Origin: Escherichia phage vB_EcoP_PHB20
DNA: 38,552 nt
Sequence record: MN481366.1
Strand: one strand, 5' to 3'
Under the pieces are notes generated by a model. That model had not been told where the DNA came from and made no database searches. It worked only from the letters and a program-made list of their open reading frames with translations. Within the stretch, counting starts at the first letter, position 1, and each line of letters opens with the position of its first letter. The translations under genes and the position numbers were made by a program. Shown here in pieces: positions 1-38,552 of this stretch.

Positions 1-47
1 TGAAATTAGTGATACAGGTCTAAGTATCTGATTCTAGACCATTATTC

Positions 48-70
48 TAATTCGACTCACTATAGGGAGA
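48..70 (+). promoter_or_regulatory. T7 RNAP promoter, phiOR-like (right-end promoter upstream of gene 19.5)
   Basis: taattcgactcactatagggaga matches the 23-bp T7 consensus with one mismatch at -13; +1 G at 65. Confidence 0.75.
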
Positions 71-164
71 AGCCTACCTAAAGATAACTATAAGACTTAA
101 AGTGTCCTATAAGGTAGGTTGTTATTATGATTATTAATACAACCAACATAAAGGGAGGAGACTC

Positions 165-314
165 ATGTTCCGCTTATTGTTGAACCTACTGCGGCATAGA
201 GTCACATACCGCTTTCTTATGGTACTTTGTGCTGCCCTTGGTTATGCAGCTTTTAGTGGGGACCTCAGTTCGCTGGAGTCTACCGTTTGCTCTTTACTCA
301 CTTGTATTGATTAA
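165..314 (+). CDS. 19.5: gene 19.5 protein (49 aa, small hydrophobic right-end protein)
   Basis: ATG 165 preceded by aagggaggag; translation MFRLLLNLLRHRVTYRFLMVLCAALGYAAFSGDLSSLESTVCSLLTCID, near-identical to T7 gp19.5 as recalled; below the 60-aa track cutoff. Confidence 0.8.
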   Translation: MFRLLLNLLRHRVTYRFLMVLCAALGYAAFSGDLSSLESTVCSLLTCID

Positions 315-554
315 GGTCTTACTGACCGACTGATGGCTCACCGAGGGATTCAGCGGTATGATTGCATCACACCACTTCATCCCTATAGAGTCAAGTCCTA
401 AGGTATACCCATAAAGAGCCTCTAATGGTCTATCCGTAAGGTCTATACCTAAAGATAGGCCATCCTATCAGTGGAACCTAAAGAGGGTCCTAGAGAGGGC
501 CTGAGGAGTCCCTAGAGGGTCCTTTAAAATATACCATAAAAATCTGAGTGACTA

Positions 555-704
555 TCTCACAGTTTAAGAACCCAAAGTTCCCCCCATAGGGGTCCCTAAA
601 GCCCAGCCAATCACCTTGAGTCAACTTTCAGTTGACCTTGAGGGGTCCCTAAGGGTTGGGGTTGACCCTTTGGGTGTTACCTTGAGTGTCTCTTCTTGTC
701 CCCT
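555..704. repeat. Terminal repeat homolog (single copy in window; physical genome end / concatemer junction)
   Basis: tctcacag...gtgtctcttcttgtcccct aligns to the 160-bp T7 direct terminal repeat; right-end sequence lies upstream and left-end sequence downstream. Confidence 0.7.
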
Positions 705-711
705 ATCTGTT
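705..711 (+). promoter_or_regulatory. ATCTGTT element (T7 RNAP class II pause/termination signal, CJ-like) at the repeat boundary
   Basis: atctgtt directly after the terminal repeat, same relative position as the T7 concatemer-junction site. Confidence 0.5.
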
Positions 712-932
712 CACCCTCCTAAAGTCACCTCCTAAAGTCACCTCCTAAAGTCACCTCCTAAAGTCACCTCCTAAAGTCACCTCCTAAAGTCACCTCCTAA
801 AGTCACCTCCTAAAGTCACCTCCTAAAGTCACCTCCTAAAGTCACCTCCTAAAGTCACCTCCTAAAGTCACCTCCTAAAGTCACCTCCTAAAGTCACCTC
901 CTAAAGTCACCTCCTAAAGTCACCTCCTAAAG
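711..932. repeat. Tandem array of 13-bp unit TCACCTCCTAAAG (one 14-bp variant then 16 perfect copies)
   Basis: Perfect copies start at 725 and recur every 13 bp to 932; first unit tcaccctcctaaag at 711-724; no spacers. Confidence 0.95.
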
Positions 933-1094
933 CCATTCCTACCGTCTACAGCCTAAAGACCACACTTAAAGACCCATTCAGTCAATCCCTATCTTAAAGT
1001 TTCCCAAAGACCAGACCCAAAGACCATACCCAAAGCTGCCCCGTTGTTACTTATAAAGAGATCACTTTAATCATTATCTTTAATCACTCCCATT

Positions 1095-1117
1095 TAATAT
1101 GACTCACTATAGAGAGA
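1095..1117 (+). promoter_or_regulatory. T7 RNAP promoter, phiOL-like (left-end promoter, off-consensus)
   Basis: taatatgactcactatagagaga; +1 G at 1112; mismatches at -12 and +2. Confidence 0.6.
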
Positions 1118-1172
1118 TTCTACTTAAAGAGGGCCAAAGAGAGAGATTAATCAAAATAATCTTAAAAGAGTG

Positions 1173-1201
1173 TTGACTTAAAGAGTACTAGGGGATATTA
1201 T
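1173..1201 (+). promoter_or_regulatory. Host sigma70 early promoter A1
   Basis: -35 ttgact at 1173-1178, -10 gatatt/tattat near 1194-1201; aligns to the T7 A1 region. Confidence 0.7.
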
Positions 1202-1300
1202 TCATCTCGTCAACGGGACAACGGCCTAAAAGCCACTCCCTGAGATACCGGGGTCAACCGGATAAGTAGACAGCCTGATAAGTCATACGAAAAACAGGCA

Positions 1301-1330
1301 TTGACAACACGAAGTAACATGCAGTAAGAT
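1301..1330 (+). promoter_or_regulatory. Host sigma70 early promoter A2
   Basis: -35 ttgaca 1301-1306, 18-bp spacer, -10 taagat 1325-1330. Confidence 0.75.
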
Positions 1331-1407
1331 ACACAGCGTCAACACGGTAGCACGGTGTCTTCTAGGTGACTTAAGCGCACCACGGCACACAAGGTGAAAC
1401 AAAACGG

Positions 1408-1436
1408 TTGACAACATGCAGTAAACACGGTACGAT
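1408..1436 (+). promoter_or_regulatory. Host sigma70 early promoter A3
   Basis: -35 ttgaca 1408-1413, 17-bp spacer, -10 tacgat 1431-1436. Confidence 0.75.
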
Positions 1437-1554
1437 GTACCACAAGCAGTAAGGGTGTAGGGATAGGAACCGAGAAACCTGCCCGTGACCCGCCAAGGAT
1501 AAGGCACTAGCCATGAGTCGAATTCGGTCACTCATCGCATAAAAGAATAACAGG

Positions 1555-1583
1555 TTGACAGCCTCCTTTAAAAGCTGTAAGAT
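1555..1583 (+). promoter_or_regulatory. Additional sigma70-like early promoter inside a ~150-bp segment absent from T7 at this position
   Basis: -35 ttgaca 1555-1560, exact 17-bp spacer, -10 taagat 1578-1583; flanks partly duplicate the A3 -10 region (gta[c/a]gatgtaccac). Confidence 0.55.
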
Positions 1584-1704
1584 GTACCACGAAATGACGG
1601 AACAGTGAGTCACCACACTGAAAGGTGATGCGGTCTAACGAAACCTGACCAAAGATGATCTTTAACAATCTGGTAAACGGCTCTTGAGTGTACACACGTA
1701 GCAG

Positions 1705-1740
1705 ATAACTCAAGGGTATCGCAAGGTGCCCTTTATGATA
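1705..1740 (+). promoter_or_regulatory. RNase III processing hairpin R0.3
   Basis: ataactcaagggtatcgcaaggtgccctttatgat, the T7-type actcaagg...ggcc hairpin just upstream of gene 0.3. Confidence 0.6.
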
Positions 1741-1770
1741 TCCACTAACAACACTATGAGGTAACACACA

Positions 1771-2133
1771 ATGGCTATGTCTAACATGACTTACAACAAC
1801 GTTTTCGATCACGCTTACGAAATGCTGAAAGAAAACATCCGTTATGATGACATCCGTGACGCTGATGATCTGCACGATGCAGTGCATATGGCAGCTGATA
1901 ATGCCGTTCCGCACTATTACAGCGACATTTTCAGCGTAATGGCAAGCGAGGGCATTGACCTTGAGTTCGAAGACTCTGGTCTGATGCCGGACACCAAGGA
2001 CGTAATCCGTATCCTGCAAGCACGTATCTATGAGCAATTAACGATTGACCTTTGGGAAGACGCTGAAGATTTGCTGAACGAGTATCTTGAGGAAGTCGAA
2101 GAGTCTGAAGAGTACGAAGAGGACGAAGAGTAA
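1771..2133 (+). CDS. 0.3: Ocr, DNA-mimic anti-restriction protein (gp0.3)
   Basis: 120-aa [25 protein letters not shown]... with acidic C-terminus; near-identical to T7 Ocr as recalled; first gene after the A promoters. Confidence 0.95.
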
Positions 2134-2288
2134 TGACTACTAACAACGTGCAATATGGTCTGACCGCTCAAACTGTACTGTTCTATAGCGACATGGTGCG
2201 CTGTGGCTTTAACTGGGCGCTCGCAATGGAACACCTTAAGGAACTGTACGAAAACAACAAGGCAATAGCCTTGGAGTCTGCTGAGTGA
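2133..2288 (+). CDS. 0.4: gp0.4 (51 aa; FtsZ inhibitor in T7)
   Basis: ATG overlaps the 0.3 stop (taATGa); [51 protein letters not shown]; below track cutoff. Confidence 0.8.
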   Translation: MTTNNVQYGLTAQTVLFYSDMVRCGFNWALAMEHLKELYENNKAIALESAE

Positions 2289-2321
2289 TAAACTCAAGGT
2301 CGCTCCTAGCGAGTGGCCTTC
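2289..2321 (+). promoter_or_regulatory. RNase III processing hairpin R0.5
   Basis: taaactcaaggtcgctcctagcgagtggcctt imperfect hairpin. Confidence 0.55.
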
Positions 2322-2483
2322 ATGATTATCACTTTACTTACGGGAGTAATGCATATGTTCACTATCGGTCTACTAACCGCTCTGGGTCTAGCTGTAGGAG
2401 CATCCTTTGGGAAGTCTTTGGGCGTAGCTGTAGGCGCTTACTTGGTCGCTTGTATCATTACGGGAGCACTGCGCAAATGCTGA
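2322..2483 (+). CDS. 0.5: gp0.5-like small membrane protein (53 aa)
   Basis: ATG 2322; hydrophobic MIITLLTGVMHMFTIGLLTALGLAVGASFGKSLGVAVGAYLVACIITGALRKC; position matches T7 0.5. Confidence 0.6.
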   Translation: MIITLLTGVMHMFTIGLLTALGLAVGASFGKSLGVAVGAYLVACIITGALRKC

Positions 2484-2554
2484 AACACTACGTTATGCCT
2501 ATCCACACCAAGAACGGTGCTACAGTTTGCACACCTGATGGCTTCGCAATGTAA
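2477..2554 (+). CDS. 0.6: gene 0.6-like short ORF (25 aa) ending at an in-frame TAA, followed by a 19-codon coding-like continuation to 2614
   Basis: MLKHYVMPIHTKNGATVCTPDGFAM then TAA, then in-frame QRIERLKRELRTNRKLNNI and a second stop. Confidence 0.4.
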   Translation: MLKHYVMPIHTKNGATVCTPDGFAM

Positions 2555-2641
2555 CAACGAATCGAACGCCTTAAGCGTGAACTGCGCACCAATCGCAAGC
2601 TCAACAATATCTAATCACATTAACACTGGAGAATGCACAAA

Positions 2642-3721
2642 GTGAACGCTATCGACATCATGAGCGCTATCGACGCAATAAAAGCACTGCCAATCTGTGA
2701 ACTTGAGAAGCATCAAGGTATGCTCATTGATTTTCTGGTTGAGATGGTCAACAGCGAAACGTGTGACGGTGAGATCACCAAGCTGGACAAGCCGCTTGAA
2801 TTCCAAGACTGGTGGACTACCTTAAAGTGCTTGACTGCGGACGCTGGATTTACGATGCTTGGTAATGGGCACTTCTCCGCTGCATATAGCCACCTACTGC
2901 TGCCTAACAGAGTGATTAAGGTGGGCTTTAAGAAAGAGGACTCAGGCGCTGCGTATACCGCATTCTGCCGCATGTATCAGGGTCGTGCTGGTATCCCTAA
3001 CGTCTACGATGTACAGCGTCACGCTGGATGCTATACGGTGGTATTGGATGCACTGAATGATTGCGAGCGTTTCGACAACGATGAGTGTTATAAATACGCT
3101 GAGATTGCAAGCGACATCATTGACTACAAATCCAATGAGCACGATATGTTAACTGGGTGGGATGGCGAGTTCGTCGAGACTTGCAAGCTAATCCGCAAGT
3201 TCTTTGAGGGCATCGCTTCGTTCGACATGCACAGCGGGAACATTATGTTCAGTGACGATGGTACGCCTTTCATTACCGACCCTGTGTCATTCTCACAGAA
3301 GAAAGACGGTGACGCATTCAGCATTGACCCTGAGGAACTCATCAAGGAAGTCGAGGAGGTCGCACACCAGAGAGCAATCGACCGCGATAAGGAACGTAAA
3401 GCACGTCATGTGGGTCGATTGGAGGCACGTAAAGTAAAGCGCCGTAACCGTAAGGCGCGTAAAGCACACCAAGAGAAGCACAAGCGAATGGTTGCTGCGT
3501 GGCGTATGGCTGAGCGCCAAGAACGACGTAACCATGAGGTAGCTGTAGACGTACTGGGAAGAACCAATAACGCTATGCTCTGGGTTAACATGTTCGCTGG
3601 GGACTTTAAGGCTCTTGAGGAACGAATTGCGGCGCACTGGTTTCAAGCTGACCGAATGGCTATCGCTAACGGTCTTCCGCTCAACATCGACAAGCAACTT
3701 GACGCAATGCTAATGGGCTGA
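2642..3721 (+). CDS. 0.7: gp0.7 serine/threonine protein kinase, host shut-off
   Basis: Track ORF 2633..3721; GTG at 2642 gives 359 aa as in T7 and better SD spacing (ggag 11 nt upstream); high identity to T7 gp0.7 as recalled. Confidence 0.9.
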
Positions 3722-3770
3722 TAGTCTTATCTTACAGGTCATCTGACTGGGGGTGGCCTGAATAGATACG
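3722..3770 (+). promoter_or_regulatory. RNase III processing site R1 upstream of gene 1
   Basis: tagtcttatcttacaggtcatctgactgggggtggcctgaatag hairpin, as before T7 gene 1. Confidence 0.5.
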
Positions 3771-3795
3771 ATTTACTAACTGGAAGAGGCACTAA

Positions 3796-6447
3796 ATGAA
3801 CACAATTAACATCGCTAAGAACGACTTCTCTGACATCGAACTGGCTGCTATCCCGTTCAACACTCTGGCTGACCATTACGGTGAGCGTTTGGCTCGCGAA
3901 CAGTTGGCCCTTGAGCATGAGTCTTACGAGATGGGTGAAGCACGCTTCTGCAAGATGTTTGAGCGTCAACTTAAAGCTGGTGAGGTTGCGGATAACGCTG
4001 CCGCTAAGCCTCTCATTACTACCCTGCTCCCTAAGATGATTGCGCGCATCAACGACTGGTTTGAGGAAGTGAAAGCTAAGCGCGGCAAGCGCCCGACAGC
4101 CTTCCAGTTCCTGCAAGAAATCAAGCCGGAAGCTGTAGCGTACATCACCATTAAGACCACTCTGGCTTGCCTAACTAGCGCAGACAATACAACCGTTCAG
4201 GCTGTAGCAAGCGCAATCGGTCGGGCCATTGAGGATGAGTCGCGCTTCGGTCGCATCCGTGACCTTGAAGCTAAGCACTTCAAGAAAAACGTTGAGGAAC
4301 AACTAAACAAGCGCGTAGGGCACGTCTACAAGAAAGCATTCATGCAGGTTGTCGAAGCTGACATGCTCTCTAAGGGTCTGATGGGTGGCGAGGCGTGGTC
4401 TTCGTGGCATAAGGAAGACTCAATTCACGTTGGGGTGCGCTGCATTGAGATGCTCATTGAGTCAACCGGAATGGTTAGCTTACATCGTCAAAACGCTGGC
4501 GTAGTGGGGCAAGACTCTGAGACTATCGAACTCGCGCCGGAATACGCTGAGGCTATCGCTACTCGCGCTGGGGCACTAGCGGGCATTTCCCCAATGTTCC
4601 AGCCTTGCGTAGTCCCTCCTAAGCCTTGGACTGGCATTACTGGTGGTGGCTATTGGGCTAACGGTCGCCGTCCTCTGGCGCTGGTACGCACTCATTTTAA
4701 GAAAGCACTGATGCGCTACGAAGATGTTTACATGCCTGAGGTGTACAAGGCGATTAACATTGCGCAAAACACCGCATGGAAAATCAACAAGAAAGTCCTA
4801 GCGGTCGCCAACGTAATCACCAAGTGGAAGCACTGCCCTGTAGAGGACATCCCAGCGATTGAGCGTGAAGAACTCCCGATGAAACCGGAAGACATCGACA
4901 CGAATCCTGAGGCACTCACCGCGTGGAAACGTGCTGCTGCCGCTGTGTACCGTAAGGACAAGGCTCGCAAGTCTCGCCGTATCAGCCTTGAGTTCATGCT
5001 TGAGCAAGCCAACAAGTTCGCTAACCATGAGGCCATCTGGTTCCCTTACAACATGGACTGGCGCGGTCGTGTTTACGCGGTGTCAATGTTCAACCCGCAA
5101 GGTAACGACATGACCAAGGGACTGCTGACGCTGGCTAAAGGTAAACCAATCGGTAAAGAGGGTTACTACTGGCTGAAAATCCACGGTGCAAACTGTGCGG
5201 GTGTCGATAAGGTTCCGTTCCCGGAGCGCATCAAGTTCATTGAGGACAACCACGAGAACATCATGGCTTGCGCTAAGTCTCCACTGGAGAACACTTGGTG
5301 GGCTGAGCAGGATTCACCATTCTGCTTCCTCGCGTTCTGCTTTGAGTACGCTGGGGTACAGCACCACGGCCTGAGCTACAACTGCTCGCTGCCTCTGGCG
5401 TTCGATGGGTCTTGCTCTGGTATTCAACACTTCTCCGCGATGCTCCGCGATGAGGTGGGTGGTCTTGCTGTTAACCTACTGCCTAGTGAAACCGTTCAGG
5501 ACATCTACGGGATTGTTGCCAAGAAAGTCAACGTGATTCTGCAAGAAGACGTAATCAACGGGACCGACAACGAAGTAGTTACCGTGACTGATGAGAACAC
5601 TGGCGAAATCTCTGAGAAAGTTAAGCTGGGTACTAAGGCACTGGCTGGTCAATGGCTGGCTTACGGTGTAACTCGTAGCGTGACTAAGCGTTCAGTCATG
5701 ACGCTGGCTTACGGGTCCAAAGAGTTCGGCTTCCGTCAACAAGTGCTGGAAGATACCATTCAGCCAGCTATCGATTCCGGCAAGGGTCTGATGTTTACTC
5801 AGCCGAATCAGGCTGCTGGGTACATGGCTAAGCTGATTTGGGAAGCTGTAAGTGTGACTGTGGTGGCTGCGGTTGAAGCGATGAACTGGCTTAAGTCTGC
5901 TGCTAAACTTCTGGCTGCTGAGGTCAAAGATAAGAAGACTGGAGAGATTCTTCGCAAGCGTTGCGCTGTGCATTGGGTGACTCCTGATGGCTTCCCTGTG
6001 TGGCAGGAATACAAGAAGCCCATCCAGACTCGCTTGAACCTGATTTTCCTCGGTCAGTTCCGTCTACAGCCTACCATTAACACAAACAAGGATAGTGAGA
6101 TTGACACACACAAACAGGAGTCCGGTATCGCTCCTAACTTTGTGCATAGCCAAGATGGTAGCCACCTGCGTAAGACTGTAGCGTGGGCGCATGAGAAGTA
6201 CGGAATCGAATCGTTTGCACTGATTCACGACTCCTTCGGGACCATTCCGGCTGACGCTGCCAACCTGTTCAAAGCTGTACGTGAAACTATGGTTGACACC
6301 TATGAGTCTTGCGATGTACTGGCTGACTTCTACGACCAGTTCGCTGACCAGTTGCACGAGTCTCAATTGGACAAAATGCCAGCACTTCCGGCTAAAGGTA
6401 ACTTGAATCTCCAAGACATCCTTAAGTCAGACTTCGCGTTTGCGTAA
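3796..6447 (+). CDS. 1: T7-type single-subunit DNA-dependent RNA polymerase (gp1)
   Basis: 883-aa ORF MNTINIAKNDFSDIELAAIPFNTLADHYGERLAREQ...; same length as and near-identical to T7 RNAP as recalled; consistent with T7-specificity promoters throughout. Confidence 0.98.
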   Translation: MNTINIAKNDFSDIELAAIPFNTLADHYGERLAREQLALEHESYEMGEARFCKMFERQLKAGEVADNAAAKPLITTLLPKMIARINDWFEEVKAKRGKRPTAFQFLQEIKPEAVAYITIKTTLACLTSADNTTVQAVASAIGRAIEDESRFGRIRDLEAKHFKKNVEEQLNKRVGHVYKKAFMQVVEADMLSKGLMGGEAWSSWHKEDSIHVGVRCIEMLIESTGMVSLHRQNAGVVGQDSETIELAPEYAEAIATRAGALAGISPMFQPCVVPPKPWTGITGGGYWANGRRPLALVRTHFKKALMRYEDVYMPEVYKAINIAQNTAWKINKKVLAVANVITKWKHCPVEDIPAIEREELPMKPEDIDTNPEALTAWKRAAAAVYRKDKARKSRRISLEFMLEQANKFANHEAIWFPYNMDWRGRVYAVSMFNPQGNDMTKGLLTLAKGKPIGKEGYYWLKIHGANCAGVDKVPFPERIKFIEDNHENIMACAKSPLENTWWAEQDSPFCFLAFCFEYAGVQHHGLSYNCSLPLAFDGSCSGIQHFSAMLRDEVGGLAVNLLPSETVQDIYGIVAKKVNVILQEDVINGTDNEVVTVTDENTGEISEKVKLGTKALAGQWLAYGVTRSVTKRSVMTLAYGSKEFGFRQQVLEDTIQPAIDSGKGLMFTQPNQAAGYMAKLIWEAVSVTVVAAVEAMNWLKSAAKLLAAEVKDKKTGEILRKRCAVHWVTPDGFPVWQEYKKPIQTRLNLIFLGQFRLQPTINTNKDSEIDTHKQESGIAPNFVHSQDGSHLRKTVAWAHEKYGIESFALIHDSFGTIPADAANLFKAVRETMVDTYESCDVLADFYDQFADQLHESQLDKMPALPAKGNLNLQDILKSDFAFA

Positions 6448-6455
6448 CGTCACAT

Positions 6456-6478
6456 TAATACGACTCACTATAGAGGGA
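6456..6478 (+). promoter_or_regulatory. T7 RNAP promoter phi1.1A, copy 1
   Basis: taatacgactcactatagaggga; +1 G at 6473. Confidence 0.85.
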
Positions 6479-6529
6479 CAAACTCAAGGTCACTTAATGA
6501 GTGGCCTTTATTATTGACCTTCTTCCGGT

Positions 6530-6552
6530 TAATACGACTCACTATAGAGGGA
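6530..6552 (+). promoter_or_regulatory. T7 RNAP promoter phi1.1A, copy 2 (duplicated)
   Basis: Identical 23-mer; +1 G at 6547. Confidence 0.85.
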
Positions 6553-6603
6553 CAAACTCAAGGTCACTTAATGAGTGGCCTTTATGATTGACCTTCTTCC
6601 GGT

Positions 6604-6626
6604 TAATACGACTCACTATAGGAGAA
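6604..6626 (+). promoter_or_regulatory. T7 RNAP promoter phi1.1B
   Basis: taatacgactcactataggagaa; +1 G at 6621. Confidence 0.85.
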
Positions 6627-6700
6627 CCTTAAGGTTTAACTTTAAGACCCTTAAGTGTTAATTAAAGATTTAAATTAAAGAATTACTAAGAGAGGACTTT
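6627..6700 (+). other. AT-rich region corresponding to the T7 primary origin of replication
   Basis: ccttaaggtttaactttaagacccttaagtgttaattaaagatttaaattaaagaattactaag directly downstream of the phi1.1 promoters, where T7 oriP maps. Confidence 0.5.
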
Positions 6701-6704
6701 AAGT

Positions 6705-6833
6705 ATGCGTAACTTCGAAAAGATGACCAAACGTTCTAACCGTAACGCTCATGACTTCGAGGCAACTAAGGGTCGCAAGTTTAATAAACCATTACGAACC
6801 CGTGCACATAAACGCTGCTGGGAGGGTCAATAA
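6705..6833 (+). CDS. 1.1: gp1.1 (42 aa, basic)
   Basis: ATG 6705 after gagagg SD; MRNFEKMTKRSNRNAHDFEATKGRKFNKPLRTRAHKRCWEGQ. Confidence 0.8.
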   Translation: MRNFEKMTKRSNRNAHDFEATKGRKFNKPLRTRAHKRCWEGQ

Positions 6834-6834
6834 G

Positions 6835-7086
6835 ATGGGACGTTTATATAGTGGGAACTTGAATGACTTCAAGGCTGTTTGCAACAGGCTCTACCAGTTA
6901 GACTTTGCTGTTATAGTTGTTGAGCAGGAAGGTTCACCAAACATAAAGGCGACCATGTACCTTCGGATTGAAGACCGTACTGGTCGCATAGTTGTTCAGG
7001 AGGAGATTCACCACTGCGACGAAGACGTTCTGTACAATATGGGAACCGCTTGGCTGAACCGTATGTACGACCAGTTGAAGCACTAG
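6835..7086 (+). CDS. 1.2: gp1.2, inhibitor of host dGTP triphosphohydrolase
   Basis: Internal ATG of track ORF 6751..7086 with gggagggtcaataag upstream; MGRLYSGNL... 83 aa. Confidence 0.85.
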   Translation: MGRLYSGNLNDFKAVCNRLYQLDFAVIVVEQEGSPNIKATMYLRIEDRTGRIVVQEEIHHCDEDVLYNMGTAWLNRMYDQLKH

Positions 7087-7089
7087 AAG

Positions 7090-7112
7090 TAATACGACTC
7101 AGTATAGGGACA
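7090..7112 (+). promoter_or_regulatory. T7 RNAP promoter phi1.3
   Basis: taatacgactcagtatagggaca (characteristic G at -5); +1 G at 7107. Confidence 0.8.
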
Positions 7113-7113
7113 A

Positions 7114-7148
7114 TGCTTAAGGTCGCTAATTGAGTGGCCTTAGTCATT
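7114..7148 (+). promoter_or_regulatory. RNase III processing hairpin R1.3
   Basis: gcttaaggtcgctaattgagtggccttagtc. Confidence 0.55.
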
Positions 7149-7170
7149 TAACCGATAGGAGATAAACATT

Positions 7171-8193
7171 ATGATGAACATTAAGACCAACCCATTCAAA
7201 GCTGTGTCTTTCGTAGAGTCTGCCATTAAGAAAGCTCTGGATAACGCTGGGTATCTTATCGCTGACATCAAGTACGATGGTGTACGTGGGAACATCTGCG
7301 TAGACAATACCGCTAACAGTTGCTGGCTCTCTCGTGTATCTAAAACGATTCCGGCACTGGAGCACCTAAACGGATTCGATGCACGCTGGAAGCGCCTTCT
7401 GAATGATGACCGTTGCTTCTACAAAGATGGCTTTATGCTTGATGGAGAACTCATGGTCAAGGGAGTAGACTTCAACACTGGGTCTGGCCTACTGCGCACC
7501 AAATGGACTGACACGAAGAACCAAGAGTTCCACGAAGAGTTATTCGTTGAACCAGTCCGTAAGAAAGACAAGGTTCCCTTTAAGCTGCACACTGGACACC
7601 TTCACGTCAAACTGTACGCTATCATCCCTCTGCACATCGTGGAGTCTGGAGAAGACTGCGATGTCATGATGTTACTCATGCAGGAACACGTTAAGAACAT
7701 GCTGCCTCTGCTACAGGAATACTTCCCTGAAATCGAATGGCAAGCGGCTGAGTCTTACGAGGTCTACGACATGGTTGAACTACAGCAACTGTATGAGAAG
7801 AAGCGTGAAGAAGGCCATGAGGGTCTCATTGTGAAAGACCCGATGTGTATCTATAAGCGCGGTAAGAAGTCGGGCTGGTGGAAACTCAAGCCAGAGAACG
7901 AGGCTGACGGTATCATTCAGGGTCTTGTGTGGGGAACCGAAGGTTTAGCGAATGAGGGTAAAGTAATCGGATTTGAGATGCTTCTTGAGAGTGGTCGTGT
8001 AGTCAACGCCACAAACATCTCTCGCACCTTAATGGATGAATTTACTAACACGGTTAGCATCGAAGGCGAAACCTACTACAGCGGACACGCTTGTCAGATT
8101 GCGTACATGGAGGAAACACCCGATGGCTCGCTGCGTCACCCATCATTCGTAATGTTCCGTGGCACCGAGGATAACCCTCAAGAGAAAATGTAA
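7171..8193 (+). CDS. 1.3: ATP-dependent DNA ligase (gp1.3)
   Basis: 340 aa; adenylation motif KYDGVRG; N-terminus as T7 ligase; shorter than the 359-aa T7 protein. Confidence 0.95.
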   Translation: MMNIKTNPFKAVSFVESAIKKALDNAGYLIADIKYDGVRGNICVDNTANSCWLSRVSKTIPALEHLNGFDARWKRLLNDDRCFYKDGFMLDGELMVKGVDFNTGSGLLRTKWTDTKNQEFHEELFVEPVRKKDKVPFKLHTGHLHVKLYAIIPLHIVESGEDCDVMMLLMQEHVKNMLPLLQEYFPEIEWQAAESYEVYDMVELQQLYEKKREEGHEGLIVKDPMCIYKRGKKSGWWKLKPENEADGIIQGLVWGTEGLANEGKVIGFEMLLESGRVVNATNISRTLMDEFTNTVSIEGETYYSGHACQIAYMEETPDGSLRHPSFVMFRGTEDNPQEKM

Positions 8194-8195
8194 AC

Positions 8196-8228
8196 ACACT
8201 GGCTCACCTTAGGGTGGGCCTTTCTGCG
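8196..8228 (+). terminator. Early (host RNAP) rho-independent terminator TE
   Basis: GC-rich hairpin ggctcaccttagggtgggcc followed by tttctgcgttt, immediately after the ligase gene. Confidence 0.75.
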
Positions 8229-8230
8229 TT

Positions 8231-8253
8231 TAATACGACTCACTAAAGGAGGT
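8231..8253 (+). promoter_or_regulatory. T7 RNAP promoter phi1.5
   Basis: taatacgactcactaaaggaggt; +1 G at 8248. Confidence 0.8.
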
Positions 8254-8260
8254 ACACACC

Positions 8261-8350
8261 ATGCTGTACTTAATGCCATTACTCATCGTAATCATAGGGT
8301 ACCTTGCGCTCTACTGTAGCGATGATGATATGCCAGATGGTCACGCTTAA
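8261..8350 (+). CDS. 1.5: gp1.5 (29 aa)
   Basis: ATG 8261 after aaggaggt; MLYLMPLLIVIIGYLALYCSDDDMPDGHA; same size and position as T7 1.5. Confidence 0.6.
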   Translation: MLYLMPLLIVIIGYLALYCSDDDMPDGHA

Positions 8351-8370
8351 TACGACTCACTAAAGGAGAC
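8348..8370 (+). promoter_or_regulatory. T7 RNAP promoter phi1.6
   Basis: taatacgactcactaaaggagac; +1 G at 8365. Confidence 0.8.
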
Positions 8371-8375
8371 ACTAT

Positions 8376-8635
8376 ATGTTTCGACTTCATTACAACAAAA
8401 GCATTAAGAATTTCACGGTTCGCCATGCTGACCGTTCAATCGTATGTGTGAGCGAGCGCCGAGCTAAGTTGCCTCTTATTGGTGACACAGTTCCTTTGGC
8501 ACCGAACGTCCACATCATTATCACCCGTGGTGACTTCGAGAAAGCAATAGACAAGAAACGTCCGGTTCTTAGTGTGGCAGTGACCCGCTTCCCGTTCGTC
8601 CGCCTGTTACTCAAACGAATCAAGGAGGTGTTCTG

Positions 8636-8636
<1 letters not shown>
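8376..8636 (+). CDS. 1.6: gp1.6 (86 aa)
   Basis: Track ORF directly after phi1.6; size and position match T7 1.6. Confidence 0.8.
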
Positions 8637-9255
<619 letters not shown>

Positions 9256-9258
<3 letters not shown>

Positions 9259-9278
9259 TACGACTCACTATTAGGGAA
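9256..9278 (+). promoter_or_regulatory. T7 RNAP promoter phi2.5 (A-initiating)
   Basis: taatacgactcactattagggaaga; the T7 phi2.5 variant with +1 A. Confidence 0.8.
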
Positions 9279-9323
9279 GACTCCCTCTGAGAAACTAAAC
9301 GAAACCTAAAGGAGATTAACATT

Positions 9324-10022
9324 ATGGCTAAGAAGATTTTCACCTCTGCGCTGGGTATTGCTGAACCTTACGCTTACATCTCTAAGCCGGACTACGGCAA
9401 CGAAGAGCGTGGCTTTGGGAACCCTCGCGGTGTCTACAAAGTTGACCTGACTATTCCCAACAAAGACCCGCGCTGCCAGCGTATGGTCGATGAAATCGTG
9501 AAGTGTCACGAAGAGGCTTATGCTGCTGCCGTTGAGGAATACGAAGCGAATCCACCTGCGGTAGCTCGTGGTAAGAAACCACTGAAACCGTATGAAGGTG
9601 ACATGCCGTTCTTCGATAACGGTGACGGCACTACTACCTTTAAGTTCAAATGCTACGCGTCTTTCCAAGACAAGAAGACCAAAGAGACCAAGCACATCAA
9701 TCTGGTTGTGGTTGACTCCAAAGGTAAGAAGATTGAAGACGTTCCGATTATCGGTGGCGGCTCTAAGCTGAAAGTCAAATACTCTCTGGTTCCGTACAAG
9801 TGGAACACCGCTGTAGGTGCGAGCGTTAAGCTGCAACTGGAATCCGTAATGCTGGTCGAACTGGCTACCTTTGGTGGAGGTGAAGACGATTGGGCTGACG
9901 AAGTTGAAGAGAACGGCTATGTTGCCTCTGGTTCTGCCAAAGCGAGCAAACCACGCGACGAAGAAAGCTGGGACGAAGACGACGAAGAGTCCTACGAAGA
10001 AGACGAAGACGGAGACTTCTAA
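9324..10022 (+). CDS. 2.5: Single-stranded DNA-binding protein (gp2.5)
   Basis: 232 aa with acidic C-terminal tail DEESWDEDDEESYEEDEDGDF; near-identical to T7 gp2.5 as recalled. Confidence 0.95.
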   Translation: MAKKIFTSALGIAEPYAYISKPDYGNEERGFGNPRGVYKVDLTIPNKDPRCQRMVDEIVKCHEEAYAAAVEEYEANPPAVARGKKPLKPYEGDMPFFDNGDGTTTFKFKCYASFQDKKTKETKHINLVVVDSKGKKIEDVPIIGGGSKLKVKYSLVPYKWNTAVGASVKLQLESVMLVELATFGGGEDDWADEVEENGYVASGSAKASKPRDEESWDEDDEESYEEDEDGDF

Positions 10023-10478
10023 GTGGCTGGCGCATACGCTGCGCGTGGTATCCGAAAGGTCGGGACATTCCGTTCCGGCCTAGAAGATAAGGTCTCTAAG
10101 CAGCTAGAGGGTAAGGGCATTAAGTTCGACTATGAACTCTGGAAAATCCCTTACGTTGTCCCTGCGAGCAACCATGTGTATACTCCAGACTTCCTGCTGC
10201 CTAACGGAATCTTCATTGAAACCAAAGGTTTATGGGAGAGTGACGACCGAAAGAAACACTTATTGATTCGCGAACAGTTTCCCGAACTGGACATCCGTCT
10301 GGTGTTCTCAAGCTCGCGCACAAAGCTGTACAAAGGGTCTCCGACCAGTTACGGCGAGTGGTGTGAGAAGCACGGTATCCTGTTTGCTGACAAATTAATT
10401 CCTGTGGAATGGCTCAAAGAACCCAAAAAGGAGGTGCCATTTGACAAGCTGAAACAATCGAAGGGAGGTAAGAAATAA
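10023..10478 (+). CDS. 3: Endonuclease I, Holliday junction resolvase (gp3)
   Basis: 151 aa starting at GTG directly after the 2.5 stop; ...PASNHVYTPDFLLPNGIFIETKGLWESDDRKKHLLIREQ... matches T7 gp3. Confidence 0.9.
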   Translation: MAGAYAARGIRKVGTFRSGLEDKVSKQLEGKGIKFDYELWKIPYVVPASNHVYTPDFLLPNGIFIETKGLWESDDRKKHLLIREQFPELDIRLVFSSSRTKLYKGSPTSYGEWCEKHGILFADKLIPVEWLKEPKKEVPFDKLKQSKGGKK

Positions 10479-10933
10479 TGTCTCGTGTACAGTTCAAACA
10501 ACGTGAATCCACTGACGCAATCTTTGTCCACTGCTCGGCTACCAAGCCAAGTCAGAACGTGGGTGTCCGTGAGATTCGCCAGTGGCATAAAGAGCAAGGT
10601 TGGCTCGATGTTGGGTATCACTTTATCATCAAGCGTGATGGCACTGTAGAGGCGGGTCGAGACGAGATGGCTGTAGGTTCTCACGCTAAGGGCCACAACC
10701 ACAACTCTATTGGTGTCTGCCTTGTGGGTGGTATCGACGATAAAGGTAAGTTCGAAGCTAACTTTACGCCAGCCCAAATGCAATCCCTTCGCTCACTGCT
10801 TGTCACACTTCTTGCTAAGTACGAAGGTGCTGTTCTTCGCGCACATCACGATGTGGCACCAAAGGCTTGCCCATCGTTCGACCTTAAGCGTTGGTGGGAG
10901 AAGAACGAACTGGTCACTTCTGACCGTGGCTAA
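10478..10933 (+). CDS. 3.5: Lysozyme / N-acetylmuramoyl-L-alanine amidase, T7 RNAP inhibitor (gp3.5)
   Basis: 151 aa MSRVQFKQRESTDAIFVHCSATKPSQNVGVREIRQWHKEQGWLDVGYHFII...; near-identical to T7 lysozyme as recalled. Confidence 0.95.
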   Translation: MSRVQFKQRESTDAIFVHCSATKPSQNVGVREIRQWHKEQGWLDVGYHFIIKRDGTVEAGRDEMAVGSHAKGHNHNSIGVCLVGGIDDKGKFEANFTPAQMQSLRSLLVTLLAKYEGAVLRAHHDVAPKACPSFDLKRWWEKNELVTSDRG

Positions 10934-10953
10934 TTGAACTCACTAAAGGGAGA
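10931..10953 (+). promoter_or_regulatory. T7 RNAP promoter phi3.8
   Basis: taattgaactcactaaagggaga; +1 G at 10948; followed by hairpin gggagaccacaacggtttccc (R3.8-like). Confidence 0.75.
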
Positions 10954-10985
10954 CCACAACGGTTTCCCTTTGTTCGCATTGTTGA

Positions 10986-12735
<1,750 letters not shown>

Positions 12736-12749
12736 AGGAGGTACACACC

Positions 12750-12962
12750 ATGTTTAAACTGATTAAGAAGTTAGGCCAACTGCTGGTTCGTATGTACAAC
12801 GTGGAAGCTAAGCGTTTGAACGATGAGGCTCGTAAAGAGGCCACACAGTCACGCGCTCTGGCTATTCGCTCCAACGAACTTGCCGACAGTGCATCAACTA
12901 AAGTTACAGAAGCTGCCCGTGTAGCCAACCAAGCTCAACAGCTTTCCAAATTCTTTGAGTAA
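12750..12962 (+). CDS. 4.3: gp4.3 (70 aa)
   Basis: MFKLIKKLGQLLVRMYNVEAKRLNDEARKEATQSRALAIRSNELADSASTKVTEAARVANQAQQLSKFFE; matches T7 gp4.3. Confidence 0.85.
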   Translation: MFKLIKKLGQLLVRMYNVEAKRLNDEARKEATQSRALAIRSNELADSASTKVTEAARVANQAQQLSKFFE

Positions 12963-12981
12963 TAAAACAGGAGAAACCATT

Positions 12982-13251
12982 ATGTCTAACGTAGCTGAAA
13001 CTATCCGTCTATCCGATACCACTGACCAGTGGAACCGTCGAGTCCACATCAACGTTCGCAACGGTAAGGCGACTATGGTTTACCGCTGGAAGGACTCTAA
13101 GTCCTCTAAGAATCACACTCAGCGTATGACGTTGACAGATGAGCAAGCACTGCGTCTGGTCAATGCACTTACCAAAGCTGCCGTGACAGCAATCCATGAA
13201 GCTGGTCGCGTAGATGAAGCTATGGCTATCCTCGACAAGATTGATAGCTAA
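12982..13251 (+). CDS. 4.5: gp4.5 (89 aa; Lon protease inhibitor in T7)
   Basis: Internal ATG of track ORF 12955..13251 after aggaga SD; MSNVAETIRLSDTTDQWNRRVHINVRNGKATMVYRWKD... Confidence 0.85.
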   Translation: MSNVAETIRLSDTTDQWNRRVHINVRNGKATMVYRWKDSKSSKNHTQRMTLTDEQALRLVNALTKAAVTAIHEAGRVDEAMAILDKIDS

Positions 13252-13257
13252 GAGTGG

Positions 13258-13292
13258 TATACTCAAGGTCGCCCAAGTGGTGGCCTTCATGA
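13258..13292 (+). promoter_or_regulatory. RNase III processing hairpin R4.7
   Basis: tatactcaaggtcgcccaagtggtggccttcatg. Confidence 0.55.
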
Positions 13293-13295
13293 ATA

Positions 13296-13318
13296 CTATT
13301 CGACTCACTATAGGAGAT
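13296..13318 (+). promoter_or_regulatory. T7 RNAP promoter phi4.7
   Basis: ctattcgactcactataggagat; +1 G at 13313. Confidence 0.8.
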
Positions 13319-13324
13319 ATTATC

Positions 13325-13732
13325 ACGCGTGACCCTAAAGTTATCCAAGCAGAAATCGCTAAACTGGAAGCTGAACTGGAGGACGTTAAGTACCATGAAG
13401 CTAAGACTCGCTCCGCTGTTCACATCTTGAAGAACTTAGGCTGGACTTGGACAAGACAGACTGGCTGGAAGAAACCAGAAGTTAATAAACTGAGCCACAA
13501 GGTGTTCGATAAGGACACTATGACCCACATCAAGGCTGGTGATTGGGTTAAGGTTGACATGGGAGTTGTTGGTGGATACGGCTATGTCCGCTCAGTGAGT
13601 GGTAAATACGCACAAGTGTCATACATCACAGGTGTTACTCCACGAGGAGCAATCGTTGCTGATAAGACCAACATGATTCACACAGGCTTCTTGACAGTTG
13701 TCTCGTATGAAGAGATTGTTAAGTCACGATAA
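13325..13732 (+). CDS. 4.7: gene 4.7 homolog (135 codons) with ACG at the conserved start position; possibly untranslated or starting downstream at ATG 13520
   Basis: Open frame to 13732 with T7 gp4.7-like sequence; codon at +12 from the phi4.7 start, where T7 has ATG, reads acg; no ATG/GTG/TTG in frame until 13520. Confidence 0.55.
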   Translation, partial: TRDPKVIQAEIAKLEAELEDVKYHEAKTRSAVHILKNLGWTWTRQTGWKKPEVNKLSHKVFDKDTMTHIKAGDWVKVDMGVVGGYGYVRSVSGKYAQVSYITGVTPRGAIVADKTNMIHTGFLTVVSYEEIVKSR

Positions 13733-13750
13733 TCAATAGGAGAAATCAAT

Positions 13751-15865
13751 ATGATCGTTTCTGACATCGAAGCTAACGCCCTCTTAGAGAGCGTCACTAA
13801 GTTCCACTGCGGGGTTATCTACGACTACTCCACCGCTGAGTACGTAAGCTACCGTCCGAGTGGCTTCGGTGCGTATCTGGATGCGCTGGAAGCCGAGGTT
13901 GCACGAGGCGGTCTTATTGTGTTCCACAACGGTCACAAGTATGACGTTCCTGCATTGACCAAACTGGCAAAGCTACAATTGAACCGAGAGTTCCACCTTC
14001 CTCGTGAGAACTGTATCGACACCCTTGTGCTGTCACGTTTGATTCACTCTAACCTGAAAGACACCGATATGGGTCTTCTGCGTTCCGGTAAGTTGCCGGG
14101 GAAACGCTTTGGGTCTCACGCTTTGGAGGCGTGGGGTTATCGCTTAGGCGAAATGAAAGGTGAATACAAGGATGACTTTAAGCGTATGCTTGAAGAGCAA
14201 GGTGAAGAATACGTTGACGGAATGGAATGGTGGAACTTCAACGAAGAGATGATGGACTATAACGTTCAGGACGTTGTGGTCACTAAGGCTCTCCTTGAGA
14301 AGCTGCTCTCTGATAAACATTACTTCCCTCCTGAGATTGACTTTACGGACGTAGGCTACACTACGTTCTGGTCAGAATCCCTTGAGGCCGTTGACGTTGA
14401 ACATCGCGCTGCGTGGCTACTCGCTAAGCAAGAGCGTAATGGGTTCCCGTTTGACACGAAGGCAATCGAGGAGTTGTACGTAGAGTTAGCTGCTCGCCGC
14501 TCTGAGTTGCTCCGCAAATTGACCGAAACGTTCGGCTCGTGGTATCAGCCCAAAGGTGGCACCGAAATGTTCTGCCATCCGAGGACTGGTAAGCCATTAC
14601 CTAAATACCCTCGCATTAAGATACCTAAAGTTGGTGGTATCTTTAAGAAGCCTAAGAACAAGGCACAGCGAGAGGGCCGTGAGCATTGCGAACTGGATAC
14701 CCGTGAGTACGTTGCTGGCGCTCCGTATACTCCAGTTGAGCACGTAGTGTTTAACCCTTCGTCTCGCGACCACATCCAGAAGAAACTCCAAGAGGCTGGA
14801 TGGGTCCCCACGAAGTACACCGATAAGGGTGCGCCTGTGGTGGACGATGAGGTACTCGAAGGAGTACGTGTAGATGACCCTGAGAAGCAAGCTGCAATCG
14901 ACCTCATTAAAGAATACTTGATGATTCAGAAGCGAATCGGACAGTCTGCTGAGGGAGACAAGGCGTGGCTTCGTTACGTTGCTGAGGATGGTAAAATTCA
15001 TGGTTCTGTTAATCCCAACGGCGCTGTTACTGGTCGCGCTACTCACGCTTTCCCTAACCTCGCACAGATACCCGGTGTCCGTTCTCCTTATGGTGATAAG
15101 TGCCGCGCTGCTTTTGGCGCTGAACATCACCTAGACGGTATTACTGGTAAGCCTTGGGTTCAGGCGGGTATCGACGCATCCGGCCTTGAGTTGCGCTGTT
15201 TGGCCCACTTCATGGCTCGCTTTGATAACGGTGAGTATGCTCACGAGATTCTCAACGGTGACATCCACACTAAGAACCAGATTGCTGCCGAATTGCCTAC
15301 CCGTGATAACGCCAAGACGTTCATCTATGGGTTCCTTTATGGCGCTGGTGATGAGAAGATTGGACAGATTGTAGGTGCTGGTAAAGAACGCGGTAAGGAA
15401 CTCAAGAAGAAATTCCTTGAGAACACCCCAGCGATTGCAGCACTCCGTGAGTCTATCCAACAGACACTTGTTGAGTCCTCTCAGTGGGTAGCTGGCGAAC
15501 AGCGAGTCAAGTGGAAACGCCGCTGGATTAAAGGTCTGGATGGTCGTAAGGTACACGTTCGTAGTCCTCACGCCGCATTGAATACCCTACTGCAATCGGC
15601 TGGTGCTCTCATCTGCAAACTGTGGATTATCAAGACCGAAGAGATGCTCGTTGAGAAAGGCTTGAAGCACGGCTGGGATGGGGACTTTGCGTACATGGCA
15701 TGGGTACATGATGAAATCCAAGTAGGCTGCCGTACCGAAGAGATTGCCCAGGTGGTCATTGAGACCGCACAAGAGGCGATGCGCTGGGTGGGAGACCACT
15801 GGAACTTCCGGTGTCTTCTGGATACCGAAGGTAAGATGGGTCCTAACTGGGCCGTATGTCACTGA
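13751..15865 (+). CDS. 5: DNA polymerase (gp5), family A with 3'-5' exonuclease
   Basis: 704 aa; exo motif MIVSDIEAN, polymerase motifs YGFLYGAG and VHDE; near-identical to T7 gp5 as recalled. Confidence 0.98.
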
Positions 15866-15884
15866 TTCTATAGGAGAAATTATT

Positions 15885-16184
15885 ATGGCTATGACAAAGA
15901 AATTTAAAGTGTCCTTCGACGTTACCGCTAAGATGACATCTGACGTTCAGGCAATCTTAGAGAAAGACATGCTACACCTGTGTAAGCAGGTTGGCTCTGG
16001 TGCTATTGTTCCTAACGGTAAACAGAAAGAGATGATTGTCCAGTTCCTGACACACGGCATGGAAGGGCTGATGACATTCGTGGTGCGTATAGCATTCCGT
16101 GAGGCAATCAAGGACATGCACGAAGAGTATGCCGATAAGGACTCCTTCAAACTCTCTCCTGCAACAGTACGGGAGGTGTTCTGA
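15885..16184 (+). CDS. 5.5: gp5.5 (99 aa; H-NS-binding protein in T7)
   Basis: ATG 15885 after taggagaaattatt; MAMTKKFKVSFDVTAKMTSDVQAILEKDMLHLCKQVG...; only 19 nt after the gene 5 stop. Confidence 0.9.
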   Translation: MAMTKKFKVSFDVTAKMTSDVQAILEKDMLHLCKQVGSGAIVPNGKQKEMIVQFLTHGMEGLMTFVVRIAFREAIKDMHEEYADKDSFKLSPATVREVF

Positions 16185-16393
16185 TGTCTGACTATCTGAA
16201 AGTGCTGCAAGCAATCAAAAGTTTCCCTAAGACTTTCCAGTCCAACTATGTACGGAACAATGCGAGCCTCGTAGCGGAGGCCGCTTCCCGTGGTCACATC
16301 TCATGCCTGACTACGAGTGGGCGCAACGGTGGCGCTTGGGAAATTACCGCTTCCGGTACTCGCTTTCTGAAACGAATGGGAGGGTGTGTCTGA
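16184..16393 (+). CDS. 5.7: gp5.7 (69 aa)
   Basis: MSDYLKVLQAIKSFPKTFQSNYVRNNASLVAEAASRGHISCLTTSGRNGGAWEITASGTRFLKRMGGCV; matches T7 gp5.7. Confidence 0.85.
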   Translation: MSDYLKVLQAIKSFPKTFQSNYVRNNASLVAEAASRGHISCLTTSGRNGGAWEITASGTRFLKRMGGCV

Positions 16394-16551
16394 TGGTTCG
16401 TGACACTGTAACAATTCCTCGTGATGCGTGGAACGATATGCAGGGCTACATCGACTCTCTGGAACGTGAGAACGATAGCCTTAAGAATCAACTTATGGAA
16501 GCTGACGAATACGTAGCTGAGCTAGAGGAGAAACTTAATGGCACTTCTTGA
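16393..16551 (+). CDS. 5.9: gp5.9 (52 aa; RecBCD inhibitor in T7)
   Basis: ATG 16393 overlapping the 5.7 stop; MVRDTVTIPRDAWNDMQGYIDSLERENDSLKNQLMEADEYVAELEEKLNGTS. Confidence 0.8.
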   Translation: MVRDTVTIPRDAWNDMQGYIDSLERENDSLKNQLMEADEYVAELEEKLNGTS

Positions 16552-17440
16552 CCTTAAACAATTCTACGAGTTACGCGAAGGTTGTGACGACAAGGGTATC
16601 CTAGTGATGGATGGTGACTGGCTGGTCTTCCAAGCGATGAGTGCTGCTGAGTTTGATGCCTCATGGGAGGAAGAGATTTGGCACCGCTGCTGTGACCACG
16701 CTAAGGCCCGTCAGATTCTTGAGGATTCCATCAAGTCCTATGAGACCCGTAAGAAGGCTTGGGTAGGTGCTCCGATTGTCCTTGCGTTCACCGATAGCGT
16801 TAACTGGCGCAAAGAACTGGTTGACCCGAACTACAAGGCTAACCGTAAGGCAACGAAGAAACCTGTAGGTTACTTTGAGTTCCTTGATGCACTATTTGAG
16901 CGAGAAGAGTTCTACTGCATCCGTGAGCCTATGCTTGAGGGTGATGACGTTATGGGAGTTATTGCTTCCAATCCGTCTGCATTCGGTGCTCGTAAGGCTG
17001 TAATCATCTCGTGCGATAAGGACTTTAAGACCATCCCTAACTGCGACTTCCTCTGGTGTACCACTGGTAACATCCTGACTCAGACCGAAGAGTCCGCTGA
17101 CTGGTGGCACCTCTTCCAGACCATCAAGGGTGACATTACCGATGGTTACTCAGGGATTGCCGGATGGGGCGATACAGCCGAGGACTTCTTGAATAACCCG
17201 TTCATAACCGAGCCTAAAACGTCTGTGCTTAAGTCTGGAAAGAACAAAGGCCAAGAGGTCACCAAGTGGGTTAAACGTGCCCCTGAGCCTCATGAGACGC
17301 TTTGGGACTGCATTAAGTCCATCGGTGCGAAGGCTGGTATGACCGAAGAGGATGTTATCAAGCAGGCACAGATGGCTCGCATCCTACGGTTCAATGAGTA
17401 CAACTTTATTGACAAGGAGATTTACCTGTGGAGGCCGTAG
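16538..17440 (+). CDS. 6: 5'-3' exonuclease (gp6)
   Basis: 300 aa MALLDLKQFYELREGCDDKGILVMDGDWLVFQ...; near-identical to T7 gp6 as recalled. Confidence 0.95.
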   Translation: MALLDLKQFYELREGCDDKGILVMDGDWLVFQAMSAAEFDASWEEEIWHRCCDHAKARQILEDSIKSYETRKKAWVGAPIVLAFTDSVNWRKELVDPNYKANRKATKKPVGYFEFLDALFEREEFYCIREPMLEGDDVMGVIASNPSAFGARKAVIISCDKDFKTIPNCDFLWCTTGNILTQTEESADWWHLFQTIKGDITDGYSGIAGWGDTAEDFLNNPFITEPKTSVLKSGKNKGQEVTKWVKRAPEPHETLWDCIKSIGAKAGMTEEDVIKQAQMARILRFNEYNFIDKEIYLWRP

Positions 17441-17541
17441 CGTATATTGGCATTGGTCTTTGTGTCCTCGGAATGTGCCTCATTGCGTGGGGCCTTTGGG
17501 ACTTAGCCCGAATAATCAAGGCGTTACAAGACTCTAAGTGA
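17428..17541 (+). CDS. 6.3: gp6.3 (37 aa, hydrophobic), GTG start
   Basis: GTG 17428 overlapping the gene 6 end; (M)EAVAYIGIGLCVLGMCLIAWGLWDLARIIKALQDSK, T7 gp6.3-like. Confidence 0.6.
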   Translation: MEAVAYIGIGLCVLGMCLIAWGLWDLARIIKALQDSK

Positions 17542-17600
17542 TAAACTCAAGGTCCCTAAATTAATACGACTCACTATAGGGAGATAGGGGCCTTTATGAT
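17541..17600 (+). promoter_or_regulatory. RNase III site R6.5 (hairpin enclosing phi6.5)
   Basis: ataaactcaaggtccctaaa ... gggagataggggcctttatgat flanks the promoter, as in T7. Confidence 0.5.
17562..17584 (+). promoter_or_regulatory. T7 RNAP promoter phi6.5
   Basis: taatacgactcactatagggaga, perfect consensus; +1 G at 17579. Confidence 0.85.
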
Positions 17601-17638
17601 TATTACTTTAAGATTTAACTCTAAGAGGAATCTTTATC

Positions 17639-17893
17639 ATGTTAACACCTATTAACCAATTACTTAAGAACCCTAACGATGTTCCAGACGTGCCTCGTGC
17701 GACTGCTGAGTATCTACAGGTTCGATTCAACTATGCGTACCTCGAAGCGTCTGGTCATATAGGACTTATGCGTGCTAATGGTTGTAGTGAGGCCCACATC
17801 TTGGGTTTCATTCAGGGCCTACAGTATGCCTCTAACGTCATTGACGAGATTGAGTTGCGCAAGGAACAACTAAGAGACGATGGGGAGGATTGA
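17639..17893 (+). CDS. 6.5: gp6.5 (84 aa)
   Basis: Track ORF after phi6.5; size and position match T7 6.5. Confidence 0.85.
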
Positions 17894-17897
17894 CACT

Positions 17898-18164
17898 ATG
17901 TGTTTCTCACCGAAAATTAAAACTCCAAAGATGGATACCAATCAGATTCGAGCCATTGAGCCAGCGCCTCTGACCCAAGAAGTGTCAAGCGTAGAGTTCG
18001 GTGGGTCTTCTGATGAGACGGATACCGAAGGCACCGAAGTGTCTGGACGCAAAGGCCTCAAGGTCGAACGTGATGATTCCGTAGCGAAGTATAAAGCCAG
18101 CGATAATGGCTCCGCTCGTATGAAATCTTCAATCCGTAAGTCCGCATTCGGAGGCAAGAAGTGA
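17898..18164 (+). CDS. 6.7: gp6.7 (88 aa, virion protein)
   Basis: Internal ATG of track ORF 17880..18164; MCFSPKIKTPKMDTNQIRAIEPAPLTQEVSSVEFGGSSDETDTEG... Confidence 0.85.
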   Translation: MCFSPKIKTPKMDTNQIRAIEPAPLTQEVSSVEFGGSSDETDTEGTEVSGRKGLKVERDDSVAKYKASDNGSARMKSSIRKSAFGGKK

Positions 18165-18565
18165 TGTCTGAGTTCACATGTGTGGAGGCCAAGAGTCGCT
18201 TCCGTGCAATCAGGTGGACTGTGGAACACCTTGGGTTGCCTAAGGGATTCGAAGGACACTTTGTGGGCTACAGCCTCTACGTGGACGAAGTAATGGACAT
18301 GTCTGGTTGCCGTGAAGAGTACATTCTGGACTCTACCGGAAAACATGTAGCGTACTTCGCGTGGTGCGTAAGCTGTGACATTCACCACAAAGGAGACATT
18401 CTGGACGTAACGTCAGTTGTCATTAATCCTGAGGCAGACTCTAAGGGCTTACAGCGATTCCTAGCGAAACGCTTTAAGTACCTTGCAGAACTCCACGATT
18501 GCGATTGGGTGTCTCGTTGTAAGCATGAAGGCGAGACGATGCGTGTATACTTTAAGGAGGTATAA
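18164..18565 (+). CDS. 7: gp7 (133 aa, host-range/virion protein)
   Basis: ATG 18164 overlapping the 6.7 stop (gTGATGt); track ORF 18161..18565. Confidence 0.8.
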   Translation: MSEFTCVEAKSRFRAIRWTVEHLGLPKGFEGHFVGYSLYVDEVMDMSGCREEYILDSTGKHVAYFAWCVSCDIHHKGDILDVTSVVINPEADSKGLQRFLAKRFKYLAELHDCDWVSRCKHEGETMRVYFKEV

Positions 18566-18591
18566 GTTATGGGTAAGAAAATCACGAAGCA

Positions 18592-18879
18592 GTGAAGAAA
18601 GTCACCAAGCCAATTACGAAAGCCGTGAAGAAAGTTACCAAGGAAGTGGCCAGTCCGATTAAACAGGTTGTAGGTGGTCTGGCTGGCGGTGCAGGTGAAG
18701 CACAGGTTGTGGAGGTCCCACAGGCTGCCACTCCTGCTGCACAGATTGGTGACATACCTGAGAAAGAGGTCTCCACCGAGGATGAAGCACAGACCGAAAG
18801 CGGACGTAAGAAAGCTCGTGCTGGCGGTAAGAAGTCCCTGAGTGTAGCTCGTAGCTCCGGTGGCGGCATCAATATTTAA
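18592..18879 (+). CDS. 7.3: gp7.3 (tail-associated), 5' end out of frame with the RBS-proximal ATG at 18569
   Basis: Body VKKVTKPITKAVKKVTKEVASPIKQVVGG...SLSVARSSGGGINI matches T7 gp7.3; ATG 18569 after aaggaggtataagtt opens MGKKITKQ then TGA at 18593-18595; body continues in the other frame from GTG 18592. Confidence 0.7.
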   Translation: MKKVTKPITKAVKKVTKEVASPIKQVVGGLAGGAGEAQVVEVPQAATPAAQIGDIPEKEVSTEDEAQTESGRKKARAGGKKSLSVARSSGGGINI

Positions 18880-18893
18880 ACAGGAGGTGACAC

Positions 18894-20504
18894 ATGGCTG
18901 AGAAGCGTACAGGTCTAGCCGAGGAAGGTGCAAAGTCCGTTTATGACCGATTGAAGAACGACCGCGCTCCTTATGAGACTCGTGCTCAAAACTGCGCTCA
19001 GTACACCATTCCGTCCCTCTTCCCTAAGGAATCCGATAACTCATCCACAGACTACACGACTCCGTGGCAAGCTGTGGGTGCTCGCGGTCTCAATAACTTG
19101 GCCTCTAAGCTCATGTTGGCGCTCTTCCCGATGCAAACGTGGATGAAGCTGACCATCTCTGAGTATGAGGCAAAACAGTTACTGAATGACCCCGATGGAC
19201 TCGCTAAGGTTGATGAGGGTCTATCGATGGTAGAGCGTATCATCATGAACTACATTGAGTCTAACAGTTACCGAGTAACTCTCTTTGAGGCTCTCAAGCA
19301 GTTAGTCGTAGCTGGTAACGTTCTTCTGTATCTACCGGAACCAGAAGGGTCAAACTACAATCCCATGAAGCTGTACCGATTGTCTTCTTATGTGGTCCAA
19401 CGAGACGCATTCGGCAACGTTCTGCAAATGGTGACTCGTGACCAGATAGCTTTTGGTGCTCTCCCTGAGGACATCCGTAAGGCTGTAGAAGGTCAAGGTG
19501 GTGAGAAGAAACCTGATGAGACCATCGACGTGTACACTCACATCTATCTGGATGAGGACAAAGGTGAATACCTCCGGTACGAAGAGGTCGAGGGCATGGA
19601 GGTCCAAGGCTCAGATGGGTCTTACCCTAAAGAGGCTTGCCCATACATCCCGATTCGCATGGTTCGACTGGATGGTGAATCCTATGGTCGTTCGTACATT
19701 GAGGAATACTTAGGCGACTTACGGTCACTTGAGAATCTCCAAGAGGCTATCGTTAAGATGTCAATGATTAGCTCTAAGGTTATCGGCTTAGTGAATCCTG
19801 CTGGTATCACCCAGCCACGCCGACTGACCAAAGCCCAGACTGGTGACTTTGTTACTGGTCGCCCAGAAGACATCTCGTTCCTCCAACTGGAGAAGCAAGC
19901 AGACTTTACGGTAGCCAAGGCTGTCAGTGACGCTATTGAGGCTCGACTTTCGTTTGCCTTTATGTTGAACTCTGCGGTTCAGCGCACAGGTGAACGTGTG
20001 ACCGCCGAAGAGATTCGGTATGTAGCTTCTGAACTTGAAGATACTTTAGGTGGTGTCTACTCAATCCTTTCTCAAGAATTACAATTGCCTCTGGTGCGAG
20101 TGCTCTTGAAGCAACTGCAAGCCACGCAACAGATTCCTGAGTTACCTAAGGAAGCCGTAGAGCCAACCATTAGTACAGGTCTGGAAGCAATTGGTCGAGG
20201 GCAAGACCTTGATAAGCTGGAACGGTGTGTCACTGCGTGGGCTGCGCTGGCTCCCATGCGCGATGACCCTGACATCAACCTTGCAATTATTAAGTTGCGC
20301 ATTGCGAACGCTATCGGTATTGACACTTCTGGTATCCTTCTTACCGAAGAACAGAAGCAACAGAAGATGGCTCAACAGGCTATGCAAATGGGTATGGATA
20401 ACGGTGCTGCTGCGCTTGGTCAAGATATGGCTGCACAGGCTACAGCTTCTCCTGAGGCTATGGCTGCTGCCGCTGATTCCGTAGGTTTACAGACGGGCAT
20501 TTAA
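18894..20504 (+). CDS. 8: Portal / head-tail connector protein (gp8)
   Basis: 536 aa, same length as T7 gp8; aggaggtgacacATG SD. Confidence 0.98.
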   Translation: MAEKRTGLAEEGAKSVYDRLKNDRAPYETRAQNCAQYTIPSLFPKESDNSSTDYTTPWQAVGARGLNNLASKLMLALFPMQTWMKLTISEYEAKQLLNDPDGLAKVDEGLSMVERIIMNYIESNSYRVTLFEALKQLVVAGNVLLYLPEPEGSNYNPMKLYRLSSYVVQRDAFGNVLQMVTRDQIAFGALPEDIRKAVEGQGGEKKPDETIDVYTHIYLDEDKGEYLRYEEVEGMEVQGSDGSYPKEACPYIPIRMVRLDGESYGRSYIEEYLGDLRSLENLQEAIVKMSMISSKVIGLVNPAGITQPRRLTKAQTGDFVTGRPEDISFLQLEKQADFTVAKAVSDAIEARLSFAFMLNSAVQRTGERVTAEEIRYVASELEDTLGGVYSILSQELQLPLVRVLLKQLQATQQIPELPKEAVEPTISTGLEAIGRGQDLDKLERCVTAWAALAPMRDDPDINLAIIKLRIANAIGIDTSGILLTEEQKQQKMAQQAMQMGMDNGAAALGQDMAAQATASPEAMAAAADSVGLQTGI

Positions 20505-20524
20505 TACGACTCACTATAGGGAGA
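20502..20524 (+). promoter_or_regulatory. T7 RNAP promoter phi9
   Basis: taatacgactcactatagggaga overlapping the gene 8 stop; +1 G at 20519. Confidence 0.85.
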
Positions 20525-20603
20525 CCTCATCTTTGAAATGAGCGATGACAAGAGGTTGGAGTCCTCGGTCTTCCTGTAGTTCAACTTTAAGGAGACAATA
20601 ATA

Positions 20604-21527
20604 ATGGCTGAATCTAATGCAGACGTATATGCATCTTTTGGCGTGAACTCCGCTGTGATGTCTGGTGGTTCCGTTGAGGAACATGAGCAGAATATGCTGG
20701 CTCTCGATGTTGCTGCCCGTGATGGCGATGATGCAATCGAGTTAGCGTCCGACGAAGCGGAAACTGAACGTGACCTGTATGACAACTCTGACCCATTCGG
20801 ACAAGAGGACGATGAGGGTCGCATTCAGGTTCGTATTGGTGATGGCTCTGAGCCGACCGATGTGGACGCTGGGGAAGAAGACTTTGAGGGCACAGAAGGT
20901 TCCGAAGAGTTTACCCCGCTGGGTGAGACTCCAGAAGAACTGGTAGCCGCCTCTGAGCAACTTGGTGAGCACGAAGAGGGCTTCCAAGAGATGATTAACA
21001 TTGCTGCCGAGCGTGGCATGAGTGCTGAGACAATTGAGGCTATCCAGCGTGAGTACGAGGAGAACGAAGAGTTGTCCGCTGAGTCCTACGCTAAGCTGGC
21101 TGAAATTGGCTACACGAAGGCTTTCATCGACTCGTACATCCGTGGTCAAGAAGCTCTGGTTGAGCAGTACGTAAACAATGTCATTGAGTACGCTGGTGGT
21201 CGTGAACGTTTTGACGCGCTGTACAATCACCTTGAGACGCACAACCCTGAGGCTGCACAATCGCTGGACAATGCGTTGACCAATCGTGACTTAGCGACCG
21301 TTAAGGCTATCATCAACTTGGCTGGTGAGTCTCGCGCTAAGGCGTTTGGTCGTAAGCCAACTCGTAGTGTGACTAGTCGCGCTATTCCGGCTAAACCTCA
21401 GGCTACCAAGCGTGAAGGCTTTGCGGACCGTAGCGAGATGATTAAAGCTATGAGTGACCCTCGGTATCGCACGGATGCCAATTATCGTCGTCAAGTCGAA
21501 CAGAAAGTAATCGATTCGAACTTCTGA
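20604..21527 (+). CDS. 9: Capsid assembly scaffolding protein (gp9)
   Basis: 307 aa, acidic; MAESNADVYASFGVNSAVMSGGSVEEHEQNMLALD...; T7 gp9-like. Confidence 0.95.
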   Translation: MAESNADVYASFGVNSAVMSGGSVEEHEQNMLALDVAARDGDDAIELASDEAETERDLYDNSDPFGQEDDEGRIQVRIGDGSEPTDVDAGEEDFEGTEGSEEFTPLGETPEELVAASEQLGEHEEGFQEMINIAAERGMSAETIEAIQREYEENEELSAESYAKLAEIGYTKAFIDSYIRGQEALVEQYVNNVIEYAGGRERFDALYNHLETHNPEAAQSLDNALTNRDLATVKAIINLAGESRAKAFGRKPTRSVTSRAIPAKPQATKREGFADRSEMIKAMSDPRYRTDANYRRQVEQKVIDSNF

Positions 21528-21540
21528 TAGGCTCTGAAAT

Positions 21541-21563
21541 TAATACGACTCACTATAGGGAGA
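21541..21563 (+). promoter_or_regulatory. T7 RNAP promoter phi10 (major capsid promoter)
   Basis: taatacgactcactatagggagaccacaacggtttccctctagaaat...aagaaggaga; +1 G at 21558. Confidence 0.9.
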
Positions 21564-21621
21564 CCACAACGGTTTCCCTCTAGAAATCATTCTTGTTTAA
21601 CTTTAAGAAGGAGACATATAT

Positions 21622-22653
21622 ATGGCTAACATGACTGGTGGACAGCAACTGGGTACTAACCAAGGTAAAGGCGCAAGCGGTTCTGATAAACTGGCGTTGT
21701 TCTTGAAGGTATTTGGTGGTGAAGTCCTGACCGCATTCGCTCGCACCTCTGTGACCACTTCCCGCCACATGGTCCGTACCATCTCCAGTGGTAAATCCGC
21801 TCAGTTCCCTGTTCTGGGTCGTACTCAGGCAGCGTATCTGGCTCCGGGTGAGAACCTCGATGATAAACGTAAAGACATCAAACACACCGAGAAGGTAATC
21901 ACCATTGACGGTCTCCTGACGGCTGACGTTCTGATTTACGATATTGAGGACGCGATGAACCACTACGACGTTCGCTCCGAGTACACCTCTCAGTTAGGTG
22001 AATCTCTGGCGATGGCTGCTGATGGTGCGGTTCTGGCTGAGATTGCAGGCTTGTGTAACTTGTCGAGCACCTCTGATGAGAACATTGCAGGTCTAGGCTC
22101 TGCCACTGTGATTGAGACAACTCAGGCCAAGTCTGTAATCACCGACCAAGTTGCTCTGGGTAAGGAGATTATTGCAGCTCTGACCAAGGCTCGCGCTGCT
22201 CTGACCAAGAACTATGTTCCGGCTGCTGACCGTGTGTTCTACTGCAACCCTGATAGCTACTCTGCGATTCTGGCAGCACTGATGCCTAACGCGGCAAACT
22301 ACGCTGCTCTGATTGACCCTGAGAAGGGTTCTATCCGCAACGTCATGGGCTTTGAGGTTGTAGAGGTCCCACACCTCACCGCTGGCGGCGCTGGCACTAC
22401 TCGTGAGGATGCTACGGGCCAGAAGCACGCCTTCCCAGCTACTGCGAGTGGTGACGACAAGGTTGCCAAGGACAACGTTATCGGCCTGTTCATGCACCGC
22501 TCTGCGGTAGGTACTGTTAAACTGCGTGACTTGGCTCTGGAGCGTGCTCGCCGTGCTAACTTCCAAGCTGACCAGATTATCGCTAAGTACGCGATGGGTC
22601 ACGGTGGTCTGCGCCCAGAAGCTGCTGGTGCGGTGGTTTTCGCGGCGGAGTAA
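21622..22653 (+). CDS. 10A: Major capsid protein gp10A
   Basis: 343 aa MANMTGGQQLGTNQGKG...; near-identical to T7 gp10A as recalled. Confidence 0.98.
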   Translation: MANMTGGQQLGTNQGKGASGSDKLALFLKVFGGEVLTAFARTSVTTSRHMVRTISSGKSAQFPVLGRTQAAYLAPGENLDDKRKDIKHTEKVITIDGLLTADVLIYDIEDAMNHYDVRSEYTSQLGESLAMAADGAVLAEIAGLCNLSSTSDENIAGLGSATVIETTQAKSVITDQVALGKEIIAALTKARAALTKNYVPAADRVFYCNPDSYSAILAALMPNAANYAALIDPEKGSIRNVMGFEVVEVPHLTAGGAGTTREDATGQKHAFPATASGDDKVAKDNVIGLFMHRSAVGTVKLRDLALERARRANFQADQIIAKYAMGHGGLRPEAAGAVVFAAE

Positions 22654-22814
22654 TGCTGGAAGTGGCCTCAACGGTCGCTGCTAGTCCCGAAGAGGTGAGT
22701 GTTACTTCACTCCAAGAGACCTTAACGCCAGCACAGAAGGCCGCACGCACACGCGCTGCTAACAAAGCCCGAAAGGAAGCTGAGTTGGCTGCTGCTGCCG
22801 CCGCTGAGCAATAA
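21622..22814 (+). CDS. 10B: Minor capsid protein gp10B via -1 ribosomal frameshift near the 3' end of 10A
   Basis: Slippery G GTT TTC at 22635-22641; the -1 frame stays open and encodes ...AARTRAANKARKEAELAAAAAEQ to TAA 22812-22814, like the T7 10B extension. Confidence 0.6.
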
Positions 22815-22862
22815 CTAGCATAACCCCTTGGGGCCTCTAAACGGGTCTTGAGGGGTTTTTTG
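22815..22862 (+). terminator. T7 RNAP terminator Tphi
   Basis: ctagcataaccccttggggcctctaaacgggtcttgaggggttttttg; the canonical Tphi hairpin plus U-run. Confidence 0.9.
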
Positions 22863-22879
22863 CTTAAAGGAGGAACTAT

Positions 22880-23470
22880 ATGAGCTCTTACGATATGAAC
22901 GTTGAGACTGCCGCTGAGTTATCCGCTGTGAACGACATTCTGGCATCTATCGGTGAACCTCCGGTATCAACGCTGGAAGGTGACTCTAACGCAGACGTAG
23001 CGAACGCTCGGCGTATTCTCAATAAGATTAACAGACAGATTCAGTCTCGTGGGTGGACGTTCAACATTGAGGAAGGCATAACGCTATTACCTGATGTTTA
23101 CTCCAACCTGATTGTATACAGTGATGATTATTTGTCCCTAATGGCTACTTCCGGTCAATCCGTCTACGTTAACCGAGGTGGCTATGTGTATGACCGAACG
23201 AGCCAGACAGACCGCTTTGACTCTGGCATTACCGTGAACATTATTCGCCTTCGTGACTACGATGAGATGCCTGAGTGCTTCCGCTACTGGATTGTCACTA
23301 AGGCTTCCCGTCGGTTCAACAACCGATTCTTTGGGGCACCAGAAGTAGAAGGTGTACTCCAAGAAGAGGAAGATGAAGCTCGACGTCTCTGTATGGAGTA
23401 CGAAGTGGACTATGGCGGGTATAACATGCTGGATGGCGATGCGTTCACTTCTGGTCTACTGACTCGCTAA
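22880..23470 (+). CDS. 11: Tail tubular protein A (gp11)
   Basis: 196 aa, same length and position as T7 gp11. Confidence 0.95.
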
Positions 23471-23491
23471 TTAATAAATAAGGAGGCTCTA

Positions 23492-25876
23492 ATGGCGCTC
23501 ATTAGCCAATCAATCAAGAACTTGAAGGGTGGTATCAGCCAACAGCCTGACATCCTTCGTTATCCAGACCAAGGGTCACGCCAAGTTAACGGTTGGTCTT
23601 CGGAGACCGAGGGCCTCCAAAAGCGTCCACCAATGGTTTTCATTAAGACACTTGGAGACAGAGGTGCGTTAGGTCAAGCTCCGTACATCCACCTGATTAA
23701 CCGTGATGAGAACGAACAGTATTACGCTGTGTTCACTGGTAATGGAATCCGTGTGTTTGACCTTGCTGGTAATGAGAAGCAAGTTAGGTATCCTAACGGT
23801 TCCGACTACATCAAGACCTCTAATCCACGTAACGACCTGCGAATGGTTACTGTAGCAGACTACACGTTCGTCGTTAACCGTAACGTTGTTGTACAGAAGA
23901 ACACAACGTCTGTAAACTTACCGAATTACAACCCTAAGCGAGACGGATTGATTAACGTCCGTGGTGGTCAATACGGCAGGGAACTAATTGTACACATTAA
24001 CGGTAGAGATGTTGCGAAGTATAAAATCCCAGATGGTAGTCAACCGGCACACGTAAACAATACGGATGCCCAATGGTTAGCCGAAGAGTTAGCCAAGCAA
24101 ATGCGCACTAACTTGTCTGGTTGGGCTGTAAATGTGGGGCAAGGGTTCATACATGTGGCAGCACCTAGCGGTCAACAGATTGACTCCTTCACGACTAAAG
24201 ATGGCTACGCAGACCAGTTGATTAACCCTGTGACCCACTACGCTCAGTCGTTCTCTAAGTTGCCACCTAATGCTCCTAACGGCTACATGGTGAAAGTCGT
24301 AGGGGACGCATCTAGGTCTGCCGACCAGTATTATGTTCGGTATGACGCTGAGCGGAAAGTTTGGGTTGAGACTTTGGGTTGGAACACTGAGGACCAAGTA
24401 CGATGGGAAACAATGCCACACGCTCTTGTGCGAGCCGCTGACGGTAATTTCGACTTCAAGTGGCTTGAGTGGTCTCCTAAGTCTTGTGGCGACATTGACA
24501 CCAACCCTTGGCCTTCTTTTGTTGGTTCAAGTATTAACGATGTGTTCTTCTTCCGTAACCGCTTAGGATTACTTAGTGGTGAGAACATCATATTGAGCCG
24601 TACAACCAAATACTTCAACTTCTACCCTGCGTCCGTTGCGAACCTTAGCGATGACGACCCTATAGACGTAGCTGTGAGTACCAACCGAATAGCAGTCCTT
24701 AAGTACGCCGTTCCGTTCTCAGAAGAGTTACTCATCTGGTCCGATGAAGCACAATTCGTCCTGACCGCTTCTGGCACTCTCACGTCGAAGTCGGTTGAGT
24801 TGAACCTAACGACTCAGTTTGACGTACAGGACCGAGCGAGACCTTATGGTATTGGGCGTAATGTCTACTTTGCTAGTCCGAGGTCCAGCTACACGTCCAT
24901 CCACAGGTACTACGCTGTGCAGGACGTAAGTTCCGTTAAGAACGCGGAGGACATCACAGCACACGTTCCTAACTACATCCCAAACGGTGTGTTTAGTATT
25001 TGTGGTAGTGGTACTGAAAACTTCTGTTCGGTACTATCTCAAGGGGACCCTAGCAAAATCTTCATGTACAAATTCCTGTACCTGAACGAAGAGTTAAGAC
25101 AACAGTCGTGGTCTCACTGGGACTTTGGGGAAAACGTGCAGGTTCTAGCTTGTCAGAGTATCAGCTCAGGTATGTACGTGATTCTTCGTAATGAGTTCAA
25201 TACGTTCCTAACTAAAATCGCTTTCACTAAGAACGCCATTGATTTACAAGGCGAACCTTACCGTGCCTTTATGGATATGAAGATTCGCTATACGATTCCT
25301 AGTGGAACATACAACGATGACAACTTCACTACCTCGATTCACCTACCAACAATCTATGGTGCAAACTTCGGGAGGGGCAAAATCACTATACTGGAGCCTG
25401 ACGGCAAGATAACTGTATTTGGGCAGCCTACTGCTGGGTGGAAAAGCGACCCTTGGCTGAGACTCGACGGTAACTTAGAGGGACGAATGGTATACATTGG
25501 GTTCAACATTGACTTCGTATACGAGTTCTCTAAGTTCCTCATCAAGCAAACTGCTGATGATGGGTCTACCTCCACGGAAGACATTGGGCGCTTGCAGTTA
25601 CGCCGAGCGTGGGTGAACTATGAGAACTCTGGCGCGTTCAATATTTATGTTGAGAACCAATCGTCCAACTGGAAGTACGCAATGGCTGGTGCTCGCTTAG
25701 GCTCTAACACGCTGAGGGCTGGGCGATTGAACTTAGGGACCGGACAATTCCGATTCCCTGTGGTTGGTAACGCCAAGTTCAATACCGTGTCCATCTTGTC
25801 TGATGAGACTACCCCATTGAACATCATTGGGTGTGGCTGGGAAGGTAACTACTTACGGAGAAGTTCCGGTATTTAA
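23492..25876 (+). CDS. 12: Tail tubular protein B (gp12)
   Basis: 794 aa, same length and position as T7 gp12. Confidence 0.95.
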   Translation: MALISQSIKNLKGGISQQPDILRYPDQGSRQVNGWSSETEGLQKRPPMVFIKTLGDRGALGQAPYIHLINRDENEQYYAVFTGNGIRVFDLAGNEKQVRYPNGSDYIKTSNPRNDLRMVTVADYTFVVNRNVVVQKNTTSVNLPNYNPKRDGLINVRGGQYGRELIVHINGRDVAKYKIPDGSQPAHVNNTDAQWLAEELAKQMRTNLSGWAVNVGQGFIHVAAPSGQQIDSFTTKDGYADQLINPVTHYAQSFSKLPPNAPNGYMVKVVGDASRSADQYYVRYDAERKVWVETLGWNTEDQVRWETMPHALVRAADGNFDFKWLEWSPKSCGDIDTNPWPSFVGSSINDVFFFRNRLGLLSGENIILSRTTKYFNFYPASVANLSDDDPIDVAVSTNRIAVLKYAVPFSEELLIWSDEAQFVLTASGTLTSKSVELNLTTQFDVQDRARPYGIGRNVYFASPRSSYTSIHRYYAVQDVSSVKNAEDITAHVPNYIPNGVFSICGSGTENFCSVLSQGDPSKIFMYKFLYLNEELRQQSWSHWDFGENVQVLACQSISSGMYVILRNEFNTFLTKIAFTKNAIDLQGEPYRAFMDMKIRYTIPSGTYNDDNFTTSIHLPTIYGANFGRGKITILEPDGKITVFGQPTAGWKSDPWLRLDGNLEGRMVYIGFNIDFVYEFSKFLIKQTADDGSTSTEDIGRLQLRRAWVNYENSGAFNIYVENQSSNWKYAMAGARLGSNTLRAGRLNLGTGQFRFPVVGNAKFNTVSILSDETTPLNIIGCGWEGNYLRRSSGI

Positions 25877-25906
25877 CTGAATGTTCTCCCTGTGGTGGCT
25901 CGAAAT

Positions 25907-25929
25907 TAATACGACTCACTATAGGGAGA
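25907..25929 (+). promoter_or_regulatory. T7 RNAP promoter phi13
   Basis: taatacgactcactatagggaga; +1 G at 25924. Confidence 0.85.
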
Positions 25930-25956
25930 ACAATACGACTACGGGAGGGTTTTCTT

Positions 25957-26373
25957 ATGATGATTATAAGACCTACTAAAAGTACAGACTTTGAGGTATT
26001 CACTCCGGCTCACCATGACATTCTTGAAGCTAAGGCTGCTGGTATTGAGCCGAGTTTCCCTGATGCTTCCGAGTGTGTCACGTTGAGCCTCTATGGGTTC
26101 CCTCTAGCTATCGGTGGTAACTGTGGGGACCAATGCTGGTTTGTTACGAGTGACCAAGTGTGGCGACTTAGTGGAAAAGCTAAGCGAGAGTTCCGTAAGT
26201 TAATCATGGAGTATCGCGATAAGATGCTTGAGAAGTATGATACTCTTTGGAATTACGTATGGGTAGGTAATACGTCCCACATTCGTTTCCTCAAGACTAT
26301 CGGTGCGGTATTCCATGAAGAGTACACACGAGATGGTCAATTTCAATTATTCACAATAACGAAAGGAGGGTGA
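25957..26373 (+). CDS. 13: Internal virion protein gp13
   Basis: 138 aa MMIIRPTKSTDFEVFTPAHHDILEAKAAGIEPSFPD...; T7 gp13-like. Confidence 0.9.
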   Translation: MMIIRPTKSTDFEVFTPAHHDILEAKAAGIEPSFPDASECVTLSLYGFPLAIGGNCGDQCWFVTSDQVWRLSGKAKREFRKLIMEYRDKMLEKYDTLWNYVWVGNTSHIRFLKTIGAVFHEEYTRDGQFQLFTITKGG

Positions 26374-26376
26374 TTT

Positions 26377-26967
26377 ATGTGTTGGGCAGCCGCAATCCCT
26401 ATCGCTATAGCTGGCGCTCAGGCCGTAGGCAGTCAGAACGCTCAAGCTAAAATGATTGCCTCACAGACAGCCGCTGGTCGCCGTCAAGCATTTGAACTTA
26501 TGAAGCAGACGAACATCCAGAATGCTGACCTATCGTTGCAAGCTAGGAGTCGCCTTGAGGAAGCGTCCTCTGAGTTGACCCCTCAGAACATGCAGAAGGT
26601 TCAGGCTATGGGGTCAATCCGAGCGGCTATCGGAGAGAGTATGCTTGAAGGTGCCTCAATGGACCGCATTAAGCGGGTCACCGAGGGCCAGTTCATTCGG
26701 GAAGCCAATATGGTAACTGAGAACTATCGCCGAGATTATCAAGCAATCTTCGCACAGCAACTTGGTGGTACTCAAAGTGCTGCAAGCCAGATTGACGAAA
26801 TCTATAAGGGCGAACAGAAACAGAAGAGTAAGCTACAGATGGTTCTTGACCCGCTGGCTATAATGGGGTCTGCCACTGCGAGTGCTTACGCATCCGGCGC
26901 GTTCGACTCTAAGTCAACAAATAAGGCACCTATTGTTGCCGCTAAAGGAACCAAGACGGGGAGGTAA
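26377..26967 (+). CDS. 14: Internal virion (ejectosome) protein gp14
   Basis: 196 aa MCWAAAIPIAIAGAQA...; T7 gp14-like. Confidence 0.9.
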   Translation: MCWAAAIPIAIAGAQAVGSQNAQAKMIASQTAAGRRQAFELMKQTNIQNADLSLQARSRLEEASSELTPQNMQKVQAMGSIRAAIGESMLEGASMDRIKRVTEGQFIREANMVTENYRRDYQAIFAQQLGGTQSAASQIDEIYKGEQKQKSKLQMVLDPLAIMGSATASAYASGAFDSKSTNKAPIVAAKGTKTGR

Positions 26968-26973
26968 TGAACT

Positions 26974-29217
26974 ATGAGTAAGATTGAATCTGCCCTCCAA
27001 GCGGTACAACCGGGACTCTCGCGGTTACGCGGTGGTACTGGTGGTATGGGCTATCGCGCGGCGACAACTTATGCTGAACAGCCAAAGTCCAGCCTATTGG
27101 ACACCATTGGTCGGTTCGCTAAGGCTGGTGCTGATATGTACGCCGCTAAGGAGCAACGAGCACGCGACCTAGCTGACGAACGCTCAAACGAGATTATCCG
27201 TAAGTTGACCCCTGAGCAACGCCGAGCGGCCCTCAACAACGGAACCCTTCTGTATCAGGATGACCCATACGCTATGGAAGCACTACGAGTCAAGACTGGT
27301 CGTAACGCTGCGTACCTTGTGGACGATGACGTTATGCAGAAGATTAAAGAGGGTGTCTTCCGTACTCGCGAAGAGATGGAAGAGTATCGCCATAGTCGTC
27401 TTCAAGAGGGCGCTAAGGCATACTCTGAGCAGTTCGGGATTGACCCTGATGACGTTGATTATCAGCGTGGGTTCAATGGGGACATCACCGAGCGTAACAT
27501 CTCACTGTATGGGGCACATGATAGCTTCTTGAGCCAGCAAGCCCAGAAGGGTGCCATCATTAACAGCCGAGTGGAACTAAACGGTGTCCTTCAAGACCCT
27601 GATATGCTTCGCCGCCCAGACTCTGCTGACTTCTTTGAGAAGTACATCGACAACGGTCTGGTCACTGGGGCAATCCCATCGGACGCTCAAGCCACACAGC
27701 TTATAAGCCAAGCGTTCAGTGACGCTTCTAGCCGTGCTGGTGGTGCTGACTTCCTGATGCGAGTCGGTGACAAGAAGGTAACACTTAACGGTGCCACTAC
27801 GACTTACCGAGAGTTAATGGGTGAAGAACAGTGGAATGCTCTCATGGTCACAGCGCAACGTTCTCAGTTTGAGAATGACGCTAAGATGAACGAGCAGTAT
27901 CGCTTGAAGATTAACTCTGCGCTGAACCAAGAGGACCCTCGTACTGCGTGGGAGATGCTTCAAGGCATCAAAGCTGAACTCGATAAGGTGCAACCTGATG
28001 AGCAGATGACACCGCAACGTGAGTGGCTAATCTCAGCACAGGAGCAAGTTCAGAATCAGATGAACGCATGGACGAAAGCTCAGGCCAAGGCTCTGGATGA
28101 CTCTATGAAGTCAATGAACAAACTTGACGTAATCGACAAGCAATTCCAGAAGCGAATTAACGGTGAGTGGGTCTCAACGGACCTTAAGGACATGCCAGTC
28201 AACGAGAACACTGATGAGTTCAAGCATAGCGATATGGTAAACTACGCCAATAAGAAGCTCGCTGAGATTGACCGTATGGACATTCCAGATGCTACCAAGG
28301 ACATGATGAAGTTGAAATACCTTCAAGCGGACTCTAAGGACGGTGCATTCCGTACAGCAATCGGGACTATGGTGACTGACGCTAGTCAAGAGTGGTCTGC
28401 CGCTGTGATTAACGGCAAGTTGCCAGAACGAACTCCAGCTTTGGATGCTCTACGCAGAATCCGTAATGCCGACCCTCAGTTGATTGCTGCGCTGTACCCA
28501 GACCAAGCTGAGCTATTCCTGACTATGGACATGATGGACAGGCAGGGCATTGACCCTCAGGTTATTCTTGATGCTGACCGACTGACTGCCAAACGTTCCA
28601 AAGAGCAACGCTTCGAGGACGATAAGGCGTTCGAGTCTGCACTGAATAGCTCTACGGCTCCTGAGATTGCCCGTATGCCAGCGTCACTTCGTGAATCTGC
28701 ACGTAAGATTTATGACTCCGTTAAGTACCGCTCAGGTAACGAAAGCATGGCTATGGAGCAGATGACCAAGTTCCTTAAGGAATCTACCTACACGTTCACT
28801 GGTGACGATGTTGACGGTGACACCGTTGGTGTAATTCCGAAGAACCTGATGCAAGTCAACTCTGACCCAAAATCGTGGGAGCAAGGTCGTGATATTCTGG
28901 AGGAAGCACGCAAGGGAATCATCGCGAACAACGAGTGGATAACCAACAAGCAACTGACCATGTATTCTCAAGGTGACTCAATTTACCTTATGGATACCAC
29001 TGGTCAAGTCCGAGTCCGGTACGACAAAGAGTTGCTATCGAAGGTCTGGAGCGATAACCAGAGGAAGCTCGAAGAGAAAGCTCGTGAGAAGGCACTGGCA
29101 GACGCGAACAAGCGAGCACCTATAGTTGCCGCTAAGAAAGCCCGTGAAGCTGGGGCCAGACGAGCGCGAGAGAAACGTAAACAGGCTCCTAAGTTCATCT
29201 ACGGACGTAAGGAGTAA
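26974..29217 (+). CDS. 15: Internal virion (core) protein gp15
   Basis: 747 aa, same length and position as T7 gp15. Confidence 0.95.
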   Translation: MSKIESALQAVQPGLSRLRGGTGGMGYRAATTYAEQPKSSLLDTIGRFAKAGADMYAAKEQRARDLADERSNEIIRKLTPEQRRAALNNGTLLYQDDPYAMEALRVKTGRNAAYLVDDDVMQKIKEGVFRTREEMEEYRHSRLQEGAKAYSEQFGIDPDDVDYQRGFNGDITERNISLYGAHDSFLSQQAQKGAIINSRVELNGVLQDPDMLRRPDSADFFEKYIDNGLVTGAIPSDAQATQLISQAFSDASSRAGGADFLMRVGDKKVTLNGATTTYRELMGEEQWNALMVTAQRSQFENDAKMNEQYRLKINSALNQEDPRTAWEMLQGIKAELDKVQPDEQMTPQREWLISAQEQVQNQMNAWTKAQAKALDDSMKSMNKLDVIDKQFQKRINGEWVSTDLKDMPVNENTDEFKHSDMVNYANKKLAEIDRMDIPDATKDMMKLKYLQADSKDGAFRTAIGTMVTDASQEWSAAVINGKLPERTPALDALRRIRNADPQLIAALYPDQAELFLTMDMMDRQGIDPQVILDADRLTAKRSKEQRFEDDKAFESALNSSTAPEIARMPASLRESARKIYDSVKYRSGNESMAMEQMTKFLKESTYTFTGDDVDGDTVGVIPKNLMQVNSDPKSWEQGRDILEEARKGIIANNEWITNKQLTMYSQGDSIYLMDTTGQVRVRYDKELLSKVWSDNQRKLEEKAREKALADANKRAPIVAAKKAREAGARRAREKRKQAPKFIYGRKE

Positions 29218-29243
29218 CTAAAGGCTACATAAGGAGGCCCTAA

Positions 29244-32200
29244 ATGGATAAGTACGATAAGAACGTACCAAGTGAGTATGATGGTCTGTTCCAGAAGGCG
29301 GCTGATGCCAACGGGGTCTCTTATGACCTTTTACGTAAAGTCGCTTGGACGGAATCGCGATTTGTACCAACAGCTAAATCTAAGACTGGACCGTTAGGAA
29401 TGATGCAATTCACCAAGGCTACCGCTAAGGCTATGGGGTTGCGAGTTACCGATGGTCCAGACGATGACCGATTGAATCCTGAGTTGGCTATTAATACTGC
29501 TGCCAAGCACCTTGCTGGACTGGTGAGTAAATTTGATGGCGATGAACTCAAAGCTGCCCTTGCGTATAACCAAGGCGAGGGACGCTTGGGTAATCCTCAA
29601 CTTGAGGCGTACTCCAAGGGAGACTTCGCGTCCATCTCTGAGGAAGGTCGTAATTACATGCGTAACCTTCTGGATGTCGCTCGGTCTCCTATGGCTGGAC
29701 AGTTGGAAACTTTTGGGGGTATCACCCCAAAGGGTAAAGGCATTCCGGCTGAGGTAGGTCTGGCTGGAATCGGTCATAGTCAGAAAGTAACTCAGGAACT
29801 TCCAGAGTCCACAAGTTTTGACGTTAAGGGTATAGAACAGGAGGCTCCGGAGAAACCGTTCGCCAAGGACTTTTGGGAGACCCACGGAGAAACACTTGAT
29901 GAGTACAACAAGCGTTCAACCTTCTTCGGATTCAAAGATGCTACCAAAGCTGAACTCTCCAACTCAGTCGCTGGGATGGCTTTCCGTGCTGGTCGTCTCG
30001 ATAATGGTTTTGATGTGTTTAAAGACACCATTACGCCGACTCGCTGGAACTCTCACATCTGGACTCCAGAAGAGTTAGAGAAGATTCGAACAGAGGTTAA
30101 GAACCCTGCGTACATCAACGTGGTAACTGGCGGTTCCCCTGAGAATCTTGATGACCTCATTAAGCTGGCTAACGAGAACTTTGAGAATGACTCCCGCGCT
30201 GCCGAAGCTGGCCTAGGTGCCAAACTGAGTGCTGGAGTTATTGGTGCTGGCGTGGACCCACTCAGTTATGTTCCTATGGTCGGTGTAACTGGTAAGGGCT
30301 TTAAGTTAGTCAATAAGGCTCTTGTAGTCGGTGCCGAGAGTGCTGCGCTGAACGTTGCATCCGAAGGCCTACGTACATCCGTAGCTGGCGGTGACGCTCA
30401 CTACTCAGAGGCTGCTTTAAGTGGATTCTTGTTTGGTGCTAGTATGTCCGCAATCAGTGACGCTGTAGCTGCTGGGCTGAAACGTAGTAAACCAGAAGCT
30501 GAGTTCGACAATGAGTTCATCGGTCCTATGATGCGAATGGAGGCACGCGAGACAGCACGTAACGCCAACTCTGCGGACCTCTCTCGGATGAACACTGAGA
30601 ACATGAAGTTTGAAGGTGAGCATAATGGTATTCCGTATTCGGACTTACCGACCGAGAAAGGTGCTGTGGTGTTACATGATGGCTCCGTTATAAGCGCAAG
30701 CAACCCAATCAACCCTAAGACTCTCCAAGAGTTCTCCGAGGTTGACCCTGAGAAGGCTGCGCGAGGAATCAACCTTGCTGGGTTCACCGAGATAGGCTTG
30801 AAGACCTTGGGGTCTGACGATGCTGACATCCGTAGAGTGGCTATCGACCTCGTTCGCTCTCCTACTGGTATGCAGTCTGGTTCCTCAGGTAAGTTCGGTG
30901 CAACAGCTTCTGACATCCACGAGAGACTTCACGGTACTGACCAGCGTACTTACAATGACCTGTACAAAGCAATGTCTGACGCTATGAAAGACCCTGAGTT
31001 CTCTACTGGTGGTGCTAAGATGTCTCGCGAAGAGGCCAGATACACTATCTATCGTAGAGCAGCATTGGCTATTGAGCGTACAGAGTTGCAGAGCGCACTC
31101 ACTCGGTCTGAGAGAACCGTTATGGACATCATTAAGCGTCACTTTGACACCAAGCGTGAACTTATGGAGAACCCAGCAATCTTCGGTAATACGAAGGCTG
31201 TTAGTATCTTCCCTGAGAGTCGCCACAAGGGGACTTACGTTCCTCATGTATACTGCCGACACGCTAAGGCGCTGATGATTCAACGCTACGGTGCCGAAGG
31301 TTTACAGGAAGGGATTGCTCGCTCATGGATGAACAGCTACGTCTCCAGACCTGAGGTCAAGGCGAGAGTCGATGAGATGCTTAAGGAATTACACGGGGTG
31401 AAGGAAGTAACGCCAGAGATGGTAGAGAAGTACGCTATGGATAAGGCTTACGGTATCTCCCATTCCGACCAGTTCACCAACAGTTCCATAATCGAAGAGA
31501 ACATTGAGGGCTTAGCAGGTATCGAGAACAACTCATTCCTTGAGGCACGAAACTTGTTCGATTCGGACTTATCCATCACTATGCCGGACGGACAGCAATT
31601 CTCAGTGAACGACCTAAGGGACTTCGATATGTTCCGCATCATGCCAGCGTATGACCGCCGTGTCAACGGTGACATCGCCATCATGGGGTCTACTGGGAAA
31701 ACCACTAAGGAACTTAAGGACGAGATTTCGGCTCTCAAAGCGAAAGCTGAGGGTGACGGTAAGAAGACTGGCGAGGTCCATGCTCTTATGGATACCGTTA
31801 AGATTCTTACTGGACGTGCTCGACGTAATCAGGACACTGTGTGGGAAACCTCGATGCGAGCTATCAATGACCTAGGGTTCTTCGCTAAGAACGCCTATAT
31901 GGGTGCTCAGAACCTTACTGAGATTGCTGGGATGTTTGCCACAGGTAACGTTCGTGCTCTCGGTCACGGTATCCCAATTCTGCGAGATACACTCTACAAG
32001 TCTAAACCAGTTTCCGCTAAGGAACTCAAGGAACTCCATGCGTCTCTGTTCGGGAAGGAGGTGGACCAGTTGATTCGACCTAAACGTGCTGACATCGTAC
32101 AGCGCCTAAGGGAAGCGACTGATACCGGACCTGCTGTGGCGAACATCGTAGGGACCTTGAAGTATTCCACACAGGAACTGGCTGCTCGCTCTCCGTGGAC

Positions 32201-33200
32201 TAAGGTGCTGAACGGAACCACTAACTACCTTCTGGACGCTGCGCGTCAAGGTATGCTTGGGGACGTTATTAGTGCCACCTTAACAGGTAAGACTACCCGC
32301 TGGGAGAAAGAGGGATTCCTTCGGGGTGCCTCCATAACTCCTGAGCAGATGGCTGGCATCAAGTCTCTCATCAAGGAACACATGGTACGTGGTGAGGACG
32401 GGAAGTTTACCGTTAAGGACAAGCAAGCGTTCTCTATGGACCCGCGTGCTATGGACTTATGGCGACTGGCTGACAAGGTGGCTGATGGGGCAATGTTGCG
32501 TCCGCATAAGGTGTCCTTACAGGATTCCCATGCGTTCGGAGCATTAGGTAAGATGGTGATGCAGTTTAAGTCTTTCACCATTAAATCCCTTAACTCTAAG
32601 TTCATTCGAACCTTCTATGATGGGTACAAGAACAACCGAGCGATTGACGCTGCGCTGACTGGTATCATCTCTATGGGTCTCGCTGGTGGTTACTACGCTA
32701 TGGCTGCACACGTCAAAGCGTATGGGATGCCTAAGGAGCAACGTAAAGAATACTTGGAGCGAGCACTGGACCCAACCATGATTGCCCACGCTTCGTTGTC
32801 TCGTAGTTCTCAATTAGGTGCTCCTTTGGCTATGGCTGACCTAGTGGGTGGTGTCTTAGGGGTCGAGTCCTCCAAGATGGTTCGCTCCACGATTCTACCT
32901 AAGGACACCATGAAGGAACGTGACCCAAACAAACCGTACACCTCTAGAGAGGTAATGGGAGCTATGGGTTCGAGCCTTCTGGAGCAGATGCCTTCGGCTG
33001 GCTTTGTGGCTAACGTTGGGGCCTCCCTAATGAACGCTGCTGGTGTGGTTAACTCACCTAACAAAGCAACCGAGCAGGACTTCATGACTGGCTTAATGAA
33101 CTCTACCAAAGAGTTAGTGCCTAACGACCCTCTTACTCAACAGCTTGTGGTTAAGATTTATGAGGCCAATGGTGTTAACTTGAAGGAGCGTCGGAAATAA
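29244..33200 (+). CDS. 16: Internal virion protein gp16 with N-terminal lytic transglycosylase domain
   Basis: 1318 aa; N-terminal SLT-like motif WTESRFVPTAKSKTGPLGMMQF; same length as T7 gp16. Confidence 0.95.
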   Translation: MDKYDKNVPSEYDGLFQKAADANGVSYDLLRKVAWTESRFVPTAKSKTGPLGMMQFTKATAKAMGLRVTDGPDDDRLNPELAINTAAKHLAGLVSKFDGDELKAALAYNQGEGRLGNPQLEAYSKGDFASISEEGRNYMRNLLDVARSPMAGQLETFGGITPKGKGIPAEVGLAGIGHSQKVTQELPESTSFDVKGIEQEAPEKPFAKDFWETHGETLDEYNKRSTFFGFKDATKAELSNSVAGMAFRAGRLDNGFDVFKDTITPTRWNSHIWTPEELEKIRTEVKNPAYINVVTGGSPENLDDLIKLANENFENDSRAAEAGLGAKLSAGVIGAGVDPLSYVPMVGVTGKGFKLVNKALVVGAESAALNVASEGLRTSVAGGDAHYSEAALSGFLFGASMSAISDAVAAGLKRSKPEAEFDNEFIGPMMRMEARETARNANSADLSRMNTENMKFEGEHNGIPYSDLPTEKGAVVLHDGSVISASNPINPKTLQEFSEVDPEKAARGINLAGFTEIGLKTLGSDDADIRRVAIDLVRSPTGMQSGSSGKFGATASDIHERLHGTDQRTYNDLYKAMSDAMKDPEFSTGGAKMSREEARYTIYRRAALAIERTELQSALTRSERTVMDIIKRHFDTKRELMENPAIFGNTKAVSIFPESRHKGTYVPHVYCRHAKALMIQRYGAEGLQEGIARSWMNSYVSRPEVKARVDEMLKELHGVKEVTPEMVEKYAMDKAYGISHSDQFTNSSIIEENIEGLAGIENNSFLEARNLFDSDLSITMPDGQQFSVNDLRDFDMFRIMPAYDRRVNGDIAIMGSTGKTTKELKDEISALKAKAEGDGKKTGEVHALMDTVKILTGRARRNQDTVWETSMRAINDLGFFAKNAYMGAQNLTEIAGMFATGNVRALGHGIPILRDTLYKSKPVSAKELKELHASLFGKEVDQLIRPKRADIVQRLREATDTGPAVANIVGTLKYSTQELAARSPWTKVLNGTTNYLLDAARQGMLGDVISATLTGKTTRWEKEGFLRGASITPEQMAGIKSLIKEHMVRGEDGKFTVKDKQAFSMDPRAMDLWRLADKVADGAMLRPHKVSLQDSHAFGALGKMVMQFKSFTIKSLNSKFIRTFYDGYKNNRAIDAALTGIISMGLAGGYYAMAAHVKAYGMPKEQRKEYLERALDPTMIAHASLSRSSQLGAPLAMADLVGGVLGVESSKMVRSTILPKDTMKERDPNKPYTSREVMGAMGSSLLEQMPSAGFVANVGASLMNAAGVVNSPNKATEQDFMTGLMNSTKELVPNDPLTQQLVVKIYEANGVNLKERRK

Positions 33201-33220
33201 TACGACTCACTATAGGGAGA
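33198..33220 (+). promoter_or_regulatory. T7 RNAP promoter phi17
   Basis: taatacgactcactatagggaga overlapping the gene 16 stop; +1 G at 33215. Confidence 0.85.
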
Positions 33221-33272
33221 GGTGAAAGAATCTTCTCCCTGTAGTCTCTTAGATTTACTTTAAGGAGGTCAA

Positions 33273-35237
33273 ATGGCTAACGTAATTAAAACCGTTTTGA
33301 CTTACCAGTTAGATGGCTCCACTCGTGATTTTAATATCCCGTTTGAGTATCTAGCCCGTAAGTTCGTAGTGGTAACTCTTATTGGTGTAGACCGTAAGGT
33401 CCTTACGCTTAATACAGACTATCGCTTTGCTACACGTACTACCATCTCACTGACTAAGGCTTGGGGTCCATCCGATGGCTACACGACCATTGTGTTACGC
33501 CGAGTAACCTCCACGACCGACCGCTTGGTTGACTTTACGGACGGCTCAATCCTCCGTGCGTATGACCTTAACGTTGCTCAGATTCAAACGATGCACGTAG
33601 CGGAGGAGGCGCGCGACCTGACTGCTGATACAATCGGTGTCAATAATGACGGTCACTTGGATGCCCGTGGTCGTAAGATTGTTAACTTGGCGTATGCCAC
33701 AGGTGACTATGATGCCGTCCCTTTAAAGCAGGTTAAAGAGCGTGAAACCTCTGCGTGGAATGCCGCAACAAAAGCTAACGAACACGCTGACCGTTCTAAT
33801 AGGGAAGCAAACCGTTCCCGTGATGAGGCCAATCGCGCTCAACGTGAAGCTGACCGCTCAACGCAACAGGCAGATGTCTCTAAGCAACAGGCAGTTGAGT
33901 CCAAGAAGCAAGCTGACCGCTCAGACGCTGAGGCTGACAGAGCTAAAGGTTATGTTGATAGCATGATCGCAAGTGTCGCTGAGGCCGAGAAGCAAGCTGA
34001 CCGTGCCGACTCTGAGGCAAATCGTGCCCGTGATGAGGCCGATCGTGCTGCCGGAGAAGTGACTAAAGCTGCTGCTGAGGTTGCCAAGGCTGCTGCACAT
34101 GTTGAGACCGCTAAGGGACATGCTGATAGGGCTAACACTGAGGCAAACCGCTCCAAAGGTGAGGCTGACCGTGCTAAGTCTGAGGCAGACAAGCTGGGGA
34201 ATATGAACAGCTTAGCTGGGGCTATTGACAGGGTTGAGGATCTTGATGTTTACTTCAAGCGCAAGGTGTCAGGTAAGGACTTTACGTTGCGGAATGATGC
34301 AAAGGGCGCTGATACTAAACCAGTTGAATTAGTATGGACCCAGTGGCGTGGAGAGGGAAGCAAGGAGACCGTATGGGAACAGTGGATTCAGGCTGGTCCA
34401 AAACGCATGGACTACTATACGTTCATCAATACAGACCCTGCCACATGGCCTGACGGACGATCTAATAGTAAAGGAAAACACACATTTTTTGGAGATGTTT
34501 TATTGGCTGGTGGGAACGTGGAAATGCACGGCAACCTTAAGGTTAATGCAGTCGAGTCTAAAAATACCGTTTCCCTTACAAATGAGGGTGCCAGCTTTAG
34601 GGCAAAAACACAAGGCGGCGGATGGAGCCAGTGGACAGGAAGTCTATCTCCAGACGTGCAGCACGATATTGCAGGGCAGGGGGATATAAACTATCTCCTT
34701 GAGCGAGCGACGATTTGGGGTAAAGAGCACCTGTATGCTAAGTGCTTATACAACAATGGAACAGGCGTTAACTTCTTTATCAGACATTATCTCCGTGGGA
34801 CTCACTTCGACTACAGGAGCGATGGTACTCTTCTCAGCTCGACTGGTTGGTATATTCCACCAGATGGCAACCTGTACATCAAAAAGTACAACGAGTATAT
34901 TGATGCGTGGGTCAACAAACGCCTTGATGAACACGCCTATAACAAAAGTACCGCCGATGGTCTCTATATCCGCAAGAATGCTGGGTGGAGTGAAGTGTGG
35001 AAAGGAAGAGTTGGTGGTGGTGTATCCGTATCTCTATCTCAAGATGTTCGTTGGAGAACCATCTGGATTCAGACCAACGATCACTGGAACCCGATAGAGA
35101 TTGGGGACGATGGTGCCTACTTTCTTTCCTCTATGGGTGGGTGGATTACATTCACTATCTCCAACGGCGGGAGAACCTTCAAGAATGACAGAGATGAGAA
35201 ATCTGTACCAACTAGCATTCTGGTGCGTAACAACTAA
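33273..35237 (+). CDS. 17: Tail fiber protein gp17, long mosaic form (654 aa)
   Basis: N-terminal ~150 aa MANVIKTVLTYQLDGSTRDFNIPFEYLARKFVVVTLIGVDRK... is T7-like; then a repetitive EANRxRDEADRA coiled-coil; C-terminal ~300 aa differs from T7 except the last ~60 aa. Confidence 0.95.
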   Translation: MANVIKTVLTYQLDGSTRDFNIPFEYLARKFVVVTLIGVDRKVLTLNTDYRFATRTTISLTKAWGPSDGYTTIVLRRVTSTTDRLVDFTDGSILRAYDLNVAQIQTMHVAEEARDLTADTIGVNNDGHLDARGRKIVNLAYATGDYDAVPLKQVKERETSAWNAATKANEHADRSNREANRSRDEANRAQREADRSTQQADVSKQQAVESKKQADRSDAEADRAKGYVDSMIASVAEAEKQADRADSEANRARDEADRAAGEVTKAAAEVAKAAAHVETAKGHADRANTEANRSKGEADRAKSEADKLGNMNSLAGAIDRVEDLDVYFKRKVSGKDFTLRNDAKGADTKPVELVWTQWRGEGSKETVWEQWIQAGPKRMDYYTFINTDPATWPDGRSNSKGKHTFFGDVLLAGGNVEMHGNLKVNAVESKNTVSLTNEGASFRAKTQGGGWSQWTGSLSPDVQHDIAGQGDINYLLERATIWGKEHLYAKCLYNNGTGVNFFIRHYLRGTHFDYRSDGTLLSSTGWYIPPDGNLYIKKYNEYIDAWVNKRLDEHAYNKSTADGLYIRKNAGWSEVWKGRVGGGVSVSLSQDVRWRTIWIQTNDHWNPIEIGDDGAYFLSSMGGWITFTISNGGRTFKNDRDEKSVPTSILVRNN

Positions 35238-35284
35238 GGGATGACCAATAGTCCACGGATGGACTCTTTGAGGGAGGACGCTAC

Positions 35285-35488
35285 ATGTTGTCTTTAGATT
35301 TTAATAATGAGTTAGTCAAGGCCGCACCTATTGTTGGCACTGGTGTGGCTGATGGCGCTGCGAGGCTTTTCTTCGGTCTGAGTCTTAATGAGTGGTTCTA
35401 CGTTGCCGCTATGGCCTACACAGTGGTTCAGATTGGTGCCAAGGTAGTCGATAAGATGATTGACTGGAAGAAAGCCAATAAGGAGTAA
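35285..35488 (+). CDS. 17.5: Holin (gp17.5)
   Basis: 67 aa with one hydrophobic segment and charged C-terminus; near-identical to T7 gp17.5 as recalled. Confidence 0.9.
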   Translation: MLSLDFNNELVKAAPIVGTGVADGAARLFFGLSLNEWFYVAAMAYTVVQIGAKVVDKMIDWKKANKE

Positions 35489-35491
35489 TAT

Positions 35492-35761
35492 ATGGAAAAA
35501 GATAAGAGCCTCATTACGTTCTTAGAGATGTTGGACACTGCGATGGCTCAGCGTATGCTTGCGGACCTTTCGGACCCTGAGCGGCGCTCTCCACAACTCT
35601 ATAACGCCATTAACAAACTGTTAGACCGTCACAAGTTCCAGATTGGTAAGTTGCAGCCGGATGTTCACATCTTGGGTGGCCTTGCTGGTGCTCTTGAAGA
35701 GTACAAAGAGAAAGTCGGTGAGAACGGTCTTACGGATGACGATATTTATACTTTACAGTGA
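35492..35761 (+). CDS. 18: Terminase small subunit (gp18)
   Basis: 89 aa MEKDKSLITFLEMLDTAMAQRMLADLSDPERRSPQLYNAINKLLDRHKFQIGKL...; T7 gp18-like. Confidence 0.9.
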   Translation: MEKDKSLITFLEMLDTAMAQRMLADLSDPERRSPQLYNAINKLLDRHKFQIGKLQPDVHILGGLAGALEEYKEKVGENGLTDDDIYTLQ

Positions 35762-35796
35762 TATACTCAAGGTCTCCTACGGGTGGCCTTTATGGA
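35762..35796 (+). promoter_or_regulatory. RNase III processing hairpin R18.5
   Basis: tatactcaaggtctcctacgggtggcctttatgg. Confidence 0.5.
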
Positions 35797-35853
35797 TGTC
35801 ATTGTCTACACGAGATGCTCCTACGTGAAATCTGAAAGTTAACGGGAGGCATT

Positions 35854-36297
35854 ATGCTGGAATTTTTACGTAAGCTGGTCCCTTGGGTTCTCGCTGGGAT
35901 GCTGCTCGGATGTGGATGGCAACTTGGGGCTGACTCAATGGACGCCAAGTGGAAACAGGAGGTACAGAATGAGTACGTTAAGAGAGTTGAGGCTACGGCG
36001 AGCACTCAAAGAGCAGTCAGTGAAATATCGGCTAAGTATCAAGAAGACCTTGCCGCGTTGGAAGGGAGCACTGATAGGATTATTTCTGATTTGCGTAGCG
36101 ACAATAAGCGGTTGCGCGTCAGAATCAAGACTACCGGAACCTCCGATGGTAAGTGTGGATTCGAGCCTGATGGTCGAGCCGAACTTGACGACCGAGATGC
36201 TAAACGTATTCTCGCAGTGACCCAGAAGGGTGACGCATGGATTCGTGCGTTACAGGATACTATTCGTGAACTGCAACGTAAGCAGGAAACCAAGTAA
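35854..36297 (+). CDS. 18.5: i-spanin, Rz-like (gp18.5)
   Basis: 147 aa with N-terminal TM segment LVPWVLAGMLLGCGW and coiled-coil periplasmic part; T7 gp18.5-like. Confidence 0.9.
   Translation: MLEFLRKLVPWVLAGMLLGCGWQLGADSMDAKWKQEVQNEYVKRVEATASTQRAVSEISAKYQEDLAALEGSTDRIISDLRSDNKRLRVRIKTTGTSDGKCGFEPDGRAELDDRDAKRILAVTQKGDAWIRALQDTIRELQRKQETK
35969..36220 (+). CDS. 18.7: o-spanin, Rz1-like lipoprotein (gp18.7), embedded in the +1 frame of 18.5
   Basis: Internal ATG of track ORF 35912..36220; 83 aa with lipobox TISGC and proline-rich mature part; fully embedded in 18.5. Confidence 0.8.
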   Translation: MSTLRELRLRRALKEQSVKYRLSIKKTLPRWKGALIGLFLICVATISGCASESRLPEPPMVSVDSSLMVEPNLTTEMLNVFSQ

Positions 36298-36306
36298 GGA
36301 GGTAAT

Positions 36307-38067
36307 GTGTCTACTCAATCCAATCGTAATTTGCTCGTTGTGGCGCAACTAAAGGGCGACTTCGTGGCGTTCCTGTTCGTCTTATGGAAGGCGTTAAACC
36401 TTCCGGTGCCCACTAAGTGTCAGATTGACATGGCTAAGGTGCTGGAGAATGGAGACAACAAGAAGTTCATCCTACAGGCTTTCCGTGGTATCGGTAAGTC
36501 GTTCATCACATGTGCGTTCGTTGTGTGGTCCTTATGGAGAGACCCACAGTTGAAGATACTCATTGTATCAGCCTCTAAAGAACGTGCAGACGCTAACTCC
36601 ATCTTCATTAAGAACATCATTGACCTGCTCCCATTCCTTGCTGAGCTAAAGCCAAGACCCGGACAGCGCGACTCTGTAATCAGCTTTGATGTTGGTCCTG
36701 CCAGTCCTGACCACTCGCCTAGTGTGAAATCAGTAGGTATCACTGGTCAGTTAACTGGTAGTCGTGCTGATATTATCATTGCGGATGACGTTGAGATTCC
36801 GTCTAACAGTGCTACTATGGGTGCCCGTGAGAAGCTATGGACTCTGGTTCAGGAGTTCGCTGCGTTACTTAAGCCGCTGCCTACTTCTCGTGTTATCTAC
36901 CTTGGTACACCTCAAACTGAGATGACTCTCTATAAGGAACTGGAGGATAACCGTGGGTACACCACTATCATCTGGCCTGCTCTGTACCCAAGGACTCGTG
37001 AGGAGAATCTTTACTATGCCCAACGTCTTGCCCCAATGCTCCGTGCGGAGTACGAGGAGAATCCTGAGGCTCTGGCTGGTACTCCTACAGACCCTGTTCG
37101 ATTCGACAGAGATGACCTACGTGAGCGTGAGTTGGAATACGGTAAGGCTGGCTTTACGCTACAGTTTATGCTTAACCCGAACCTGAGTGATGCCGAGAAG
37201 TACCCTCTGAGGCTCCGTGACGCTATCGTAGCGGCCTTAGACTTAGAGAAGGCACCGATGCATTACCAGTGGCTTCCGAACCGTCAGAACATCATTGAGG
37301 ACCTTCCTAACGTGGGCCTTAAGGGTGATGACCTGCACACCTACCACGAGTGCTCGAATAACTCTGGTCAGTATCAACAGAAGATTCTGGTCATTGACCC
37401 TAGTGGTCGCGGTAAGGACGAAACAGGTTACGCGGTGCTGTACACCCTCAATGGTTACATCTACCTAATGGAAGCTGGAGGTTTCCGTGACGGTTACTCC
37501 GATAAGACCCTTGAGTTGCTCGCTAAGAAAGCTAAGCAATGGGGAGTCCAGACGGTCGTCTACGAGAGTAACTTCGGTGATGGTATGTTTGGTAAGGTAT
37601 TCAGTCCTATCCTTCTTAAACACCACAACTGTGCTATGGAAGAGATTCGTGCTCGTGGTATGAAGGAGATGCGTATTTGTGATACCCTTGAGCCAGTCAT
37701 GCAGACTCACCGCCTTGTCATTCGTGATGAGGTCATTAGGGCAGACTACCAGTCCGCTCGTGACGTAGACGGTAAGCATGACGTTAAGTATTCACTGTTC
37801 TACCAGATGACCCGCATCACTCGTGAGAAAGGTGCTCTGGCTCATGATGACCGCTTGGATGCTCTTGCGTTAGGCGTTGAGTATCTCCGTGAGTCCATGC
37901 AGTTGGATTCCGTTAAGGTCGAGGGTGAAGTGCTTGCTGACTTCCTTGAGGAGCACATGATGCGTCCTACGGTTGCCGCTACGCATATCATTGAGATGTC
38001 TGTAGGAGGAGTTGATGTGTACTCTGAGGACGATGAGGGTTACGGTACGTCTTTCATTGAGTGGTGA
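36307..38067 (+). CDS. 19: Terminase large subunit (gp19)
   Basis: 586 aa, GTG start after taaggaggtaat; Walker A-like AFRGIGKS; near-identical to T7 gp19 as recalled. Confidence 0.98.
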
Positions 38068-38104
38068 TTTATGAGGCCAAGGAAGGCCACTTTAAGGAGG
38101 TAAT

Positions 38105-38548
38105 ATGATAAACAAGAAGAAGTATGTTGTTGATAAGGAGACTGGTTGCTGGAACTTTAAGGGATGTAAGACGAAGACTGGTTATGGTCGTATCCGTGTG
38201 AATGGTGTCCATTGGATGGCCCACAGGTATTCCCTGAGTTGTCATCTAGGCAGACCGATAGCTGACGGAATGGTTGTGATGCACCTGTGTGATAACCCTT
38301 CGTGTGTTAACCCTGAGCACCTTAAGGAAGGGACCCAGAAGGAAAACATAGAGGACTGCATCTCAAAGGGTCGCGCAACTAAGGCCACAGGTAAACGTGA
38401 TGCGTCGAAGAGAGACCCTAGCGAGGAACGTAAGGCTATAGTGATTCGTAGATACCATAAAGGCTGGAACGCAACGTCCATAGCGAGATACCATAAGCTC
38501 TCTGTGGCGTGGGTCAAGAGGGTCATTGAGGAGTACCTAAGTGATTGA
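38105..38548 (+). CDS. HNH-family homing endonuclease-like protein (147 aa), not at this position in T7
   Basis: Motif ETGCWNFKG..GYGRIRVNGVHWMAHR...VVMHLCDNPSCVNPEHLKEGTQKEN typical of phage HNH endonucleases, plus C-terminal HTH-like AIVIRRYHKGWNATSIARYHKLSVAWVKRV; SD taaggaggtaatATG; rare AGA/AGG/ATA/CTA codons. Confidence 0.85.
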   Translation: MINKKKYVVDKETGCWNFKGCKTKTGYGRIRVNGVHWMAHRYSLSCHLGRPIADGMVVMHLCDNPSCVNPEHLKEGTQKENIEDCISKGRATKATGKRDASKRDPSEERKAIVIRRYHKGWNATSIARYHKLSVAWVKRVIEEYLSD

Positions 38549-38552
38549 TATT

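Follow-up and report, generated by a model that had tools for sequence, protein, structure and literature searches.

Mosaic structure of the tail fiber gene of Escherichia phage vB_EcoP_PHB20: a T7-type N-terminus joined to a Berlinvirus-type fiber

Results and Discussion

Gene 17 and its genomic setting

The window analyzed here, a stretch of 38,552 nucleotides from Escherichia phage vB_EcoP_PHB20 (MN481366.1), represents a Teseptimavirus approximately 92% identical to phage T7, and only six changes separate the whole stretch from the record of phage vB_EcoP_IME390 (MH779619/NC_048082). Outside gene 17, a P19S substitution in gp12 and a putative frameshift in gene 7.3 (at 18588) were noted. 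Its gene 17 encodes a tail fiber protein (Table 1) of 654 aa compared to 553 aa in T7, as given in the initial annotation and confirmed by the open reading frame. The corresponding ORF in MH779619 is of equal length and 99.9% identical at the nucleotide level, with two amino acids differing; its product was annotated in GenBank as a tail fiber protein, which is correct. Moreover, phrog_4242 matched the gene 17 product along its full length (E = 6e-239). The mosaic structure of the IME390 fiber was not discussed in the literature found mentioning this phage.

Gene 17 is located between gene 16 and the holin gene 17.5 (35285–35488; start 48 nt past the gene 17 stop codon) and lies behind the phi17 promoter, an arrangement syntenic with T7. 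This promoter has been annotated at the same position in T7, 13a, and BA14. Sigma-70-like promoter and terminator matches in the region 33100–35600 were no more frequent than expected by chance. ORFs of 50–132 aa located within gene 17 in alternative frames or in antisense were rejected as products of the shaft's repetitive, GC-rich composition, since no homology or signal spoke for them. Neither a tfa gene directly downstream nor a C-terminal chaperone domain (Mu/lambda Tfa type, as in LL2 and EmilieLinder) was found, and Pfam and PHROGs revealed no extra domain; phage LL2 differs in possessing the tfa gene. A catalytic beta-helix or depolymerase domain, as known from enzymatic Autographiviridae tailspikes (K1F, Klebsiella phages), was likewise not detected (no enzyme domain in Pfam), and the tailspike/depolymerase chains 8X8M and 9M4C matched the N-terminal ~150 aa only.

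Table 1. Features of the gene 17 region of phage vB_EcoP_PHB20 (positions in the window; aa, residues of the gene 17 product).
Feature	Position	Strand	Basis or closest relative
phi17 class III T7 RNA-polymerase promoter, drives gene 17	33198–33220	+	perfect 23/23 match to TAATACGACTCACTATAGGGAGA
Gene 17, tail fiber protein, 654 aa	33273–35237	+	ORF list; counterpart AYD82956.1 in MH779619
N1 (aa 1–124), T7-type part of tail-adaptor domain	33273–33644	+	96% aa identity to T7, 70% to Berlinviruses
5' recombination junction	33644–33647	+	last T7-type site 33644; Berlinvirus-type run starts at 33647
N2 (aa 125–161), Berlinvirus-type end of adaptor	33645–33755	+	identity per block
Shaft (aa 162–308), predicted trimeric coiled coil, 21 heptads	33756–34196	+	lag-7 autocorrelation
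Neck (aa 309–333), GNMNSLAGAIDRVEDLDVYFKRKV	34197–34271	+	conserved in T7-type (48%) and Berlinvirus-type fibers
midA (aa 334–394)	34272–34454	+	closest S523, 89%
midB (aa 395–474)	34455–34694	+	closest CICC 80001, 86%
midC (aa 475–530)	34695–34862	+	closest SYGE1 (91%) and BA14 (89%); EG1 14%
Apex and alpha-helical linker (aa 531–563)	34863–34961	+	91% identical to EG1
Tip domain (aa 564–654), homolog of T7 receptor-binding tip	34962–35234	+	phmmer, hhalign
Codons 642–643 (E, K), last tip loop	35196–35201	+	K, N in the IME390 record
3' recombination junction, inside holin gene 17.5	35408–35410	+	Berlinvirus-type sites mostly to 35407, T7-type from 35410

The adaptor and the 5' junction

The N-terminal part of the protein was assigned to the Pfam family PF03906 (Phage_T7_tail; residues 1–155, E = 1.2e-64, 217 bits against a cutoff of 25.2), and PDB entries 7BOZ and 8E4G matched residues 1–124 at an identity of at least 96%. 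The T7-like N-terminus described previously was thus corroborated, but the T7-type stretch ends at residue 124 (nt 33644) instead of extending to about residue 150. Among the 80 informative sites in N1, 71 were T7-type, two Berlinvirus-type, and seven neither. Left of nt 33645, the ratio of T7-type to Berlinvirus-type sites was 71/2, turning to 4/60 on its right (Fisher p = 3e-31). The junction falls within the conserved GVNNDGHLDARGR stretch, inside the adaptor domain, and the N2 segment following it is 97% identical to EG1, 95% to Carena, FE44, and PhiV-1, and 62% to T7.

The Berlinvirus-type version of residues 1–124 is not present: the gp17 proteins of the Berlinviruses FE44, Carena, BA14, PhiV-1, ETEP21B, and Yep-phi are only 70% identical to the phage studied here in N1. 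Since N1 is T7-type, not Berlinvirus-type, the fiber is a chimera rather than an ordinary representative of the Berlinvirus-type group. The tail proteins gp11 and gp12, onto which the adaptor docks, are also T7-type (95.9% and 94.0% identity to T7, respectively, compared to 71% and 66% to FE44), and the 124 retained residues would keep the fiber compatible with these two proteins.

The shaft

The shaft is built from an unbroken series of 21 heptads following the pattern xxEA(D/N)R(S/A), with a lag-7 identity of 0.41 (z = 11.3 vs. shuffled sequences). The repeats of the EANRxRDEADRA type reported initially are therefore real at the protein level, but they do not constitute a DNA array: Tandem Repeats Finder detected none in 33600–34400, even at a score of 30, and the DNA repeats of the shaft comprise only three dispersed families (39–57 nt, 61–85% identity, spacing in multiples of 21 nt). 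Identity values for the shaft amounted to 99% for EG1, 86–91% for the Berlinviruses, 83% for Sxt1, and only 27% for T7, to whose shaft it was aligned by hhalign with a probability of 98.4%. It exceeds the T7 shaft by six heptads (42 aa) and equals all Berlinvirus-type shafts in length. Because of this low identity to T7 and the shared length, the shaft is, as judged by sequence comparison, of the standard 21-heptad Berlinvirus type and part of an imported block, and not the expanded T7 coiled coil previously proposed.

The middle block and its codon usage

Residues 334–530 form a block for which neither phmmer nor hhalign returned a match to T7 (hhalign probabilities for the middle blocks of 0.8–4.4%). 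The pyramid domain PF20744 (gp37_trimer), a mark of T7/T3-type fibers in the strict sense (T7, 13a, T3, T7M), was recognized in T7 residues 371–464 with E = 5.9e-41 but not in the present fiber, whose residues 309–564 gave no match to any Pfam family at E ≤ 10. In a PDB profile search with the middle-block alignment, the middle positions were unmatched, and only the N-terminal, coil, and tip portions of full-length rows found counterparts. An AlphaFold2 single-chain prediction of residues 320–654 from a nine-sequence alignment reached a mean pLDDT of 42 and a pTM of 0.25, with pLDDT values below 50 throughout the middle block; the authors of the Sxt1 study likewise could not model the corresponding region as a trimer (PMC11680406). 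A word-indexed protein search with residues 310–654 matched only eight proteins, an insufficient number for a deep alignment.

The closest relative changes along the block (Table 1). Besides S523, midA is 75% identical to Carena, FE44, and Sxt1 and 72% to EG1, but only 11% to BA14 and PhiV-1; in BA14, PhiV-1, and Yep-phi both midA and midB differ from the versions described here. For midB, identity is 72% to Sxt1 and 18% to EG1 and S523, and no EG1 DNA match was obtained across 34455–34860. DNA identity to BA14 and SYGE1 at 34725–34860 reached 90–92%. Judging from the best matches (S523, CICC 80001, and SYGE1/BA14), the middle block itself is shuffled in sub-blocks. Furthermore, midA shares 40% identity with the P0010 fiber, which features a Gp34_trimer domain; a relation to the T4 Gp34 trimerization domain based on this identity is to be regarded as a lead, not a finding.

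The deviating codon texture attributed to the distal part was substantiated. The synonymous-codon log-likelihood of the distal block (34230–34964) under the genome's own usage is low (z = −2.7), none of 3000 same-size gene segments scored below it, and the codons aca, gga, ata, agg, and aaa account for 11.8% of its codons as compared to 4.0% (z = 5.5). Codon usage is normal in the N-terminus and shaft, the shift being confined to the distal block.

The linker and tip

The span from the DGN apex motif to VWxG measures 48 aa in this phage and likewise in EG1; it is shorter in T7 (35 aa) and longer in Berlinvirus-type fibers (61 aa). Downstream, residues 564–653 matched the beta-sandwich tip of T7 gp17 (PDB 4A0T, residues 465–553) with E = 1.2e-23 in phmmer, while hhalign of the tip yielded a probability of 99.8% (E = 7e-30). 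Tip identity amounts to 88% for EG1, 82% for Carena, 70% for Sxt1, and 48% for T7, with D641 and N602 corresponding to the conserved T7 residues D540 and N501. Homology with T7 suggests that those loops of the tip that face downward bind the LPS core and thereby start reversible adsorption.

These results modify the view that the distal ~300 aa differ from T7 except for the last ~60 aa. Residues 334–530 are indeed different, but the tip is homologous, and the homologous C-terminus comprises ~91 aa (residues 564–654, at the 48% identity given above). Likewise, the proposed swap of the receptor-binding part does not describe the situation properly: the tip, which in T7 was experimentally shown to bind the receptor, remains homologous, and the non-homologous part is the pyramid/middle region. 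Colinear alignment with T7 gp17 at high identity over the full length was not observed, with residues 334–530 unmatched and the tip at 48%. The likenesses to T7 gp17, whose structures cover the tip and pyramid (PDB 4A0T/4A0U) and the N-terminus (7BOZ, 7EY9), include the adaptor, the heptad coiled-coil shaft, the neck motif, the DGN apex motif, the helical linker, and the homologous tip. The fiber studied here is 101 aa longer, with the shaft contributing +42 aa and the middle together with the linker +60 aa.

Residues 642/643 align with S541/R542 of T7, the tip "hook" residues for which T7 data are available (PMC8043750), and with R655/S656 of Sxt1. The basic tip residue of EG1 is in the same register as in this phage (E650/R651), and that of Sxt1, R655, corresponds to position 642. 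As a side observation, both gene 17 coding differences from the IME390 record hit these hook positions (E642/K643 here, K642/N643 in IME390).

The 3' junction and the extent of the import

At 35220–35400, identity to T7 is 61–81%, rising to 94–98% beyond. Between the two junctions lies an imported block of ~1.76 kb. It takes in all of gene 17 from codon 125 onward, the intergenic region, and ~41 codons at the start of gene 17.5, and its flanks are T7-like with 92–99% identity. The claim of a mosaic gene was upheld, but the exchanged unit is not a distal receptor-binding module alone, since it runs from residue 125 into the holin gene. Horizontal exchange, as originally suspected, is strongly supported by the sharp junctions, the T7-like flanks, and the distal codon shift.

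From residue 125 to its end, the protein is colinear with the fibers of FE44, Carena, BA14, and Sxt1. Toward FE44, Carena, and Sxt1, the sole large gap is a 13-aa linker deletion, common to EG1; divergence with gaps in part of the middle block additionally sets BA14 apart, and likewise EG1. FE44 and Carena share 70–95% identity per block in this range. The features of the Berlinvirus-type fiber (21-heptad shaft, midA-midB-midC, long helical linker, and tip) are all present, the 13-aa shorter linker being the exception. The Berlinvirus backbone is different, with DNA identities of ~60–75% in the gene 17 flanks.

The Teseptimavirus EG1 (gp17, ATW57755.1) also carries a T7-type N1 (95%), and its N2 and shaft are 97–99% identical to those described here; its midB and midC (counterparts of residues 395–530) are unrelated (14–18% identity). 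Across the shaft, EG1 reaches 99–100% identity, yet gene 16 of EG1 is of a different type and only 50–74% identical, showing that the module moves between genomes. The Teetrevirus Sxt1 (Sekstaphage-1; fiber WNV46661.1) features a Berlinvirus-type fiber in a non-Berlinvirus genome, with a 21-heptad shaft, the same middle block (72–82%), a similar tip, and a linker that is 13 aa longer. In Sxt1, the whole fiber gene including its N-terminus as well as genes 15 and 16 differ from T3, whereas N1 is T7-type in the phage studied here. The Sxt1 fiber was interpreted as resulting from recombination, leading to an extended fiber and broader host range (PMC11680406).

Origin of the chimeric fiber

Taken together, gene 17 most probably encodes a homotrimeric lateral tail fiber and arose when a T7-type (Teseptimavirus) genome underwent homologous recombination with a Berlinvirus-type fiber gene, a reading to which we assign a probability of about 0.85. 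On this reading, the import supplied the adaptor end, the 21-heptad shaft, the neck, the beta-rich middle (pyramid region), the helical linker, and the T7-like beta-sandwich tip, bringing along the intergenic region and the 5' portion of the holin gene. The imported part has itself been reshuffled at the sub-domain scale among related phages. At the DNA level, the closest known Berlinviruses are only ~70–96% identical (84–96% in the shaft and 70–84% in the distal part), indicating that the exchange was not recent or that it involved unsampled phages.

Related fibers in several Teseptimaviruses (EG1, SYGE1, CICC 80001) imply that the fiber type may be an old polymorphism of the genus instead of a single import. 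The Berlinvirus-type fiber would then be an ancient Teseptimavirus allele, with either the T7-type N-terminus or the T7/T3-type fiber itself arriving later in some lineages. This scenario, which we consider improbable, is in line with the occurrence of the fiber type in at least four Teseptimaviruses (IME390 in addition to the three named) and one Teetrevirus (Sxt1), and with the sampled Berlinviruses not being close DNA donors for the distal part. On the other hand, the shaft DNA reaches 84–96% identity to Berlinviruses, among the sampled members of which the fiber type is usual, and the block ends inside gene 17.5 with Berlinvirus-type sites upstream of the junction.

Considerably less probable is an enlargement of T7's own coiled coil by local repeat amplification, with only the distal ~300 aa being foreign. 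The six additional heptads, and the dispersed repeats of 39–57 nt, would fit an ancient internal duplication in the history of the shaft. However, the shaft is 27% identical to that of T7 compared to 86–99% for the Berlinviruses and EG1, all of them having exactly 21 heptads, and no Carena/FE44 breakpoint exists where the shaft meets the distal part. The switch of informative sites at residue 125, upstream of the shaft, together with these block identities effectively refutes this possibility. Finally, in-place divergence from a T7-like ancestor without any transfer, driven by strong diversifying selection on the receptor-binding protein, is very unlikely, as the rapid evolution of such proteins and a tip of only 48% identity to T7 that nevertheless kept its fold-level homology are opposed by junctions sharp to within a few nucleotides, by divergence that also affects non-coding DNA and the holin gene, by a shaft nearly identical to that of EG1 despite its strongly differing gene 16, and by the shift in codon usage.

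Implications for host range

Recombination between the T7-type genome and the Berlinvirus-type fiber gene is a real example of module swapping, but this kind of exchange is already familiar, and the fiber type and the inference drawn from it have been published for Sxt1 and ETEP21B. T7-like phages change their target cells through tail-fiber chimeras, which engineers copy to retarget T7 or T3. The present results offer a nucleotide-resolution map of a natural graft in which the first 124 residues were kept to match gp11/gp12 and the remainder was swapped, and it shows that the middle region is exchangeable in pieces of ~60–80 residues. Such a map is useful for the design of chimeric fibers and leaves current understanding unchanged.

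With its longer shaft and linker and its non-T7 middle block, the fiber may differ in reach and possibly gain a second binding surface. Tentatively, it can be speculated that residues 334–530 contain a second, independently exchangeable receptor-binding surface whose midA, midB, and midC are combinatorially shuffled among Teseptimavirus, Teetrevirus, and Berlinvirus, with the basic residue of the tip hook toggling between positions 642 and 643 by point mutation. If this applied, two separately evolving sites on one fiber would set the host range, and the block combination in this phage would be unique among sequenced phages.

The initial prediction that the host range departs from that of T7 is plausible by analogy. 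Sxt1 and ETEP21B, which possess the same fiber type, infect O-antigen-bearing or ECOR strains refractory to T7 (PMC11680406, PMC11267873), and the gp17 of the Berlinvirus ETEP21B was modelled with four domains and has the LPS core as its receptor (PMC11267873). BL21, the strain used to isolate IME390, and MG1655, which IME390 lyses, are hosts of T7 as well.

The Tail Fiber Gene and Its Recombination Junctions

The mosaic structure of gene 17, which is already annotated in GenBank as encoding the tail fiber, is a real feature of the analyzed genome. The length of its product gp17 given in the initial annotation (654 aa, compared to 553 aa for T7 gp17) was confirmed, and outside gene 17, the window shares approximately 92% DNA identity with T7. 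Informative sites were defined as positions at which T7 and phage 13a agree and at least three out of four Berlinviruses differ. Left of nt 33645, 71 T7-type versus 2 Berlinvirus-type sites were counted, and to the right, 4 versus 60 (Fisher p = 3e-31). Berlinvirus-type sites run past the gene 17 stop codon, through the intergenic region, and into the first ~41 codons of the holin gene 17.5. With switch points at 33645 and 35408, the replaced segment therefore amounts to approximately 1.76 kb. The horizontal exchange proposed previously is borne out by this site switch; however, the exchanged unit is not limited to a distal receptor-binding module, because the segment includes the shaft, which, judged from its sequence, came in with the imported block.

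The sole Pfam match in gp17 was the T7 tail-fiber N-terminal domain (aa 1-155, E = 1e-64), and a PDB sequence search matched solved T7 gp17 structures to aa 1-206 and, weakly, to aa 251-333. The N-terminus had been described as T7-like, which holds for its start (block N1), but not beyond approximately aa 118-125, from where it is of the Berlinvirus type. From this region to the C-terminus, gp17 aligns colinearly with Berlinvirus fibers of 655-666 aa, as deduced from a protein alignment of T7, EG1, Carena, FE44, and BA14. Colinear high identity to T7 gp17 over the full length was not seen, with values dropping to 27% (shaft), 18% (linker), and 48% (tip). The 5' junction stretch is the part of gene 17 most conserved between both fiber types (80-86% DNA identity), and the junction presumably lies here because homologous recombination is easiest in such a stretch. 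Since gp11 and gp12 of the window are 95.9% and 94.0% identical to those of T7, compared to 71% and 66% for FE44, the T7-type N1 may have been retained because the gp11/gp12 tail is T7-like.

For phage Sxt1, a 2024 study (PMC11680406) described this fiber type, noted its greater length, and traced it to acquisition from Berlinvirus by a genome outside that genus; the four-domain architecture was described in the same year for ETEP21B (PMC11267873). Fiber module exchange in Teseptimavirus has been documented in the BASEL collection papers. The present analysis adds the precise junction positions in this phage, the shuffling of sub-blocks inside the gp17 middle region, the intermediate linker length common to the window and EG1, and the polymorphism at the tip hook residues.

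Features of the gene 17 locus and blocks of gp17 (identities at the amino acid level)
Feature	Position	Strand	Description	Highest identity	Lowest identity
phi17 promoter	33198-33220	+	T7 type, perfect match, upstream of gene 17		
Gene 17 ORF	33273-35237	+	tail fiber, 654 aa		
5' junction	between 33644 and 33647	+	aa 124/125, in conserved GVNNDGHLDARGR stretch of adaptor domain		
3' junction	T7-type sites from ~35410	+	inside holin gene 17.5		
N1	aa 1-124			T7 96%	Berlinviruses 70%
N2	aa 125-161			EG1 97%; Carena, FE44, PhiV-1, S523 95%	T7 62%
Shaft	aa 162-308			EG1 99%, Carena 91%	T7 27%
midA	aa 334-394			S523 89%; Carena, FE44, Sxt1 75%; EG1 72%	BA14 11%
midB	aa 395-474			CICC 80001 86%, Sxt1 72%	EG1, S523 18%
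midC	aa 475-530			SYGE1 91%, BA14 89%	EG1 14%
Linker	aa 531-563			EG1 91%	T7 18%
Tip	aa 564-654			EG1 88%, Carena 82%	T7 48%

Nested Mosaicism Within gp17

The per-block identity comparison revealed no sequenced phage with high identity in every gp17 block. DNA identity between EG1 and the window amounts to 99-100% over 33500-34230 and to 90-94% over the tip, with no match at 34455-34860. Its gene 16 is only 50-74% identical to that of the window; the fiber match despite this divergence shows that unlike genome backbones exchange the fiber module. Counted from DGN to VWxG, the linker spans 48 aa in the window and EG1, versus 35 aa (T7) and 61 aa (Berlinvirus-type fibers).

CICC 80001 (KM242061, 58-1597), the closest genome after IME390 (94.8% identity), shares midB with the window. 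Its fiber, the gene of which is interrupted by the record start, does not have the T7-like tip and ends in a different C-terminal sequence; an additional ORF of 110 aa lies between the fiber gene and the holin gene.

The repeat motif noted in the shaft is real and represents a heptad repeat, with 21 unbroken heptads following the pattern xxEA(D/N)R(S/A) at nt 33756-34196 (lag-7 identity 0.41, z = 11.3); Berlinvirus and EG1 shafts likewise contain 21 heptads. Compared to T7, the shaft is 42 aa, exactly six heptads, longer (in the alignment, T7 residue 291 corresponds to window residue 333). The term "expanded coiled coil" is thus correct regarding length, but an expanded T7 shaft is not present, as the low T7 identity contrasts with 86-91% for Berlinviruses and an even higher value for EG1. 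A tandem array at the DNA level was not found in the shaft region; the repeats detected were limited to three dispersed families (39-57 nt, spaced by multiples of 21 nt), suggesting that heptad units were duplicated long ago in the lineage leading to this fiber type.

Profile-profile comparison of the Berlinvirus-type with the T7-type alignment yielded probabilities of 99.8% for the tip (E = 7e-30), 98.4% for the shaft, and 0.8-4.4% for the middle block (aa 334-530), so that the distal sequence is indeed unlike T7 in this middle block. T7-like sequence had been assigned to the last ~60 aa only; the C-terminal homology was confirmed, but its extent is larger, since aa 564-653 match PDB 4A0T (E = 1e-23), aligned to T7 residues 462-552. 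T7 aa 371-464 match the pyramid domain PF20744 (gp37_trimer, E = 6e-41), and window aa 309-564 gave neither a Pfam match at E <= 10 nor a PDB match by profile search. When 1.84 billion cluster representatives were scanned exhaustively with HMMER, only five clusters proved to be related to aa 334-530, and the T7 adaptor domain is present in four of these. This marks the middle block as a rare module with no solved relative, largely confined to T7-type fibers. A single-chain AlphaFold2 model of aa 320-654 reached a mean pLDDT of 42, too low for structural interpretation.

Furthermore, a differing distal codon texture had been reported, which was statistically upheld for 34230-34964: given the codon usage of the genome itself, the log-likelihood of the synonymous codons in this block was low (z = -2.7; 0 out of 3000 same-size segments of other genes were lower), and the five codons named (aca, gga, ata, agg, and aaa) accounted for 11.8% of codons versus a background of 4.0% (z = 5.5). 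Codon usage of the N-terminus and shaft was unremarkable.

A 544-aa bacterial protein, encoded on an E. coli chromosomal contig (190 kb) and probably of prophage origin, contains T4-like long-tail-fiber repeats as well as a C-terminus sharing 41% identity with the tip region, and matches phrog_4242 positions 318-627. From this architecture, the T7-type tip domain therefore occurs on non-podovirus fibers, too.

Tip Residues and Differences from IME390

Compared to the record of the Teseptimavirus IME390 (MH779619 / NC_048082; isolation host E. coli BL21), the window is circularly permuted and, across 37,686 aligned bases, deviates at six sites (five substitutions and a 1-nt deletion). The only coding differences in gene 17 affect adjacent codons (35196-35201), with E642/K643 in the window and K642/N643 in the record. 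These residues align with T7 S541/R542, Sxt1 R655/S656, and ETEP21B R643. T7 R542 is the receptor "hook", at which only R, K, and H are tolerated on BL21 and 10G, and T7 S541K confers a strong gain of function on an rfaD deletion mutant (PMC8043750). From the alignment, the window thus has its basic residue at 643, like T7 and EG1, and the record at 642, like Berlinviruses and Sxt1, a shift by one position in two genomes that are nearly identical elsewhere.

In gp12 (tail tubular protein B), P19 of the window (23546) represents the T7/FE44 consensus, and the IME390 record encodes S19. The deletion at 18588 (GG to G) causes a frameshift after codon 7 of the gene 7.3 homolog (~18569-18880), a member of the host range and adsorption protein family phrog_1320. 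Either a true mutation or an error in sequencing may underlie this deletion, and translation could restart at a GTG that follows within a few codons in the new frame. Four out of the six genome-wide differences are located in adsorption genes, representing 12.4% of the genome, which chance is unlikely to produce (binomial P ~0.003, computed after the fact). This clustering, in which the indel could be a sequencing error, suggests that host adaptation separates two stocks of this phage.

In PhiV-1 (MT542512), gp17 residues 641 and 644, within the same last tip loop, are encoded by ambiguous codons (X), which hints at a mixed population at this host-range site in another phage stock.

Proposed Function and Host Range

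By homology with T7 (structures 7BOZ and 4A0T; PMC8043750, PMC11267873), the fiber would form a homotrimer, its N-terminal domain would dock onto the gp11/gp12 tail, and, in analogy to T7, its tip loops may contact the LPS core. ETEP21B, featuring the same fiber type, requires LPS core sugars, with a 3-log drop on a waaC mutant, and also infects O-antigen-bearing strains; its pyramid region was proposed as a second binding site (PMC11267873). Within the ECOR set, Sxt1 infects a wider range of hosts than T3 or T7 do and, unlike both, adsorbs to ECOR50 (PMC11680406). In analogy to Sxt1 and ETEP21B, a host range differing from that of T7 is predicted. Growth of IME390 is documented on BL21 and MG1655 only.

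Additional Observations

A short inverted repeat, GTCCACGGATGGAC, at ~35250-35266, just 3' of the gene 17 stop codon, probably forms an RNA hairpin. It is kept in T7, 13a, and EG1, and as GACCACGGATGGTC in Berlinviruses, despite divergent surrounding intergenic sequence. After the terminase gene, where T7 is not known to carry a gene, a 147-aa ORF is located (38105-38548). It is annotated as hypothetical in IME390, and its cysteine/histidine pattern and NPEHL motif look like those of an HNH homing endonuclease.

Follow-up and report, generated by a model that had tools for sequence, protein, structure and literature searches.

A gene 19.4-type HNH endonuclease gene, probably a free-standing homing endonuclease gene, between the terminase gene and phiOR of a T7-like Escherichia phage

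The 147-aa open reading frame (ORF) downstream of gene 19 in Escherichia phage vB_EcoP_PHB20 (MN481366.1) is probably a free-standing homing endonuclease gene of the I-HmuI-like HNH class that belongs to the gene 19.4 group; we put the probability of this reading, in which cleavage and homing are predicted from sequence and modelled structure, at about 0.75. The window, meaning the whole 38,552-nt stretch of DNA that was analysed, carries the ORF on its plus strand at positions 38105–38548. Matches to Pfam HNH_3 and HTH_23, together with an end-to-end match to PHROG 6254, show that the ORF is a genuine gene, as opposed to a frame open by chance. It is also an ordinary, already known feature: the RefSeq record of Enterobacteria phage vB_EcoP_IME390 annotates the ORF as 'HNH endonuclease' (HOU37_gp45), and in phage 13a the gene is named 19.4. 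A minority of T7-like phages have a 19.4-type gene in this position, after gene 19 and before phiOR.

Phage IME390 (MH779619/NC_048082, genus Teseptimavirus) is 100% identical to the window across the query. Relative to NC_048082, however, the window is circularly permuted: record positions 34500–37698 equal window positions 35354–38552 and the last 698 nt of the record (37699–38396) equal window positions 1–698. The window includes the terminal repeat once (about 555–702), and the linear IME390 genome is permuted in it (window 1–868 and 38552). The window end at 38552, which lies 4 nt past the ORF stop, is an arbitrary cut. The 'genome right end' that the initial annotation had placed beside the gene turned out to be an artefact of this cut, as phiOR, gene 19.5 and the terminal repeat all follow; because the window is circularly permuted, reasoning about the end of the genome from window coordinates is unsafe. 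The HNH gene is flanked by gene 19 and phiOR, and ~560 nt separate it from the terminal repeat downstream. The features of the locus, read across the permutation point, are as follows.

36307–38067, plus strand: gene 19, terminase large subunit, 586 aa (ORF; 100% identical to the IME390 'terminase large subunit')
38068–38073, plus strand: TTTATG, the final 6 nt in common with genomes that do not have the gene (alignment with T7, 64795_ec1, 13a and N30)
38074–38104, plus strand: cassette leader including the ribosome-binding site TAAGGAGGT (sequence)
38105–38548, plus strand: HNH endonuclease gene of the gene 19.4 type, 147 aa (ORF listing, Pfam, PHROG, alignments, AlphaFold2 and Foldseek)
38219–38347, plus strand: predicted HNH_3 nuclease core, aa 39–81 (Pfam; invariant columns; best Foldseek match I-HmuI, 1u3e)
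38414–38539, plus strand: predicted C-terminal helix-turn-helix DNA-binding domain, aa 104–145 (Pfam HTH_23; AlphaFold2 helices; weak Foldseek matches)
1–141, plus strand: right part of the cassette, non-T7 sequence, which continues 38549–38552 across the permutation point (alignments; T7 identity is back at 142)
48–70, plus strand: variant phiOR-type T7 RNA polymerase promoter TAATTCGACTCACTATAGGGAGA, with one A-to-T change from the consensus
165–314, plus strand: gene 19.5 homologue, 49 aa, the first gene again common to T7 (alignment and annotation)
555–702, no strand: sequence of the terminal repeat, marking the physical ends of the genome (located by blastn with the repeats of T7, 13a and Yanou as queries)

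Just to the right of the terminal repeat, the window contains a perfect tandem array of the 13-nt unit CCTCCTAAAGTCA (16.8 copies, 100% match, 715–932), at a position where T7 presumably has imperfect short repeats. The array is longer than that in the IME390 RefSeq record by 12 units (156 nt), which explains the whole difference in length between the two sequences (38552 and 38396). An extra terminal repeat was considered as the source of these 156 nt and rejected. The difference in copy number could reflect real variation or an effect of assembly.

The ORF opens with the first start codon that follows a stop. Directly 5′ of it lies the essential gene 19, whose stop codon occupies 38065–38067, leaving a gap of 37 nt. 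A 9-nt Shine-Dalgarno sequence (TAAGGAGGT, 38093–38101) is placed 3 nt 5′ of the ATG, and the initial description of a complete ORF with its own strong ribosome-binding site 37 nt downstream of gene 19 is thus confirmed. Neither a terminator nor a convincing sigma-70 promoter was found in the gap, and folding of the leader RNA gave a z-score of −0.56, indicating no significant structure and an unmasked ribosome-binding site. Because no terminator intervenes, the gene would be expressed late through transcripts that read through gene 19, with translation starting from its own strong ribosome-binding site.

The encoded protein passes the family test for Pfam HNH_3 at aa 39–81 (E = 9e-9; 35.2 bits, cut-off 24.8) and lies just over the cut-off for HTH_23 at aa 104–145 (E = 1e-5; 25.6 bits, cut-off 24.6); both the HNH signature and the C-terminal helix-turn-helix tail that the initial annotation had described from the sequence are therefore recovered by profile. 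The match to PHROG 6254 'HNH endonuclease' (3e-60) spans profile positions 2–153 of 154, and a search of NCBIfam returned just one spurious sub-threshold match. In alignments of 39 and 51 homologues, which include T7 gp7.7 and gp2.8, residues C15, H40, H60, C62, C67, N69, H72, L73 and N81 do not vary. Among them are the catalytic His and Asn residues, the loss of which the initial annotation had taken to be fatal to its interpretation. The HNH catalytic set and the Cys/His zinc motif are therefore intact, the roles of the single residues being putative.

The AlphaFold2 model of the protein (pLDDT 88.7) consists of a β-rich nuclease domain and a three-helix C-terminal domain connected by a disordered linker (aa 97–103). 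Strands 56–60 and 73–77 followed by helix 78–88 correspond to a ββα-metal fold, and the C-terminal helices 107–118, 123–130 and 134–146 are modelled at pLDDT >89. The HTH_23 match and these three predicted helices point to a separate, presumably sequence-specific DNA-binding module. The best match among solved structures in Foldseek was I-HmuI (PDB 1U3E; E = 9.6e-4, probability 1.00, 104 columns, 24% identity), followed by I-PpoI (E = 0.02) and SMAD MH1 domains, with weak matches to Fis-type helix-turn-helix proteins (E of 0.13 and above). A sequence search of solved structures gave no match at E up to 1, and the link to I-HmuI thus needed the predicted model. I-HmuI comes from Bacillus phage SPO1 and, like the protein studied here, places its HNH nuclease at the N terminus and a helix-turn-helix at the C terminus; this HNH homing endonuclease is intron-encoded, whereas the 19.4-type gene described here is free-standing. 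The extra Cys/His zinc motif of the HNH protein resembles the His-Cys box loop of I-PpoI, but the score for Pfam zf-His_Me_endon (25.9 bits) is under the cut-off of 27, which does not place the protein in the His-Cys box family. The domain matches and the modelled fold identify the ORF product as a predicted HNH endonuclease of the I-HmuI-like (His-Me finger) class with a helix-turn-helix tail.

We compared the locus with T7, in which gene 19 ends at 39130 and phiOR lies at 39229. The ~98 nt between them contain no gene, as the initial annotation had stated, and no HNH remnant was found in the T7 gene 19–gene 19.5 interval, where the only matches were the promoter and the gene 19.5 ribosome-binding site. 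The slots of the T7 accessory genes 2.8, 3.8, 5.3 and 7.7 were likewise correctly described as empty: none of these genes has a counterpart at its usual position in the window, and the genes flanking the slots abut with gaps of 0, 67, 19 and 14 nt, respectively. Pfam assigns T7 gp2.8, gp3.8 and gp7.7 to HNH_3 and gp5.3 to the PD-(D/E)XK nucleases. When the T7 proteins were compared with the window by tblastn, gp2.8 and gp7.7 matched solely the 38105–38548 ORF, and gp3.8 and gp5.3 gave no match. This comparison, which had been proposed at the outset, revealed homology of the nuclease domain to gp7.7 (45% identity, E = 4e-19) and to gp2.8 (39% identity, E = 1.6e-16), and the HNH protein is a paralogue of both. 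All three have a nuclease and a C-terminal helix-turn-helix-like tail and possess all of the invariant residues. They differ in location, as T7 gene 7.7 is flanked by 7.3 and 8 and gene 2.8 by 2.5 and 3, slots that are both empty in the window, and in their best PHROG, which is 59 for the T7 proteins and not 6254.

A query consisting of gene 19 and the ORF matched 632 phage records, 31 of which cover at least 80% of the query, including the HNH part. For relatives with a 93–95% identical gene 19, the match ends at query position 1774, 6 nt past the stop codon. The gene is missing from T7, 64795_ec1 and most records in which gene 19 is at least 90% identical, so that the same gene does not occupy this position throughout the group, an outcome that the initial annotation had named as counting against mobility if combined with uniform composition; a compositional difference is present as well. 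Carriers include N30, CICC 80001, HZ2R8, JB01, the Yersinia phages vB_Yep_9 and vB_YpYeO9, Cedecea phage Yanou, the BASEL phage JeanTinguely, where the gene is annotated as 'putative homing endonuclease', phage 13a and Salmonella phage Vi06. In 13a, phiOR is annotated just downstream of gene 19.4 (YP_002003987), and in Yersinia phage Berlin (genus Berlinvirus) the ~50% identical ORF42 directly follows gene 19. The 13a and Berlin proteins match PHROG 6254 at 1e-62 and 4e-62, respectively. The full-length profile match and the common slot argue for membership of the ORF in the gene 19.4 orthologue group (PHROG 6254).

The gene 19.4 of 13a has the same slot, PHROG, ribosome-binding site and left junction as the gene in the window, and the two are 92% identical over the first 291 nt. 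In 13a and Vi06, however, the alleles combine a near-identical nuclease domain with a strongly diverged C-terminal DNA-binding third, in which identity falls to 62–77% compared with 93–96% in the blocks just before it.

3305–3766 of the examined 13a locus: 13a 19.4 allele, diverged C-terminal third
3837–4289 of the examined Vi06 locus: Vi06 19.4 allele, diverged C-terminal third

This is the pattern expected if target specificity had shifted, and the two alleles may recognise a different sequence.

Two of the records examined have peculiarities of their own. Gene 19 of Vi06 (1200–3794 of the examined locus, 2595 nt) is annotated as interrupted and flagged as a pseudogene, and contains a 180-aa ORF (1951–2493) that RefSeq labels as an HNH endonuclease and that has no Pfam match; this inner ORF may be an intron-type insertion, present in addition to the downstream 19.4-type gene. 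The T7-type gene 19/19.5 flanks are matched at 98.7% identity by MT350293.1, a record named 'Enterococcus phage EFA-2' with Enterococcus faecalis as host, which suggests contamination or mislabelling because an Enterococcus host is implausible for a T7-like coliphage.

The position of the gene next to that of the terminase large subunit would also suit an accessory packaging nuclease that, like HK97 gp74, helps the terminase to cut concatemers. Terminase-adjacent HNH proteins are needed for cos cleavage in HK97-like phages, according to Kala et al. (2014) as cited in PMC10448857 and PMC8861465. A role of this kind is scarcely credible here, since T7 and most relatives with a 93–95% identical gene 19 do not have the gene and are nevertheless viable; T7-type packaging works without 19.4. 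The domain is HNH_3 of the I-HmuI type and not that of the HK97 gp74 type, which we take to be Pfam PF01844. The 19.4-type gene is also located downstream, not upstream, of the terminase genes, and its closest T7 paralogues occupy non-packaging slots. The conservation in all related phages that marks an HK97 gp74-like packaging module was not observed, and the packaging idea was discarded on the patchy distribution and the different HNH family. In favour of homing, homing endonuclease genes cluster beside terminase and other essential phage genes (PMC10448857), and in a T7-like Hafnia phage an HNH gene immediately precedes gene 19 (PMC8861465).

When the locus is aligned with T7 and 64795_ec1, a sharp left boundary falls immediately after TGATTTATG, between 38073 and 38074. 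The sequence 3′ of the HNH gene, including the phiOR with its one-base variant (TAATTCGACTCAC...), is unrelated to the T7 interval, and T7 identity is back at window position 142, at the gene 19.5 ribosome-binding site. The linked right flank thus comprises ~140 nt of non-T7 sequence, and all listed records that have this flank also carry the HNH gene (span ~1000 nt), whereas T7-type records have a span of 615 nt with the middle unaligned. From these alignments, the unit appears to be a 620-nt cassette (38074–38552 plus 1–141) that replaces ~229 nt of T7-type sequence, and not a clean insertion. Presence in some and absence from others of otherwise collinear relatives, with a defined left boundary, is what is expected of a homing gene; on the right side, the change is a linked replacement. 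The listed records include no 'empty' allele that has this right flank, so the event resembles the replacement of a segment, an outcome that could also arise from ordinary recombination between T7-like phages. Sliding identity between seven carriers and the window, over the region that starts with gene 19 and ends with the terminal repeat, showed general mosaicism and no sharp co-conversion tract or boundary. The proposal of a mobile gene that had colonised a new intergenic site therefore stands in part: absence from T7 and most close relatives and the sharp left boundary support it, while the slot is new only in relation to T7, being recurrent and already annotated, and the change is a cassette replacement.

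Five promoters in the window match the consensus perfectly; the variant phiOR (48–70) departs from them by a single A-to-T change (TAATTCGACTCACTATAGGGAGA). It is also found in 13a and N30, both of the carriers in the junction alignment, and the 13a record annotates this sequence as phiOR.

Codon usage sets the gene apart from its neighbours. The rare codons AGA (4), AGG (2), ATA (5) and CTA (2) make up 13 of its 147 codons (8.8%) compared with 1.8% in the other 38 genes, a 4.9-fold excess (binomial P = 3.5e-6) and the second highest share among the 39 genes. AGA and AGG account for 50% of its Arg codons compared with 12% elsewhere, and ATA for 56% of its Ile codons compared with 7% elsewhere; its G+C content (0.48) is not unusual. 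The atypical usage reported by the initial annotation is upheld together with its counts of AGA, ATA and CTA, but AGG occurs twice and not once. The sole other gene that is comparably rich in rare codons (9.0%; AGG 4, ATA 5, CTA 1) is the gene 1.2 homologue at 6751–7086 (Pfam T7-like_gp12, E = 9e-27). According to the BASEL paper, alleles of gp1.2 are swapped between genera and determine sensitivity to PifA (PMC8594841); in view of this exchange and its rare codons, the gene 1.2 homologue may also be a recent import.

To the history of the HNH gene, substitution rates add that it does not follow gene 19. Synonymous divergence (dS) between IME390 and Yep_9 is 0.09 for the HNH gene and 0.33 for gene 19, and between N30 and Yanou it is 0.63 and 0.32, respectively, indicating that the two genes have different histories. 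The HNH gene is intact in 11 of the 11 carriers examined, and dN/dS among six equal-length alleles (15 pairs) is 0.04–0.13, not far from the 0.02–0.06 of gene 19. Carriers hold the HNH gene under strong purifying selection.

This selection bears on two other readings of the gene. An inactive relic, or a protein that binds DNA without cleaving it, is very unlikely, given the strong purifying selection, the frame intact in every carrier examined and the presence of all family-invariant catalytic and zinc-binding residues, even though the catalysis-independent effects of related proteins show that binding alone can matter (10.1101/2025.09.07.674715). The selection is, on the other hand, stronger than a purely selfish, decaying element needs, which counts against a reading of homing alone and may indicate a benefit to the phage. 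Maintenance of the gene mainly for such a benefit and not for homing, whether through the cutting of competing T7-type phages or through DNA binding that blunts host defence, is nonetheless unlikely in our view. The low dN/dS and the intact frames would fit it, as would the reported attenuation of GAPS4 by HNH homing endonucleases, T7 gp3.8 and an HNH protein of a BASEL phage among them, which does not depend on catalysis, and the slower growth on GAPS4 hosts of a T7 mutant without three homing endonucleases (10.1101/2025.09.07.674715). However, the effect of GAPS4 in real infection is mild according to the same authors (10.1101/2025.09.07.674715), most close relatives manage without the gene, and no sequence feature ties the HNH protein to any defence system. 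A benefit to the phage overlaps with homing and is compatible with it. Only tentatively, we suggest that purifying selection may keep the 19.4-type HNH protein as a phage helper, cutting co-infecting T7-type relatives or masking DNA breaks from defences such as GAPS4, and that the protein, encoded between gene 19 and phiOR, may also move the linked right-end allele of the promoter and packaging region between phages.

If the gene is a homing endonuclease gene, as we favour, its action would begin when a carrier co-infects a cell with a relative that has a T7-type interval. The C-terminal helix-turn-helix would bind a specific site in or beside that interval, and the HNH domain would nick or cut the DNA, with His60 as the putative general base, the metal bound by Asn81 and/or His72, and the Cys/His residues forming a zinc site. 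Phage recombination would then repair the break from the carrier genome, copying in the gene and the linked flank with its variant phiOR. Carrier genomes would themselves be immune, since their T7-type interval is replaced.

As a discovery, the gene carries little weight, because it was already annotated and named and homing genes beside the terminase gene are a documented pattern. A search of the literature on gene 19.4, gp19.4 and IME390 found no functional study and no cleavage or homing experiment for any 19.4-type gene. No 19.4-type enzyme appears to have been characterised in the literature. Because crosses and engineering are easy in T7-like phages, the 19.4 system would be suited to a clean test of homing, of marker exclusion around gene 19 and phiOR, and of the part in counter-defence recently proposed for phage HNH proteins. 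In annotation and phylogeny, the interval between gene 19 and gene 19.5 is best handled as a mobile, recombining cassette.
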